Notes under the pieces: generated by a model
Databases searched by the model: none
Told to the model about the DNA's origin: nothing
What the model saw: the letters and a program-made list of their open reading frames with translations, nothing else
Shown: positions 1 to 58,969 of the stretch, piece by piece
Position numbering within the stretch: position 1 is the first letter of the stretch
Layout of the letters: every line of letters begins with the position of its first letter
DNA from: Anaerolineales bacterium
GTDB taxonomy: Bacteria; Chloroflexota; Anaerolineae; Anaerolineales; E44-bin32
Direction of reading: 5' to 3'
DNA: 58,969 nucleotides
Assembly (NCBI GenBank): GCA_046759305.1
Contig: JBHIBY010000003.1
Span: 1-58,969 of the forward strand
Position numbers and translations under genes: made by a program

Positions 1-85
1 GCGCTGGTGCTGGAATTGGCAGACAGGCATGGTTGAGGGCCATGTGCCGCAAGGCGTGTGGGTTCAACTCCCACCCAGCGCACCA
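1..85 (+). tRNA. tRNA-Leu(GAG)
   Basis: Acceptor stem GCGCTGG/CCAGCGC, anticodon arm CATGG-TTGAGGG-CCATG, long variable arm, GGTTCAA T-loop, encoded CCA. Confidence 0.95.
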
Positions 86-87
86 AG

Positions 88-116
88 GGAGACTGTCCAG
101 CAGACAGTCTCCTTTT
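88..116 (+). terminator. Rho-independent terminator after tRNA-Leu
   Basis: GGAGACTGTC-cagca-GACAGTCTCC followed by TTTT. Confidence 0.8.
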
Positions 117-124
117 CATTAGTT

Positions 125-841
125 CTAATCTTCGCAGGTTGCGGATGTTTCGTCGGGTGCCCAGACCAGTATCGATCCGGGATCGAGCGGTTGGAGCCGC
201 AGATAGGTCGTAAGCAACTCCTGAGGTGGAATAGAGGTGTAGGCGTGGGATGGAATAAATTCCAGGAGCCGATTCAGATCCACGTTGGCTGCGTTGGAGG
301 CAGCTTTGGCGCCAAGCGATATGAGAAACTGCTCTTGAGTGGTCAGGGAACCTCTGGGATTAGCGTACAGCGTCCGAAGAACAGCTGTGACCTGGTTGCC
401 CTGCAGGTGGGCGCCGTTTAGATCCAAACCTTCGAGTTCATCGATCAGCGCCGAAAACGCGGTTTCATCGGCGATTACAAAAGGCATCTCTTCAAATGCC
501 GCTAGGAATTCAGGTGCGACACCGCCGGAAGGATCCCAGTGGAAAAGCTCAGACAGGGGCCCCGACTGATTCTTACAGGCGATGCTATCGACAGAATGTC
601 CGAGCAGGATGACATCTCGTTCTGAGTAGCTGTAGGTCACCTGCCATACGGCAACAAGACTTGGTGCAGGCGCAGAAAGATCATCAACCCCGATAATGAG
701 CACCGATTCGCTGGGTTCGGCCTCTGGAGTACCGGTGGGCTGTGGGGAGGATTCTCCGCTGAGCAAGACTGTCAGCAGTCCTGCCGCGAAGAAGGATGCG
801 ATGATCAGTACGACCACCAGTGGCCGACGTTGGCTGGACAT
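125..841 (-). CDS. Membrane-anchored protein, LytR-CpsA-Psr (LCP)-like
   Basis: N-terminal TM helix, Pro-rich linker, VLIIGVD motif and LIDELEGLDL segment reminiscent of LCP proteins. Confidence 0.55.
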   Translation of the reverse strand: MSSQRRPLVVVLIIASFFAAGLLTVLLSGESSPQPTGTPEAEPSESVLIIGVDDLSAPAPSLVAVWQVTYSYSERDVILLGHSVDSIACKNQSGPLSELFHWDPSGGVAPEFLAAFEEMPFVIADETAFSALIDELEGLDLNGAHLQGNQVTAVLRTLYANPRGSLTTQEQFLISLGAKAASNAANVDLNRLLEFIPSHAYTSIPPQELLTTYLRLQPLDPGSILVWAPDETSATCED

Positions 842-867
842 AAAGTTTAGGAGTGATATGCAGAATG

Positions 868-901
868 CAAGAGCGCCCGGATTGTACTCCGGGCGCTCTT
901 G
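868..901. terminator. 14-bp inverted repeat, probable terminator of the ftsZ operon
   Basis: CAAGAGCGCCCGGA-ttgtac-TCCGGGCGCTCTTG just downstream of the 931 stop; weak U-tract. Confidence 0.6.
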
Positions 902-930
902 GACAGCAATTGGGCTAGGGCACGAGTGCC

Positions 931-1122
931 CTAATTAATGATCGCTCGTCCGACCACGACCCCGACGAAGTAAGCCACAAATCCCCCCAACACCACGGGG
1001 GAGTATGCTCTCGCATGGGCGATCCACTCTCGATGTTCTAAAGCCCATTCGGCCGCGAAAACGGTTGCTTTCAGAACTAGCAAGTTGATCAGAATGATCG
1101 GTCGGTATCGAATTTGATTCAT
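931..1122 (-). CDS. Small membrane protein (63 aa)
   Basis: Two hydrophobic segments, GAGGTG RBS, last gene of the operon. Confidence 0.6.
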   Translation of the reverse strand: MNQIRYRPIILINLLVLKATVFAAEWALEHREWIAHARAYSPVVLGGFVAYFVGVVVGRAIIN

Positions 1123-1126
1123 AGCT

Positions 1127-1354
1127 TCACCTCGATGTGCTCATGCGTATTACATCTCCATCCTCATCGGCGACGACGCGCACAATTCTCTTCATGGACT
1201 TTCCGTTCGGTAGTTCCGCTGCACCCTTGAAGGTCACAAGATAGCGGTCTTCATCATCACCTTGCTCCGATTTGATAGCTGGCCGGACGCCTTCCATCTC
1301 AGGGAACTGGCGAACCACAGTGCGGGTGATCTTTGTGAGAGCTTCTTTCTTCAT
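1127..1354 (-). CDS. 75-aa protein resembling the C-terminal domain of the C25-like protease at 3732-6266
   Basis: ATGA overlap with the ftsZ stop; ends VVADEDGDVIRMSTSR versus MTLDEGGKVIKLAVSR in the protease. Confidence 0.75.
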   Translation of the reverse strand: MKKEALTKITRTVVRQFPEMEGVRPAIKSEQGDDEDRYLVTFKGAAELPNGKSMKRIVRVVADEDGDVIRMSTSR

Positions 1355-2469
1355 GCTTGAGTCCCGTGATCGGCCGGCAAGCTGGGGTAGCTTCTACGTC
1401 GCAAGAAGGCCGGTATATCGAGATCATCCATATCAGGCGGTGAAGGTACCTCTTCTGCGACGCGCATCTCTTGCACGGGCTGACCACCTATTCCGGTCAC
1501 GATCAAGATCACCTGAGCTCTGCCCTGCATGGCCGGCTCGGTCGTAATGCCTAGAATTACTTCAGCTTCAGGCGGCATGTTTTCGCGCAAGTCCTCTACC
1601 GCGGCTCCAACTTCCACCAAACCAAGATCGTCGCCACCGGTGAAGTGAACCAGTGCACCTGTTGCTTGCCCAAGGCTGCTGATCTCAAGCAATGGGTGAT
1701 GAAGCGCCTGTTGGACTGCGATCTCAGATTTGCCAGAGCCTTCTCCGATCCCGATAGCCATCAGCGCGCCTCCGCCTTTGTGCATGACCGTGCGAACGTG
1801 TGCAAAATCGACATTGATGAGGCCCGGCTTGGTTACGAGCTCTACGATGCCCTGTATTCCCTGGCGCAGCACATCGTCTGCAAATCGAAATGCCACTTCC
1901 AGACTTGCCTCCCGAGGAACGACATGCAGCAACCGATCATTCGGTACGGTGATCAGGGTGTGGGTATGTGGCTGGAGTCGACGCACGCCCTCAGATGCAT
2001 TCTTAGCACGTTTGCTCATCTCGAAGGAGAAGGGCAAAGTCACAGTGGCGATCACCACTGCCCCAGTTTCGCGTGCTATTTCTGCTGCGATGGGCGTCGC
2101 CCCGGTACCTGTGCCGCCTCCCATTCCAGCGGTCAGGAAAATCATGTCCGCGCCCGCTAGGGTCTCAGAAAGCTCCCGACTGCTTTCAATCGCAGCTGCC
2201 GCGCCGACCTTAGGATCTCCCCCTGCACCTAGGCCGCGCGTTACTCCTGGTCCGAGCCGAATGCGTGTGGGGGCCAGGCTCGATTCGAGCGCTTGATGAT
2301 CCGTATTGGCGGCGATGAACTCCGCACCGATCAACCCCAACTCGACCATGCGGTTGACTGCATTAGAGCCGCCGCCGCCGAGCCCGAGAACTTTAATGCG
2401 GGCCTGGCCGATCTCTTCGATATTGCTGGCTTCAGCATCGCTGTGGCTAATTTCTTCTTGTTCTGTCAT
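1351..2469 (-). CDS. ftsZ: FtsZ, probably a second paralog, with T7 loop NVDFAH
   Basis: GLGGGGSNAVNRM, AANTD, GLGAGGDP, GMGGGTGTG tubulin signature, C-terminal DIPAFLRR peptide. Confidence 0.95.
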   Translation of the reverse strand: MTEQEEISHSDAEASNIEEIGQARIKVLGLGGGGSNAVNRMVELGLIGAEFIAANTDHQALESSLAPTRIRLGPGVTRGLGAGGDPKVGAAAAIESSRELSETLAGADMIFLTAGMGGGTGTGATPIAAEIARETGAVVIATVTLPFSFEMSKRAKNASEGVRRLQPHTHTLITVPNDRLLHVVPREASLEVAFRFADDVLRQGIQGIVELVTKPGLINVDFAHVRTVMHKGGGALMAIGIGEGSGKSEIAVQQALHHPLLEISSLGQATGALVHFTGGDDLGLVEVGAAVEDLRENMPPEAEVILGITTEPAMQGRAQVILIVTGIGGQPVQEMRVAEEVPSPPDMDDLDIPAFLRRRSYPSLPADHGTQA

Positions 2470-3695
2470 TTTCCATCCCTATAGGTAGCTTTCCAGGCTG
2501 CCACAAACATTTCGCTAGGACCCTTGACTCGTGTCACGGAGCATCCTCCCTCAACCAGTCGCCGCTCGACCGACGGAGGAACCGCGGCTTCGTCGCCAAG
2601 AATCGTCACCCTGTCAGCCTGAAGAGCTTCTTCGGGTGAGAAGCCGATCACGCCATCCCGGACCAGCGTTTTAACCGCGGCCCATGTGTCTTCAGACATC
2701 GGACCCTCAGGAAGAAGCACAAAGTGGCTTAGGGTCTTGCTGGTCGGATCGCTCAACCCGCCTACGTCAAGCAGCCGTTTGGCAGATCCCACGATTGTTC
2801 TAGGTTGGGTGGGGGAGTCGAACCAGGCAGAATCGAACTCCGGAACATTTGGGCTTGCCGATAGCAAGTAGAAATTAAAGCCCAGCACCGATTGCGGCAG
2901 TTGACCCGATTGCACGGCACGCAGTACGCTGGCCATCTCGCTGTTACCGTCTTCTAGAGTGCTGGGTGGTCCACCTGCAACAACGATCATTGGCAATGTT
3001 CTGCCCATGACGGATTCTGTAGTGGCCGCGTACCAATCAAATGTCCGAAAGCCAATCTGGTCTTGGGAACCTTCCGGCGTGTTGTAAGGTCTGCTACTAG
3101 ACCACTCAGAAGGACCCCCATACCCCCACTCCAATGGCTTTCCAAAGGTGCGCGCATAAACAGCCAAGTGCAAGTCGTCCAGAAGGCTGCGATGACCACG
3201 GCGCAGCATCGACTGCAGCGCGGTCTCCAAGAAAGAAGTATCCCAATAATCACCGCCGGGCTCGAGCGGGGGGAAAACCGGGTGCAGTCCGGAAGCTCGC
3301 TCGAGCTGCAATATCGGCAGCATGCGATCGACAAAGCGCTCCACGAGGCCGGCGCGTGCCCATTCATTGGACGACCAGCTGGATCTCATGTTGGGGCGAT
3401 CAAGCACCACGACTTCCCGCACGCCCCACTCGCCGTAATTGGCGAGGGCGGGTGAAAGCTGATCGGAGGTCATTTCGTCAACGCGCCCTTTAATCCAAAC
3501 CACAGGCCGAATGCCGGCCTCGATCAAGCCTCTTAGAAATGGTTCAGGTATTGGGTTGCTGGGCGTGGCGTGGAGCACTAGCCAGCTGGCCGACAATCGC
3601 AGGAGCGTCGGCAGCCACTCTTCGAGATCTTTCTCTGAATAGTGGCTATCGTCTGGGAAGTAGTGGAAACCTAGGCGAGAAATGGGTGCACCCAT
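2466..3695 (-). CDS. Glycoside-hydrolase-like (TIM barrel) protein with a possible cell-wall-binding C-terminus
   Basis: LGFHYFPD start, aromatic-rich barrel-like body, C-terminal VTILGDEAAVPPSVERRL resembling the CW_binding_2 motif. Confidence 0.55.
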   Translation of the reverse strand: MGAPISRLGFHYFPDDSHYSEKDLEEWLPTLLRLSASWLVLHATPSNPIPEPFLRGLIEAGIRPVVWIKGRVDEMTSDQLSPALANYGEWGVREVVVLDRPNMRSSWSSNEWARAGLVERFVDRMLPILQLERASGLHPVFPPLEPGGDYWDTSFLETALQSMLRRGHRSLLDDLHLAVYARTFGKPLEWGYGGPSEWSSSRPYNTPEGSQDQIGFRTFDWYAATTESVMGRTLPMIVVAGGPPSTLEDGNSEMASVLRAVQSGQLPQSVLGFNFYLLSASPNVPEFDSAWFDSPTQPRTIVGSAKRLLDVGGLSDPTSKTLSHFVLLPEGPMSEDTWAAVKTLVRDGVIGFSPEEALQADRVTILGDEAAVPPSVERRLVEGGCSVTRVKGPSEMFVAAWKATYRDGK

Positions 3696-3709
3696 AGTGA
3701 TTTTATAAG

Positions 3710-3725
3710 TGCAAGGTTTGTGCCA
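3710..3725 (-). promoter_or_regulatory. sigma54 -24/-12 promoter for the GH-like/ftsZ operon
   Basis: Minus strand TGGCAC-AAACC-TTGCA in the 36-bp intergenic gap. Confidence 0.85.
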
Positions 3726-3731
3726 CGCTCG

Positions 3732-6266
3732 TTAGCGGGAGACAGCCAGCTTGATTACTTTGCCGCCTTCGTCCAGGGTCATTTGAGCGAAGTGGGGATG
3801 CACCTTAGAGCCATCGCGCACTTGCTTGGATAGGGTCACTACCACGGCCTCATTCTCACCCACTGTTTTCGCACCAATTTGCTGGCTTGGGCAGCAATGA
3901 TCATCGTGGTCACAGCCGCGGTGTTGGTTCCGCAAGCTCCATTCGGCGTCCGTCAAGGTGGGTAGATATTGGGCCACGATGGAGTGAACACGATCGGTAG
4001 TCGGAGAATAGGATTTCTCCTTGTGCAGGTCCGGCCCTCCAAGCGCGCAAGCGGTCTTCATGGAAGCCGGTCGCTTGGATACGCGGATGACTACTTTGCT
4101 GCGCTTTGAGCGACCGTTCAACTGTGATGTGAGAAGCGGATCGCCATAGAGCACAAATGAGATCAGCGTTTTCTGATCTTCTCCATCAAGGAATCCTTGG
4201 CGCTCGAGCATTTCTGCGGCCAGCTTGAGCTTCGCGAGCCGTAAGGCTTCGCCGATCGGAACAGATTGGCGTAGTTGGTCCCAGAACAACCGCCCCAGTA
4301 GGTCCGCAGCGATCAACGGAGGAGTGACCGAGCCGTAGGAAATCATAGTAGATCCGACAACCGCCTGGCTGCCGCTCGCGAGAAACTTTAAGCTCAGTGC
4401 AGTCTCTTCGGTCTTGCCAATCGCGTGCGCTCCATAGCAGGCCTCGGTGAACACGATCCTTGGAGCACGTCCGCTATTGACTACATCCTCCGGCCGCAGC
4501 GCAACCGGAAATTCAACCGTGTCCGACACATCCCTCAATGGGTCTCGCTGACCGTACCATTCGGGAGAGTCCTGCAAACCGTGCAGATTGAAATACGAGA
4601 GCGGACTCGGACGATTCACAACCGAGGGCATGTTGCCTGCCGCATTGGGTGGGGAGGTAATCAGTGAGCGTGGGGTACCGATCGCTCGGAATACCGCCAG
4701 CGATGCCTTGCGCCAAATGCTGGCGCTGTACCCGATAGCATTGGGTTGCGGACGGAAGAAGCGTCCAAATCGATTTCGCAGCCAGACTCCGAAACGTTTG
4801 GGGCTTGATCTTGAACGCAATTGCTCGCGATGGGCGGCAGTGGCTATGCTGATCAATTTGACCAGCAGGTCGGTATCAGAGTCGATCGGCAGTCGGCCTA
4901 CTGGCCACTCGGGGGCGAAATAGTTTTCGTCCGTGGCCGCATAAGGATTGTCTGAAGGAACTGAATCATCGTCGTCATCCGTTGGATTGGGGAGCAGATG
5001 GAACGGAATAATGTTGTGGCCCCCGACAATGAGAACGGCTCCGATCATTTCACCGCGTTCAGCAAGTGCCCGATCGAGATCTGCCAATCGCAGCTTGATC
5101 TGCCAGGCATTTCCGGGATCGCATGGCTTTAGTCCGAAAGGCTGAAGCGAGCGAGGATCGTCGATGTAAATGCGATAGGCGCCCCAACCGCTTTTACGCC
5201 GTACGACCTCGACCAGGTTCATAATCGCTTCATTTACGCGTCTGAACCCGGACGGGCCAATCTCCTGTACAAGCCTGGTGTGACTGGTCAACACGATGTA
5301 GGCCGGGAGCCTTGCTTCTTGACCCTCGACAGTTCGGCGGGCATTGAGTCGTTGGGCCAGCCGGTCAAACTCGTTGCGCACTGCTATGAGCGCTTCGTTG
5401 GCGACAGTTTGTTCGCCGGAGTTTGGCCCCTGGAAAGCTTCACCAGGTTCCGGGATGGGTATGGAGGAAACATCCGATTTCGGGAACTTTGCTGATGCAC
5501 CCATCACAGCCATGATTTCGTCCGGAATCGGGCGACTGATCTGCGCTTGCATGTGAACCGGCCAAAGGGACCGATACGGATGATCGATGCCGAGCACGGT
5601 TTCAGCGACAACACCCAGTGGATCTGCTGCGGCGACCTGATGCATGCTCTCAACGCCTACGGCCGACCGATCGGAGCTAAGTTGTGATTCAGCCAAGATT
5701 AGATTGAATGCAACACAGTGAGGCCAGCGATCGTGACTTGCCTCAGCCAGATGTACGGCTTCTCGCGTAGCTCCCGAAGCGAGACTGGCTCGGACAGCGA
5801 CCAGAGCGGGCAGGGCGAAGCTGGGATCCGCGGCTAGCGCTTCGTTTGAAGCACGCAGGGCCTCCGCAGCTTCACCCGCATCAAGCGCTTTGTAAGCCCT
5901 CGCTAGCGCGACCGCCCATGAAGGGGAGCTGGCCGGATTTGGTTGTTCACTTGCCAATACCTTTGCGCAGGCGATGTAAACCGGGATCCGCAAGCTATCC
6001 CCGGTCTGTTTGTACGCCTCAGCCAGCATCTCATATGCGGGTTGAGATTCGGGATCGACCTCGACAAGAAGCGACAATCGGTCAATTACCGGACCGGTGG
6101 CGCCCGACTTGAGCTCGATCGCTGCGAGCTGGAGAGCAAGCTCAGTGTCGCCTGGCCATATCGCCAGCCACTCAATAGCCAGGCTACGCGCGAAATCCAA
6201 TCGGCCCGCTACCTGAGCAGCATGAATTGTGCTTACTACGGATTCACGATCCATTGATTTAGCCAT
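3732..6266 (-). CDS. TPR-domain plus peptidase C25 (gingipain-like, clan CD) cysteine protease
   Basis: N-terminal TPR-like helices; LIVGG..IIPF, SDNPY, VGRLP, YFNLHG (His), FTEACYG (Cys), LYGDP motifs. Confidence 0.8.
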   Translation of the reverse strand: MAKSMDRESVVSTIHAAQVAGRLDFARSLAIEWLAIWPGDTELALQLAAIELKSGATGPVIDRLSLLVEVDPESQPAYEMLAEAYKQTGDSLRIPVYIACAKVLASEQPNPASSPSWAVALARAYKALDAGEAAEALRASNEALAADPSFALPALVAVRASLASGATREAVHLAEASHDRWPHCVAFNLILAESQLSSDRSAVGVESMHQVAAADPLGVVAETVLGIDHPYRSLWPVHMQAQISRPIPDEIMAVMGASAKFPKSDVSSIPIPEPGEAFQGPNSGEQTVANEALIAVRNEFDRLAQRLNARRTVEGQEARLPAYIVLTSHTRLVQEIGPSGFRRVNEAIMNLVEVVRRKSGWGAYRIYIDDPRSLQPFGLKPCDPGNAWQIKLRLADLDRALAERGEMIGAVLIVGGHNIIPFHLLPNPTDDDDDSVPSDNPYAATDENYFAPEWPVGRLPIDSDTDLLVKLISIATAAHREQLRSRSSPKRFGVWLRNRFGRFFRPQPNAIGYSASIWRKASLAVFRAIGTPRSLITSPPNAAGNMPSVVNRPSPLSYFNLHGLQDSPEWYGQRDPLRDVSDTVEFPVALRPEDVVNSGRAPRIVFTEACYGAHAIGKTEETALSLKFLASGSQAVVGSTMISYGSVTPPLIAADLLGRLFWDQLRQSVPIGEALRLAKLKLAAEMLERQGFLDGEDQKTLISFVLYGDPLLTSQLNGRSKRSKVVIRVSKRPASMKTACALGGPDLHKEKSYSPTTDRVHSIVAQYLPTLTDAEWSLRNQHRGCDHDDHCCPSQQIGAKTVGENEAVVVTLSKQVRDGSKVHPHFAQMTLDEGGKVIKLAVSR

Positions 6267-9200
6267 GTACTAACTCCAGTGCTCGGGCAGCTGCCAGTTG
6301 ATGCATCACTTCCTGATTGGCCGGAGCGAGCTCGGCGGCTCGTTTGAGCATCTCGCCTGCCTTGCGATAGGCCTTGAGCGTTCGCAGCAACAGGCCGGCT
6401 CGATAGTGAGCTTGAAGGCTGTTCGGGTCGATCTCTACTGCTTTGAGGTACGAGTCCAACGCGCGTGGGTACTCGCGTCGGTCTTCGTACACCAGACCGG
6501 CCTCAACCGGGATTCGTGCGTCATCCGGATCCGCGTTTTCGGCCTTCCGCAACTCTTCGACTGCGCGATCGAGATTGCCGGATTTGCGCGAGATGCGGCC
6601 CAATCCCAGCCGATATTCAGGATTAACAGGGGAAATACGGATTGCCTCGCCTATGGCTTTCTCGGCGCTGCTTAGGTCTAATCCCGCTTCCAGCGTCTCG
6701 GCCAGCTCATGCCATAAGCGGTGGTCATCCGGATCGGAGTTCAACACCTCTTCCATCGCCTCTGATGCTTGATCATGTTTTCCTTGCCTGATGAGCACCA
6801 TGCTCTCGCCACGACGCACATCGATTGGGTCGGCTCCGGCTTGAAGAGCTTTTTCAAATGCAGATAACGCGGCTTCATAGTCGCCAGATCCGGCGCGAAC
6901 GTAGCCCGCTCCAAGCAGCACTCGAGCATCATCGGGTGCTTGTTGAGTGGCAGACATTAGTCTCTCGTCCGCCTGCTGTCGGTTGCCAAGAGCCATGGAA
7001 GCCTTTGCGGATCCAATCAAGGAATCGATATCGGAAGGGGCAAGGGTGATCGCACGCTCGAACCAGGTAGATGCCTGGTCATACGCTTCCAAATGAAGAG
7101 CTACTTGACCAGCCTCACGGTGCGCGGTAAAGGAATCGGAGCCATAGGCCAAAGCTGCTGTGTAGCCTTCCAGCGCCTGATTGAGATGCCCCGAGGAGGC
7201 ATAAGCACTGGCAAGCGATAGTAAGTAATCTGAGTTCTCAGGGGCGCTGCTAACCGCTTCTTGGAAGTGGGCTAGCGCCGAATCTTCGTCTCCCATTTGC
7301 ACATAGACCGAAGCCAATCTGTGCTGCCAGCGATGCTGATGCGGAGCCTCGAGAACGGCAGCTCCCATGTGAGTGGCAGCTCGCTCCAGGCTTTCCGATC
7401 GCTCATACGCCCTACCAAGCAAATAGCTAGCAATCGGAGTAGATGAGATGCCGGATCGATATGCGGAACGCGCTTCCTCTTGCTGACCCGCGAGCTCGTG
7501 AATCATTCCCTTAAGAATTGAGCTCCACTCCGCTTCAGCGCGAACTAGTTCAACCTGGGCAAGGGTATCGCTAGCCGCCGTAAGTCCATTCGCCTTCAGC
7601 AAAGCAACGGTGATTGCTTCTCCGATCCACCCCATCGGGTCGGAGCCAATGAAGTCAAGTAATTCTGCAGGTGCTTCTTCGACTCGGAGCCATGGACCAA
7701 AAGCTGGGTCTTCAAGATTGCGTTTTTGGAGGGCTTCCATGGCGCTTCGGACGGAGCTCGTCAGATCATCGATCTGCAATTCGGATACGGCATCGGACAG
7801 GCTAAATAGCGAGAGCATGTCTCGAGCTCGCAAGGAAACGCGCACCTGCTCCATAGCTGCAAAGGGATCCGCATCCCATCCAACCAGAGCTGCAACAGCC
7901 TGTTGGGCGTTGAAGAGCCCCATTTCCGCCCTGGCAACCCAGATCGCATCATGTGCAGACTCGATTTGAATAATCCTTGCCCGTTCAAGGAATTCCATTG
8001 TGCGGCTACGATCGGAAGTGGCAACGGCAAGCATGGCGAAGGAACGAGGCGTCTCGTAGCCCAGTTCAATCGCTTCTGATAGCGATGAGGTGGCCAGGTC
8101 GCGCTTGTCTAGCAAGAGAAACGCTTCGCCTATGGCTGCTTTCCCGCGCCCGCTGTCCGCTAGAGTTGATCGAAGCAGGCCAAGCGCATTGCGTGGCTCG
8201 CCTGAGATCAAGGCTGTTTCGGCAGCTTCGTACGCCAAGGAACTGTCGTTGCCCGCAGCCTTGACCGCTCCCGCATAAGCTAAGAGACCCTCACGGACCT
8301 GACCCTGCTCAAGGTGAGCCCTGGCCAAATCGCGACGAAGCCAGGGATTTCCAGGTTCTATTGCTACGGCCTTTTCCAATTGATTGACCGATTGGCTGCC
8401 TAAGCCGAGCAGTTGGGCGCATGCAGCAGAGCGCCGGAGGGGTTCCGGTTCGCTCGGAGCAAGACCAGTGTTGGCCTGCCATGATTTGTAGGCTCCTTGA
8501 TAATCGGCCGCGGCTTCCTGGATACTCGCCAGAACGCCCAGCAACTGGGGATCGTCCGGCCGGGTACGAGTGGCCGCCTTCATCACGCGGATTGCAGAAT
8601 GAAGGTCACCCCTGTGCTCCAGAAACTGTGCAGTATCCTGCAGGACCTTGGGATTGCGTCGGCCGCGCCACAAGGCTTCGGCGACCGATCGACGGACGAC
8701 ACGTTGATCCTGAGCTTCGGAGGCCAATCTGGCTAATGTGAGCCAGCCCTCGGCTGCCCTTGGGTCAAGAGCGCTCAGTCTTTCCACTGCCTTGATAGCA
8801 CCACGGAAATCTCCGGAGTTAGCGAGGGAATCGCCCAATGCGTGCCAAGCACGAGAGTCATCGGGGTCGAGTTCGACGGCTTGCTCTGCGACCTCAAGCG
8901 CCTTATCCGGAAGATTGGCGAATAGGTACACGTCGGACATAGCAGCAAGGATCCGAGCTGATCGAGGGTAGTGCGCCTGAGCATCCTCAAGAATGGCAAG
9001 TGCGATCGAGATTTGATTCATCCCAAGCGCAGAACGTGCAGAACCAAGGATTGCTTTCTCACGTAACTCGTATTCGTTCGATTCCAGCGCCTGCTTATAG
9101 CGAGCAAGTGCCTCGTCGTAGCGCTCAGCTTGTTCGTACGCCCGGCCGAACCAGTAGCTTGTTGAGGGATTTGCCCAGCCTCCCTGTTCTGCGATTTCCA

Positions 9201-11211
9201 GACTGACGAGCGCAGAATCCAGCTCGGAGTCTTTGACACCTGATCTGATTGCGATGCGAGCGGAGTGGAAATAAGCTTCTGCAGGGGCTGTCGAGGGCAG
9301 AGGACGGATTACTTGGGCCGCTTGAGCCAGGTCTCCTTGCCGCTCGAATGCCTTTGCCAATGCTAGACCTACCCGCCAGCTAAGAGGTTGTCTCAACGCC
9401 AACCGGCGCAAGATTTCAAACGCTTGATCTGCGTGCCCAAGCTCGCTGAGCAGCTCGGCGTACTCCAGCCCAGCTTCCACATTTGTGTTATCCAACTCCC
9501 ATGCGGCGGATGAAACATCCAAGGCTTCACTGACTCTTCCCTGCTCGCGCAAATGCCTTGCCAGCGAAAGGCGAATGCTAGGATTTTTCGGATTGGCCTG
9601 AATTCCTTCAGTCAGCGTGTCGTACGCTTCAGCGCTACTTCCACGTTCGGTATGAACCGCGGCAAGCGCCTCGTAAGCGCGGATCTCAGAGGGTGACCTT
9701 CTAACTGCCTCTCTATACTTGGATACGGCGCCTTGGTGATCGCCGGTTCGATCAAGCAGCTGCCCTTCCAAGAATGATTTGCTCGAACTCGCCGGTAGCT
9801 CGTCCGTGATGTTCGACGCCATTTCGAGATCGCCCGCTGCAATGGCATATTGGGCAAACTCGCTACTGTCCTTGGCCGACAGCTGATGCATATGCTCGAG
9901 GGCCTTTGTGTGATGGCCAATCTGGTGTTGAATCTCGGCCAGGAGCTTGCGTGCTGCCTCGTAATCTGGATGGAGCGCTATACCGATCGCAGCAAATTCT
10001 TCCGCTTCCTCGGCATCGCCAGCCTCAAACAATGCTCGTGCCAGACTCACATACGCTTCCATGCTGGCCGGATGATGTGAGACGCGCATACGAGCGGCCC
10101 TAACAGCAGCCGCCCAATCGTTAGCACTTGTTAAACCCTCGGTCAGTAGTGCGAGCCATTCTTCATCCAGGGGATCGCTGATTGAGTCCAGCGCGCCGTT
10201 TAGCATGACTCGAGAATCGCCGCTCTGGGATTGAGCCAAGCCAGCTGCGATCTGTTCCTCAACTGTCGGATCAGTGCCGGAGACAAGCGAGAGACTTTCG
10301 CCCTGGCGGTCCAGGCTGATCAAGCTCAACGCTGTACGTGCTCGCCGAACCGGCGTAGGAATGATTTCTAAAGCTCGGCGATTAGCCTCGAGTTCCGTGA
10401 CCACGTCTCCTGAATCCCGTGCCTGATCGGCAGTGATATCGGCGATCCGGGCCGCAGTTTCCGATGCCGTTTCCCAAGCCTTATTAAGTGAACTGCGCGC
10501 GGCGCTGGGTTCGCCATTGAATTGGCGTTCCACAGCCTCAATCAATAGGTTTGATACCCTGTCGGATCCACCATTGGCTGAAAATGAGAGCGAGCGAGCC
10601 AGCTCCGTTTCGCGATTGCGAGAGATCTGCTGCAGCAACTTTCCCGTAGAGCCATTTGCATTACGAGTGAGCAATGCAGCCGCTTCACTAGCCGAGACAT
10701 TGGCGAGTGCAATCTGAATGGCAAAGTTGGACATATTTTGATCCAGCAGATTGCTAATGAGCTGTTCTGGATTCTCAAGGTTGGTCCAGATGATCGCGAT
10801 CGGAGATCTCCAGGTGGCTGCAGATTCCGACACGCGTTCGATGAGCAGCTCGGGATCATCGTCGTAGCGTCGCCCGAACTCGACACCCAACAGCGCTGTG
10901 TCGAGCAGATCACGCCGGATTAAGACACCGACAGCTGCCTCGTCCCAGACCTGACGGGCACGCGCCCCATGCGCCTCGGCAATACTCCGGTTCATTTCAG
11001 AGTGGAGACTTCCACCCAGGGCAAGCGAGGCAAGATGTGACGACGTCAAGTGGGCAGGCGGATTTGACGCGGTGACTTCGTCCAGAAAGGCGGGAATGTG
11101 CAGCGCGGCCCACGCCTCCGGAACGCGGAGCAGGCGTTTGAGAGCAGCCGCGAGCTGGTCCCGGTCTAGGTGCGCTTGGAGCGCGACCAGGACTTCTTGG
11201 TCCGTGTGCAT
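6259..11211 (-). CDS. Giant tetratricopeptide-repeat protein (1650 aa)
   Basis: Numerous A...Y..A...P TPR repeats along most of the ORF; stop overlaps the protease start. Confidence 0.85.
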   Translation of the reverse strand: MHTDQEVLVALQAHLDRDQLAAALKRLLRVPEAWAALHIPAFLDEVTASNPPAHLTSSHLASLALGGSLHSEMNRSIAEAHGARARQVWDEAAVGVLIRRDLLDTALLGVEFGRRYDDDPELLIERVSESAATWRSPIAIIWTNLENPEQLISNLLDQNMSNFAIQIALANVSASEAAALLTRNANGSTGKLLQQISRNRETELARSLSFSANGGSDRVSNLLIEAVERQFNGEPSAARSSLNKAWETASETAARIADITADQARDSGDVVTELEANRRALEIIPTPVRRARTALSLISLDRQGESLSLVSGTDPTVEEQIAAGLAQSQSGDSRVMLNGALDSISDPLDEEWLALLTEGLTSANDWAAAVRAARMRVSHHPASMEAYVSLARALFEAGDAEEAEEFAAIGIALHPDYEAARKLLAEIQHQIGHHTKALEHMHQLSAKDSSEFAQYAIAAGDLEMASNITDELPASSSKSFLEGQLLDRTGDHQGAVSKYREAVRRSPSEIRAYEALAAVHTERGSSAEAYDTLTEGIQANPKNPSIRLSLARHLREQGRVSEALDVSSAAWELDNTNVEAGLEYAELLSELGHADQAFEILRRLALRQPLSWRVGLALAKAFERQGDLAQAAQVIRPLPSTAPAEAYFHSARIAIRSGVKDSELDSALVSLEIAEQGGWANPSTSYWFGRAYEQAERYDEALARYKQALESNEYELREKAILGSARSALGMNQISIALAILEDAQAHYPRSARILAAMSDVYLFANLPDKALEVAEQAVELDPDDSRAWHALGDSLANSGDFRGAIKAVERLSALDPRAAEGWLTLARLASEAQDQRVVRRSVAEALWRGRRNPKVLQDTAQFLEHRGDLHSAIRVMKAATRTRPDDPQLLGVLASIQEAAADYQGAYKSWQANTGLAPSEPEPLRRSAACAQLLGLGSQSVNQLEKAVAIEPGNPWLRRDLARAHLEQGQVREGLLAYAGAVKAAGNDSSLAYEAAETALISGEPRNALGLLRSTLADSGRGKAAIGEAFLLLDKRDLATSSLSEAIELGYETPRSFAMLAVATSDRSRTMEFLERARIIQIESAHDAIWVARAEMGLFNAQQAVAALVGWDADPFAAMEQVRVSLRARDMLSLFSLSDAVSELQIDDLTSSVRSAMEALQKRNLEDPAFGPWLRVEEAPAELLDFIGSDPMGWIGEAITVALLKANGLTAASDTLAQVELVRAEAEWSSILKGMIHELAGQQEEARSAYRSGISSTPIASYLLGRAYERSESLERAATHMGAAVLEAPHQHRWQHRLASVYVQMGDEDSALAHFQEAVSSAPENSDYLLSLASAYASSGHLNQALEGYTAALAYGSDSFTAHREAGQVALHLEAYDQASTWFERAITLAPSDIDSLIGSAKASMALGNRQQADERLMSATQQAPDDARVLLGAGYVRAGSGDYEAALSAFEKALQAGADPIDVRRGESMVLIRQGKHDQASEAMEEVLNSDPDDHRLWHELAETLEAGLDLSSAEKAIGEAIRISPVNPEYRLGLGRISRKSGNLDRAVEELRKAENADPDDARIPVEAGLVYEDRREYPRALDSYLKAVEIDPNSLQAHYRAGLLLRTLKAYRKAGEMLKRAAELAPANQEVMHQLAAARALELVHG

Positions 11212-11223
11212 GCGGACCCCGGT

Positions 11224-11553
11224 TTAGATAACTTGGACCTGATCGACGACCCAGTATGAGGCCGCGATCATCCCACTGCCCAACATGATCAGAAACAAGC
11301 CGGCCCCGCTGGCAGTCTTCACTAACGAGTTCAGCGCACCTACTAACTCAGAGGCGCTGTTGACCAGGCCGGTGACTTCTTCTGCCATTCCTTTGCGGCC
11401 CAGGCGGGCTGAATGCGTAGCCAAGGCACGAATCTCCTTGGAGTAGCCCCGACTTACTAGGACGAATATTCCAAGCAGTACGCACATGCAACCCAAGACA
11501 AATACGGTTGCCGCGATGATCATTTGCATATCAATGGTTGAAAGAGGAATCAT
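11224..11553 (-). CDS. Two-TM small membrane protein (~109 aa)
   Basis: GGAGG RBS before ATG at 11553, downstream of the sigma54 promoter; two hydrophobic helices. Confidence 0.75.
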   Translation of the reverse strand: MIPLSTIDMQMIIAATVFVLGCMCVLLGIFVLVSRGYSKEIRALATHSARLGRKGMAEEVTGLVNSASELVGALNSLVKTASGAGLFLIMLGSGMIAASYWVVDQVQVI

Positions 11554-11588
11554 GTCTGCCTCCAGAAAAGGGATCTGAAGGCCATAGG

Positions 11589-11604
11589 TGCAATGATCGT
11601 GCCA
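11589..11604 (-). promoter_or_regulatory. sigma54 -24/-12 promoter for the membrane protein/TPR/protease operon
   Basis: Minus strand TGGCAC-GATCA-TTGCA. Confidence 0.85.
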
Positions 11605-11653
11605 GGCACGGCATGACCATCGTTCACGCACCATCATGAGCAGGAACGCTAAG

Positions 11654-12832
11654 TTATGAGGAAATTAGGTCTTGGAATTCGGGGGAGAGGTGACCAAGAT
11701 CGATTTCTTCGTCATCGCAGAAAAGCATGGCTCGTTCGATGACGTGACGTAGTTCCCGCATATTGCCTGGCCAATCGTGGGCTATGAGAGCTTCGATCGC
11801 GCGTGGAGTGATGCCAGTCACTGGATTACCGGTGCGCAGACTCTCCTGACGAATGAAAGACCCCGCCAATGCAGGGATGTCACCTTTGCGCTCGCGCAAA
11901 GGCGGCAAGTGAAGGTCGACCACCTTCAAACGGTAGTAGAGGTCCTCTCGAAAGCTGCCGTCTTTCATCATCAAAGGCAAATCTCGGTTGGAGGCGGCGA
12001 TGATCTGAACATCGACGTTGATCTCATTCACCCCGCCGATCCGGCGAAACTTCCGCTCGTCGAGAACACGCAATAGCTTGGCCTGCATATCCGGCTTAGT
12101 AGAGGAGATTTCATCCAGAAACAGGATTCCGTCATCTGCGACTTCCATTAGCCCAGGCTTGCGCTTGGTGGCACCCGTAAATGCTCCCGCTTCATGGCCG
12201 AAGAGCTCGGTTTCAATCATGGTGTCGGGTAGCGCCGCGCAATTGATGGGCACAAATGGCTTTTCGGCTCTCGGTCCTGAGACCCGAATCACGTTAGCCA
12301 TGATCTCTTTACCGGTCCCGGTCTCTCCTGTGATGAGAACCGAGACAGACGCTGCAGCAGCGCGCTCTGCTTCGTCCGCAATACGAGCCATCTCCGGAGT
12401 ATCTCCCACGATCCACTCGTACTGATTCTGAGAGGATTTTCGGAGCAAGGTGAGTTCACGCCGCATAGAGACGACTTCGCTCGCTCGTTCGATCGCGCCG
12501 ATAAGTTGCTCTAGATCTAGAGGCTTCTGAAGGAAATCTTGAGCACCTTGCTTCATGGCCTGAACCGCGATATCGACCTCGCCAAAGGCCGTCATGAGAA
12601 TCACGGGCGGGCTGGGGTTTTCCCGTTCAATTTGCTCTAGGAGCGAAAGCCCGGATCCATCGGGTAGCACAACGTCTAATAGGACAATGTCAGCTGCCCC
12701 TGTCTCGATGGCTTGCTGTGCCTGTGCCAAGTCGCCAGCTTCAATTGCTTCGTAGCCCGCGTCGCTGAGCGCCTCATTGACAAAGCTGCGGGCTGTGTCT
12801 TCGTCGTCAACGATAAGAACCGTTAGGCTCAT
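11654..12832 (-). CDS. sigma54-dependent response regulator (REC plus AAA+), lacking the C-terminal HTH
   Basis: REC (LIVDD, LLDVV), Walker A GETGTGKE, GAFTGA, LFLDEI, WPGNMREL; ORF ends about 30 aa later. Confidence 0.93.
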   Translation of the reverse strand: MSLTVLIVDDEDTARSFVNEALSDAGYEAIEAGDLAQAQQAIETGAADIVLLDVVLPDGSGLSLLEQIERENPSPPVILMTAFGEVDIAVQAMKQGAQDFLQKPLDLEQLIGAIERASEVVSMRRELTLLRKSSQNQYEWIVGDTPEMARIADEAERAAAASVSVLITGETGTGKEIMANVIRVSGPRAEKPFVPINCAALPDTMIETELFGHEAGAFTGATKRKPGLMEVADDGILFLDEISSTKPDMQAKLLRVLDERKFRRIGGVNEINVDVQIIAASNRDLPLMMKDGSFREDLYYRLKVVDLHLPPLRERKGDIPALAGSFIRQESLRTGNPVTGITPRAIEALIAHDWPGNMRELRHVIERAMLFCDDEEIDLGHLSPEFQDLISS

Positions 12833-14763
12833 GCTGATTGTGCGATTGGGAGCTGCAGCGTGAAAACGGTGCCCGCATCAGGATAGCTCTCCACCGAGAT
12901 GTTTCCCTGGTGTGCGTTCAAAATGCGCCGACTGATAGCGAGCCCGAGTCCCGTTCCGGTTTTCTTAGTAGTGAAGAACGGATCAAAAACGCGGTCCAGT
13001 TGATCCTGCTGTATCCCCGGCCCTGTATCTGCAATTTTCAGTTCCAGATCCTTCGGCCCGATGGGCGAGACGCTGATAGAAAGCGTGCCGCCTTCCGGCA
13101 TAGCCTGGATGGCGTTGGTGAGGAGATTGACGATAACCTGTTCCAGAGTCCGCTCGTCTGCGATAACGGGCGACATCTGTGGGGCGAAGTTCTTATGAGT
13201 ACGAACCTTAGCTAAGGACAGACGTGGTTCCCATCGGGTGAGGATCCGCTCTAAGAAGTCTGAGAGGTCTATCGATGCGAACTTGAGCTCCAATGGACGT
13301 GCGAAGAAAAGTACGTCTTCCATCAACTGGTCCAGCCGACTGCATTCGCTACGCACTCGCTCAATCGATTCGTATTGCGGATGCTCGCTTCCCAATCGGG
13401 ATGCAACAAGCTGCAATCCAGTGCTGATGTTGTTGATCGGATTTCGTACCTCATGCGCAAAGATCGCCGCGACCTCGCCTAGCAGGGCACGCTGTGCAAG
13501 CGTTTCGCTCTGATCTTCGATCGCCTTTTGCTCCGACTGATCACTTAGCACAAGCACGACCCGGGTCGGCGCTGCATCCTCCTGAGGTACGGCTCTCACA
13601 TTTACTGGAAAGGGCGTGCCATCTCGCCTGTGAAGCGTCACATGAGCTCGATCAGCCTGGCGCTGATGCCCCAGAACGTCCAGAAGAGTGGTCATTATGT
13701 CCGAAGGTCCTACCAAAACCTCCTGGATCTCCATTCCAATCAGCTGGTTGTCTGGGTAACCCAGCATTCGGGACGCAGCTTGATTGGCTCGTAGGACTCT
13801 TAATTTCGAGTCGAGTGCAAGGACCGCGTCGTTCACCGCCTCGAACTGAAGCTCTTGCTCCTGCTTACTGTGCTCTAGCGCATCATCCAGCTCCGTAACA
13901 ACCTCTCGCTGCATATTCATCAGGATACGGGCGTGGCTGAGATTGGCCAAAATCTCCATGAGACCGATGGCGTCTGATGGTACGTCTTGAAGCTCGCGCC
14001 ATCCGACGACAAGCAGCCCTACCCAGGCACTGGACGTCCCTAGCGGGGAAGTCCGCAAAGCCTTCAACCCTAAGGACCGAGCTGACCGCTGAAGCGGGTG
14101 ATCGGGCCGAGTGCCAATGGACCATTGGCTTGGGCGATCCAAAGGATCGAGGTCGGTGGTGGGCAGGGAGGCGGGAAAACCATCGGGTAGATGGCCCTCG
14201 AGCTCATATTCCGGACCGACCGATGAGACTCGATAGACGCCGACCGCCGCAGCAGAAAGGAGTTTTCCAGCTAGCTGGATGATATCGGCTAGCGCACTTG
14301 GCGTCGATTCGAGCAGCACCTCTGTGATCTCGATCAGCGTCGCCAACTGTTCCTTTTCCGAAAGCGATCGTTGTTCATCGCGCAAACGGTCGGATGTTGC
14401 TCCGACCCGTAGCAAGATTGCCTGCGGCGGGCTGCCTACCGGAAAGGCGAGGATATCGACCAGGAGCTGTTCGCCGTCGCGAGTAACGGCTGGCACCGAA
14501 TTTATTTTGCCCTCGCTCGAGGCCTTCGCGCGTGCAAGAGCCACCACACCTTCATCGCTAAAAAAGAAGTCGGAAGGAGCAACGGCCTCCAGCTCGTTTC
14601 GGGTGAATCCGCTCAACAGAAGAAATGCGTGGTTTGCGGCAAGAATCGTACGCGCCTCGCCGTCGATAACCAGAACTGCCTCGCTTAGCGAATCAGCGAG
14701 GGCTGCGAATAACTCTTTATGGGGTTGAGGTCTGAGCAATCTCGTAATTGGGTTCGTTGTCAA
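12829..14763 (-). CDS. Cytoplasmic PAS-(GAF-like)-PAS sensor histidine kinase
   Basis: Two PAS segments, H-box AHEVRNP, N-box NLLTNA, DTGPG, FFTTK, GTGLGL; no TM segment. Confidence 0.92.
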   Translation of the reverse strand: MTTNPITRLLRPQPHKELFAALADSLSEAVLVIDGEARTILAANHAFLLLSGFTRNELEAVAPSDFFFSDEGVVALARAKASSEGKINSVPAVTRDGEQLLVDILAFPVGSPPQAILLRVGATSDRLRDEQRSLSEKEQLATLIEITEVLLESTPSALADIIQLAGKLLSAAAVGVYRVSSVGPEYELEGHLPDGFPASLPTTDLDPLDRPSQWSIGTRPDHPLQRSARSLGLKALRTSPLGTSSAWVGLLVVGWRELQDVPSDAIGLMEILANLSHARILMNMQREVVTELDDALEHSKQEQELQFEAVNDAVLALDSKLRVLRANQAASRMLGYPDNQLIGMEIQEVLVGPSDIMTTLLDVLGHQRQADRAHVTLHRRDGTPFPVNVRAVPQEDAAPTRVVLVLSDQSEQKAIEDQSETLAQRALLGEVAAIFAHEVRNPINNISTGLQLVASRLGSEHPQYESIERVRSECSRLDQLMEDVLFFARPLELKFASIDLSDFLERILTRWEPRLSLAKVRTHKNFAPQMSPVIADERTLEQVIVNLLTNAIQAMPEGGTLSISVSPIGPKDLELKIADTGPGIQQDQLDRVFDPFFTTKKTGTGLGLAISRRILNAHQGNISVESYPDAGTVFTLQLPIAQSA

Positions 14764-14775
14764 ACGCTACCCTCG

Positions 14776-16161
14776 CTATGCTGTAGCAGCCTGCGTTTTC
14801 CGCAGTCTGGCAGGGAGGATCCCCTCCATCGTTCGATATTTCGCTACCGTTCGCCGGGCAATTTTGACTCCTTGTCGGCGAAGGAGGTCAGCAATTTGAT
14901 CATCGGTGAGTGGTTTCTTCTCAGATTTCACGATTTCCTTGATTCGATCCCGAACCGATAGGCTTCTATCGAAGAACCGGGCCAGCGGAATGATGCGACC
15001 ATCTGGCAGCGCTACACCTTTATTTGCGACTGCACGGGACACCGTCGATTCATGTACTTCAAGCTTTTCGGCCAATTTTGCGCGGGTCATTGGCTCCAAA
15101 TAGCGGTCCCCATTCAATATAAATTCGCGCTGTTGCTCTACCAAGTTTTCCATCAGCCTGCGCATAGTATTGTTGCGCTGTTGCAGACATTTGACAAATA
15201 GGGAAGCACGTTCCAAATGCTTCTTCCACTCTTCTGAGTGGTTCTCATCAGCATCTGCTAGGGCTTTCCTGAATTGTGGATTAACTCGAAGCCAACCAGG
15301 CATCGAGGAAAAGATCTCAACGATGAGCGGGCCCCTCGATCGCTGAGTGATTTGGATATCCGGGGAATGGTAGACATTTGGATCGGCGCCGTTGGGCGAG
15401 CGCCCGGAACCCCAGAATACTCGAGCAGGATAAGGGTTCAATTTTTCCTGAATAAAGGTGGCTGCTTTTCGGACCTTCGAAACGGGCACTTCAATCTCAT
15501 TGGCGATCGTGTCAAAGCCGCGCCGCGCCAATCGCTCGAATTCAGTTTCCAGCATCTTCCGGGAAAGAATTACCAGCGGGTCGTCCGCTCGCATCAGATC
15601 GAGCTGGGCGAGCAGCGCTTCCCGCGGACCGGATGTGCCAAGGCCCGGAGGGTCAACGTGCGAGATCAGGTCGATGACGCCGTGGACTTGCTCCATCGGC
15701 GCTCGAAGTTCTCGAGCAATGAGAACTGGGGCATCCGCAAGAAATCCGTCGTCGTCAAGGCTGGAGAGTATGTATGCCGCAATTGGGCGATCTTCCACAG
15801 CCAATTCCGCGGCTAGTTGCTCAAGTACATGGATGGCGAGGCTCTCAGGCGCGGCTGGCTCAAGTTCTTCAGTATCGTCCTCAAATCGCGGAGTGCCGCC
15901 AGCCTCGCGTGGCGAGATGAAGACTACAGAGTCATCATCCGCATGCGGGGAGCTGCACCTGGGGCATGGGCCGTGCGCTGGGAGCCGTTTCTTGCATGTC
16001 GGGCACACCAGATCATCGAGCAGTTCCAGTGCGGGATTCTCGGCAAGTTCCTCAAGCACTTTGTCCTGTAGCTCCTGATTGGAGAGCGCCAGCAGGCTCA
16101 TGGTCTGGGCTAAGTGGGCGGTTGCGACGTGCCGTAGCGATTGATCTTGTATCTGAAGCAT
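14776..16161 (-). CDS. rpoN: RNA polymerase sigma-54 factor
   Basis: ENPALE region I/II, HESTVSRA HTH, RpoN box ARRTVAKYR. Confidence 0.96.
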   Translation of the reverse strand: MLQIQDQSLRHVATAHLAQTMSLLALSNQELQDKVLEELAENPALELLDDLVCPTCKKRLPAHGPCPRCSSPHADDDSVVFISPREAGGTPRFEDDTEELEPAAPESLAIHVLEQLAAELAVEDRPIAAYILSSLDDDGFLADAPVLIARELRAPMEQVHGVIDLISHVDPPGLGTSGPREALLAQLDLMRADDPLVILSRKMLETEFERLARRGFDTIANEIEVPVSKVRKAATFIQEKLNPYPARVFWGSGRSPNGADPNVYHSPDIQITQRSRGPLIVEIFSSMPGWLRVNPQFRKALADADENHSEEWKKHLERASLFVKCLQQRNNTMRRLMENLVEQQREFILNGDRYLEPMTRAKLAEKLEVHESTVSRAVANKGVALPDGRIIPLARFFDRSLSVRDRIKEIVKSEKKPLTDDQIADLLRRQGVKIARRTVAKYRTMEGILPARLRKTQAATA

Positions 16162-16195
16162 ATCGGTGCCTCAAGCGGGGAAGTATACAGCTATG

Positions 16196-16211
16196 TGCAA
16201 GAAGCGTGCCA
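16196..16211 (-). promoter_or_regulatory. sigma54 -24/-12 promoter upstream of rpoN
   Basis: Minus strand TGGCAC-GCTTC-TTGCA, 34 bp upstream of the rpoN ATG. Confidence 0.85.
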
Positions 16212-16236
16212 CCACACAGGGTGATAGAATGCCGCC

Positions 16237-17604
16237 GTGCATGAACTGACGGTTATCGGTGGGGGGCTAGCGGGATCGGAAGCGGCTTGGCAGCTCGCAG
16301 AGCGTGGACAAGACGTGCGGCTCTTCGAGATGCGCCCCGGCCTCAGCACAGGTGCACACGCCACTGAGCAGCTTGCAGAATTGGTCTGCTCGAATTCATT
16401 GGGTTCTCAGCTTCCAGATCGAGCACCGGGGGTTTTGCTCGCCGAACTGGAGCATTTGGGTTCGATGCTTATCGAGTGTGCAAGAGCCTGCGAAGTTCCA
16501 GCAGGGGGCGCTTTAGCCGTTGATCGATCCGCCTTCGCAAATGGCGTAACCGAAAGGCTCGAACAGCATCCCCGAATCGAAGTCATTCGAGAAGAGAGGC
16601 GTACTGTGCCCGAAGGCATCGTCGTGATCGCAACTGGCCCGCTGACTTCGCCCTCTATGTCCGCCGAACTGACCCGGATCAGTGGGGAGGAGTATCTGTA
16701 CTTCTTCGATGCTATATCGCCAATTGTCGAAGCTGACAGCATCGACTTTAAGCTCGCCTTTCGAGCATCCCGGTATGGGCGGGGAGTCAATGAAGTGGGG
16801 GACTACATCAATTGCCCCATGAGCGAGGACGAATACTTTAACTTTGTACACGCCCTCTTATCCGCCGAGCGCATCCCACTGCGATCATTCGAAAACGAAA
16901 TCTCGGCTGGCGTGCGTGCTGGAATGCACCAGTACTTCGAGTCGTGTCTCCCGGTGGAAATCCTGGCAGAGCGAGGGGAATTGTCCCTGGCGTACGGGCC
17001 GTTGCGCCCAGTCGGCTTAATAGACCCCAGAACAGGCTACAGACCGTTCGCTGTCGTCCAGCTCCGCCAAGACGACCTGGCAGGGGATCTGTACAACCTG
17101 GTGGGTTTCCAGACCAACCTGCGATACGCTGATCAACGCCGCGTCTTGCGCATGATCCCTGGACTGAAGTATGCGCAATTTGCTCGCTATGGTCAGATGC
17201 ATCGGAATACATTCATGAATTCGCCCGGGGTCTTGCTCCCAACGCTTCAATTCCGTAGCAGGGAGGAGCTGTTTTTTGCCGGGCAGATCACCGGCGTCGA
17301 GGGATACATGGGCAATATCGCGACCGGCTTGCTAGCTGGAGTCAACGCTGCGCGATTAGCCAATAGCGCCGTGCCTTTGGAGATGCCGGCGGAAACGATG
17401 CTTGGCGCTTTATGTCATTACATCACTCATGCCGATGCCAAGAATTTCCAGCCCATGAAGGCCAACTTCGGAATCATGCCTTCCCTGCCTCTAGGGAAAC
17501 GATTGAACCGACGTCAACGTGCTCAGGCGTATGCCGAACGCTCGAAGCTGGTTCTCGCTGAGTATTGGCCCGCGCAAAGGGAGCCACAGCGATTACCTAG
17601 GTAG
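16237..17604 (+). CDS. trmFO: Methylenetetrahydrofolate--tRNA-(uracil-54) methyltransferase TrmFO
   Basis: GGGLAGSEAAWQ, ELVCSNS, VGFQTNL, FAGQITGVEGY, FQPMKANFG. Confidence 0.95.
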   Translation: MHELTVIGGGLAGSEAAWQLAERGQDVRLFEMRPGLSTGAHATEQLAELVCSNSLGSQLPDRAPGVLLAELEHLGSMLIECARACEVPAGGALAVDRSAFANGVTERLEQHPRIEVIREERRTVPEGIVVIATGPLTSPSMSAELTRISGEEYLYFFDAISPIVEADSIDFKLAFRASRYGRGVNEVGDYINCPMSEDEYFNFVHALLSAERIPLRSFENEISAGVRAGMHQYFESCLPVEILAERGELSLAYGPLRPVGLIDPRTGYRPFAVVQLRQDDLAGDLYNLVGFQTNLRYADQRRVLRMIPGLKYAQFARYGQMHRNTFMNSPGVLLPTLQFRSREELFFAGQITGVEGYMGNIATGLLAGVNAARLANSAVPLEMPAETMLGALCHYITHADAKNFQPMKANFGIMPSLPLGKRLNRRQRAQAYAERSKLVLAEYWPAQREPQRLPR

Positions 17605-17663
17605 CTGGTTTCAGCTTCTCCCAAGGAGCGGTCCGCAAGCGGCGCTCCAGCTATAATGGCGCC

Positions 17664-19031
17664 ATGGGAAAGCAGGCACTACCAACGGAACGCCCTCGGG
17701 AGCGCGCGCTGCTCGTTGGTGTGGAGCTCCGAGGAAGTAACCCCATTCTTTCATTGGACGGCTCGCTCAAAGAGTTAGCTTTGCTAGCTGACTCGGCCGG
17801 TCTGTCCGTCGTTGGAGAGATCAGACAGCGGCTGCAAAAGCCGGATCCGAAGACCTATATTGGCTCAGGCAAAGTGAGGGAGATCCGGGCCATGGCTGAG
17901 GAAACTCTTGCAGACGTCGTCCTCTTTGACGAAGAGCTCTCGCCGCGCCATCAGCGCGAACTAGAGCGGGAATTCGACGAAGATGTACGGATAATAGACC
18001 GCACTGCGCTGATCCTCGATGTATTTGCGCAGCATGCGCGAACAAGGGAGGGTGCGCTCCAGGTAGAGCTCGCGCAATATGAGTACCGACTCCCGCGTTT
18101 GACGAGAGCCTGGACTCACCTGGCAAGGCAGGCCGGCGGCGGAGCGGGGCGCACTGGTGCTTCAGGCGGAGTTGGGTTGCGTGGACCCGGTGAGACACAG
18201 CTGGAGGTAGATAGGCGAGATATCAGCAGGCGCATCGATCACCTGAAAGGTGAGATTGAAAAGGTGCGAGCCCACAGGGGGAGATATCGCTCCAGACGCC
18301 GCAGTTCCCAGGTCCCCACGGTTGCACTGGTCGGATACACCAACGCAGGCAAATCCACACTGCTCAATTACCTAGCAGAGGAAAGAATCTATGTGGCTGA
18401 TCAGTTATTTGCCACTCTGGATCCAACAACCCGCCGTATTGAGCTGCCAGGCGGCAAGGCGATCCTGGTAACCGATACTGTGGGATTCATACAAAAGCTG
18501 CCTACAACGCTTGTGGCAGCCTTCCAGGCTACGCTGGAGGAGATCTCAGAGGCTGACCTACTGGTTCACGTGGTCGATATCACTCATTCAGATGCGTCTG
18601 CCCAGGCAAGGAGCGTAATGGAGACCTTGAAAGACATTGGTGCGGATGAGTTGCCAATTGTCACAGCTGCAAACAAAATCGATGTACTCATAGATGCCGA
18701 GACAACGACTAATCTTTTCCCGGAAGCGGTACGGATCTCCGCTCTCAGAGGAACGGGCATCGCTAAGCTACTGGCGGCCATCGAGTATGAGTTGTACGTC
18801 GTCATGGTGCCAATCAGCGTCAACCTTCCATATGCGCAAGGTCGCCTGATCGGCCTGTTTCATGAGCATGGGCTCGTCGAGAGTGAGCAGCACGTTGATG
18901 GCTTAGTGAAGATGGAGGGGAGGGTGCCTAGGCGCCTTGCGTGGGCATTCGAGCCATATGCTGATCAGCACCCTGCGCGGGCCGGCTCCGATCCCCTGGG
19001 CGAGGACCTAGAGGAACCTGCGCTTGGTTGA
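17664..19031 (+). CDS. hflX: Ribosome-splitting GTPase HflX
   Basis: GPGETQLE, GYTNAGKSTL, LFATLDPTTR, DTVGF, NKID. Confidence 0.96.
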   Translation: MGKQALPTERPRERALLVGVELRGSNPILSLDGSLKELALLADSAGLSVVGEIRQRLQKPDPKTYIGSGKVREIRAMAEETLADVVLFDEELSPRHQRELEREFDEDVRIIDRTALILDVFAQHARTREGALQVELAQYEYRLPRLTRAWTHLARQAGGGAGRTGASGGVGLRGPGETQLEVDRRDISRRIDHLKGEIEKVRAHRGRYRSRRRSSQVPTVALVGYTNAGKSTLLNYLAEERIYVADQLFATLDPTTRRIELPGGKAILVTDTVGFIQKLPTTLVAAFQATLEEISEADLLVHVVDITHSDASAQARSVMETLKDIGADELPIVTAANKIDVLIDAETTTNLFPEAVRISALRGTGIAKLLAAIEYELYVVMVPISVNLPYAQGRLIGLFHEHGLVESEQHVDGLVKMEGRVPRRLAWAFEPYADQHPARAGSDPLGEDLEEPALG

Positions 19032-21942
19032 TGCCCAAGCGCAGAAGGAGCTTCGCGAGCTACTCGAAGAGCGACTTCGCGGGGAAGTGCGCTTCGACCC
19101 ATACGCTCGATCTCTATATTCCACGGATGCTTCCAATCACCAGATCACGCCGCTAGGCGTCGTACTTCCGAAGTCCGAGGAAGATCTCTTCTCAGTCGTC
19201 GAAACCGTCGCGCAACTGGGCGTCCCGCTGCTTCCCAGGGGTGGAGGAACCAGCCTCTCAGGTGCGGCCGTAGGCGAAGCGCTGATTCTCGATTGCTCCA
19301 AATATCTGGCTCAAATTCATAGCATCGACGCCGAATCCATGTCAGCAGAAGTTGGCCCAGGAGTGGTCTGCAATCAGCTGAATACGGCGGCGGCAACAAT
19401 GGGCCTCATGTATGGGCCGGATCCAGCCTCAGCGGATCGTGCGACATTCGGGGGCATGATCGGGACCAATGCAACAGGCGCGCACTCCATTCGCTACGGA
19501 ATGACAGCCGATCATGTTCTTGCAGTTGACGCGGTCTTGGCCGACGGCTCGGCTGCGCATTTCGAAGACATCAGTGTGAGGCAGGCTAAGCATAAGGCCG
19601 GTGGTAGAGGGTTGGAGGCAGGAATATACGCTGCAGCCCTGACCGTAAAAGGCAAATATGCCGACGCTGTGGAGGAGAGATGGCCGCGTACGTGGCGTCG
19701 TTCCTCCGGCTACAGCTTGAATTACTTGACCCAATACACCCCGGGGAAGCCGGCAGCCTGGTACCACGATCAATATCCGCCTGAATCTGAGTTCAATCTT
19801 GCCCCGCTGCTCTGCGGATCAGAGGGCACCCTGGCTGTGATGCGAAGAGCGGAAGTTAGGCTCGTCGCCCGGCCCCCACACAAGATCTTAGTCGTTTTGG
19901 GATTTGGTAGCGTAGCCCAGGCCTGCGACTATGCACCGGCCATACTGGAGTCAGAACCGGCGGCAGTAGAACTGATCCCTCGCACGTTGATCGAGCGAGC
20001 CCGAGCGGTTCCCGCCTATGCGCGACGACTGAACTTTGTTGACGGGGACCCAGCGGCATTGCTGGTAGTCGAATATGCGGGCAATTCCCAAGCAAAGGTG
20101 CAGGCGGCTGCACAAGAGCTCGGACATCGTGGGCGAATCCTGGCTGATAGCGCGGAGCGGGCTGACTTGTGGGCTGTACGGAAGGCTGGCCTGGGACTGT
20201 TGATGTCAGTTCCTGGAGACGCCAAACCCATAACCTTCATGGAAGACGTGGCAGTTCCGGTAGAGCAGCTCAGCCGGTATGTCCGGGAAGCCGATCGTCT
20301 GCTCGAAGCAAATGGGACGCACGGTGAGTGGTACGCACACGCCTCGGCCGGGTGCCTACATATGCGCCCTTTGGTCAACTTAAAGACAGCCGAGGGCGTG
20401 CAACAAATGCGAGCCATAGCCGATGCAGTGGTAGACCTCGCAATCAGCATGGGTGGAACCATTTCCGGGGAACACGGCGACGGTCTTTCACACACAGAAT
20501 ACAACGAACGGTTATTTGGCGACGAGCTGATGCAAGCCTTTCGTGAAATCAAGGGTGCGTTCGATCCTCATGGCATTCTAAACCCGGGAAAGGTGGTCGA
20601 TCCGACTGAGCAAAGCATACGGCTCGACATAAACCTTCGCTACGGTCCCGAATACGTCACTCTAGAGCCTGAAACGGTTTTCGCCTTCGCGAAAGAGGGT
20701 GGATTCTCAAGGGCGGTCGAGGCATGCACCGGGGTCGGTATTTGTCGCAAGGCAGGCGGAGTCATGTGCCCGTCGTTCCAGGCCACGCTCGATGAAACGC
20801 ATTCGACGCGCGGGAGGGCAAACGCGCTGAGATCATCGATCTCAGGTAGCTTGCCAGCCGACAGCATGACTAGCCGAGAGATCTATGAGATCCTGGATCT
20901 CTGCATTGAGTGCAAGGGGTGCAAAGCGGAGTGTCCGACGCAAGTAGACATGGCCCGATTGAAAGCCGAATTCTTGGCCCACTATCACACGGCGCATGGG
21001 TTGCCCTTTAGGAGCCGGCTGTTCGGCGAAATTGCCTCATTCTTCAAGGTCGTGCAGCCCATGGCGCCTCTGGTCAATTTCGCATCCCGGCTGACGCCAT
21101 TTCGCTGGTTACTTGGAAAAGCCGTGCGAATAGCTCCACAGCGCATCCTTCCTAAACTTGCCACCAAACGGTTCAGCGGTCAGATTGAGGGGAGAGCCAA
21201 CCACGAGGCCAAGAGGCGAGTGGCGTTTTTTCTTGATACCTACACAGAATTCAATAACCCTGAGATTGGCATGGCAGCTTTCCGGCTGCTGCACGCGGCC
21301 GGATTCGAGGCCGAAATGGTGCCAGAGCAAGTGTGTTGTGGGCGCCCGCTTATCTCAAAGGGCATGTTGGGGCGAGCTAAGCAGAACGCGAAACGAAATG
21401 TTCAAGCACTCGCTCCCTATGTGCGTGAAGGGGTACGAATCGTTGGATTAGAGCCGTCTTGCATTTCAGCATTGAGGGATGAGTACACCGATCTTCTTCC
21501 GGACGATCCGGCGGCGGCTGATGTTGCTCAATCAGCGATCTTGATAGAGGAGTTCATGGTGGAGCAAAACCTTTTAGTGGATCTTGAATTTCGGTCCGGG
21601 AATGAGCGCATCGTGTTCCACAATCACTGCCACACGAAGTCATTGATCGGTAGCCAGGCCACCACCGCGCTGCTACGTGCGTCAGGGCGGGAGGTGGAGG
21701 AAATACCCTCCGGCTGCTGTGGAATGGCTGGCTCCTTCGGCTATGAAGCAGAGCATTACGAGCTCTCAAGACAAATTGGCGAATTGGAACTGTTTCCCGC
21801 TGTTCGAAAGGCTGTAGATAATCAGGAAAACGTGCGATTTGTGGCCCCCGGCATGTCATGCAGAGCACAGATTCAGGACGGAACTGCGGTTCAGGCCCAG
21901 CACCCGGTTCAGTTATTAGCTGAGCTGCTTGTCGACAAATAG
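19024..21942 (+). CDS. FAD-linked oxidase fused to a 4Fe-4S/CCG domain (GlcD-GlcF/YdiJ-like 2-hydroxyacid dehydrogenase)
   Basis: PRGGGTS, GSEGTL, GEHGDG, CTGVGIC, CIECKGC..EC, CCG motifs. Confidence 0.88.
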   Translation: MVDAQAQKELRELLEERLRGEVRFDPYARSLYSTDASNHQITPLGVVLPKSEEDLFSVVETVAQLGVPLLPRGGGTSLSGAAVGEALILDCSKYLAQIHSIDAESMSAEVGPGVVCNQLNTAAATMGLMYGPDPASADRATFGGMIGTNATGAHSIRYGMTADHVLAVDAVLADGSAAHFEDISVRQAKHKAGGRGLEAGIYAAALTVKGKYADAVEERWPRTWRRSSGYSLNYLTQYTPGKPAAWYHDQYPPESEFNLAPLLCGSEGTLAVMRRAEVRLVARPPHKILVVLGFGSVAQACDYAPAILESEPAAVELIPRTLIERARAVPAYARRLNFVDGDPAALLVVEYAGNSQAKVQAAAQELGHRGRILADSAERADLWAVRKAGLGLLMSVPGDAKPITFMEDVAVPVEQLSRYVREADRLLEANGTHGEWYAHASAGCLHMRPLVNLKTAEGVQQMRAIADAVVDLAISMGGTISGEHGDGLSHTEYNERLFGDELMQAFREIKGAFDPHGILNPGKVVDPTEQSIRLDINLRYGPEYVTLEPETVFAFAKEGGFSRAVEACTGVGICRKAGGVMCPSFQATLDETHSTRGRANALRSSISGSLPADSMTSREIYEILDLCIECKGCKAECPTQVDMARLKAEFLAHYHTAHGLPFRSRLFGEIASFFKVVQPMAPLVNFASRLTPFRWLLGKAVRIAPQRILPKLATKRFSGQIEGRANHEAKRRVAFFLDTYTEFNNPEIGMAAFRLLHAAGFEAEMVPEQVCCGRPLISKGMLGRAKQNAKRNVQALAPYVREGVRIVGLEPSCISALRDEYTDLLPDDPAAADVAQSAILIEEFMVEQNLLVDLEFRSGNERIVFHNHCHTKSLIGSQATTALLRASGREVEEIPSGCCGMAGSFGYEAEHYELSRQIGELELFPAVRKAVDNQENVRFVAPGMSCRAQIQDGTAVQAQHPVQLLAELLVDK

Positions 21943-21960
21943 CCTTCAATTCTCCTTGCC

Positions 21961-21975
21961 ATTGCGCATAGCCAT
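21961..21975. repeat. 15-bp motif ATTGCGCATAGCCAT, copy 1
   Basis: Identical to 25852-25866; lies between two convergent genes. Confidence 0.6.
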
Positions 21976-22077
21976 AATTACAAATACACACGGACGGTGA
22001 ATCCAGCCTTACACAGTCTAGCTAGCAACTTCTATAAGAGTGAAATAGAGGAGGGGAAATAGCAGCGCTATTTGAGG

Positions 22078-23064
22078 CTAAGTTTCGTCCTCGAAGATCT
22101 CATGGTAGCCTCGATCGAGTTCATTGTCCGAGAGATGCGCATAGCGCTGCGTGACGGCGATGCTCTTGTGACGTGCGAGTTCCTGAGCTAGCTTTAGATT
22201 TCCTCCAGATCCTCGCAAGACGGTCGTTACGAAGAAGTGCCTGAACGAATGCGGCGTGATTGCAGCGCTTTGGCGATCGCCGAGCGCCTGGCGGGCACGT
22301 GCGTGGACGATGGAGCGCGCAGTGGTGGTTGATATGGGGAGGACTCGCTTTCCGGCGCCTTTGTCATGCCGAGCAAAGATTGGGAGTGCGCTAATGGGGC
22401 GACCTGAGGCCCCATCAAGCACGGACCGGCGGTCTAGATAGTTCTTCATGTGCCGCAAGGTGCGCCTAGAGAAGCGCACGACTGCCTCGCGGTCCCCTTT
22501 GCCAATTAGAATGGCCCGGCCCTCATTCCAGTCGATATCCCCACGGCGCATGCCGACTGCCTCATGAACTCGCAATCCGGTATCGGCGAGCGTGAAGAGC
22601 AAGGTGCGGTCGCGCAAAGCGCGCAGCCAATCTCGCTCGTCAGAATCATCAGAGGCAACAAGCGTCTTGGCATAGTCCAAAATGCTCTCGATGTCACGTC
22701 GTGGGAACTGGGGCAATCGCTGCCCGGGCCGTCTGGCACGTCGCCGGATGAGCAGTCGCAGCCTCGGAAGGTTGATATCAGCCTCATTTTCTGCGGCCAG
22801 GTATTCGTACCAGCCGGTGAGAGCTGTCAGGTACAGGCGCTCGCTCGCAGGCGAATAGGAAGCCAGGTAGCTCGCGAAATCAACAATCCAGTTCTCTGAG
22901 ACTTCCCGCACATCCATGGTTTCTGGCTCGTGGTCGTGATCCCGCAAGCTATCGCTAAAGGCGTTGACCGCGTTTCTATAGGTACGGGCAGTATTTGGGC
23001 TGCGGGAGGTCGCGACTCCAGCAAGATATTCTTCCAGCGTGTCGTGGACGGTTGCAGCGCTCAT
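22078..23064 (-). CDS. Tyrosine recombinase, XerC/XerD-like
   Basis: N-terminal SAM-like domain (SPNTARTY); catalytic TGLR, GKG, HSFRH, ARH, TQRY. Confidence 0.9.
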   Translation of the reverse strand: MSAATVHDTLEEYLAGVATSRSPNTARTYRNAVNAFSDSLRDHDHEPETMDVREVSENWIVDFASYLASYSPASERLYLTALTGWYEYLAAENEADINLPRLRLLIRRRARRPGQRLPQFPRRDIESILDYAKTLVASDDSDERDWLRALRDRTLLFTLADTGLRVHEAVGMRRGDIDWNEGRAILIGKGDREAVVRFSRRTLRHMKNYLDRRSVLDGASGRPISALPIFARHDKGAGKRVLPISTTTARSIVHARARQALGDRQSAAITPHSFRHFFVTTVLRGSGGNLKLAQELARHKSIAVTQRYAHLSDNELDRGYHEIFEDET

Positions 23065-23138
23065 TCTTGGCTAATACTAGCCACAGTATTCGATCGGCGA
23101 AAGCCGGCCGTTGCGAGCTCCCCCGCACCGTGAGCTAT

Positions 23139-23166
23139 CTTTGCGATAATAATACTTATCATAACC
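23139..23166. other. Putative dif-like Xer recombination site
   Basis: CTTTGCGATAA-TAATAC-TTATCATAACC: 11-6-11 layout with ATAA/TTAT inner palindrome, 75 bp upstream of the recombinase. Confidence 0.65.
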
Positions 23167-23419
23167 ATAAACGATTATATAGATACTTCCCTTAAAGTCA
23201 ACCTACTCCCCATTCAACTGGAGTTCCAGACCATCTATGTATCAGATCTGCGGGTCCATGAACAAGAGAATCGATTCGAAGACAAAACAATCTTATCGTT
23301 AGGAGGTGCCCTACCCTATTTGCGCCAGGTAACGGGCCTTGGATATGACTGGAATTGACGAAAATGCCGCTATTGAGTGGATTCTGGCGTGGATAGTTGC
23401 GAAATCACGCGAGCAGGGG

Positions 23420-24448
23420 CTACAGGGTTGTGATGAGACTGTCGTCTTCAGCGATGGATTGAACGCTGGCGTGGATCTTGGCGATATCTCCACGGTGCCA
23501 GCACCGCTCAAACGCCTCGACGATTGCAGGGTCAAACTGCTGTCCAGATTGGGAAAGGATCTCTTCAAAAGCCTCCTGTGCGGACAAAGCCGCACGATAA
23601 GGTCTATCGGAGGTCATGGCATGGAAGGTATCTGCTACCGCGAGCAGACGGGCACCGATCGGGATGTCCTCGCCGGCAAGCTTATCTGGATACCCCCCGC
23701 CATCCCAGCGCTCGTGGTGATGCCGAACCACAGGCAGCGCTGAATCTAGATACGGATTACCCTCAATCATATGCGCACCATAGACCGTGTGCATGCGCAT
23801 TTCATCCCACTCGGCCTCGTTCAGAGGTCCGGTCTTCGACAGCACTTTCTCGGGAACACCAATCTTGCCCACATCGTGCAGAATCGCACCAAACTCGAGA
23901 GCCTCGAGGTCATCCTGGACCCAACCGAGCTCTAAACCAAGTGCCTGGGAGTAAGCGTTCACCGCCTCGACATGACGTAGAGTGTATTCCCCGGCGCGTG
24001 CCTCAATGGCGTTGGCCATGGCACGCAGAACCGCCTTCAACTGCACAAGCATAAGCTCATCTGTGCGCTGCAGTCGCGCTCGAACGGCTGAAAGCAATTC
24101 GGGTCTGGTGACCGGCTTAGTAATGTAGTCGTCTACGCCGAGCGCCTTGGCGGCAAAGATGTCTTCGCGCGTCCCACGCGCAGTCACGAAAATGAAAGGG
24201 ATGGCCGCGCCATTTGGGCGCTGACGGACGGCCTTGTACAACTCAATGCCATCCATGCCAGGCATAGAGATGTCCGACATGATCAATGCTGGTTTTTCAT
24301 CACGGAGTGCTACTAAGGCATCTTTGCCGTTCGTAGCGGTGCTAACCACAAACCCTGAGCCTTCCAAAATGTCACGGAAGGCCACAAGCATGGCAGGATC
24401 GTCCTCCACGATCAGCAGAGTAGCGCCCTCGACTTGTGTTTCGGTCAT
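23420..24448 (-). CDS. Response regulator with HD-GYP phosphodiesterase domain
   Basis: REC (IVEDD, SDISMP) plus LHDVGK and HHERWDGGGYP. Confidence 0.9.
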   Translation of the reverse strand: MTETQVEGATLLIVEDDPAMLVAFRDILEGSGFVVSTATNGKDALVALRDEKPALIMSDISMPGMDGIELYKAVRQRPNGAAIPFIFVTARGTREDIFAAKALGVDDYITKPVTRPELLSAVRARLQRTDELMLVQLKAVLRAMANAIEARAGEYTLRHVEAVNAYSQALGLELGWVQDDLEALEFGAILHDVGKIGVPEKVLSKTGPLNEAEWDEMRMHTVYGAHMIEGNPYLDSALPVVRHHHERWDGGGYPDKLAGEDIPIGARLLAVADTFHAMTSDRPYRAALSAQEAFEEILSQSGQQFDPAIVEAFERCWHRGDIAKIHASVQSIAEDDSLITTL

Positions 24449-24594
24449 CGCGTGGTAGCCCCCAATGTGGATCTCTTTGAACCTTAGGCAGGCACAATTA
24501 TTGTCACGAGCCAAGATTGGCGCAATGTTACGCTGGTCTATCTTGGAGGTTTATACTCACTTCTGCTCTCGAAAGCTTGGAGCCAGGACCCAAA

Positions 24595-25047
24595 GTGAGC
24601 AAACGGATCGTAGCCAGGAACCGAAAAGCAATGCGTGATTTTACGCTCGAGGATCGTCTTGAGGCGGGAATTTCACTGCTGGGTTCCGAGGTCAAAGCAG
24701 TACGTGCCGGGCAAGTCAGCCTTAACGAAGCGCATGTCGCCATTGAAGCTGGCGAGGCCTGGCTGTTGAACGCGCATATCGCGGCATACGAACCCGCCAG
24801 CCAGCGGAATCATGAGCCGCGCCGGCCGCGCAAGCTACTCCTACACCGCCGCGAACTCGATCAGATCGGTGCTAAAGTGAAGCAACGTGGGTACACCTTG
24901 ATCCCGGTGCAAATGTATCTTACCCACGGCCTGGCTAAAGTCGAGATCGCACTGGCCAAGGGAAAGCGCCAGTACGATAAGCGGCGAGAGATTGCGGAGC
25001 GCGACGCCGAGCGTGAAATGCAGCGGGCACTTCGGCGAAAGCGATGA
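24595..25047 (+). CDS. smpB: SsrA-binding protein
   Basis: NRKA, EAGISLLGSEVK, RKLLLH, GKRQYDKR; GTG start inferred. Confidence 0.95.
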   Translation: MSKRIVARNRKAMRDFTLEDRLEAGISLLGSEVKAVRAGQVSLNEAHVAIEAGEAWLLNAHIAAYEPASQRNHEPRRPRKLLLHRRELDQIGAKVKQRGYTLIPVQMYLTHGLAKVEIALAKGKRQYDKRREIAERDAEREMQRALRRKR

Positions 25048-25829
25048 CGCAGCGCTCGATCGCTGCGATCAACCGGCTTCCTGAAACCCGGAAGCGTGGA
25101 ATCTACACCCGCTTCATCCCTACCCAACTTCTTGACCAATTCAATATCGATCATTCGCTCGAGGATGCTCATGGGTCGTCGCTAGCTAAATTCAGCTACC
25201 GGGACGGGTCAACCGATTTTGTGATTGAGCTGAAGCACGAAGTCGATGCAGAGGATCCGTTGTTTTACGCTCATCTCGCAGACACGATGAATGGCCAGAT
25301 CCATGTGCTGCTTTACATCGTGAACGACCCGCGCTCCGAGCGCTACGATGTAGACCGAATGCCCGATGGCCGTCGTACTCAATTCGGTCTGGAGCTGCGC
25401 AATTTGGAGGCGGAGCGCGCTGCTATGCAAGCTGGCTTGGCGCCGGGTCAGATCCGACAAGGCCTACGCTCAATGCCCTACGCTATCCCAAGTTTCGAGG
25501 CTTTTGTCGGATCCTTGGGACACTCAGTATTCTTCATTGAACCGCTGTTCTATCACAATGCAGTGATCTTTGAACGTTATGGCTTTGCATATATCCAGGG
25601 TAAGCGCCGAATGGAAGCGCTTCATCGCGGCTTTCAGCCGGGCGCGCGGCTCACGCTAAAACTCGATGGATCCACCCCATTTCGCGGCCCTTCCAATGCG
25701 ACGACGATCCGCGGTAGGAGCTGGGCTGTTCACGATGGGATCGCAGAGGAACCCTACACGGGGGTTACTATGTATAAGCGCTTGGGTGAGCACGCGCAGA
25801 TCAACACCTTCCCCGAAGCAATCTGGTAG
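25044..25829 (+). CDS. Conserved hypothetical protein, possibly with an acetyltransferase-like fold
   Basis: ATGA overlap with smpB; GLAPGQIRQGLR and EPLFYHNAVIFERYGF motifs. Confidence 0.65.
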   Translation: MTQRSIAAINRLPETRKRGIYTRFIPTQLLDQFNIDHSLEDAHGSSLAKFSYRDGSTDFVIELKHEVDAEDPLFYAHLADTMNGQIHVLLYIVNDPRSERYDVDRMPDGRRTQFGLELRNLEAERAAMQAGLAPGQIRQGLRSMPYAIPSFEAFVGSLGHSVFFIEPLFYHNAVIFERYGFAYIQGKRRMEALHRGFQPGARLTLKLDGSTPFRGPSNATTIRGRSWAVHDGIAEEPYTGVTMYKRLGEHAQINTFPEAIW

Positions 25830-25851
25830 CTGCGTCTATAACTTTATGTCT

Positions 25852-25926
25852 ATTGCGCATAGCCATGTTTCTATTTATAAAAAGAAATAAAAATGTATCG
25901 TTTGTATGTATATGGCTATACGCAAT
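25852..25926. repeat. Inverted pair of the 15-bp motif around a 45-bp AT-rich spacer
   Basis: ATTGCGCATAGCCAT (25852-25866) and ATGGCTATACGCAAT (25912-25926, one mismatch). Confidence 0.65.
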
Positions 25927-26047
25927 GAAGTTCCCTCACAAGTGCCGCCTAAGGACAATCGAACATTTTGCTAGCCAACGAGTGACTTCCGGTCCCCCGC
26001 TATCGCTGTTGATCGTAAAATTGCGCTGCGTGTTATACTCGGTATCT

Positions 26048-26443
26048 GGGGATGATCGGTATCGACGAAGGGGGTTGGAACCTGGTGGCAAGCCGAGAGG
26101 CGCCGAACTCGTAAAATCAGCGCACCTTAAAAGTGCCAATCGCACAAACTATGCGGCTCTGCCGCTCGCTGCCTAAAGCAGCGATGTAGAGCTGGTCCTC
26201 GGAAAGAGGGCACGCCTCCCACGACCGACCTCGACCGGGTGTGGTGAAGGCGGCACAAAGTTGAGGTGCCGCAGGGGAGGCCCCTAAACCTGCGAAAGAT
26301 GGACTTTCGGGTCCAAGCGGCTGGCTAAAGGTGAGCCCTTCCGGCCGGGCTCCCGGCAGCGAGAACACAATAGACCGGCCAAGCTTGTAGAAGCCTGGTT
26401 ACCTAAGCCTTCGGACGCGGGTTCGATTCCCGCCATCTCCACC
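26048..26443 (+). ncRNA. ssrA: tmRNA; tag peptide ANRTNYAALPLAA (26135-26176)
   Basis: 5' GGGGATG...TCGAC, 3' GGTTCGATTCCCGCCATCTCCACC, tag ending LAA-stop, TATACT -10 box upstream, smpB nearby. Confidence 0.95.
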
Positions 26444-26450
26444 TAACATC

Positions 26451-26494
26451 GAAGAGAGCGTCTACCAGCTAGTTACAGACGCTCTCTTTCTTTT
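26451..26494. terminator. Terminator between ssrA and the FHA gene
   Basis: AGAGAGCGTCT...AGACGCTCTCT followed by a T-rich run. Confidence 0.7.
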
Positions 26495-26513
26495 CATCGA
26501 GAATGCTCGATAG

Positions 26514-27182
26514 CTATACCGGGTTGTTTAGCCTGAAACCATGCCCCCGAACCGTCATAACGTAGTTGAAATCAGGGTCAACTTCGCTCAGCCGCTCACG
26601 GAGTCTGCGAACAAGCGCGTCAATGGCCTGCTCCGATACTCCCTCACCTGCCGAATCCGGCCACACGCTCTCAACGATCTCGTCCCGCGTGACGACCCGG
26701 TCCGGATTGTCATACATCAACGCTAACAAACGGAACTGCGGCGGAGAAAGCGGTGGTTCGATTTCAGCTTCGCCTAACCACACGCGGTGAGCCTGAGCAT
26801 CCATCCGCAGCCGTCCTAGCCCAAGTTCCGAAAGATTGGTTGAGCTGAGAGGTATAGTGGCCTCAATCCCCACAAAGACCATCTTCATAGCCAGGGCGAT
26901 TTGAATTTCATCTCCGTCCTGAAGCAAGACGCTTGTGCCAACTTCTATGCCATTCAGATGCGTCCCGTTCTTGCTTCCCAAATCCTCTAACAGGTAGCCG
27001 CTATCCGTTCGTCGAATCCGAGCGTGATGCCGGGAAACCTGGCGGTCCGGAACAATCAGGCCACAATCTTTTCCCCGACCAATGATCAGCTCTTCCGAAT
27101 CGAGCACCCACCTGCCGCCATCCAGCTTCCCGGTGTGGGCTATTAGAACTGGAAACTCGCCTAATTCATCCTTCATTGCCAT
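26514..27182 (-). CDS. FHA domain plus OmpR-type winged-helix transcription regulator
   Basis: FHA motifs IGR, VSRHHA, DLGSKNGT; C-terminal LVRRLRERL...TVRGHGFRL. Confidence 0.88.
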   Translation of the reverse strand: MAMKDELGEFPVLIAHTGKLDGGRWVLDSEELIIGRGKDCGLIVPDRQVSRHHARIRRTDSGYLLEDLGSKNGTHLNGIEVGTSVLLQDGDEIQIALAMKMVFVGIEATIPLSSTNLSELGLGRLRMDAQAHRVWLGEAEIEPPLSPPQFRLLALMYDNPDRVVTRDEIVESVWPDSAGEGVSEQAIDALVRRLRERLSEVDPDFNYVMTVRGHGFRLNNPV

Positions 27183-27247
27183 CTAAGAAGCCGAATTTCT
27201 ACCGATGAGTATAATGACTCTTTGGAAATTTCTCTCGCTCACACTCA

Positions 27248-28219
27248 ATGATTGCACCTGTCAAGTCCGGTAGGACACTCCGTGAACGTTATGTAGTAAC
27301 CAAGGTGATCGGCCGCGGCGGCATGGGGTCGATCTATCTCGCCGAAGACAACCGTCTATCCGGCAGGATATGCGCGATCAAAGAGGTTTATCAGGCGAGC
27401 GACTTGCCAGAAGAAGTTCGTTCGCAGGGAAGAGATCAGTTTTACCGGGAAGCCTCGGTCTTGGCTCAGTTGGATCATCCGAATCTCCCGAAGGTTTCAG
27501 ACTTCTTCACCGAAGACGAGCGCGATTACTTGGTAATGGATTATGTGCCCGGCGATGACCTTAAATCGTTGATGGACCGAGCCCGGCGAAAATCTGATTA
27601 CCTGTCGATCGAGGATGTACTTGGCTGGAGTGTGCAAATCGCAGATGCACTGGAGTACATGCACAGCCAGGATCCTCCTGTCATTCACCGCGACATCAAG
27701 CCCAGCAATCTTAAGCTCACTCCCAATGGGCTCATCAAGCTGGTGGACTTTGGTCTTGTCAAGCAGATGGTCCCGGACGAAATGACAGTCACGGTTATTC
27801 AGGGCCGTGGTACTGCAACCTACACTCCGCTTGAACAATATGGGGGAGACACTGGTCACACAGACCTTCGTAGTGACATTTACGCGTTTGGTGCGACCAT
27901 GTACCATCTGCTGACCAACAAACCACCACTTGAGGCCAAACAGCGCTTTCTGCGTCCACACGGATTGAAGATGCCCAGTGAACTCAATCCCGAGGTTGAG
28001 CCGGCCCTCGAAGAGGCCGTTTTGTGGGCAATGGCCCTTCATCCCGATGAGCGGCCTGAAAATGTGGCATCCTTTCGTCAGGCTCTTACTCGCGGCAAGC
28101 CGACCGATTTCGGCTCAGCGACAGGGCGCAGTCTCTCCCTTGAATCTAGTCTGGATCGCTGGTTGGCTGGAGCGGTGATTGCGCTGCTTCTGGTGGCGAT
28201 CGTCGCCTCATTGAGCTGA
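27248..28219 (+). CDS. Hanks-type Ser/Thr protein kinase with C-terminal TM anchor
   Basis: GRGGMG, AIKE, HRDIKPSN, DFG; terminal hydrophobic helix. Confidence 0.92.
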   Translation: MIAPVKSGRTLRERYVVTKVIGRGGMGSIYLAEDNRLSGRICAIKEVYQASDLPEEVRSQGRDQFYREASVLAQLDHPNLPKVSDFFTEDERDYLVMDYVPGDDLKSLMDRARRKSDYLSIEDVLGWSVQIADALEYMHSQDPPVIHRDIKPSNLKLTPNGLIKLVDFGLVKQMVPDEMTVTVIQGRGTATYTPLEQYGGDTGHTDLRSDIYAFGATMYHLLTNKPPLEAKQRFLRPHGLKMPSELNPEVEPALEEAVLWAMALHPDERPENVASFRQALTRGKPTDFGSATGRSLSLESSLDRWLAGAVIALLLVAIVASLS

Positions 28220-30949
28220 CCTGCGCCACCACAGGTAACCAACAAGGCTTGCAGCAAGCGCAAGCGCCACCGCCATCGCAACCCCCGAGAACACTCCCAG
28301 GGATTGGATAAGCTTTTGGCTTCCTGGAAAACCGAGTGCGATGTAGTTGTATCCGATTAACCCCCCGACCAAAATCAACAGTCCGATGCGGGTTCGACTC
28401 GGCTCGTCAGGCGCGATTAGCACATAGCCCAGAACGGCAGCAACTACTACCGCCGGGATAGCAAGAGCCAACTCTCCGATACCGATGGTTGGTGGGGGCG
28501 GTTCCGGAGTTGCAACGACACCCGCATTGGGCGCTGGAGTTGGTGTCTCGATTTCAGGTGTTATTGAGGGTTCAGGCGTGACGCTAGGTTCAGCTGTAGG
28601 CGTGATAACAGTCACGATCCCCTCCTGGACATTCATTTGCAGGATTTCGGAGAGCCTTGCCGGCTCGCTCATAGCTTCCAGAGTCAGCACTCCGAGCCTA
28701 TCAAGCGCGAAGGAAACGGAGGCGAGTCCTCCCGATGTTACGGAATCATGCACCGTGCTCGTCGCCTCTCCTTGATATGACAATAGGAATTCCACAGGAG
28801 TCCCGTCCGGGACCGGATTTTGGTTGTGATCAAGAATAACGCCAGTGGTTACATCAACGACGTCACCAACCGCATATTCTTGTTGTGCCTTACCTTCTTC
28901 GCCTGCGCCGACGATTGAAAGCGTGAGCAACTGATCTGGATCAGGCGCGGTCACTTCGATCAGATCGTACCCCACTCCAGGCACGCTCACTGGCGATGAA
29001 CCACGCGCCGATAGCTCCTGGAACAGTAGCCTTGCAGCCACGTCGACAAATGAGCTGGTCTTTCCGTATAGCGAGTAATAGACATCGATCTTGCTGATAT
29101 CGGTGGCACTGAGGTCGTAGGGTACGTCCATAGAGAACACAACAACGCGTTTGTTCCGAACCAGATCCGGTCGGCTGTTCAGCAACCGCTTGAGGGCATT
29201 TGAGCCAAACACACCCGGATCCTCTTTTAGCGTGACGAACACCAGCCAGTCCGCTGGCCGAATAATTGCTTCAACCTCATCTGGCGCCAGGAGAGGAATC
29301 GCAGGAACTGAATCCGGATTCTCTCCCAAAAAGAGCGCCAGGTCAGCCATGGATAGCGATGTTGAATTCCATGCTCCTACCTGACCCGCAGCGCTGGTCC
29401 CATATAGAGCTAGGATCGTGTCCTCCAGTTCTGCAAGACCAACGTGCCGGAAGGACTCGCAGCTCGAACATTGAGCGTAGTCGCGCACATCGGTTATGAA
29501 GACCATGCGCTCGCCAATCTGCGGCGGTCCCTCAATGAGATTAGTCAGTTCTTCAGCGGAAGGGCTTAGTAGAGTCGCGCCTTCACGAGCTACCTGGAGA
29601 GAGATATCCGCCTCGCCGACACCTTCGAGTGCGCCTTCCGCTGGCATTATGCTCTCTAGATCAAATCCTCCATCATAAAGCCGAAGCTTAAACCGAAGAA
29701 TTCGCAACACGGCTTCATCCACGCTTTGCGCGAAGATGGCATCGTCACGGTATTTCTCGGCAAAGAAGCTCAAAGTGTCCTGAACCGTCGTCAACTGGTC
29801 CGCGTCTCCATCCGAGACAAATTCCGATAGGTACAGCAAATCATTTCCTGCCAGGAAAGCATCACGCGCAACCAGGTGACCGCGATAGCTTTGACCGAGA
29901 GACTCATAGAAGAGGCGCAATGCTCCAGATCCCAATGGGCCGCTGACCGTCACTCCCCCTCCCTCTCGCCACGCCGCAAATGGATCTGAAGCCATCAGCT
30001 GGCCAAAAGCATCAGGGTCGAGGCCAATTGGCCGAGTGGTGTCCCGTATGTTGCCCTGGAATCCCTGATACCGGATATGACCTGACAACAGTCCATCTGC
30101 TATCCCGTTTGCCTCGCCGGGTGCTCCATCGGTCACGGCAAAGAACGGGGCGAGCTCGATCTGCTGCAGCTGAACCAGGGACTTACGGACCGTAGAGGCT
30201 TCTTCGTCTATAGGCCGATCGCTTCCGCCTAGGCCTGGAAAATGTTTGGCTATCACACCAATTTGGCCTTCAGAGCCCTCATGCACCCCCTCAATGAAGG
30301 CCTCGCCCAGCACACCCACCCAGTAAGGGTCCCCGCCGAATGATCGAACTCCAATGTCACCAAGATCCAGTTGGCGTGGGTCGCCAAGGACATCCAGAGA
30401 CGGCCCGAGCAGCATGTTGATACCCGCCGCTCTCAATTCTGATCCTATGACCGCACCGGTTGCGCGAGAAAGCTCGGGGTCCCAGGTCGCGCCAATCGCC
30501 ATTTGGGAAGGTGTAGTCGACATGCCAGACATAATCTCGGAATACTCTGGACCGTTGCCCTCTTGAACCACTGCGATTAGCAGCGGCACGTAAACACCCG
30601 GCTCGATTGTTATTTCACCAACCGTCCGGCGTAGCGAGGCCTCGTTCTCAGTGAATTGGAGGATCGTAACGAGATCTCTTAGCGTTGGAAGCGTGTTTTC
30701 TGGACCGATAAAGTTGTTATTCTCGGATCGAAGCACCAAGCCCGAAATGTGATGATCGCGTATGAGAGATAGAACGGGATCGTCGGGTTGAAGGCCAGAG
30801 CCTTCAAATGTGAGGAGAAAGAGCTGCCCGACTCGCTCTTCGGGCGTCATTTGCGCGAGAAGCGATTCGGCGAGGTCGCCTTGAGTGAATGGCGAAAACG
30901 CCGATGTTGCCACTAGCAGTAGGAGGGCGAGGGACGTTCCCGTTTTCAT
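28208..30949 (-). CDS. Secreted, membrane-anchored GH3 (NagZ-like) protein, possibly catalytically inactive
   Basis: Signal peptide, MTPEERVGQL, MAIGAT, RSFGGDP, KHFPG, AGNDLL; Pro/Thr linker and three C-terminal TM helices. Confidence 0.8.
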   Translation of the reverse strand: MKTGTSLALLLLVATSAFSPFTQGDLAESLLAQMTPEERVGQLFLLTFEGSGLQPDDPVLSLIRDHHISGLVLRSENNNFIGPENTLPTLRDLVTILQFTENEASLRRTVGEITIEPGVYVPLLIAVVQEGNGPEYSEIMSGMSTTPSQMAIGATWDPELSRATGAVIGSELRAAGINMLLGPSLDVLGDPRQLDLGDIGVRSFGGDPYWVGVLGEAFIEGVHEGSEGQIGVIAKHFPGLGGSDRPIDEEASTVRKSLVQLQQIELAPFFAVTDGAPGEANGIADGLLSGHIRYQGFQGNIRDTTRPIGLDPDAFGQLMASDPFAAWREGGGVTVSGPLGSGALRLFYESLGQSYRGHLVARDAFLAGNDLLYLSEFVSDGDADQLTTVQDTLSFFAEKYRDDAIFAQSVDEAVLRILRFKLRLYDGGFDLESIMPAEGALEGVGEADISLQVAREGATLLSPSAEELTNLIEGPPQIGERMVFITDVRDYAQCSSCESFRHVGLAELEDTILALYGTSAAGQVGAWNSTSLSMADLALFLGENPDSVPAIPLLAPDEVEAIIRPADWLVFVTLKEDPGVFGSNALKRLLNSRPDLVRNKRVVVFSMDVPYDLSATDISKIDVYYSLYGKTSSFVDVAARLLFQELSARGSSPVSVPGVGYDLIEVTAPDPDQLLTLSIVGAGEEGKAQQEYAVGDVVDVTTGVILDHNQNPVPDGTPVEFLLSYQGEATSTVHDSVTSGGLASVSFALDRLGVLTLEAMSEPARLSEILQMNVQEGIVTVITPTAEPSVTPEPSITPEIETPTPAPNAGVVATPEPPPPTIGIGELALAIPAVVVAAVLGYVLIAPDEPSRTRIGLLILVGGLIGYNYIALGFPGSQKLIQSLGVFSGVAMAVALALAASLVGYLWWRRSAQ

Positions 30950-30997
30950 CGTTTACCCTGATCGAGAGCCTGATGCTGGGATAGGTGAGCAGCAAGG

Positions 30998-31850
30998 CTA
31001 GCTTCGAACATCCTGATCGACAATCGTGCGCAATGCTTTGCGCCGCTCTGCGCCGGAAAGCATCTCCAGCTTTCGCAAGCTGAATGGGTCAATTTCTTGT
31101 CTAAGCAATTCCAACTCCTGATCGGTCGGAAGCACTGTTGTCTGAAGATCCTCTGCAATCACTAGTTCGAAAGCTGTCTTTGCGACAATCCGATCGACAG
31201 TCACTTCCGGATGAAGGTGAGTGAGGCGCATGTTCCCGTCAGGAAAATCAAATTGACCAAGATTGGATACAAGATATTGCGGTCCTGAGCCCGCCGTTCT
31301 CACCTTGCTGTGGCCTAGCCCAGAAAGAAAATCTAGCTTCGCTGGAAATGCCACCCTTGAATGTCTGGGGATGTAAAGGCTCATTTCGCTCATGAATACA
31401 GACACATCCGGTACGCCGCCTACACCCGGCATTCGAAGACGAGGGCGTCGGTAGTCCTTTCCTATCGAGATATTATTGGTATTTCCGTGTTGGTCCACCT
31501 GGCCGGGCCGGAAGAATTCCTTAGGTCGAACGGCTGGCAAATAGTCGGCCGCGCCGATAACGAAGCTCGAGCGAGTCAGCGCTGCTTCAACCCACCGCCC
31601 CTCAGCATCGGTGAGGCTCAGTTCAGGTGGGCTCATAGTAACGGAAGTCGCAATAGCAGAAGCGATGAAGATATTGGGCGCGTGCAACGCGCGAGCTAAC
31701 AGTGCAGCCACCGCACCCATGGGTGTGGCCAGTCCTAATGCGACTACCTCGCCATCGTTAATCTGGCGCGCCAGGCAGAAACAGATCAGTTCATCTGCCG
31801 TGCATTCCAATTTCGTTTGTATTTCGAGTTCCTCTACAACTGATCCCATG
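30998..31850 (-). CDS. CoA-transferase beta subunit (GctB-like)
   Basis: LARQINDGEV, GQVDQHGNTN, RMPGVGG, LHPEVT motifs; start uncertain. Confidence 0.75.
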
Positions 31851-31906
31851 GCATAAATTAAGATGCCCCGCCGTTTGCGGGGCATTGCGGCTGCGACATC
31901 TTGAAC

Positions 31907-33250
31907 TTACAACTCCACGAAGTAGGCCTCAGCGGCTCGGTCGAGCAGCTCCTTGCTCATCGTCGGCTCTACGTTGAGATAGCGCGAGATGTCCAGGATT
32001 TGATCGCAGATATCCCGCGGGTGTGAAGCGCGAAGCTTCCTATTGCGCTTGATATACCACTCCTGAAGCATGTAGGCTAGGCCTCGATCGGAGTATGGGA
32101 TGCCTTTCCCTTCGGCAATGCGCTTGAATATTTCTCGGTAGGCCTCATAAGAGGGGTCGCCTACTTCGATCTTGTGGCGCAGTCTCCTGAGAAAGGCCTC
32201 ATCAACAAGATCCTTGGGAGGCAGATTGGTTGAAAAGACTACCAGTACATCGAAGGGCACCTCAATCTTGCGCCCAGTGTGCAGCGTCAGGAAATCAATG
32301 CGGTTTTCCAACGGCACGATCCAGCGATTGAGCAGGTCTCGAGGCCGAACCTGCTGCCTACCAAAGTCATCAATAAGGAATACACCGCCGTTGGCCTTGA
32401 CCTGGAATGGTGCTTCGTAGAACTTGTTGGTGTCATCGAACACTAGATCAAGCCCATCCATCGTGAGCTCGCCACCTACTACGATGAACGGTCTACGAAT
32501 CTTAATCCAGCGCGGGTCCGCCTTTAAAGCCCCTGTCCCCGAACCCGAGCTCTCGGTGTCTTGATCCGGAGAGAGCTCATGGTTCACCGAATCATAGAGC
32601 TTGACAACCTGTCCATCAATATCGATCGCATACGGGATCGTCATGTCCTCCAACAACAGGAGACGACCGATTGCTCGCGCGATTGTGGTCTTACCATTTC
32701 CAGGGGGTCCGTAAAGGAAGATCGAGGCGCCCGAATTGACGGCCGGCCCGATCTGATTGAAGGTGGTTTCGGAAAGGATGAGTTCGTCAAGCGCGCGCTT
32801 CATCCCGCGTGGATTTACAGTCGGTCTACTGCGGCTTTGCCGAACGATAGCTTCGTTGTACACATCGACCGGGACCGGTGCCGGCCCGGCATATTGACTC
32901 CGCTCCAAGGCCTCTCGCGCTCGGGCAATTCCGGCATCCGTGATGGCATATTGGTATGCCCCCTCACCGATGCCAACCTGGGCCTTGACTTCTGCAAATT
33001 TCTCCCGCTTCAGGGCTTCAAGGATTTGGTCGGTAATTCCTGCATACGGAAGCGCCATCGCCTCAGAAACTTTGAATCCAGTGAGGTAGCCTCGGAAGTA
33101 GAGGATCTTAAGCGCCAGATCTTGCAGCCATAGTTGCGATAGACCCGTATCTTCTATCTTATTGATAGCCGGCGGGACGTAGCGTAGACTGCCGGTTGTC
33201 GGCATGTCTGCCGTCCGGATTACACGGGGAGAAGTGCGGGGAAGAGTCAT
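31907..33250 (-). CDS. AAA+ ATPase of unknown function
   Basis: Walker A GPPGNGKT, Walker B FLIDD, FSTN sensor, AFLRR arginine finger. Confidence 0.85.
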   Translation of the reverse strand: MTLPRTSPRVIRTADMPTTGSLRYVPPAINKIEDTGLSQLWLQDLALKILYFRGYLTGFKVSEAMALPYAGITDQILEALKREKFAEVKAQVGIGEGAYQYAITDAGIARAREALERSQYAGPAPVPVDVYNEAIVRQSRSRPTVNPRGMKRALDELILSETTFNQIGPAVNSGASIFLYGPPGNGKTTIARAIGRLLLLEDMTIPYAIDIDGQVVKLYDSVNHELSPDQDTESSGSGTGALKADPRWIKIRRPFIVVGGELTMDGLDLVFDDTNKFYEAPFQVKANGGVFLIDDFGRQQVRPRDLLNRWIVPLENRIDFLTLHTGRKIEVPFDVLVVFSTNLPPKDLVDEAFLRRLRHKIEVGDPSYEAYREIFKRIAEGKGIPYSDRGLAYMLQEWYIKRNRKLRASHPRDICDQILDISRYLNVEPTMSKELLDRAAEAYFVEL

Positions 33251-33329
33251 GCGTCAGATTATATACGCCGTGTGTAGCCCGAGCAAATCATCGGTTGTTC
33301 CTACTCAAGCGCAGCTGTAAAATGCGCCC

Positions 33330-34016
33330 ATGCAGCTAACTTTTCTGCTTCCGGTATATAACGAACACATTACGGCGGAAGAAATAATCCGCAACGTGGA
33401 AGCTTCAGGCCTGGCGGATCGTATTATTGTTGTTGATGATGCCTCGACCGATGGCACGCGCGAATTGCTTCAGGAAATGGCCTCCAATAACAGCCGTATT
33501 GAACTCCATCTCCATGACCGGAATCGCGGAAAGGGCGCAGCACTGCGCACTGGATTTGCGAAGGTAGAGACCGACCTGGTGCTCGTTCAGGATGCAGATT
33601 TGGAATACGATCCACGCGATGTGCCGAGTATGCTGATTCCCATTGAAGAAGGTAAAGCCGACGTCGTCTACGGATCCCGCTTTCTCGGTGCTGCGCGTCG
33701 GCCGACCATGTTCTGGCATATGGTGGCAAACAAGCTGCTTACCCTAATGACCAACGTGCTGTACAACAGTATCCTGACCGATATGGAGACAGGCTACAAG
33801 CTCTTTCGAAAAGAAGTCATTCAGAACATCGATATCCGTTCTAATCGATTCGATTTTGAGCCTGAGATCACTGCAAAGCTTCTCAAGAAAAAGGTACGGA
33901 TCTACGAGGTGCCGATTTCATTCAATCCTCGCGAGTACTCAGAGGGGAAGAAAATCGGACTCACAGATGCGTTCGCGGCTGTTTGGGCTCTGTTGAAATT
34001 TCGCTTCGTTGACTGA
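33330..34016 (+). CDS. GT2 glycosyltransferase (polyprenol-phosphate glycosyltransferase-like)
   Basis: PVYNE, VDDASTDGT, NRGKG, QDADLEYDP, TDMETGYK. Confidence 0.92.
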   Translation: MQLTFLLPVYNEHITAEEIIRNVEASGLADRIIVVDDASTDGTRELLQEMASNNSRIELHLHDRNRGKGAALRTGFAKVETDLVLVQDADLEYDPRDVPSMLIPIEEGKADVVYGSRFLGAARRPTMFWHMVANKLLTLMTNVLYNSILTDMETGYKLFRKEVIQNIDIRSNRFDFEPEITAKLLKKKVRIYEVPISFNPREYSEGKKIGLTDAFAAVWALLKFRFVD

Positions 34017-34019
34017 GGA

Positions 34020-35681
34020 CTAAGGCAGTCTAAAATCCTGCGCATTCAACTGTAGGCTAACCACACCCCTGAATTCGTTTCGTTCCAGTCGATAGGCCAG
34101 ATCTATCCGGCCCGGCAGTTTCCCGGACTGATCCCCAAATCCGAAAGCGATCGCATCAAAGATTCTTCCGGTGTGCCGCAGGGTCAATTTGAGGTGTTTG
34201 CCGCCCTGCCCCACTGCCCGCTTGGAGAGAACCTCGACTCCGGCCGTAGCAAATACTGGATCAGGATTCGCCTGGCCGCAAGGCTGGAGCCGATCGATGA
34301 ATGCCATGAGATCATCATCCAATTCATCGAAGCCGACGCTGGCATCGATCTCCAGGCGAGGTCTTAGGTCTAGTCCTGCCAAGCTATCGGCAGCAAGCTC
34401 TGACAGTCGGATCGTGAAGGCCTCCAGGTTCTCCTCGAGCAAGGCAAATCCCGCTGCCTGAGCATGGCCACCATATCGAAGCAGGAGGTCATCGCAGGCC
34501 TGTAGAGCTTTTGTGATGTGGAACTCGGGGATGCTGCGGGCCGACCCTCGTAGCTCATTCTCCTCAATTCGTGCAACCAGGGCTGGCCGATAGAACTCGT
34601 CCGCCAGCCTGCCGGCCACCAAACCGACCACTCCCTCGTGAAAACTTTTTTCAGCGGCTACCAAAAGATCCCCCTGCTCTTGAGCGATCGATCGTGCGCG
34701 TTCAAGGGTCTCATCTGTCAACTGCCGTCGCTCTCGATTCAGACCGTCCAATTTGCTTGCATTATTCCAAACATCCGATCCATCGGTCGACAGAAGAAGC
34801 TCTACTGCCAGACGCGCGTCGGCTAATCTTCCTGCCGCATTCAGCCGGGGCCCTAAACCGAACCCAATTGACGAAGAAGTAATCGATCCCTCAGCGTACC
34901 CCGCAAATTCAGAGAGAGCTCGGAGTCCGGGACGCGCTCTAAGGTTCAGCTGTTCAAGGCCAGCACCGACCAAGTATCGATTTTCGTCAACCAGCGGAGC
35001 CAGGTCTGCCACTGTTCCCACAGCGACCAGATCCAGATATTTCTTCAGATTCTCACCCCCGGAGGATGCAACCAGGCCCTGAGCCAGTTTGTAGGCGAGC
35101 CCGACGCCTGCAAGTCCTTTAAACGGGTAGTTGTCGTCTGCTCGATTGGGATTGATCACCGCGATCGCAGGGGGCAATTCTGCGCCCGGCAAATGATGAT
35201 CAGTGATAATGAGCTCTAAACCCGAAGCGTTGGCAGCTTCAACAACCTCATTCGCACGAACCCCACAGTCCACGCTTACTACCACTGCGGTCCCGCTGCG
35301 GCGTATCTCGCCAAGCGCAGGTTTGTTGAGGCCGTACCCCTCTGAAAAGCGGTTGGGTATATACCACCCAGTATCCAGACCTATTGAGCGAAGAACCTGT
35401 ACCAACAGGGCCGTCGCGGTTGTGCCGTCGGCGTCGTAGTCGCCGTACACTACGACCCGCTCACCTGCTCGCCGAGCCGCCTGCAGGCGCTCGACTGCGC
35501 GATCCATATCGCTCAGCTGGAAAGGATCGACTTCGCCATCGTACTGCCGGTTCAGAAAGGATTCAATCTCCCGCGCACTGGATAGGCCTCGCCGCTCCAA
35601 TATGGCCAATTCTGAGGGCTTGAGGCCGGAGGCCGCGCGATCTATCGAAGGTTCCGGAAATATCCAACGTTTTGTCGGCAT
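34020..35681 (-). CDS. recJ: ssDNA-specific exonuclease RecJ
   Basis: GDYDADG, VDCG, TDHH, GTVAD, PRLNAAGR, GSARS, GGHAQAAG. Confidence 0.95.
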   Translation of the reverse strand: MPTKRWIFPEPSIDRAASGLKPSELAILERRGLSSAREIESFLNRQYDGEVDPFQLSDMDRAVERLQAARRAGERVVVYGDYDADGTTATALLVQVLRSIGLDTGWYIPNRFSEGYGLNKPALGEIRRSGTAVVVSVDCGVRANEVVEAANASGLELIITDHHLPGAELPPAIAVINPNRADDNYPFKGLAGVGLAYKLAQGLVASSGGENLKKYLDLVAVGTVADLAPLVDENRYLVGAGLEQLNLRARPGLRALSEFAGYAEGSITSSSIGFGLGPRLNAAGRLADARLAVELLLSTDGSDVWNNASKLDGLNRERRQLTDETLERARSIAQEQGDLLVAAEKSFHEGVVGLVAGRLADEFYRPALVARIEENELRGSARSIPEFHITKALQACDDLLLRYGGHAQAAGFALLEENLEAFTIRLSELAADSLAGLDLRPRLEIDASVGFDELDDDLMAFIDRLQPCGQANPDPVFATAGVEVLSKRAVGQGGKHLKLTLRHTGRIFDAIAFGFGDQSGKLPGRIDLAYRLERNEFRGVVSLQLNAQDFRLP

Positions 35682-35716
35682 TCAACTCGATCCTGACAAA
35701 GCCTCATCAACCCAAC

Positions 35717-35740
35717 GCGGCCCGCTGTCGCGCGGGCCGC
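35717..35740. terminator. GC-rich hairpin between the DUF4870-like gene and recJ
   Basis: GCGGCCCGC-tgtcgc-GCGGGCCGC. Confidence 0.45.
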
Positions 35741-35763
35741 TTCTGCTTTTGGCTCTGCTCAAG

Positions 35764-36093
35764 CTACGCCCAACCCTGGTTCTTTGTGAGATCCGTAATC
35801 ACTGGGATGTTGACGTATTCCCCCTGATAAGCCTTGATCCCCCAATAGACACCGATAGCCCATAAGATAAGCGAAGGAGCAAATAGGCAAACGGTCGAAG
35901 GTATGGAGACGACCACGAGGAGGACTCCCCAAATCAGTGCCTGCGCATTGTGGGCTCTAATGAATGGACGACTCTTCTTATCCTCCATCAGCAGGATAAT
36001 GACTGGTGCCAAAGGTGTCAGCACATATGCCAGCAACGACACCAACCTATCATCACTTGAAGCTCCACTCTCGCCCTTTGGTTCTTCGCTCAT
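35764..36093 (-). CDS. DUF4870/Tic20-like membrane protein
   Basis: LLAY, FIRAHNAQAL, KAYQGEYVNIPVI pattern; three TM helices. Confidence 0.75.
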   Translation of the reverse strand: MSEEPKGESGASSDDRLVSLLAYVLTPLAPVIILLMEDKKSRPFIRAHNAQALIWGVLLVVVSIPSTVCLFAPSLILWAIGVYWGIKAYQGEYVNIPVITDLTKNQGWA

Positions 36094-36212
36094 TGCAAAC
36101 CTCCTGAAATTAGCTTACTCGGAAATGTTTCTTTGTTGCTCCGTTCTCTACAACCCCTTTCCACCGTGGAGGTTGCTTGGAGTTCAATCAGAGCGTGTGC
36201 TAGCATTGCACC

Positions 36213-37139
36213 ATGAAGATCGTGTTCATGGGCTCGCCGCAATTCTCGTTGCCAAGTTTACAAGCTCTTTCAGAACAACACACCATCGCGGCAGTAGTTT
36301 GTCAGCCGGATAGACCGGCGGGGCGAGGGAAGGCAACTACTGCTCCGGTGACTAAGGCCTTCGCGGTCGAGTTGGGTATTCCCGTCCTGCAGCCGGAACG
36401 CATTCAAGATGCCGATGTAGTATCGGAAATTCAAACCTTTGAAGCTGAATTGCTGGTCGTTGCCGCGTATGGACAGATCCTTCCTCAAAGCCTGCTCGAC
36501 CTCCCCGCGCGCGGGAGCTTAAACGTTCATGCATCTCTTCTACCTCGTTGGCGGGGTGCGGCGCCGGTTCAAGCTGCGATCCGAAACGGAGACACGGAAT
36601 CTGGTGTCACAATAATGCGAATGGATGCCGGCCTGGACACTGGCCCGATCATCAGCCAGCGGAAGGTTCGGATCGAGGCCGAAGCAACCGGAGGTTCGCT
36701 GACCCATCACCTATCGCACGTTGGTGCGGAGCTACTATTAGCAACGTTGCCGGGCTACCTATCGGGCGAACTCAGCCCTACGCCTCAGGATGAGGCTCTG
36801 GCGACATACGCACCAATGCTGAAAAAGAAGGACGGGAAACTAGATCTTGAGGCAACTGCCGATGACCTATCCCGTCAAATCCGCGCCTTCGATCCATGGC
36901 CCGGCACCTTCATCTTGTGGGACGATCGCAGTTTGGCGATCAAGCGCGCACACGCCACTTCGCACAACGGTGAGATTATTGCTGGCCAGGTGGTGTTGAT
37001 CGATAATGCTCCTGCACTCACCACCCACGAAGGCTTTCTGGTTCTCGACGAGGTTCAGCCAGCAGGAAAGCGCGAGATGCCCGGAGAGGCATTCATCCGT
37101 GGTGCGCCCGACTTTATTGGCGCCAAGCTACTCAATTGA
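36213..37139 (+). CDS. fmt: Methionyl-tRNA formyltransferase
   Basis: MKIVFMGSP, QPDRPAGRG, NVHASLLPRWRGAAP, MDAGLDTG. Confidence 0.96.
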   Translation: MKIVFMGSPQFSLPSLQALSEQHTIAAVVCQPDRPAGRGKATTAPVTKAFAVELGIPVLQPERIQDADVVSEIQTFEAELLVVAAYGQILPQSLLDLPARGSLNVHASLLPRWRGAAPVQAAIRNGDTESGVTIMRMDAGLDTGPIISQRKVRIEAEATGGSLTHHLSHVGAELLLATLPGYLSGELSPTPQDEALATYAPMLKKKDGKLDLEATADDLSRQIRAFDPWPGTFILWDDRSLAIKRAHATSHNGEIIAGQVVLIDNAPALTTHEGFLVLDEVQPAGKREMPGEAFIRGAPDFIGAKLLN

Positions 37140-37145
37140 CCGATC

Positions 37146-37619
37146 ATGGAACTTCAAATCATCCGGACCCGTCACCCACCAGAGGCATATCTGGAACAGC
37201 TCGCTGATCTTCTGCAGTCCGATATTCCAGCTGTGACACTTGAAGATCTGAGGCGGAGATTAGAGTTATTGCCCAGCGAGGATCGTTTCTTCCTTGCGCT
37301 GGATGGAGAAGCTCTAATAGGCTATGCGCACCTCAGGGTGTCGCACGATTTGACCAGCGACGATAGCGTGGAATTGATCGATATCATCGTTGCTCCGGAG
37401 ATGCGCAGGCAGGGCGTAGGTCGGAGATTAATGACGGCAGCTGAAATTTGGGCCTTTCAGGCAGAGCGGGCGCGTCTGATGTTGCATGCGGCAGTGGTGC
37501 GCAGCGAAGCGCAGGCGTTCTTCTCGGCCCTTGGATACGAACCATCTGCTACTTCCCAAGAATATATCCGCGATCTGGATGCCGCCCGCCGAGCCGAGGC
37601 ACCCACTCAGCCACAATAA
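37146..37619 (+). CDS. GNAT family acetyltransferase
   Basis: VAPEMRRQGVGRRLM acetyl-CoA motif, FFSALGY. Confidence 0.85.
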   Translation: MELQIIRTRHPPEAYLEQLADLLQSDIPAVTLEDLRRRLELLPSEDRFFLALDGEALIGYAHLRVSHDLTSDDSVELIDIIVAPEMRRQGVGRRLMTAAEIWAFQAERARLMLHAAVVRSEAQAFFSALGYEPSATSQEYIRDLDAARRAEAPTQPQ

Positions 37620-37630
37620 GTCGCCAGTCA

Positions 37631-39232
37631 ATGCAAACTTCTAACCGCCCCACATACCTGTACGGCGGCAAGATTCACCTTCATCCCGAAACCTCAAGAA
37701 CGGTCGAGGCAATCGTAGTCGATAAGGGTCGGGTGCTCGCCTCCGGATCCACCGAGGAGCTTGATCCGAGGCTGCTCCCTGAGACCGAGCGGATAGCTCT
37801 TGACGGTCGTGCGCTTATTCCCGGTTTGATCGATGCACATATTCATCTTGAAAAGTACGCTCAGTCGTTGCAGATTATCGATTGTGAGAGGCCTACGATG
37901 GCTGATTGCCTGGAACGCACTAGCAAGCATGCCTCCCAGGCACCGGCGGATTCCTGGATCCTTGGGCACGGATGGAACCAGAATACCTGGGGAGGATTTG
38001 GAAAGCTTGCGGATTTGGACGCAGCAGTGCCAAACCATCCTGCTTATCTGACGGCAAAGTCATTGCATGCGGCCTGGGTCAATTCCCGAGCACTTCAGTT
38101 GGCGGGCATCGATTCATCAACGCCGAATCCAGAAGACGGGGTGATCGAGAGAGATGAAATCGGAAATGCTACCGGCATGCTCTTTGAAGGAGCAATGCGC
38201 CTGGTAAAGCGTCGCATCCCAGCCCTGACAGCAGACCAGCTAGCCGATAAGCTTGGTACCGCACAGGAGAACCTCGCTCGATTTGGGTTGACCGGCGTTC
38301 ACGACTTCGATGGACCCACCTGCTTTGGCGCCCTCCAAATACTGCGCGAGCGAGGGGAACTCAGGCTGAGAGTATTGAAGAACATTCCTGCCGCTCAGCT
38401 GGGTTCCGCGCGCGATCTCGGACTTCGCAGCGGTTTCGGAGATGACTGGATCAGGATAGGCAATATCAAAGTCTTTGCGGACGGCGCACTGGGCCCTCGT
38501 ACGGCGGCTATGCTGCAATCCTACGAGGGCGAACCCAAGAACCGCGGAATGCTGCTCGTCGACAGCGAGGCGTTGATCGAAATATTTGAGGAGGCAGCAA
38601 GGTCGGGATTTGGTATGACGGTGCATGCCATCGGCGATCGCGCCAACCACGAGGTCTTGAATGCCTTCAGCCTGCTGCGGGAATACGAACAATTGGAGAT
38701 GCTTGCCAAGAGACGGCATCGCATCGAGCACTTGCAGATCCTTCATCCAGACGACCTTACTCGGGCCGCCGAACTCGAGATTGTGGCCTCCATGCAGCCA
38801 ATTCACGCGACATCTGACATGGAAATGGCGGATCAATATTGGGGAGATCGAGTTACCCAAGCCTACGCATGGCGCGCACAACTTGATGCTGGAGCCAGAC
38901 TGGCGTTTGGATCCGATGCCCCCGTGGAGACCCCAGATCCGCTCTCAGGAATTTACGCTGCGATTGCTCGTCGGCGGCCCGATGGTAGTCCAGGTATCAA
39001 CGGCTGGATTCCCGATCAGCGGCTCAATCTCTCCGAGGCGCTAGTTGCCTACACCATCGGTCCAGCATATGCGGCCGGAAACGAATCTTGGCAGGGGCAG
39101 CTTTTTCCGGGTTATGCAGCTGATCTAGTGGTGCTCAATCATGATCCCTTTGAACTTGAAGGCGAGGAGTTCCTCAGACTGAGCGTGGCAGGGACCATGG
39201 TAGCTGGCAATTGGAGCTATCGAAATTTCTAG
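37631..39232 (+). CDS. Amidohydrolase (YtcJ-like, Amidohydro_3)
   Basis: PGLIDAHIH, KVFADGALG, HAIGDRA, RIEH, FGSDAPV. Confidence 0.9.
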   Translation: MQTSNRPTYLYGGKIHLHPETSRTVEAIVVDKGRVLASGSTEELDPRLLPETERIALDGRALIPGLIDAHIHLEKYAQSLQIIDCERPTMADCLERTSKHASQAPADSWILGHGWNQNTWGGFGKLADLDAAVPNHPAYLTAKSLHAAWVNSRALQLAGIDSSTPNPEDGVIERDEIGNATGMLFEGAMRLVKRRIPALTADQLADKLGTAQENLARFGLTGVHDFDGPTCFGALQILRERGELRLRVLKNIPAAQLGSARDLGLRSGFGDDWIRIGNIKVFADGALGPRTAAMLQSYEGEPKNRGMLLVDSEALIEIFEEAARSGFGMTVHAIGDRANHEVLNAFSLLREYEQLEMLAKRRHRIEHLQILHPDDLTRAAELEIVASMQPIHATSDMEMADQYWGDRVTQAYAWRAQLDAGARLAFGSDAPVETPDPLSGIYAAIARRRPDGSPGINGWIPDQRLNLSEALVAYTIGPAYAAGNESWQGQLFPGYAADLVVLNHDPFELEGEEFLRLSVAGTMVAGNWSYRNF

Positions 39233-41121
39233 GCGGTCGATGAACGCACTAGCCGACGCACGTCACCGTCTCGATAGGTTAGACCGATCGAGTCGAAATG
39301 TTCCATCAGAGCCAACACATACTTTCGAGAGGTGCCGAAAAGATCTCGCACCTGAGCGATGGTGACTTCCCCCTCCCCTTGTAAGTGCTCGACAATACGC
39401 CTCTTCATGTCCTCATAGACTTCCTGAGTGAAAACCACCGCCTCGCTCACCTTGACTAGCTGACCTCGCTCAATTAACCCTTCTAGCAGCTCTTCTCCAA
39501 CGGCATCTCCACTTTCTTTCAGCGTTGGAGGGCCATAGGGGTTGTCCGCAAAAAGCTCCAAGAGGGACTTAACGCGCCGCTCCTGATCTGCAGAGTAAAT
39601 GATCTCGAACTCTGGCAGCCGAACTCGATTGCCAACTCTACGGATAATTCCCCGATCGACAAATGCAAACAATAGGGCATTTCCGGAGTAGTCAAGCCTG
39701 CTGCGAAATTCCTCAATAGGAACGCCTGCTCGGAGTGGATGCTCATTGTGATACCGCTCAAGCATTTCATGAGCTCGCGCAACAAGGCTCTCCCAAGCTG
39801 CTGAGCTGATGACAATCCAATCGCTTTGAGGAGTCTGCTTATTCAATATCACGATATCTCCCTCCCCCTCGAGGCGCACGATCTCTTCAACAGCGTCAGA
39901 CATTGCCAGCCCAGCTTCCCTTGCGGCCTCATTGAGGGACACCTGCACACCCCCAACGATCGTAGCCATGAGCACCTCCGCAGGAGTACCACTCGCCAGC
40001 CGCTCCAATCCCGCTATTACGGCCGCGTCTTTGCGCTTATGCCGCTCTGTGGGGTGCGGATCTGCAATTTGGCCGCCTCCCAGTGTAGTCCCGGGAGAGG
40101 GCTGACGGAGAATGAAATGATCTCCACGCCGTACAACTACAGGATGATCGAGTTCCAATTGCAGCCATCCGCTCTCGCCCCCTTTGAGCGGTTTCTCTTG
40201 AAGCAGCCGAACTCGTGCCATGCGCTGAGCTGATCCTGTGAAGAATTTAACATTGGCATTATGGCGGAGTCCGATCGCCTGGCCCTCAAGCATCCTGAAC
40301 TTCACATCGAGTCTGGACGTCGATGCGTCCGTTCCAGGCAACAGCAGCACTTCCCCTCGCTCGATCTGATCAACGCTCGCTCCGGAAATGTTGGCCGCTA
40401 CTCGGCTGCCCGGCTCTGCCACATCAACCTGTTGTTTGTGCGTCTGAAGCCCCCGGATCCGCGCCTCGACCTGGCGCGGCAGTACCTCCACCTCCTGACC
40501 CTTTTCGAGCTGGCCGTCCAGGAGCGTGCCGGTGACCACTGTTCCAAAACCGGCGATAGTAAACGCGCGATCGATCGGTAGCCTCGGACTCTGCGAGCCT
40601 TGCCGGGTCCTTACGGAGCGCAGTGCTGTATCCAGCACATCCAGAAGCTCGGATAGGCCTTCGCCAGTTACGGCAGATACACGCACCATAGGAGCAGATT
40701 CAAAGCGCGTCCCGTTCAGGAGCTCCCGCGTGTCCTCCTCGACCAGATCGATCCAATCCTCTTCTTGAACTAAGTCGACGCGGCTGTGCGCAACAATGAG
40801 TGTGTCGACTTCCAGCAGATCCAGGATTGAGAGATGTTCCCGGGTTTGGGGCATGATGCCCTCATCGGCAGCAATCACGAGCAAGGCCGCATCGATGCCC
40901 CCAACTCCTGCTAACATATTTTCAATAAAATCACGATGGCCTGGGACGTCCACAAATCCCAGGCCTTCTCCACTCGGCAACGTCAACCAGGCAAAGCCGA
41001 GATCTATTGTCATCTGCCGATCCTTCTCTTCCTGAAGCCTGTCCGGATCTATCCCAGTAAGGGCTTGCACCAGTGTGGATTTTCCATGATCCACATGACC
41101 GGCAGTTCCAATAACCCGCAT
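39229..41121 (-). CDS. selB: Selenocysteine-specific elongation factor
   Basis: GTAGHVDHGKS, MTIDLGFA, DVPGH, C-terminal winged helices with TSRKY. Confidence 0.95.
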   Translation of the reverse strand: MRVIGTAGHVDHGKSTLVQALTGIDPDRLQEEKDRQMTIDLGFAWLTLPSGEGLGFVDVPGHRDFIENMLAGVGGIDAALLVIAADEGIMPQTREHLSILDLLEVDTLIVAHSRVDLVQEEDWIDLVEEDTRELLNGTRFESAPMVRVSAVTGEGLSELLDVLDTALRSVRTRQGSQSPRLPIDRAFTIAGFGTVVTGTLLDGQLEKGQEVEVLPRQVEARIRGLQTHKQQVDVAEPGSRVAANISGASVDQIERGEVLLLPGTDASTSRLDVKFRMLEGQAIGLRHNANVKFFTGSAQRMARVRLLQEKPLKGGESGWLQLELDHPVVVRRGDHFILRQPSPGTTLGGGQIADPHPTERHKRKDAAVIAGLERLASGTPAEVLMATIVGGVQVSLNEAAREAGLAMSDAVEEIVRLEGEGDIVILNKQTPQSDWIVISSAAWESLVARAHEMLERYHNEHPLRAGVPIEEFRSRLDYSGNALLFAFVDRGIIRRVGNRVRLPEFEIIYSADQERRVKSLLELFADNPYGPPTLKESGDAVGEELLEGLIERGQLVKVSEAVVFTQEVYEDMKRRIVEHLQGEGEVTIAQVRDLFGTSRKYVLALMEHFDSIGLTYRDGDVRRLVRSSTA

Positions 41122-41136
41122 CTATTTAAGTCTCAT

Positions 41137-42306
41137 CTACCCATCGCTGTTCCGGAGCTCCGCTCCCCAGTCCTGAATCAGAGCCATCAGATCCGTGATC
41201 CTCCGCTTGTTTGACTGATCCATGTCCTCGATCTTCAATACCGTTGAATCGAGAAGCTCCTGCATATCCTTCAGCTGCACTGCGATTGGCACATGCTGAC
41301 GATCGTGCTCCCTGCGCTGCTCTTCAAAACTGAGCTTGAAACTGCTCCATCGCTTTTGCTCATCCGCTTGAAAAGTTAGCCATTCCTGCTTGAAGCGATC
41401 TTCGCTCAACCTTTGAATCTCGCTCACTTCTGCAATACGTCGATCGAGCCGCTCAACAACATTTTGTTGCTCATCCCGCAACAAACGGAGCCCTCGGTGG
41501 GTCTCTTCATAAGACTCTATTCGCTCCTGAAGTTCGTCCGACTGAAGCTCAAACTCTGTGAACCGCTTTTCCCAGGCGTTCCAGGCTCGCTCAAATTCAG
41601 CCAATCGTGCAGACTGTTGCTCCGTCCACAGCGTTTGCGACTGGCGCAGCTCTTTCTCACTAACTTCGAGTATTCCGGTCCGGGTTGCAATCTTGCGCAG
41701 CTGATCTTCTAAGGAATCAATGTGAGAACGAAGTTCGTCTGCTCTCTTGCTGATCGCAGAAGCGCGGCTGTCCAGGTCATTGATGCGCTGCCAGTCATTA
41801 TCTCTGGCTTCTCTAAGCCCAACCGTGGAGCGCACCTCGTCTTCAACCTCAGCCGAAACTTGATCGACCTTCTTGTCTAGCCCATCTAATGCGCGGCTGA
41901 TCCGAAGTTCTTCACGCTTGCGAGTTTCAAGCAGCTCATTGATTGCATCTAGCTGCTTAAGTCTGACTCTCAGTTCGTCGACCTCTTCAACGACCTTCTT
42001 TTGGTCGATACTGCGCAGGGATTCGAGCTGCTTCTCACGTGCGATCCGACGATCATCCTGAATTTCAAGCTGCTGCAAGATTTCAGCACGGTGCTTGGCG
42101 ATCGTTTCATCGTACTGGCGAATTCGTGCCTCTAGCGCGGGGAATCGAGCCACTTCGCCCGACAACTCTCGCAGCTGTTGAGTATGTTGGCTTGCAGCCT
42201 GGTCAAGTGCTTCGAGACGTTCTTCAAGGCGCGTTACTTCCTCGGCATCCTTTCGCCTTTGTTCGTCAAGCCAGCTTACTCTCTTGTCAATCTGCTCAGC
42301 TTCCAA
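41137..42306 (-). CDS. Long coiled-coil protein
   Basis: Heptad-rich E/R/Q/L composition throughout; TTG start after GGAGGA inferred. Confidence 0.75.
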   Translation of the reverse strand: MEAEQIDKRVSWLDEQRRKDAEEVTRLEERLEALDQAASQHTQQLRELSGEVARFPALEARIRQYDETIAKHRAEILQQLEIQDDRRIAREKQLESLRSIDQKKVVEEVDELRVRLKQLDAINELLETRKREELRISRALDGLDKKVDQVSAEVEDEVRSTVGLREARDNDWQRINDLDSRASAISKRADELRSHIDSLEDQLRKIATRTGILEVSEKELRQSQTLWTEQQSARLAEFERAWNAWEKRFTEFELQSDELQERIESYEETHRGLRLLRDEQQNVVERLDRRIAEVSEIQRLSEDRFKQEWLTFQADEQKRWSSFKLSFEEQRREHDRQHVPIAVQLKDMQELLDSTVLKIEDMDQSNKRRITDLMALIQDWGAELRNSDG

Positions 42307-42390
42307 GCGTCCTCCCAAGGTTTCCTCATGCGCTTTGATGCAGCAAAACTCGCGCTTTTCGAGTATAGCATGTGGTCGCTCACCATCAGA

Positions 42391-43734
42391 TTAGGGGCTC
42401 AAATTGGCCGCGCCCCAAAGAATAGCAAGCTGCGGGAAGATTCCCAGTATCAAACAGCTGCCCGCCATTATTGCCAGCACCACTCTGCGAGGGGGCTCGT
42501 CCAAATTGACCGGTCCCGGCTCGAACAGCTTCCAGGTCCAGCGGAGCACAGCCCATAGGATGGCAAGCATGCTGAATACGATCAGTAATGCAGCAGGTTC
42601 CGACAATCGAGTCATAAGCTGCCAGCGCCAGGGAAATCCGGCAGTTAGCGGCACTCCAGCCAAGCTCAATACACCCACAAGTGCGGCAGCCGTGGCGAGC
42701 GGCGCCGCTCTAGCAGCGCCCTTCGAATACCCGGACGAATTCATCAGCGCGGCTCCTAGTCCCCATAACCCTAAACTGATCACTCGCACACTGGTCAGTC
42801 CAATCGCGATCTCGCTTTCGGAAGATTGCTCTGAGCCAACGGCAAGCAGCGAGACTCCGATATCAGCCAATAACACGTAGATTGCCATCTTCAGGAATGT
42901 AATCTGCGCAACAGCCACTACGCTTCCAAAGATAATCAACAATATCCCTGCAGCTTGAATAGCTGCAGGGATGCTTGGCTCAGCGCGCATCCAAGCGAAG
43001 TTGTCCAGGAACCGCAGCAGAATGAACATCCCCGAACTTTGAAGGATGACGGCCACGAATGCTAGCGAATATGAGTTGACGCGGTCGGCTATGCTAGGGA
43101 GCCAGTAGTGGAACGGAGGGACAAAGAGCAGAATGACGAACCCTAATCCAAGCAGCAAAGCAACACGCGTCGCCAGTTCTGGTGTTACGCTCGTGACACC
43201 TACATTCTCGAGCAGCCAGCCTGTAAATAGGATCGCCATCATCGCCATTGAGTACAGCACTAGTAGATTGAGCACTCCCCTCTCATTGCGAGAGCCCGGC
43301 GGAATCAGAATGAGCACAGATGCCATCGCAGCCAGCTCGAGAAAAATCGCAGCGAAAAGGAAGGGTTCTATAGACAAGGCCCCGGCCAGCAGGCCAAGAG
43401 CCAGAAAGCCGGCCGGGACGAACGAGCGACCGGGCGCGACTACCCACCCCAGACTGAAGAACAATGCACCCACCAGAAACAGAAAGCCGACTCCTGCTCG
43501 ATCTGACGAATCCAGGCTCATGGGTCTCCCAAGGATTTCCCACGTGCTGTCAAGCCTTATCGAAACACCAAACAGCGAAAGAGCTGTATCCAATGGAGCG
43601 TAGAGAACAAACAGACCAATTAGAGCGGAGCAAGGTCCAGCAATTGCAAAAGGGATGATTGCTCGGCGCCGGAGGCTGAGCGTTACAACAGCTAGAAGCG
43701 CGACCAGGGAAAATACGATTGCGGGAGCGCTCAC
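42391..43734 (-). CDS. Proton-antiporter-like membrane subunit (MrpD/NuoN/HyfB family), degenerate
   Basis: Many TM helices, IFLEL, PPFHYWLP, SLAGVPLTAGF. Confidence 0.75.
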   Translation of the reverse strand: MSAPAIVFSLVALLAVVTLSLRRRAIIPFAIAGPCSALIGLFVLYAPLDTALSLFGVSIRLDSTWEILGRPMSLDSSDRAGVGFLFLVGALFFSLGWVVAPGRSFVPAGFLALGLLAGALSIEPFLFAAIFLELAAMASVLILIPPGSRNERGVLNLLVLYSMAMMAILFTGWLLENVGVTSVTPELATRVALLLGLGFVILLFVPPFHYWLPSIADRVNSYSLAFVAVILQSSGMFILLRFLDNFAWMRAEPSIPAAIQAAGILLIIFGSVVAVAQITFLKMAIYVLLADIGVSLLAVGSEQSSESEIAIGLTSVRVISLGLWGLGAALMNSSGYSKGAARAAPLATAAALVGVLSLAGVPLTAGFPWRWQLMTRLSEPAALLIVFSMLAILWAVLRWTWKLFEPGPVNLDEPPRRVVLAIMAGSCLILGIFPQLAILWGAANLSP

Positions 43735-44318
43735 TCGCCGCCCTCAGCAACGTCAGGTGGCGGTGCTACGAGCATCAGGTAGCTGACCACCATTGCCAGA
43801 CCAATGTGCACACTCGCAAGCAGTGCCAAAATTGCCAGCGCAGGCTCGATCACGCTGTACGCGATCTCAAACCCACTCAGCAAGGTGATGAGACCGATAC
43901 ATACTCTAAGTGGGGTCCTGAATAATCCCAGTTGCAGCAATCCCATCGACATCAAGATTGCCGAAGCCATAGTTGCTTCTGGCCGAATATCCGGCACTCT
44001 CATCCAATTTGCCTGCCCTAACCCAATTGCAGCGGTCAGGATCAGGACTGCTGCGATGAGGCGAAAGGCTCTTCCTGCGATCCCAGGAGCAGTCTCTGCG
44101 GTCATCCGACTACCCGCCACGGTCAGGGCCAATACACCGCAGGTGATCATGCCTGCCACTACTTTGACAGCCGCTACCTGTGGTGGCAGCGCAAGGGAAC
44201 CGAGCCATGCCACAGCAGCATATTGGATTGCTAGAATTCCGATTTGAAATCCTGGGCGCTCAGCGATGATCAGAGTGGATGCTGTTGCCGCAGCCAGAAT
44301 CACTGGAAGCATGTTCAA
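43731..44318 (-). CDS. Multi-TM membrane protein (HyfE/MrpC-like size)
   Basis: About six hydrophobic helices; overlaps both neighbours. Confidence 0.7.
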   Translation of the reverse strand: MNMLPVILAAATASTLIIAERPGFQIGILAIQYAAVAWLGSLALPPQVAAVKVVAGMITCGVLALTVAGSRMTAETAPGIAGRAFRLIAAVLILTAAIGLGQANWMRVPDIRPEATMASAILMSMGLLQLGLFRTPLRVCIGLITLLSGFEIAYSVIEPALAILALLASVHIGLAMVVSYLMLVAPPPDVAEGGE

Positions 44319-45646
44319 GCGGTCACCGCCTGAATACCGATAATAGCGATCAGAAGCACGAGCAAGATCCAGAGTACAGCGCTTTCTCCCTCAAATACCT
44401 CGGCCGTTGTTCGGATTGCGGCCGCCAAAAATCGCGCGAGTTCTATTACATAACTGCGCGCTCTCACGAGGCTTGGCAAGCGCAAATTGGACAGCATGCG
44501 ATGGCCTCGGGAAAGCGCGTATCCGACAGAGAGGCCCGCCATAGCGGCAGTTGCACCTCCAAGGCTCAGCAGCCATCCTGCGCTCAACGTCGCCAGGATT
44601 GCGGCCGTGAGAAGAATCGCAGCCGCGCCCATCTCCAGCCGAGTGAGGGATTGGCCGCGCTCATCCGCAAAGCGAAGTCGCGCGATTGCCGCGAGCGCCG
44701 TCGCTAAAACCACACCCCACATCAGATCGAGCGATGTAGTAACCAACGCGAAGGGCACTACTGCAACCGCTACCCAAGAGATGCGAGACAACCCTGCGAA
44801 TTCCAGCGCAACGATAGCGAGAAGCGCCGCCGCACCCGATGCAAAGACTATGCTTTGCGCATCGGGTAATGCCAGGAAGCCCGCGCCTACTAGCGCTAGA
44901 GCTAGGAGCGTAAGGCGTGACCTAAAGAGCAGCGAGTAGACCAGTATGCTCACAACCGCTGCGCCTGCGATCCAGGGCAGTTGAGCAGGTTCCCGGCTTG
45001 CCGCCGCAAGAGCTCCAAGCGGAGCTAGCACAGCCAGAGTGAATGGGAAGCGAGCATCCGCGCCGCCTATGGATCGAACCCCCACAGCGATCATTAGGAA
45101 GACAGGCGCGCTAAATCCCTTTTGAGTGGACGCAAGAGCAGCGGCAACCGCAGCAAATTGCACTCCGGATTTCCACAAAGTGGTTTCGATTTCGTCTGAG
45201 GTGGACAAACGTAGTCCTGACTCCACCGCGATCATCAATGTCCAAAGCATCACAATGGTGACCAGATTTCCAGCCGCGATTGCAGCGAGGGCGATACTTG
45301 CATAGAGCAACCGGCTGGTGCTTCGCCCCTCAAGTAGCACTTCTGCTAACACTGCGGCTGACCCCATCAGTAAGAATGGCCAGACTGTTTTATCGATGGC
45401 GAATAGAAATCCTGGGCCAAACAACTCAACCGGCCGCCACAGGGTTATGGTCAGCACCGAGCGTGACTGCTGAAGGCCGGCAATCGTTGCAACAAGGGCT
45501 ATTCCCGCACCGATCAACGACACCGATTGTGGTCGGCGGCCACGTAGCAGGACAAGTGCGAGGGCACCTAAGATGAGGGTGATGCTGGGGAGTAGCGCCA
45601 AGACTATCTCTCGAGGCTGACCAAGAATACCATGTAGAAAGTCCAA
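44315..45646 (-). CDS. Multi-TM membrane protein, highly diverged antiporter-like subunit
   Basis: W.P...G..FAID and AAGNLVTIVMLW resemble the MrpA/D N-terminus; TTG start inferred. Confidence 0.6.
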   Translation of the reverse strand: MDFLHGILGQPREIVLALLPSITLILGALALVLLRGRRPQSVSLIGAGIALVATIAGLQQSRSVLTITLWRPVELFGPGFLFAIDKTVWPFLLMGSAAVLAEVLLEGRSTSRLLYASIALAAIAAGNLVTIVMLWTLMIAVESGLRLSTSDEIETTLWKSGVQFAAVAAALASTQKGFSAPVFLMIAVGVRSIGGADARFPFTLAVLAPLGALAAASREPAQLPWIAGAAVVSILVYSLLFRSRLTLLALALVGAGFLALPDAQSIVFASGAAALLAIVALEFAGLSRISWVAVAVVPFALVTTSLDLMWGVVLATALAAIARLRFADERGQSLTRLEMGAAAILLTAAILATLSAGWLLSLGGATAAMAGLSVGYALSRGHRMLSNLRLPSLVRARSYVIELARFLAAAIRTTAEVFEGESAVLWILLVLLIAIIGIQAVTA

Positions 45647-45683
45647 AACGTAGTGCGTGCTATACTTGGGCCGCTTTTTCCAA

Positions 45684-45894
45684 ATGAGCGCCAAAGTCAA
45701 ACATCTTTTTCTCAAAGCCGAGTCCGGTCAGCCCATGGTATCTAGCGCCAGCGTCGAGGCGGTCGCTGGATTCGGCCTTGAGGGCGACGCCTCGTACGGC
45801 AGGCGGTCGCGCCATTCGGGTCAGGGACCAAATTACTGTTGAAGCGTCAACGAAAGATGCCAAGGCTCCGAACTTGATTCAGGTCGAGAGCTAG
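45684..45894 (+). pseudogene. MOSC-domain gene remnant with internal deletion and frameshift
   Basis: N-terminal KVKHLFLK..GQPM..VEAVAGFGLEGD joined out of frame to C-terminal-like IRVRDQITVE. Confidence 0.55.
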
Positions 45895-45923
45895 AAGGCC
45901 ATTTTTCCTCTGGGAACCTTGAA

Positions 45924-48065
45924 ATGGAAGATTGGGTAGGCCGCATTCTCTCGAAGGTGCGCATCGAGCGCATGATCGGCCGTGGGGGGATGGCCGATGT
46001 CTACATTGGCCGACACACCACACTGGATCGGCCGATGGCGGTCAAGATTCTCCATTCGCATATGACAGCCGAACCGGAATTACGGCGGCGCTTCGAGGAA
46101 GAGGCGAAGGCGGTTTCCGGGCTTCGACATCCAAATATCGTTCAAGTCGTCGACTTTGATGTGGTCGAGGAACGACCCTACATCATCATGGAGCTATTAG
46201 AGGGTATGACAATCGGCCAATACTTGAAGGAAATGCGCTCCGTTGGCCACAGTCTTCCTCTCGAGACGATCGTTCGTCTTATCAGCGGGATCGCGGCCGC
46301 ACTCGACTACGCACACCAGCGTGGCATCATCCACCGCGATGTGAAACCTGCCAACATCGTGCTTCGCAAGGGCGCGGCTCCGCTTCGCGCCGGACTGCCA
46401 CTTGCCGATGACGTGGAACCGGTCCTGACCGATTTCGGTGTGGCGCGTATCGCAAGCGCCGCAACCCGAACCGCCTCGGGAACCGTTCTCGGAACGCCAG
46501 CCTATATGAGTCCAGAGCAGGTGCAAGGCCAAACAGTTGCTGAGACCAGCGACATCTATTCGCTTGGAATCATTCTGTACGAAATGCTTGCAGGTCGACT
46601 GCCCTTCGATCCAGAGAGCGATACCCCGGCTTCAATCCTTTACAAACACGTGCACGAACCACCGCCCCCCCTACCTAACATTCCTGAGACCGTCAGGGCG
46701 GTAACCGACAGAGCTCTGGCAAAGGATGTGGCCGATCGTTATCAAAAGGCAGGCGATTTCGCAAAAGATCTCAAAGGGGCGGTCGCGTTAGCATCCATCC
46801 AGGCGACTGCCTCATCGACCGGTTTGGGCCAGGAAACCGCGCTGCCTTCAGCAACGGTCGCTGCACCGGTCACAGGACGACAAGCAACAGATCAGCAGGT
46901 CGGTACGCCACCGCCTTCTACGGTTGTAACCGGCCGCGGCGGATTGTCCGGGCTCGCTTTAGTCGGGGCGTTCGCTCTGGGTGCTGTCGTGCTCGCTGGA
47001 GGCGTATTTCTCACATTTTCTCTGCTACAAGGCCAACAAGGTGAAGAGCCCGTCGCGCAGCCAACAACCGCCGCAGAATCGACGATCGCACCCCCTCCTG
47101 CAACCACTGATGCAACCTCCGACGCGGTTCCTACCGCTCCTCCCGAAGTTACAGAGGCACCGGCAATCGATACGACGACGCCGCAAGGGTCTATTCTGTT
47201 CGGCGACAGTACGGTGGTCGGAACCATCAACATTGCAGAGCCCCCCGATGAAGGAATGGAGTATCAGGCCTGGCTGACGAGCGACGAAGTGGCTCCGCTG
47301 CTGCTAAATCAAGGCGGCCAGGTGGACTGGTCGGTCGGCCATTTAAGCATCGCCTACAACCATCCGACAGACGATAGCTTGCTGAGTGACTATGGCTCAA
47401 TAGCTATCACCATGGCACCGGTTGGAGGTATCACGCTAGTCCCGGAGCAAGTTCGCTTTGAGGGTGACTTGGATGCTGAAACCGTGAATCGATCACGTCT
47501 TGCGCTAGACGTCAAACTAGGCGCACCAGTAATTGAGAACCTGCTCGATTGGTTGTCAAGACAAGCCACTCACCTCTCGAGCCACGCGGTTCTGGCCGTC
47601 GATGAAATCAATGGCGGCCACCTTGACGACGCGAAACTACATTCGGAACACACGATCAACATCGCCGAAGGGCGAGACGGCCCGCTCTATGGTGACTGGA
47701 ACGGTGACGGATCCCCAATAAACCCAGGCGACGATGTCGGGCTCACGAACTACCTTCTTCTACTGCAGTCGGCTGCGGAAGGCTACGGACGCGCGCAGGA
47801 GCTTGCTGGTCGGGTGGACGCGCTTCCCGGTCGAGTGGCCGATGACGCGGCCACGCTGGCTGAGGCTGTTATGACAGTGCGCGAGGCTGCCCGGCAAATC
47901 GCCGCCGCGGATGAGATCGGCATCGTGACGGAACTGGGGCTCGATACGCAGCTTGAGCTCGCCACTACTATCAAGGCTGATATCGAACGTCTGATTGGAG
48001 ATACTGCGGCCGCTGAATTGACCTTTATGTTTGAAGTGTTCGCCGTAGGATCCGGCGATAACTGA
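45924..48065 (+). CDS. Transmembrane Ser/Thr protein kinase with extracellular domain
   Basis: GRGGMA, MAVK, HRDVKPAN, DFG, GTPAYMSPEQ; TM helix followed by Pro/Thr linker and acidic ectodomain. Confidence 0.92.
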   Translation: MEDWVGRILSKVRIERMIGRGGMADVYIGRHTTLDRPMAVKILHSHMTAEPELRRRFEEEAKAVSGLRHPNIVQVVDFDVVEERPYIIMELLEGMTIGQYLKEMRSVGHSLPLETIVRLISGIAAALDYAHQRGIIHRDVKPANIVLRKGAAPLRAGLPLADDVEPVLTDFGVARIASAATRTASGTVLGTPAYMSPEQVQGQTVAETSDIYSLGIILYEMLAGRLPFDPESDTPASILYKHVHEPPPPLPNIPETVRAVTDRALAKDVADRYQKAGDFAKDLKGAVALASIQATASSTGLGQETALPSATVAAPVTGRQATDQQVGTPPPSTVVTGRGGLSGLALVGAFALGAVVLAGGVFLTFSLLQGQQGEEPVAQPTTAAESTIAPPPATTDATSDAVPTAPPEVTEAPAIDTTTPQGSILFGDSTVVGTINIAEPPDEGMEYQAWLTSDEVAPLLLNQGGQVDWSVGHLSIAYNHPTDDSLLSDYGSIAITMAPVGGITLVPEQVRFEGDLDAETVNRSRLALDVKLGAPVIENLLDWLSRQATHLSSHAVLAVDEINGGHLDDAKLHSEHTINIAEGRDGPLYGDWNGDGSPINPGDDVGLTNYLLLLQSAAEGYGRAQELAGRVDALPGRVADDAATLAEAVMTVREAARQIAAADEIGIVTELGLDTQLELATTIKADIERLIGDTAAAELTFMFEVFAVGSGDN

Positions 48066-48089
48066 CCAATGTGCTATACTCCGTGCGCT

Positions 48090-48143
48090 ATGCAGCCGAA
48101 CCGATCGAATTCCCATCATCACCATCCGTACCCGGGCGGCTGA
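48090..48143 (+). CDS. His-rich leader peptide MQPNRSNSHHHHPYPGG
   Basis: ATG...CAT CAT CAC CAT...TGA just after an extended -10 (TGCTATACT) and upstream of hisS. Confidence 0.75.
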   Translation: MQPNRSNSHHHHPYPGG

Positions 48144-48172
48144 CCGCGCGTCTTGATTTAGCGCAACTATAG

Positions 48173-48202
48173 ACGGCGAGGGCAGCGCCCCGCCGTTTTT
48201 TT
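48173..48202 (+). terminator. Attenuator terminator upstream of hisS
   Basis: ACGGCGAGGGC-agc-GCCCCGCCGT followed by TTTTTT. Confidence 0.8.
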
Positions 48203-48241
48203 GTTGTTGCGTTTTATTGTGGTTGCGGGAGAACATGAACT

Positions 48242-49510
48242 ATGGAAACAATACAGTCTGTTAGGGGAACACGAGATTTTTATCCGAACGACATGTCCTT
48301 TCGGCAATGGCTATACGCAAAGATAAGGTCAGCTTCGGAACGCTTCGGTTACCAAGAGTTCGATGGGCCCTTCTTGGAACGCTTGGATCTGTATGCCGCA
48401 AAGTCCGGCGAGGAACTGGTTAAAGAGCAGTCGTTCGTATTCGAAGATCGTGGGGGCGAGATGCTAGCGCTTCGCCCAGAACTGACCCCGTCTCTTGCAC
48501 GAATGGTGGCCACCAAAAGCAACAGCCTGTCACGGCCTATCCGTTGGTGGTCATTTGGCCCTTTTTGGCGCTACGAGCGCCCGCAGCGGGGCCGCTCACG
48601 TGAGTTCTTTCAGTGGAATATCGATCTGATCGGGATTGAATCCCCGGAGGCCGATGCTGAAGTTGTGGCGGCCGGAGCTGAGTTTCTGCGCGGTGTCGGA
48701 CTGTCCTCCGATGCAGTCCAGATTCTGGTCAACGACCGCAGGCTCGCAGAATCCCAGTTGAAGGCGATTGGAATTGATGCCGATCGGCAAGCTTTAGTAT
48801 TTCGACTCATCGATCGACGCGATCGTATGGCTACGGAAAAATGGACAGCTTGGGCACTTGATGAAGGACTGAACCGCAAGGAACTCGATGAGTTGCTTGC
48901 CATGTTCGAGCATCGAGAAGCCTGGCGCAGCTCGACCCCCCTTCAACGGTTCTTCGCAGCAGCCGATTCTCTTGGAGTTGGAGACTACGTTGCATATGAT
49001 CCAACCGTGATCCGCGGCCTAGACTATTACACGGGAACGGTTTTTGAAGCCAGGGCAGCAGAGGGCAATTACCGGGCGATCCTGGGAGGCGGCCGTTATG
49101 ACGACCTGGTGTCCGCAGTGGGTGGCGAACCAGTGCCGGCAACGGGATTCGCGATGGGTGATATGGTTATCCGTCTGGTACTTGAACAGTACAACGCCAT
49201 CCCGACCTTCGATTCGAGGCCGGCGGATATCCTGGTCACCACCTTTGATGAAGACGGCCTAATGGCTACGCTGAAACTGGCCACGGAATTCCGTAATTCA
49301 GGATTAGCAGTTGAGTGGTACCCGGCGGCAGAAAAACTTGCCAAGCAGTTGAAGTATGCCAACCGAGTGGAGGCTCGTGTCGTGGTGATTTTGGGACCCG
49401 ATGAGGTCGCGGCGGACACGGTCACCATTCGTGATATGTCATCCGGCGAGCAACAGACGGTTCCTCGCAGCGAGGCCGTTGCGTTTGCGAAAGGCTTGGT
49501 TATGGCCTAG
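48242..49510 (+). CDS. hisS: Histidine--tRNA ligase
   Basis: RGTRDF, LRPELT, RYERPQRGRSREFFQ, RGLDYYTG, GGGRYD. Confidence 0.97.
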   Translation: METIQSVRGTRDFYPNDMSFRQWLYAKIRSASERFGYQEFDGPFLERLDLYAAKSGEELVKEQSFVFEDRGGEMLALRPELTPSLARMVATKSNSLSRPIRWWSFGPFWRYERPQRGRSREFFQWNIDLIGIESPEADAEVVAAGAEFLRGVGLSSDAVQILVNDRRLAESQLKAIGIDADRQALVFRLIDRRDRMATEKWTAWALDEGLNRKELDELLAMFEHREAWRSSTPLQRFFAAADSLGVGDYVAYDPTVIRGLDYYTGTVFEARAAEGNYRAILGGGRYDDLVSAVGGEPVPATGFAMGDMVIRLVLEQYNAIPTFDSRPADILVTTFDEDGLMATLKLATEFRNSGLAVEWYPAAEKLAKQLKYANRVEARVVVILGPDEVAADTVTIRDMSSGEQQTVPRSEAVAFAKGLVMA

Positions 49511-49562
49511 GGCTGCCCTGGCTTGACGCTGTTTTGGACGCTTTGTAGAATACGTACGACGT

Positions 49563-49638
49563 GGCGAGCGTAGCTTAGCGGCAAAGCACCGCACTGTGGA
49601 TGCGGGGACCGCGGGTTCGAATCCCGTCGCTCGCCCCA
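49563..49638 (+). tRNA. tRNA-His(GTG)
   Basis: G-1, acceptor GCGAGCG/CGCTCGC, C discriminator plus CCA, anticodon arm CCGCA-CTGTGGA-TGCGG. Confidence 0.96.
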
Positions 49639-49677
49639 AAAAAAGCAGCGTTGATCAATATCAACGCCGCTTTTTTG
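49639..49677. terminator. Bidirectional terminator after tRNA-His
   Basis: AAAAAAGCAGCGTTGAT-caat-ATCAACGCCGCTTTTTT. Confidence 0.8.
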
Positions 49678-49703
49678 TCTATCGCTTCCTCATTTTGATC
49701 GAT

Positions 49704-49976
49704 TTATTCGATCAGATTATTGCGCTCCATGCACTCATACAGCAGGTTGTTCGCTTGGATATACCGTAATCGAGCCTGCAGCTCTCGCTCGTGTGCCTCC
49801 TGCATTTGTCTGAAAAAACCGGGGTGAAGGGGCTCGACTTGCACCGCGGATCCCGATGACATGCCAACCAGGTATTCGCGAGTGGCTTCCGCCGCCTCTA
49901 CCCATTCGTCGATCGCCTTGCGTAGAGTCGCGGCCTCCTCATCGCATGGTGACTTCATCTCAATTGTTTCAGGCAT
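49704..49976 (-). CDS. Small helical hypothetical protein
   Basis: GAGG RBS before ATG at 49976; ORF runs into the bidirectional terminator. Confidence 0.6.
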   Translation of the reverse strand: MPETIEMKSPCDEEAATLRKAIDEWVEAAEATREYLVGMSSGSAVQVEPLHPGFFRQMQEAHERELQARLRYIQANNLLYECMERNNLIE

Positions 49977-50042
49977 TAGCACCTCATTCTATGCCGAAGC
50001 AGACCTCAAGCAAACTCCAAAGGTATACTTCAGCGGATTCGC

Positions 50043-50906
50043 ATGTTGTCTAGCTCCGTTCGCAGAGATCGCGCTCTCCTGGTAGCCATCGTCATCGTAA
50101 CCCTGATGGCGGTCACCATTCTCGCAAGCGGTCTATCATCCGTCGAAATAAAGAGCAGTCGACAACTGAGCTTCGATGCTGTCCAGCAAGCCGCAGACCT
50201 AGCAAATCTAACTATGCCCTCCTCCGCAGTGTCGGCGCTTTCCTTTCTAGCGGGCCTTCTACGCGTAGTAATGCTGTTGCTACTTCCATTCTCAGTCTAC
50301 TACTTCGTGAAGTCACCGAATGCGCGGAAGCGAGTGTTGGTGCAGCTTGTTTACCTTGTCGGCTTTGCGTATTTGATCTTAGCGCTCTCAAAATCCCTTG
50401 GTCAAGCTCCAGACCAACCCGGCTTTGCGCGCCCACCGGTTGACCCGGCCGCCGTACCACCGCCGGGGATCTTCTCGACTATCACGGATACGCCGAGCTG
50501 GGTTTTTTTCATCACAAGTGCAGCTATCACCCTTCTAATAGCCGCTATTGCAATTCAGGTCTATCGCAGAATGCTGGCACCCGATAAGCAAGAATATAGC
50601 GCTGAAGTCGAGGCTCGCCGGGCGCTAGATGCTCTTGAACGCGGGGCCGATCTTGAAGGCGTAATCTTCCGCACCTACCGCCGTCTATGTGCCGTCTCTT
50701 CGGATCGCTTCGGATTGCGCCGCCACCGAGCCATGACACCTATGGAATACGAAGGTGCGCTCGCCAGATCAGGGGTTCCTGAATCACCGCTTGCTCGCCT
50801 GACGCGCCTGTTTGAGAGAGCACGCTATGGTTCTGCAGCTTTGAGCAGCGAAGATGAACAGGAAGCCATTGCCGCCTTGCGAATGATCCTTGGGGAGGAA
50901 AGCTGA
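50043..50906 (+). CDS. DUF4129-domain membrane protein
   Basis: TM helices; C-terminal MTPMEY...LTRLFERARYG. Confidence 0.8.
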   Translation: MLSSSVRRDRALLVAIVIVTLMAVTILASGLSSVEIKSSRQLSFDAVQQAADLANLTMPSSAVSALSFLAGLLRVVMLLLLPFSVYYFVKSPNARKRVLVQLVYLVGFAYLILALSKSLGQAPDQPGFARPPVDPAAVPPPGIFSTITDTPSWVFFITSAAITLLIAAIAIQVYRRMLAPDKQEYSAEVEARRALDALERGADLEGVIFRTYRRLCAVSSDRFGLRRHRAMTPMEYEGALARSGVPESPLARLTRLFERARYGSAALSSEDEQEAIAALRMILGEES

Positions 50907-50920
50907 CAGCACGTAGAGCG

Positions 50921-51427
50921 GTGCTGGGTATCGTCGCCCTGCTGCTGGCCGCATGGCTGGTCAATCTCGCGCTGGTTCAGTATCTGGGCGAACCCGTGAG
51001 TCGACTCTATCGAGCATTCCAGCGATTTGTGGAACTTGCTCCGCAGGATTGGATCTGGGCCGCCTTAATCGCTTTAGTTGTACTCATCGCGCTTCGGAAT
51101 TTACCTACCCGCCGAGAAAGGATGCGACCGGCCGATCAACAAGCGCCGTTTCAAGCGGAAAGCTTGGAGTCCTGGCTGACTCTGCTCCAGGATCAAAGCC
51201 GCGGCGAGTACTTCAGATGGAGACTCGCCAGCAGGTTGGCCGACCTCGAATCTCGTGTCTCAAGTTCCCAATATGCCCACGCGACTCCTCAAATCCGGGA
51301 TTATTTGCAGAGGGGCCGTGATCGGCGAACGATACGACCTCGTAAGGCATTGACCATCCATTCTCCCAATATTGAGGCTGTAATTTCCTATTTAGAGCGA
51401 AGTTTGGAGGTCCAACATGAAGGCTGA
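50921..51427 (+). CDS. Membrane protein of the MoxR cluster
   Basis: Two N-terminal TM helices; overlaps the MoxR gene. Confidence 0.65.
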   Translation: MLGIVALLLAAWLVNLALVQYLGEPVSRLYRAFQRFVELAPQDWIWAALIALVVLIALRNLPTRRERMRPADQQAPFQAESLESWLTLLQDQSRGEYFRWRLASRLADLESRVSSSQYAHATPQIRDYLQRGRDRRTIRPRKALTIHSPNIEAVISYLERSLEVQHEG

Positions 51428-52379
51428 TGTCGATCTGTTGGGCCGGCTATCCAGCTCGGTCATTGAGGAAGTGGAAGGTGCGATCATCGGCAAGAACGAA
51501 GTTCTCAAGCAGGTTTTCGCCGCCTTCCTGGTAGGCGGGCATGTGTTGATCGAGGATTTTCCCGGGTTGGGTAAAACCGTCATGGCCAAGAGTTTTGCCC
51601 GATCGCTAGGCTTGGAGTTCAAACGCATTCAATTCACTCCCGACCTGCTCCCAGCGGATATCACCGGTTCCTATGTCTTGAACCGAGAAAGCGGAACGCT
51701 GGATCTTCAGCGCGGTCCGATCTTTGCCAACATACTGCTGGCGGATGAAATTAATCGCGCCTCCCCCAAGACCCAATCAGCGCTGCTAGAAGCGATGCAG
51801 GAACGACAGGTCACGCTCGAGGGAGAGACTCTTCCCCTGCCAGAGCCGTTCATCGTGATAGCTACTCAAAATCCGATCGAGTATGAAGGCACCTTCCCCC
51901 TACCAGAAGCGCAACTGGATCGATTCGTGCTAAAGGTGAGCGTTGGCTATCCCACTCTTGATGAGGAGCATCTCATTCTGGCGCGAAGGCGTGAGCGTAA
52001 AACTGAGGCGGTTGAGATCTCGCAAATAGCTAGTGCGGAGGATTTGATGCGGGCTCGTGCTGCAGCTGAAGCCATCCATGTCGACCCCGATATCGAGCGC
52101 TACATTGTTCAAATCGTAATCGCCACGCGCAATGACAAACGAGTCGCGGTGGGCGCAAGTCCCAGAGGCTCACTGGCTCTGATGAATCTCTCTCGCGCCT
52201 GGGCCGGGATTCTCGGGAGGGCCTTTGTGCTTCCAGACGATGTGAAGCAGCTTGCCAGCCCTGCGCTGGTGCACCGGCTATTGCTCCAACCAGAGCACTG
52301 GATGGAGCGGGATGCCGCAGCTGATGTGCTCGCAACCGCACTGGCTTCCACACCCGTGCCAGTATTAGAAGGCGCGTGA
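51417..52379 (+). CDS. MoxR family AAA+ ATPase
   Basis: PGLGKT, RIQFTPDLLPADITG, LADEINRA, NPIEYEGTFPLPEAQLDRF. Confidence 0.95.
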   Translation: MKADVDLLGRLSSSVIEEVEGAIIGKNEVLKQVFAAFLVGGHVLIEDFPGLGKTVMAKSFARSLGLEFKRIQFTPDLLPADITGSYVLNRESGTLDLQRGPIFANILLADEINRASPKTQSALLEAMQERQVTLEGETLPLPEPFIVIATQNPIEYEGTFPLPEAQLDRFVLKVSVGYPTLDEEHLILARRRERKTEAVEISQIASAEDLMRARAAAEAIHVDPDIERYIVQIVIATRNDKRVAVGASPRGSLALMNLSRAWAGILGRAFVLPDDVKQLASPALVHRLLLQPEHWMERDAAADVLATALASTPVPVLEGA

Positions 52380-53665
52380 AGCGCTCCTCATTCCTTATCT
52401 TCCTAATCTTCGTACTTATGGCCGCCGGGTTGGCGCTCCGGGATGGCTCGATTGTGGCTCTCTCGCTTCCCCTGATCGCGTACCTGGCGGTGGGATTGCT
52501 TCAATTCCCGCGCTCGCCAAAGCTCGACGCTTTGGCTCAATTAGCGCAGTCGAGTGCCACGGAGGGCGCCACTATCGAAGTTAATATTCGAGTAGATAAT
52601 TCCGGAGCTGAGCTAGACCTCATAGCAATCCACGATCATGTACCCGTTGGATTATCTGTCGCCACGGGAGCTTCTTCCGCACTTGGAAAATTATCAGAAG
52701 GCAGGAGTTACGAATTTTCTTACTCAGTTCGGTCAACAAGAGGCTTGTACCGATTTGAGAATGTTGAGTTTTCCACTTCAGATCCACTGGCCCTATTCCG
52801 TCGGATAGACCGCCGTCCAACCGCGCGATCGCTCCTTGTCCGCCCGAATCTCCGCCGACTACGCCATGTGGAGCTCCAACCTTACAGAACCGGTGTTCAT
52901 GCAGGGCTCTATCGTGCACGGCGCGGTGGTCCCGGCATTGAATTTCACGGAGTGCGGCCGTACATGCCGGGGGACGCTCGTCGGTGGATCAATTGGAAGA
53001 TTAGCGCTCGCCACCGCGAGACGCTATTCATCAATGAATTCGAGCAAGAACGCGCGGTGGAGATCGGGATCATCGTTGATACCAGATCTAGAAGCAACAT
53101 CGTTGCGGATGGCCGCTCGTCATTTTCGTCGTCAATTCAAGCGGCTGCCTCTCTGAGTGATTTGTTTTTAGCTCAGGCGAACCGTGTGGGGGTCATGCTG
53201 TACGGAAGCCACCTCGATTGGACGGTGCCCGGATACGGCCGAATTCAGAGAGAGCGCATCCTGCGTGCTCTCGCCAGGGCACGTGTCGGCCACAGTCAGA
53301 TTTTCAACCGCATGAAGAATCTGCCGACTCGCCTTTTCCCGCCCCAGTCACAGCTAATCTTTATCAGCCCGGTGCTCAAGGAGGATGTAGCGTTCTTACA
53401 AATACTGCGCGCGCGCCGTTATCCGATCCTGGTAGTGAGTCCAGACCGGATATCCGCTGAAGCTGAGTTATTGAAGACCGAACCTGAAATCGATTTGGCG
53501 GTACGACTCGCTCGCCTGGAGCAAGCCTTGATTACACGCAGCCTTGCACATGTGGGGATCCAACGTGTGGTTTGGGACATCTCACAACCACTGGAACTCG
53601 CGATCGAGATGCAGGCCGCAAGGCCGCGCAGATGGATGCGTGCAGTCGGAGCACGGTACCCGTGA
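52376..53665 (+). CDS. DUF58 family protein
   Basis: EFHGVRPYMPGD..RWINWK.SAR motif; follows MoxR. Confidence 0.88.
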   Translation: MKRSSFLIFLIFVLMAAGLALRDGSIVALSLPLIAYLAVGLLQFPRSPKLDALAQLAQSSATEGATIEVNIRVDNSGAELDLIAIHDHVPVGLSVATGASSALGKLSEGRSYEFSYSVRSTRGLYRFENVEFSTSDPLALFRRIDRRPTARSLLVRPNLRRLRHVELQPYRTGVHAGLYRARRGGPGIEFHGVRPYMPGDARRWINWKISARHRETLFINEFEQERAVEIGIIVDTRSRSNIVADGRSSFSSSIQAAASLSDLFLAQANRVGVMLYGSHLDWTVPGYGRIQRERILRALARARVGHSQIFNRMKNLPTRLFPPQSQLIFISPVLKEDVAFLQILRARRYPILVVSPDRISAEAELLKTEPEIDLAVRLARLEQALITRSLAHVGIQRVVWDISQPLELAIEMQAARPRRWMRAVGARYP

Positions 53666-54141
53666 GCGGCCCCTCCCGCCTGGCGTTTGTGATATCAGCA
53701 GGGGCCCCTGCCGCTGCACTCGTTCTAGAGCAGCAATGGCTGTGGGTGCTCGCGCTCGTAGCCAACGCTCCCCTAGGGGTTATCGCACGCAGGCGCGGCG
53801 GCTGGATATCAGCCTGGCTGGTAGCGCAGATCGCAATTTCGGCACTGAGCGGCATACATGCCCTTCTAGCTTTAGGGGCAACGCTTGCCGGATTGGCCTA
53901 TTGGGACCTGGCAGCTCATTATCAAAGACTTGAGGGAACTGAACAGATATTCAACTATAGGTCACTGGTGAGGAGCCATAATCGCAGCCTGATGACTGCA
54001 CTGGCCATGGGAAGCTTGATGGGTGGTGTTGCGATTGGGATACCGCTGCAGCTTAGCTTCGTAGCTGCTGTATTCCTGGACCTGCTTGCGCTAGCCGGAA
54101 TCGCGACTTTAGCCCGTCGGGCGCGTTCTGTCTCTAACTAG
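53662..54141 (+). CDS. Membrane protein
   Basis: GTGA overlap with the DUF58 stop; several TM helices. Confidence 0.6.
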   Translation: MSGPSRLAFVISAGAPAAALVLEQQWLWVLALVANAPLGVIARRRGGWISAWLVAQIAISALSGIHALLALGATLAGLAYWDLAAHYQRLEGTEQIFNYRSLVRSHNRSLMTALAMGSLMGGVAIGIPLQLSFVAAVFLDLLALAGIATLARRARSVSN

Positions 54142-54697
54142 CGGGGAATTCGTAGAGCCATAGACGATTCGAATTGAGCGGACGGTCGGCAACCATTCGC
54201 CACACTCGGTCCGCTTCGAGATCAAAGAAAATTCCAGCGGTTAGCGCAGATAGCTCGTAGGTCTCCATCTTTGTCCGACCGCGGGTTGCGAGCCGAAATT
54301 CCGAAGGGAGCGGGCCGGTTTTTGTTCGCCTCGGAGGAGCTCTTAGAAGCTTCTTCACCTGGTTTGGCTGAACCGGAGAGAACATCAAGTAGCCCCCATC
54401 TGAGGCAGTAACTACGATTGCCTCGGGATTGTCTAACACTTTCGCGATCGCACGCAATTCCCAGATACTTCCGGTAGCCTTGCGCGCAGTGTCATTGAAC
54501 CATGCAAGCGGGTCGATGATATGGATTTCACGGGAGGCCGTCTCTCGCTTGATCTCCAAATCTCCCAGTGCCCAACTTCGCAAATCGTCTCTAAGCTGCT
54601 CAATTGCCTTGCGCTGCCGCTCATTACCTATCGAGATCAAGACTCCCACCACGACTACCGCGGCTAATACGCTAACGGCAAGAACGACTTCAAGCAT
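54134..54697 (-). CDS. Membrane-anchored hypothetical protein
   Basis: N-terminal TM plus short coiled coil; start overlaps the upstream stop. Confidence 0.7.
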   Translation of the reverse strand: MLEVVLAVSVLAAVVVVGVLISIGNERQRKAIEQLRDDLRSWALGDLEIKRETASREIHIIDPLAWFNDTARKATGSIWELRAIAKVLDNPEAIVVTASDGGYLMFSPVQPNQVKKLLRAPPRRTKTGPLPSEFRLATRGRTKMETYELSALTAGIFFDLEADRVWRMVADRPLNSNRLWLYEFPAS

Positions 54698-56666
54698 CCT
54701 CAGCCCCATTCTGGAGGGAACTCCTGATCACCATAATGTCATCATGAAGGTTTTTGAGCGCCTCAGGTCGAGGATCGGAGATTTTGGCGAGGCCAACCGC
54801 CGACAATAGTCCGATCCAGGCAATTGCGGGCCAGATCCAGGGTAGCGGGCGGATTGTCTCGTCCTCAGCTTCCGTTTCAGAACCAGCTGAGCTCGAGTTG
54901 CCGGAGTTCGCCTGAGCGGGCTCTGCCGGCGCAGCCGCGGAAGCGGCTTCTCGCTCGGCTTCTGGAACGACGATATGCCCAGAATCGCTCCCGATGTTGC
55001 CGACAAGATCCCAAGCGACAACTATGACTGGATATTTTCCAGGCGCTGCTTGCGTGCCGTCTTCCAAAAGGCCGTCCCAGCTCACTACTTCTGGGACAGT
55101 CTCTTCGCCGTACTCTCGGATCACCAGAATGGTTTCACCGCTGCGGATCACTACTTCGACCCCATCGAGCCCAATTCCTCCCTCCTCAACGATCAATGTG
55201 CCTTGCTCACTGACCAGCCAGCTTTCCGGAATCTCAACATATGGCGGCTCGTTATCGATTCGCAGCGTGACCTTGGCAGAGGATTCGCGATTGCCGGCTA
55301 CGTCACTTGCTCGGCCCAGAATTTCGTAAGTTCCATTTGGAAGCCCCGTTGAATCCCATGAGGCGCGCCAGTCACCACTAGATTGTTCCAATGGGTTCCA
55401 GCTCTCCCCCCCGTCGTAAGATATCTCGACTGCTAGCAGGCCTGATGTTTGGTCGCTGCTGCGACCTATCAATGGGATAACGCCGGACACCCAGGTCTCA
55501 GAACCGTCTGGGGGGTTGATAAAGGCCGATTCGGGTGGATGCGTATCGATCTTGATTGTCGGTCCGTCTTCGACTGTCTCGTTGCCGGCAATGTCTTGTG
55601 CTCGGTATCGAGGCTGGTGGGACCCATCGGTTGAAATCACAAGCGGTCCTGATTGCCACCCCCCCGCTCCGCTGCTCACTTCGACTCTTGCTATTCGCGA
55701 GAGATTGTCGGAGGCCGAAGCGAAGACGCTAACTGGTGATATGTACCAGCCATCTCTGCCCTTCGTGCCGCTAAGTTCCGGGTTTAAGCTGGGCGCTGTA
55801 CCGTCTATGCGGATCTCAGCCGAATCGGTCGACTGGTTTCCAGCTCCATCGACAACGCGGCCGGTGACGCTGTGAACACCATCGCCGCTCACTTGAGCGC
55901 TACTGGCCCAACCGCCGCCATCGACGGACACCTCGGCTGTCGCCACACCGGATATTCCATCGACGCCGCTCACCTGGACATCGAGTGTCCCGCCTCGATA
56001 CCAGCCACCGCCACCTGCCGTTCCGCCACTTACGCTGAGATTGATGCTCGGCGGGCTGCCATCCACCTTCCATTCGGAGGAAGCCTTATCACTTGTATCG
56101 CCATAGGAGGAGAGAGCCCAATATTCGATGGTAAAGTTACCCTCCCCAGCACCGGAATAGGAGCAAGCAAGGGTAGAAGAGCCGGATGGCCCACACAACA
56201 AGCCGCCGGGATTGCCCTCGATACCGTCGACGGACTCACCATATAGTGGTTCGTTGGCACTGAGCTCCAGGGAGGCTCCACTCCGACACCATCCATTGTC
56301 ACCGGGGTTTGAGCAGCTCTCGGATCCTCCCACGGTAGCGGGAGGCAAATTAACTGTTTGGGTCGTGTAGGATTTGTTACAGCCGCAGGTATCGGCGGGC
56401 AAACCGCCAAAGCACGCCTGCTGAGCGCCAATGCTGGGGTGAGATCCGCCAGCATCCAGACAGGGATTGATACCGGGCTTGAAATTGCATGTCGGAAAGC
56501 CTGCCCTTTTACAGTACCAGTAATCGCCATCCGGATCGCGAACATCTTTAGTCGTGGTCCGATTGGGTCCCGTGAATCCAGCCCAGGCAGCCGCGACAAC
56601 GGCCACCGACGACAGTATGCCCAAGAGGAAGCCGTTCCAAAGGCTTCTACGTACGATAATTGTCAA
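54690..56666 (-). CDS. Secreted surface protein: Cys-rich N-terminus, Ig-like repeats, C-terminal TM anchor
   Basis: Signal peptide; repeated GWY...D..SG...VEVS..GG.W...D.AGN modules; WDG...GKY FlgD-like Ig segment; terminal TM. Confidence 0.75.
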   Translation of the reverse strand: MTIIVRRSLWNGFLLGILSSVAVVAAAWAGFTGPNRTTTKDVRDPDGDYWYCKRAGFPTCNFKPGINPCLDAGGSHPSIGAQQACFGGLPADTCGCNKSYTTQTVNLPPATVGGSESCSNPGDNGWCRSGASLELSANEPLYGESVDGIEGNPGGLLCGPSGSSTLACSYSGAGEGNFTIEYWALSSYGDTSDKASSEWKVDGSPPSINLSVSGGTAGGGGWYRGGTLDVQVSGVDGISGVATAEVSVDGGGWASSAQVSGDGVHSVTGRVVDGAGNQSTDSAEIRIDGTAPSLNPELSGTKGRDGWYISPVSVFASASDNLSRIARVEVSSGAGGWQSGPLVISTDGSHQPRYRAQDIAGNETVEDGPTIKIDTHPPESAFINPPDGSETWVSGVIPLIGRSSDQTSGLLAVEISYDGGESWNPLEQSSGDWRASWDSTGLPNGTYEILGRASDVAGNRESSAKVTLRIDNEPPYVEIPESWLVSEQGTLIVEEGGIGLDGVEVVIRSGETILVIREYGEETVPEVVSWDGLLEDGTQAAPGKYPVIVVAWDLVGNIGSDSGHIVVPEAEREAASAAAPAEPAQANSGNSSSAGSETEAEDETIRPLPWIWPAIAWIGLLSAVGLAKISDPRPEALKNLHDDIMVIRSSLQNGAEDA

Positions 56667-56780
56667 AATCCTTCGGGTAGTGCCGGAGTACTATATAAAG
56701 GTCAGAATACGGGGTCGAATGCAACAGGACCCCGGTACTACTAACAGAAGAATAGCAGAATAGTTACGGGGGAGCCAAGA

Positions 56781-57974
56781 GTGGAAATCAGGTTTGCTGT
56801 CATCCTGCTGCTTAGTGGAGCTATTACGGGATGTGCAAGCGATCAGGCAAGCGCTCTAGCGACGATTCCAGCTGCACCGGCTGCGATCGCGAGCATCGCA
56901 GCCGAGACTCTGCCCCTCGAGGTTCGCTCAACTCAAGCGCCAATCGAACCTCTACCCACGAGCCCGATCCTTACAGAGCCCACGACACCGTTCCTACCTG
57001 AGCCTTCAGCGCCGATCCCTTCTGAATCGCCGGGACTATTGGGGGCCGGGGAGCTGCATCTTCAAGTCGAGATACCGATCGTTCGCAGCGATTTTGGTGT
57101 GCGCTTCGCCTTTTCGCCAACTGAAGAAGTGTTGCTGCACTCGGGCAGCGGTCTTCAGATTCAGCGTGTTGACTGGGGAAACAGTCAGAGTCTTGATGCG
57201 ATAACCGGCTTTGAAAACTTTCCCCCGATAACCATCTCGTTGTCCCCGGACGGATCCACTATTGTGGCGGACGACGGACCCCTCATTCGGGTTTGGGATT
57301 TACAGAGCGGAGCTCCGATAGAGCAGCTCCAGCTGTCTCCTATTTCGACCATCATAGACGCCGGCTTCCAGGCTGACGATGTGTATTTTGCCGTGGACTT
57401 CTACGGGAATGTGGCTTTGTGGGACCCGAACGGTTGGGACGAGATTACGCGCTTCAGCTCGCCTGGCCGAATTGATTCGGGTCTGCTTTTTCCTGGTGGG
57501 CAGTCGGTGGCTTTGCAGGATCGAAATCGAAACGAGATCCTGATCTTGGATCTTTCCGGCCAGAGCCTAGGATCAGTACCGATTCAGGATCAGTTCGCGA
57601 ATTTGCTCTTCGGATCGCCACAAGCTGATCGTATTTTGATGCACATAAATCGCGGGCTGCCATCCGAAGGCGTCAAGATCATCAGTGTGGAGACTGGAGA
57701 GCCCGAGCTTGAGCTTCCACTTCTGAACTACCGTTACTTCGCAGTCTCAAATGGGTGGGAAGTATTGGCCGCTATGGACGTGTTCAATCGGTTGCGGATT
57801 TACAGTCTCCCTGACGGAGAGCTCTTGCTGGAGCAGGAACTAGAAGGGGTCGTCCGGACGCTTGGTCTAACGATGTCACCAAGCGCCACTCATCTGGCAG
57901 CCTACGTGTTGAAGGGGCCCGGCGAGGGCGGAGCAATTCAGGTCTGGGGAGTTACCGAAACCAACGAATCCTAG
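56781..57974 (+). CDS. WD40/beta-propeller lipoprotein
   Basis: Lipobox ITGC, Pro-rich linker, SPDG and IRVWD repeats. Confidence 0.78.
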   Translation: MEIRFAVILLLSGAITGCASDQASALATIPAAPAAIASIAAETLPLEVRSTQAPIEPLPTSPILTEPTTPFLPEPSAPIPSESPGLLGAGELHLQVEIPIVRSDFGVRFAFSPTEEVLLHSGSGLQIQRVDWGNSQSLDAITGFENFPPITISLSPDGSTIVADDGPLIRVWDLQSGAPIEQLQLSPISTIIDAGFQADDVYFAVDFYGNVALWDPNGWDEITRFSSPGRIDSGLLFPGGQSVALQDRNRNEILILDLSGQSLGSVPIQDQFANLLFGSPQADRILMHINRGLPSEGVKIISVETGEPELELPLLNYRYFAVSNGWEVLAAMDVFNRLRIYSLPDGELLLEQELEGVVRTLGLTMSPSATHLAAYVLKGPGEGGAIQVWGVTETNES

Positions 57975-58969
57975 CCTGAACCAAAGATCGTAGTCTGTGG
58001 ATGGTAGGCCGCCCAGCCATACCACTCAGTTACAAATGAGGTCACAAAAGTAAGCTGGCCGCCGGCACTCGGCCCATTGATCGCCTTCCCCGAGATATTC
58101 CATTCAGAACCCACCGAATCGACAATCCGATCCCCTTCTACTTCGAAGCTTATTAGATCCCCGTTCACTGTCGATTCAAATGCTAGTCCGAAGTCAGTGT
58201 CGGTCTCGACGAAGAGCACAATCGGCACACCGCCCAATGTGTCTTCGACGATCTGCATGCCACCTCCAAAATCGGCAAGAACGTAGGCACGGTACTCAGA
58301 CCCGACATTTACTCCGAGGACCAATTCGTTTTGAGCTAGCCGCTCGTCCCAATTGAGGATCGTGTCCTGAAATTGAGGTCCGAGCCCATCCCGGCCGGGA
58401 TCGATGCTCCGGTAGCGAGACTCGAATTCAGGGTACCAATCCAACACGGTGGTGTTCGGATAGGTGGCCAGCCAGTCTTCCCATGTTGTGTGCACGATCG
58501 GCTGAATCTCGAGTGCTTTCCCTTGCCCAGCCAGCGGACCCGTCAGAATTGAACCATCGTAGTGCGTCCATACGGAACCCGTCTGGCGATCGGCCATCAC
58601 AAACAGTCCGTTATAGAGGCCATAAACATCAAATGTGTAGCGAATTCCGTCGATTTCGGGGTTGAAACCAATCCCGCTTGAGCAAGCCACTCAATAAGTA
58701 ACCAAGTAGGGTTCGCCGTCAATCTGATCGTTGGCGATGTGGTGATATGCCATCTGGGAGATTGGATACGCGCGAGCTTCATCTCCGACAGATACTCCAA
58801 GTATCAACTCATCGGAAATTAGCCACGTCGCTTCGCTGCCTGGGACGACTATCGGATCGTTCAGGGCAATGAAGCCAGAGCCTGGGCCGATGCTCAAGCC
58901 TTCGGGATTGAGCATCAAGCCTTCGGGATTGAGCATCAAGCCTTCGGGATTGAGCATCAAGCCTTCGGG
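57971..58969 (-). CDS. DUF3179-family selenoprotein (in-frame UGA at 58693-58691), 5'-incomplete
   Basis: The two ORFs are contiguous in frame: ARAYP...HHIAND...LVTY-UGA-VACSSG, equivalent to the family TYCxxC motif; selB is in the window. Confidence 0.82.
58894..58969. repeat. 21-bp tandem repeat, about 3.6 copies, running to the window end
   Basis: (TCAAGCCTTCGGGATTGAGCA)n, perfect copies. Confidence 0.85.

Follow-up and report, generated by a model that had tools for sequence, protein, structure and literature searches.

The window analysed here, a stretch of 58,969 nucleotides, carries an ftsZ gene (ftsZ2) whose product is a second full-length FtsZ, found beside the housekeeping ftsA-ftsZ1 in a large group of Anaerolineae (Chloroflexota). 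In aligned members of the FtsZ2 group the second aspartate of the T7 loop is replaced by histidine, rarely by Asn, Gln or Ser. The explanation that we favor, with moderate confidence, is that FtsZ2 is an FtsZ made in response to a signal and slow in turning over GTP. What appears to be new is that the ftsZ of a putative sigma-54 cassette is a second copy without the second T7 Asp; no description of a His-T7 FtsZ paralogue was found in the main text of openly searchable articles.

Reading of the minus strand (GGC CTC ATC AAT GTC GAT TTT GCA CAC GTT, or GLINVDFAHV) bears out the NVDFAH loop with its CAC codon on which the original prediction was built, and the translation of the open reading frame likewise contains the intact GGGTGTG loop and the FEM in place of FEG that had been noted. 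Within the synergy loop N-x-D-x-x-D, N219 and D221 are kept and the second Asp is His224, as placed by a gapless alignment with B. subtilis FtsZ (2vam) in which the residue number of FtsZ2 equals that of B. subtilis plus 11. The protein matches the family profiles Tubulin (PF00091; 148.8 bits, cut-off 33, E 2.9e-43), FtsZ_C (PF12327; 81.2 bits, cut-off 27, E 6.9e-23) and TIGR00065 ftsZ (369.7 bits, cut-off 295.2), and is 45-50% identical to solved FtsZ cores, relative to which it has a one-residue insertion near 268. The G-box GMGGGTGTG of loop T4 is complete, the usual FEG is replaced within the motif PFSFEMSKR, and strand S9 carries three exchanges (N>E303, F>L306, V>T309). By alignment FtsZ2 keeps all known GTP-, Mg2+- and K+-binding residues, as well as the "swinging" catalytic Asp of T7, the H5 Arg and the anchor-binding C-terminal peptide. 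This peptide, DIPAFLRR in the original prediction, is indeed present, but DLDIPAFLRRR is not the very C-terminus of the protein, because 13 more residues come after it.

Table 1. Features of the window, with positions, strand and the basis or remark for each
Feature	Position	Strand	Basis or remark
ftsZ2, FtsZ paralogue, 372 aa, T7 loop NVDFAH	1351..2469	-	ORF, family profiles and orthologues
His224 codon CAC	1798..1800	-	Place of E. coli D212 and S. aureus/B. subtilis D213, via B. subtilis alignment
Met151 codon (FEG>FEM)	2017..2019	-	Place of S. aureus G140; Arg154 (S. aureus R143) three residues on
LDIPAFLRRR, conserved C-terminal peptide, residues 350-359	1393..1422	-	Followed by 13-residue tail
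X409, 409 aa, no signal peptide by eye	2466..3695	-	Stop overlaps ftsZ2 start (ATGA)
s75, 75 aa	1127..1354	-	Start overlaps ftsZ2 stop (ATGA)
s63, 63-aa hydrophobic ORF downstream	931..1122	-	ORF list
p238, 238-aa ORF, hydrophobic N-terminal stretch	125..841	-	ORF list
Sigma-54 -24/-12 element TGGCACAAACCTTGCA	3710..3725	-	15 nt before X409 ATG; exact match
TPR and Peptidase_C25-like protein, 844 aa	3732..6266	-	Pfam
TPR-repeat protein, 1650 aa	6259..11211	-	Family search
Second exact sigma-54 element	11589..11604	-	Upstream of 1650-aa gene
Sigma-54 activator: receiver, AAA+ and lid	11654..12832	-	Family search; DNA-binding domain not found
PAS histidine kinase	12829..14763	-	Family search
rpoN (sigma-54)	14776..16161	-	Family search
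Third exact sigma-54 element	16196..16211	-	Upstream of rpoN

Comparison with relatives characterizes FtsZ2 as an old paralogue under strong constraint. Among the best 120 database matches (65-100% identity, the window's own protein counted in), the T7 position is occupied by His in 111, Asn in 7 (6 DFAN, 1 DFEN) and Gln in 2, and by Asp, Ala, Gly or Lys in none, so that the conservation of DFAH, proposed earlier as a check, holds. The loop variant DFSH is found in genomes G013 and G018. A regular expression detects FEM in 115 of these 120 proteins, the remaining 5 lying outside the pattern; in the wider alignment FEG is found in 135 of 143 rows with Asp at T7, and its Gly is replaced in 109 of 110 rows with His at T7 (by Met in 96). 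Across 58 FtsZ2 orthologues N55, D57, Q59, G83, G115, G117-G119, G123, E150, R154, N177, D198, N219, D221 and H224 are invariant, M116 and T120-T122 are at least 90% conserved, and in the C-terminal peptide P353, F355 and R357 are invariant and L350, D351 and R359 at least 90% conserved.

Could the histidine be an artefact, whether from a wrong base, from a pseudogene or from mis-binning of a fragment? The source assembly, made of 217 contigs, 84.8% complete and with 4.65% contamination, gives some reason to ask. Yet the prevalence of His among the homologues speaks against it, as do the intact reading frame and a dN/dS of 0.04-0.08 against six close orthologues, a ratio obtained with dS saturated at 1.7-3.0 (dS was not computable for three further orthologues). 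Both histidine codons are in use in 56 orthologous genes (CAT 29, CAC 27), and Logan contigs from 3 runs of one study, one of which may be the source DNA, span 1798-1800 without difference. In addition, of 13 genomes from the genus of the window, its own among them, 12 have both FtsZ types; G005, in which a contig end truncates the Asp-type gene, is counted as one of the 12, and the remaining genome is 52% complete. The base error against which the original prediction had cautioned is thus not seen, and we consider the probability of an artefact negligible, the idea being already refuted as far as sequence goes.

The source genome contains two tubulin-family genes. The canonical FtsZ (FtsZ1) is encoded on another contig next to ftsA, carries NLDFADV and FEG, has DIPAFLRRR at its end and is 50% identical to FtsZ2, in agreement with the earlier description of the window copy as a paralogue; the window copy does not directly follow ftsA, as in the dcw context, but is preceded by X409. 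In a census of 151 genomes of the order, each at least 85% complete, a His-type T7 loop is detected in 80, always as exactly one copy and with 0 control hits, and 71 genomes have no His-type match. The Asp type is present in 146 of the 151, including 78 of the 80 His-type holders; the two others are G005 and G339, the latter 89% complete. In 40 fetched loci all ftsA-linked FtsZ carry Asp, and the X409-linked FtsZ carry H, N or SH, except for L090 (DFAD) and L101 and L102 (DFSD).

Phylogenetic analysis, which had been called for, separates the non-Asp X409-linked copies from canonical FtsZ. They cluster in a FastTree of 277 rows, as a clade of 128 rows at 96*, and Asp occurs in 0 of the 119 rows of the starred His clade. 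Likewise, when the T7 and FEG columns are left out of the alignment, a quick IQ-TREE tree of 101 rows chosen by hand sets them apart from the 42 rows that contain canonical FtsZ and Asp-keeping paralogues (96*). The Asp-carrying, X409-linked L090 falls inside the non-Asp group with a branch length of 4.05, and a branch so long means that reversal or misplacement is possible. The tree being unrooted, we infer the direction of the change, from Asp to His, solely from Asp being universal outside the clade. Between the same genomes FtsZ2 diverges faster than FtsZ1: against G014, FtsZ1 is 74% and FtsZ2 52% identical.

The consequences of losing this Asp have been studied in laboratory mutants. According to the accessible text of Ruiz et al. 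2022 (PMC8936486), D213 of S. aureus FtsZ holds the pre-catalytic water together with G72 and bridges R143 via water, whereas D210, the other Asp, swings in and has the moving catalytic role; strand S9 partners loop T5 of the next subunit. The counterpart of the swinging D210 is retained in FtsZ2 as D221. In E. coli, as far as the available text of the preprint goes (bioRxiv 10.1101/077610), D212G retains 14% of the GTPase and 6.7% of the treadmilling speed of the wild type and forms deformed, asymmetric septa, and both D212A and D212G are viable as sole chromosomal copy; D212A is elsewhere described, in the part of the article at hand, as hydrolyzing GTP "much more slowly" (PMC4383033). The original prediction had taken it as established that this Asp is needed for hydrolysis and that its mutants form stable, dominant-negative filaments. 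This premise was overstated, given that D212A and D212G are viable, that D212G keeps some GTPase and treadmilling, and that no dominant negativity is described in the accessible text of that preprint. The S. aureus D213N exchange, again in the available text (PMC8936486), abolishes assembly and does not stabilize filaments, so that the behavior of single mutants cannot simply be carried over. FtsZ2 shares with E. coli D212A/G/N and S. aureus D213N the replacement of the same residue, but the laboratory mutants are single changes in a housekeeping FtsZ, whereas the change in FtsZ2 is natural, long fixed and accompanied by coupled changes. The E. coli and S. aureus mutant literature examined, in its accessible text, includes no His mutant at this position.

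In other GTPases the attacking water is positioned by a His (EF-Tu), a Gln (Ras and G-alpha) or an Asn (RapGAP), so the FtsZ2 site may be remodelled, not crippled. His224, or Asn or Gln in its place, would then take over the water-holding role of Asp, perhaps in a pH-dependent manner, and FtsZ2 would be normally dynamic, differing from FtsZ1 mainly in the timing of its synthesis and in its partners, X409 and s75. That the position is never occupied by a random residue in the best 120 homologues fits this idea, as do the invariance of D221, Arg154 and all T1-T6 residues, the changes beside Arg154 and in S9 that resemble compensation, and the moving catalytic role given to the other Asp in the accessible text of Ruiz et al. 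2022 (PMC8936486). Nevertheless, the E. coli and S. aureus changes examined, in the parts of those reports at hand, all lower GTPase or assembly, the conservative Asn included, and Asp is kept in 137 of 140 sampled rows outside the paralogue clade, the exceptions being DFAA (1) and DFAS (2). We regard a fully competent site as unlikely, though it deserves serious consideration, and find it reasonable to infer that FtsZ2 is GTPase-poor.

How is such a protein made? The genes of the cassette follow a sigma-54 element in the order X409, ftsZ2, s75 with overlapping start and stop codons, an arrangement that marks X409-ftsZ2-s75 as a translationally coupled unit predicted to be read from a sigma-54 promoter. 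The exact element TGGCAC-N5-TTGCW is seen 3 times in the window against 0.09 expected, all on the minus strand. Its core precedes X409 in 73 of 75 related loci and ftsZ2 as well in 15 of 75, with 15 other matches across the 2.1 Mb scanned. In the source genome the neighbors of the cassette include rpoN and the genes of a PAS histidine kinase and of a sigma-54 activator in which no DNA-binding domain was found, so that the -24 GG/-12 GC spacing, rpoN and the AAA+ activator of a sigma-54 operon are all found at the sequence level. The earlier suggestion that this FtsZ is inducible is thereby supported. Among the public sequencing runs listed for this sequence, none is an RNA run. Since the gene behind the predicted promoter is an extra ftsZ, cell division itself would not be under sigma-54 control in these bacteria. 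The combination of a kinase, an HTH-less receiver-AAA+ activator and sigma-54 promoters is shared with FlgS/FlgR/RpoN of Helicobacter and CtcB/CtcC of Chlamydia; where it differs is in its putative targets, which are TPR proteins and a cytoskeletal cassette.

FtsZ2 probably forms a division filament that is slow and is made only under certain conditions. In the mechanism that we propose, the kinase would sense a signal and the activator would switch the cassette on. FtsZ2 would bind GTP and polymerize head to tail, the attacking water at its T7 loop being held by an imidazole, neutral or positively charged, in place of a carboxylate, and this exchange would make GTP hydrolysis much slower. The filaments would turn over and treadmill slowly and would contact the membrane via the C-terminal peptide that FtsZ1 also carries. 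Either on their own or in mixture with FtsZ1, and probably with X409 and s75, they would form a longer-lived division or septation structure.

The same regulation and the same peptide could also serve a brake on division, in which FtsZ2 co-assembles with FtsZ1 by shared longitudinal surfaces and the interfaces at the His loop do not fire. A little FtsZ2 would then freeze or cap the Z ring and halt division in stress, differentiation or infection. A promoter that is conditional and has a dedicated kinase and activator suits such a role, as does the C-terminal peptide shared by both proteins, FtsA being the sole membrane anchor found in the source genome; a search for SepF (PF04472) had no match, which in a genome 84.8% complete does not prove its absence. 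Rare FtsZ/tubulin domains are moreover described, in the accessible text of Kaur et al. 2020, as conflict-system effectors in multicellular prokaryotes, but those systems are STAND-NTPase fusions, unlike FtsZ2. An inhibitor, in addition, needs no fully conserved GTP pocket, no coupled interface changes of its own and no two dedicated, conserved partners, and the alteration of the T5/H5 face as well as of the S9/T7 face points to a homopolymer whose subunits are matched to one another. We therefore hold a brake to be improbable.

From the T7 spacing N-x-D-x-x-[D/E], His224 presumably stands at the place of alpha-tubulin Glu254 and beta-tubulin Lys254, an equivalence drawn from motif spacing and not from structural superposition. 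FtsZ1 and FtsZ2 might on this basis alternate in a heteropolymer, GTP under the His loop of FtsZ2 staying unhydrolyzed as at the N-site and the interface formed by the Asp loop of FtsZ1 being exchangeable and hydrolyzing. The tubulin precedent, in the available text of Akil et al. 2022 (PMC8956254), is a positive charge contributed by Lys254 and an N-site that is not hydrolyzed; in both systems one paralogue is without the acidic T7 residue, which in beta-tubulin gives a non-hydrolyzing interface. The strict co-occurrence of FtsZ2 with FtsZ1 is in line with alternation. However, tubulins are obligate heterodimers made together, whereas the genes of FtsZ1 and FtsZ2 are unlinked and separately regulated, and about half of the order has FtsZ1 alone; we consider strict alternation very improbable. 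A broader reading, doubtful in our opinion, is that FtsZ2 is a bacterial counterpart of beta-tubulin and that switched-on co-polymers, or filaments held by X409 and s75, would make the Z ring static and long-lived. The His T7 loop would, in that reading, lock GTP at every interface covered by FtsZ2. If this is true, a multicellular filamentous bacterium would possess a natural, regulated switch for the dynamics of its cytoskeleton.

With canonical FtsZ of E. coli, B. subtilis and S. aureus, FtsZ2 has in common the two domains, the G-box, the T1-T6 residues, the Asn and first Asp of T7, the Arg of helix H5 and the C-terminal peptide; it differs in the His at the second T7 Asp, in FEM, in the changed S9, in lacking a dcw/ftsA context, in its putative sigma-54 promoter and in being a second copy. 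The FtsZ1/FtsZ2 pairs of chloroplasts and archaea are likewise two paralogues with divided roles, described in the accessible texts for example as backbone and remodelling filament, but those pairs go back to independent duplications. To our knowledge neither member of such a pair has lost a T7 aspartate, T7 mutants having been obtained by engineering. The truncated FtsZ of Hyphomicrobiales (Agrobacterium FtsZ1) is also an extra copy thought to tune division, yet these paralogues are without linker and C-terminal peptide, whereas FtsZ2 is full length, has the peptide and carries an altered catalytic loop; the available text of that study (bioRxiv 10.1101/2025.09.29.679267) has 0 mentions of Chloroflexota. 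Studies of FtsZ dynamics depend on T7-loop mutants made in the laboratory. In FtsZ2 such a change has become fixed in nature, with matching changes on the opposite face; the protein coexists with a normal FtsZ in roughly half of a large Chloroflexota order, under a dedicated, predicted signal-dependent promoter and with two partner genes. FtsZ2 may offer a natural setting in which to ask what purpose slow GTP turnover serves, and possibly an early stage of the catalytic/non-catalytic division of labor of alpha- and beta-tubulin.

As for the partners, in a set of 80 loci X409 lies upstream of ftsZ2 in 76 and s75 is present in 78; the set was found with a pattern containing INVDFAHV, and for that reason the 80 of 80 His in it is a biased count, a bias that affects neither the figures for the best 120 homologues nor the census of 151 genomes. 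X409, presumably cytoplasmic, has no Pfam or NCBIfam match, and Pfam at E<=10 gives nothing useful. Its AF2 model (pLDDT 89.6) is a clan GH-A-like TIM barrel with a C-terminal alpha/beta domain, for which Foldseek places PslG on top (E 1e-8), followed by GH1, GH128, GH26 and GH39, at TM about 0.45-0.5. In clan GH-A enzymes, by definition, strand 4 of a (beta/alpha)8 barrel is followed by the Asn-Glu acid/base and strand 7 by the Glu nucleophile; in X409 the residue after the invariant Asn102 is Met, not Glu, in the window, and no residue is conserved there among 55 orthologues. For s75, NCBIfam gives no match and Pfam at E<=10 only DUF6522, at E 0.077 and below cut-off; the AF2 model (pLDDT 91.9), one helix and a four-stranded sheet, has 0 Foldseek matches in the PDB at E<=0.001. 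A complex prediction of FtsZ2 with s75 scored 0.00 twice and, run without controls, gives no answer either way. A fusion of FtsZ2 with s75, suggested in L017, L035 and L037, was rejected: stop codons lie between the genes in L017 and L037, masked letters in L035. Neither s63 nor p238 has an NCBIfam match or anything useful in Pfam at E<=10. By tblastn s63 is matched in the closest of the 80 loci only, p238 is present in most of them, and of the 54 loci that are closest (L003-L056), 51 have the 844-aa TPR/Peptidase_C25-like gene directly upstream of the cassette.

On sequence grounds, the safest statement is that the second ftsZ gene of this genome, ftsZ2, encodes an FtsZ paralogue that is conserved, under sigma-54 control and remodelled at its hydrolysis site, present alongside the housekeeping FtsZ. 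Its product matches Pfam Tubulin (2.9e-43) and FtsZ_C (6.9e-23) and scores 369.7 bits against the NCBI ftsZ equivalog TIGR00065 (cut-off 295.2). Read on the minus strand, the T7 loop is GLINVDFAHV with the His codon CAC at 1800-1798, bearing out the original prediction that the T7 aspartate is replaced by histidine. The motifs GMGGGTGTG, PFSFEMSKR and DLDIPAFLRRR are all present, as predicted for GGGTGTG, FEM and DIPAFLRR; the peptide is not at the very C-terminus, as 13 extra residues follow it. The histidine, His224, occupies the site of E. coli D212. Aligned without gaps to FtsZ of B. subtilis (2vam; query residue = B. subtilis residue + 11), FtsZ2 has His224 at D213 of B. subtilis and S. 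aureus, Met151 at G140 and Arg154 at R143.

Is the histidine real? Among the 120 best matches of a search of 5.8 billion proteins (65-100% identity; the named ones mostly Anaerolineales, Anaerolineae or Chloroflexota), position 224 is His in 111, Asn in seven, Gln in two and Asp in none. The His codon is CAT in 29 and CAC in 27 of 56 orthologous genes, and dN/dS of ftsZ2 is 0.04-0.08 against six close orthologues, with dS saturated; for three further pairs dS is not computable. Codon 1798-1800 is identical in Logan contigs of three runs, which come from one study and one of which may be the source of the DNA. Orthologues and read-derived contigs thus both side with DFAH as against a base error. 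At position 1840 of ftsZ2, one run's contig (X2, depth 4.3) has T for C, probably a strain variant.

Two Tubulin-family genes were found in the genome, an assembly of 217 contigs (2.88 Mb) that is 84.8% complete. The other, FtsZ1, lies on contig C1 directly 3' of ftsA, carries NLDFADV, FEG and a C-terminal DIPAFLRRR, and is 50% identical to FtsZ2, which upholds the description of FtsZ2 as a paralogue. In a single sample of 151 genomes from the order (completeness 85% or more, the window's genome included), we find the His-type T7 pattern in 80, one copy each time and with zero control matches, and the Asp-type pattern in 146. Both occur in 78 of the 80 His holders; in one of the other two (G005) the Asp-type gene is cut off by a contig end ahead of its T7 loop, and the second (G339) is 89% complete. 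By family, the His type is near-universal in f1 (13/14), f2 (14/14), f7 (13/14), f11 (13/13) and f69 (11/13), and no copy turned up in the sampled genomes of f5 (0/11), f10 (0/13) or f73 (0/7).

A tblastn survey of 80 related loci from species-representative genomes places X409, a 409-aa gene, directly upstream in 76 (in the four exceptions no more than 350 nt separate ftsZ from the end of its contig) and s75, a 75-aa gene, directly downstream in 78, the exceptions being one contig-end cut and locus L061. Of the 54 closest loci, 51 also have an 844-aa TPR/C25-like gene on the upstream side. DFAH is the reading at every one of the 80 loci, a count with a bias, since INVDFAHV was among the search patterns. 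The X409 stop/ftsZ2 start and ftsZ2 stop/s75 start junctions of the window are both ATGA overlaps. X409 has no family match in Pfam or NCBIfam. Its predicted fold is a confident barrel (pLDDT 89.6), for which Foldseek returns PslG, GH1, GH128, GH26 and GH39 (E about 1e-8, TM 0.45-0.5); its invariant Asn102 is followed by a residue other than Glu. The predicted s75 fold is a helix packed on a four-stranded sheet (pLDDT 91.9) with no significant match in the PDB.

In 40 further loci fetched around T7 matches, ftsA-linked FtsZ has Asp in every case, and the T7 loop of X409-linked FtsZ carries AH, SH or AN, except in L090 (order, family f5; DFAD) and L101/L102 (family f51; DFSD). Additional Asp-type FtsZ copies occur in different contexts in two more families of the class, f12 and f40. 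Those of f12 (L106, L107, L118, L119; frames of 424-683 aa) are flanked by two different X409-like genes, 2.5-3 kb off on each side, and the ftsA-linked FtsZ of these genomes reads GMINVDFAD. The extra copy of f40 (L091-L095) lies behind a 490-aa TPR/C25-like gene and has EIPTFLRRARGLL at its end; X409 was not found near it. The degenerate T7 pattern also matches unrelated frames, such as GYLNFDFAN, which affects several class-level matches; one match (L115, on G016:C26) was discarded as chance, its locus having no FtsZ, FtsA or X409 homologue. Locus L023 holds a complete Anaerolineae-type cassette in a record titled Methanosarcinales archaeon MAG; its FtsZ2 has a zero-length branch inside a tight clade of Anaerolineales loci in the FastTree phylogeny, and the archaeal label is probably a binning error.

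That phylogeny comprises 277 rows: each fetched locus in which a single T7 motif is clear, every fifth of the best protein matches together with their non-His members, and the 150 nearest 50%-cluster representatives minus those with zero or two motifs or a short core. X409-linked non-Asp FtsZ forms one clade of 128 rows (support 96), with an inner clade of 119 rows (99) in which none has Asp; Asn and Gln variants are nested among His at several points. In a quick IQ-TREE run on 101 hand-picked rows (LG+C20, T7 and FEG columns removed), the non-Asp proteins split (96) from a 42-row side holding the class's ftsA-linked FtsZ, FtsZ of other bacteria and the Asp-keeping paralogues. In these unrooted trees, loss of Asp is read as derived, Asp being the rule elsewhere. 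The placement of L090, which joins the non-Asp rows through a branch 4.05 long, is uncertain. Since DFAN, DFSH or DFAS already occurs in the nearest cluster representatives (P0123, P0125-P0131, P0133, P0136, P0137, P0139), the Asp-less group extends beyond DFAH. Three representatives, P0121 (840 aa, two GLVNVDFADV loops), P0124 (744 aa) and P0122 (826 aa), have two FtsZ-like stretches per protein, which may reflect tandem fusion or else an artefact of assembly or gene calling.

The histidine is accompanied by other changes (see table), identified in 56 non-Asp against 34 canonical rows as positions whose conservation reaches 80% or more among the canonical rows but which no more than 15% of the non-Asp rows share. 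Among 273 rows with a readable FE motif, FEG occurs in 135 of 143 Asp rows, and 109 of 110 His rows have a non-Gly third residue (Met in 96), a co-distribution rather than a statistical test because the rows are related; the Arg three residues past that third position is kept in 110/110 His rows. Invariant in 58 orthologues are N55, D57, Q59, G83, the G-box glycines, E150, R154, N177, D198, N219 and D221, and other G-box residues are at least 90% conserved.

What would the exchange do? According to Ruiz et al. 2022 (PMC8936486), three residues hold the pre-catalytic water in S. aureus filaments, D210 and D213 from the T7 loop of the upper subunit and G72 from the lower one; D210 swings in catalysis, D213 and G72 stay put and "provide a chemical environment", a water bridge runs from D213 to R143 of the lower subunit, and upper strand S9 touches lower loop T5. 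Assembly there is suppressed by D213N and equally by D210N. Taken with the 2vam alignment, this text would place the changes at His224, at Met151 beside Arg154 and in strand S9 all around the gamma-phosphate and at the longitudinal S9/T5 contact. Yang et al. 2016 (bioRxiv 10.1101/077610) built E. coli strains whose chromosomal locus carries D212A or D212G, D212G having 14% of wild-type GTPase, 6.7% of wild-type treadmilling speed and deformed septa; D212A is described elsewhere as hydrolysing "much more slowly" (PMC4383033). In beta-tubulin, Akil et al. 2022 (PMC8956254) state, Lys254 replaces the water-holding Glu254 of alpha-tubulin and the N-site GTP beneath is not hydrolysed. Slow GTP turnover is the consequence that we favour, with some reserve. 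The main rival is a remodelled but competent site, a less likely reading that draws on the replacements always being His, Asn, Gln or Ser and on the remainder of the hydrolysis site being untouched. A division brake and a tubulin-like FtsZ1/FtsZ2 heteropolymer are possible but less probable still.

Features of ftsZ2 and its gene cluster (residues in window numbering)
Feature	Position	Strand	Remark
ftsZ2 open frame	1351..2469	minus	372 aa
D>H/N/Q	residue 224		canonical Asp 100%
G>M/A	residue 151
One-residue insertion region	residue 268		canonical Gly 100%
R>K	residue 247
A>I/V/L	residue 252
N>E/D	residue 303
F>L/P/M	residue 306
V>T/I	residue 309
T>I	residue 321
A>V	residue 324
Five further changed positions	residues 138, 169, 266, 322, 327
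Sigma-54 element	3710-3725	minus	15 nt 5' of X409 ATG
Sigma-54 element	11589-11604	minus	before 1650-aa TPR gene
Sigma-54 element	16196-16211	minus	before rpoN
Receiver-AAA+ sigma-54 activator	11654-12832	minus	392 aa, ends with AAA+ lid domain

The 59-kb window contains three exact copies of TGGCAC-N5-TTGCW where 0.09 would be expected, and 0 of 100 shuffles reach three. X409 could be delimited at 75 of the 80 loci; 73 of these have the core element GG[CT]A[CT]-N5-TTGC[AT] in the 250 nt preceding X409, and 15 have it just before ftsZ2 as well; elsewhere it has only 15 matches in 2.1 Mb, both strands. This argues for the predicted inducibility of ftsZ2. From the -12 element to the X409 start codon there are 15 nt in this genus (related loci: median 30 nt, range 0-199), so that the X409 mRNA would be nearly leaderless. 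The three exact elements fall within one 16-kb gene cluster, and the genes among them encode RpoN, a PAS histidine kinase, the sigma-54 activator, the 1650-aa TPR protein and the 844-aa TPR/C25-like protein. No helix-turn-helix or other DNA-binding domain was detected in the activator, which may therefore act without enhancer binding. The element at 11589-11604 falls within a listed 137-aa ORF (11224-11637), which may thus be spurious or start later, and the one before rpoN would be compatible with possible autoregulation.
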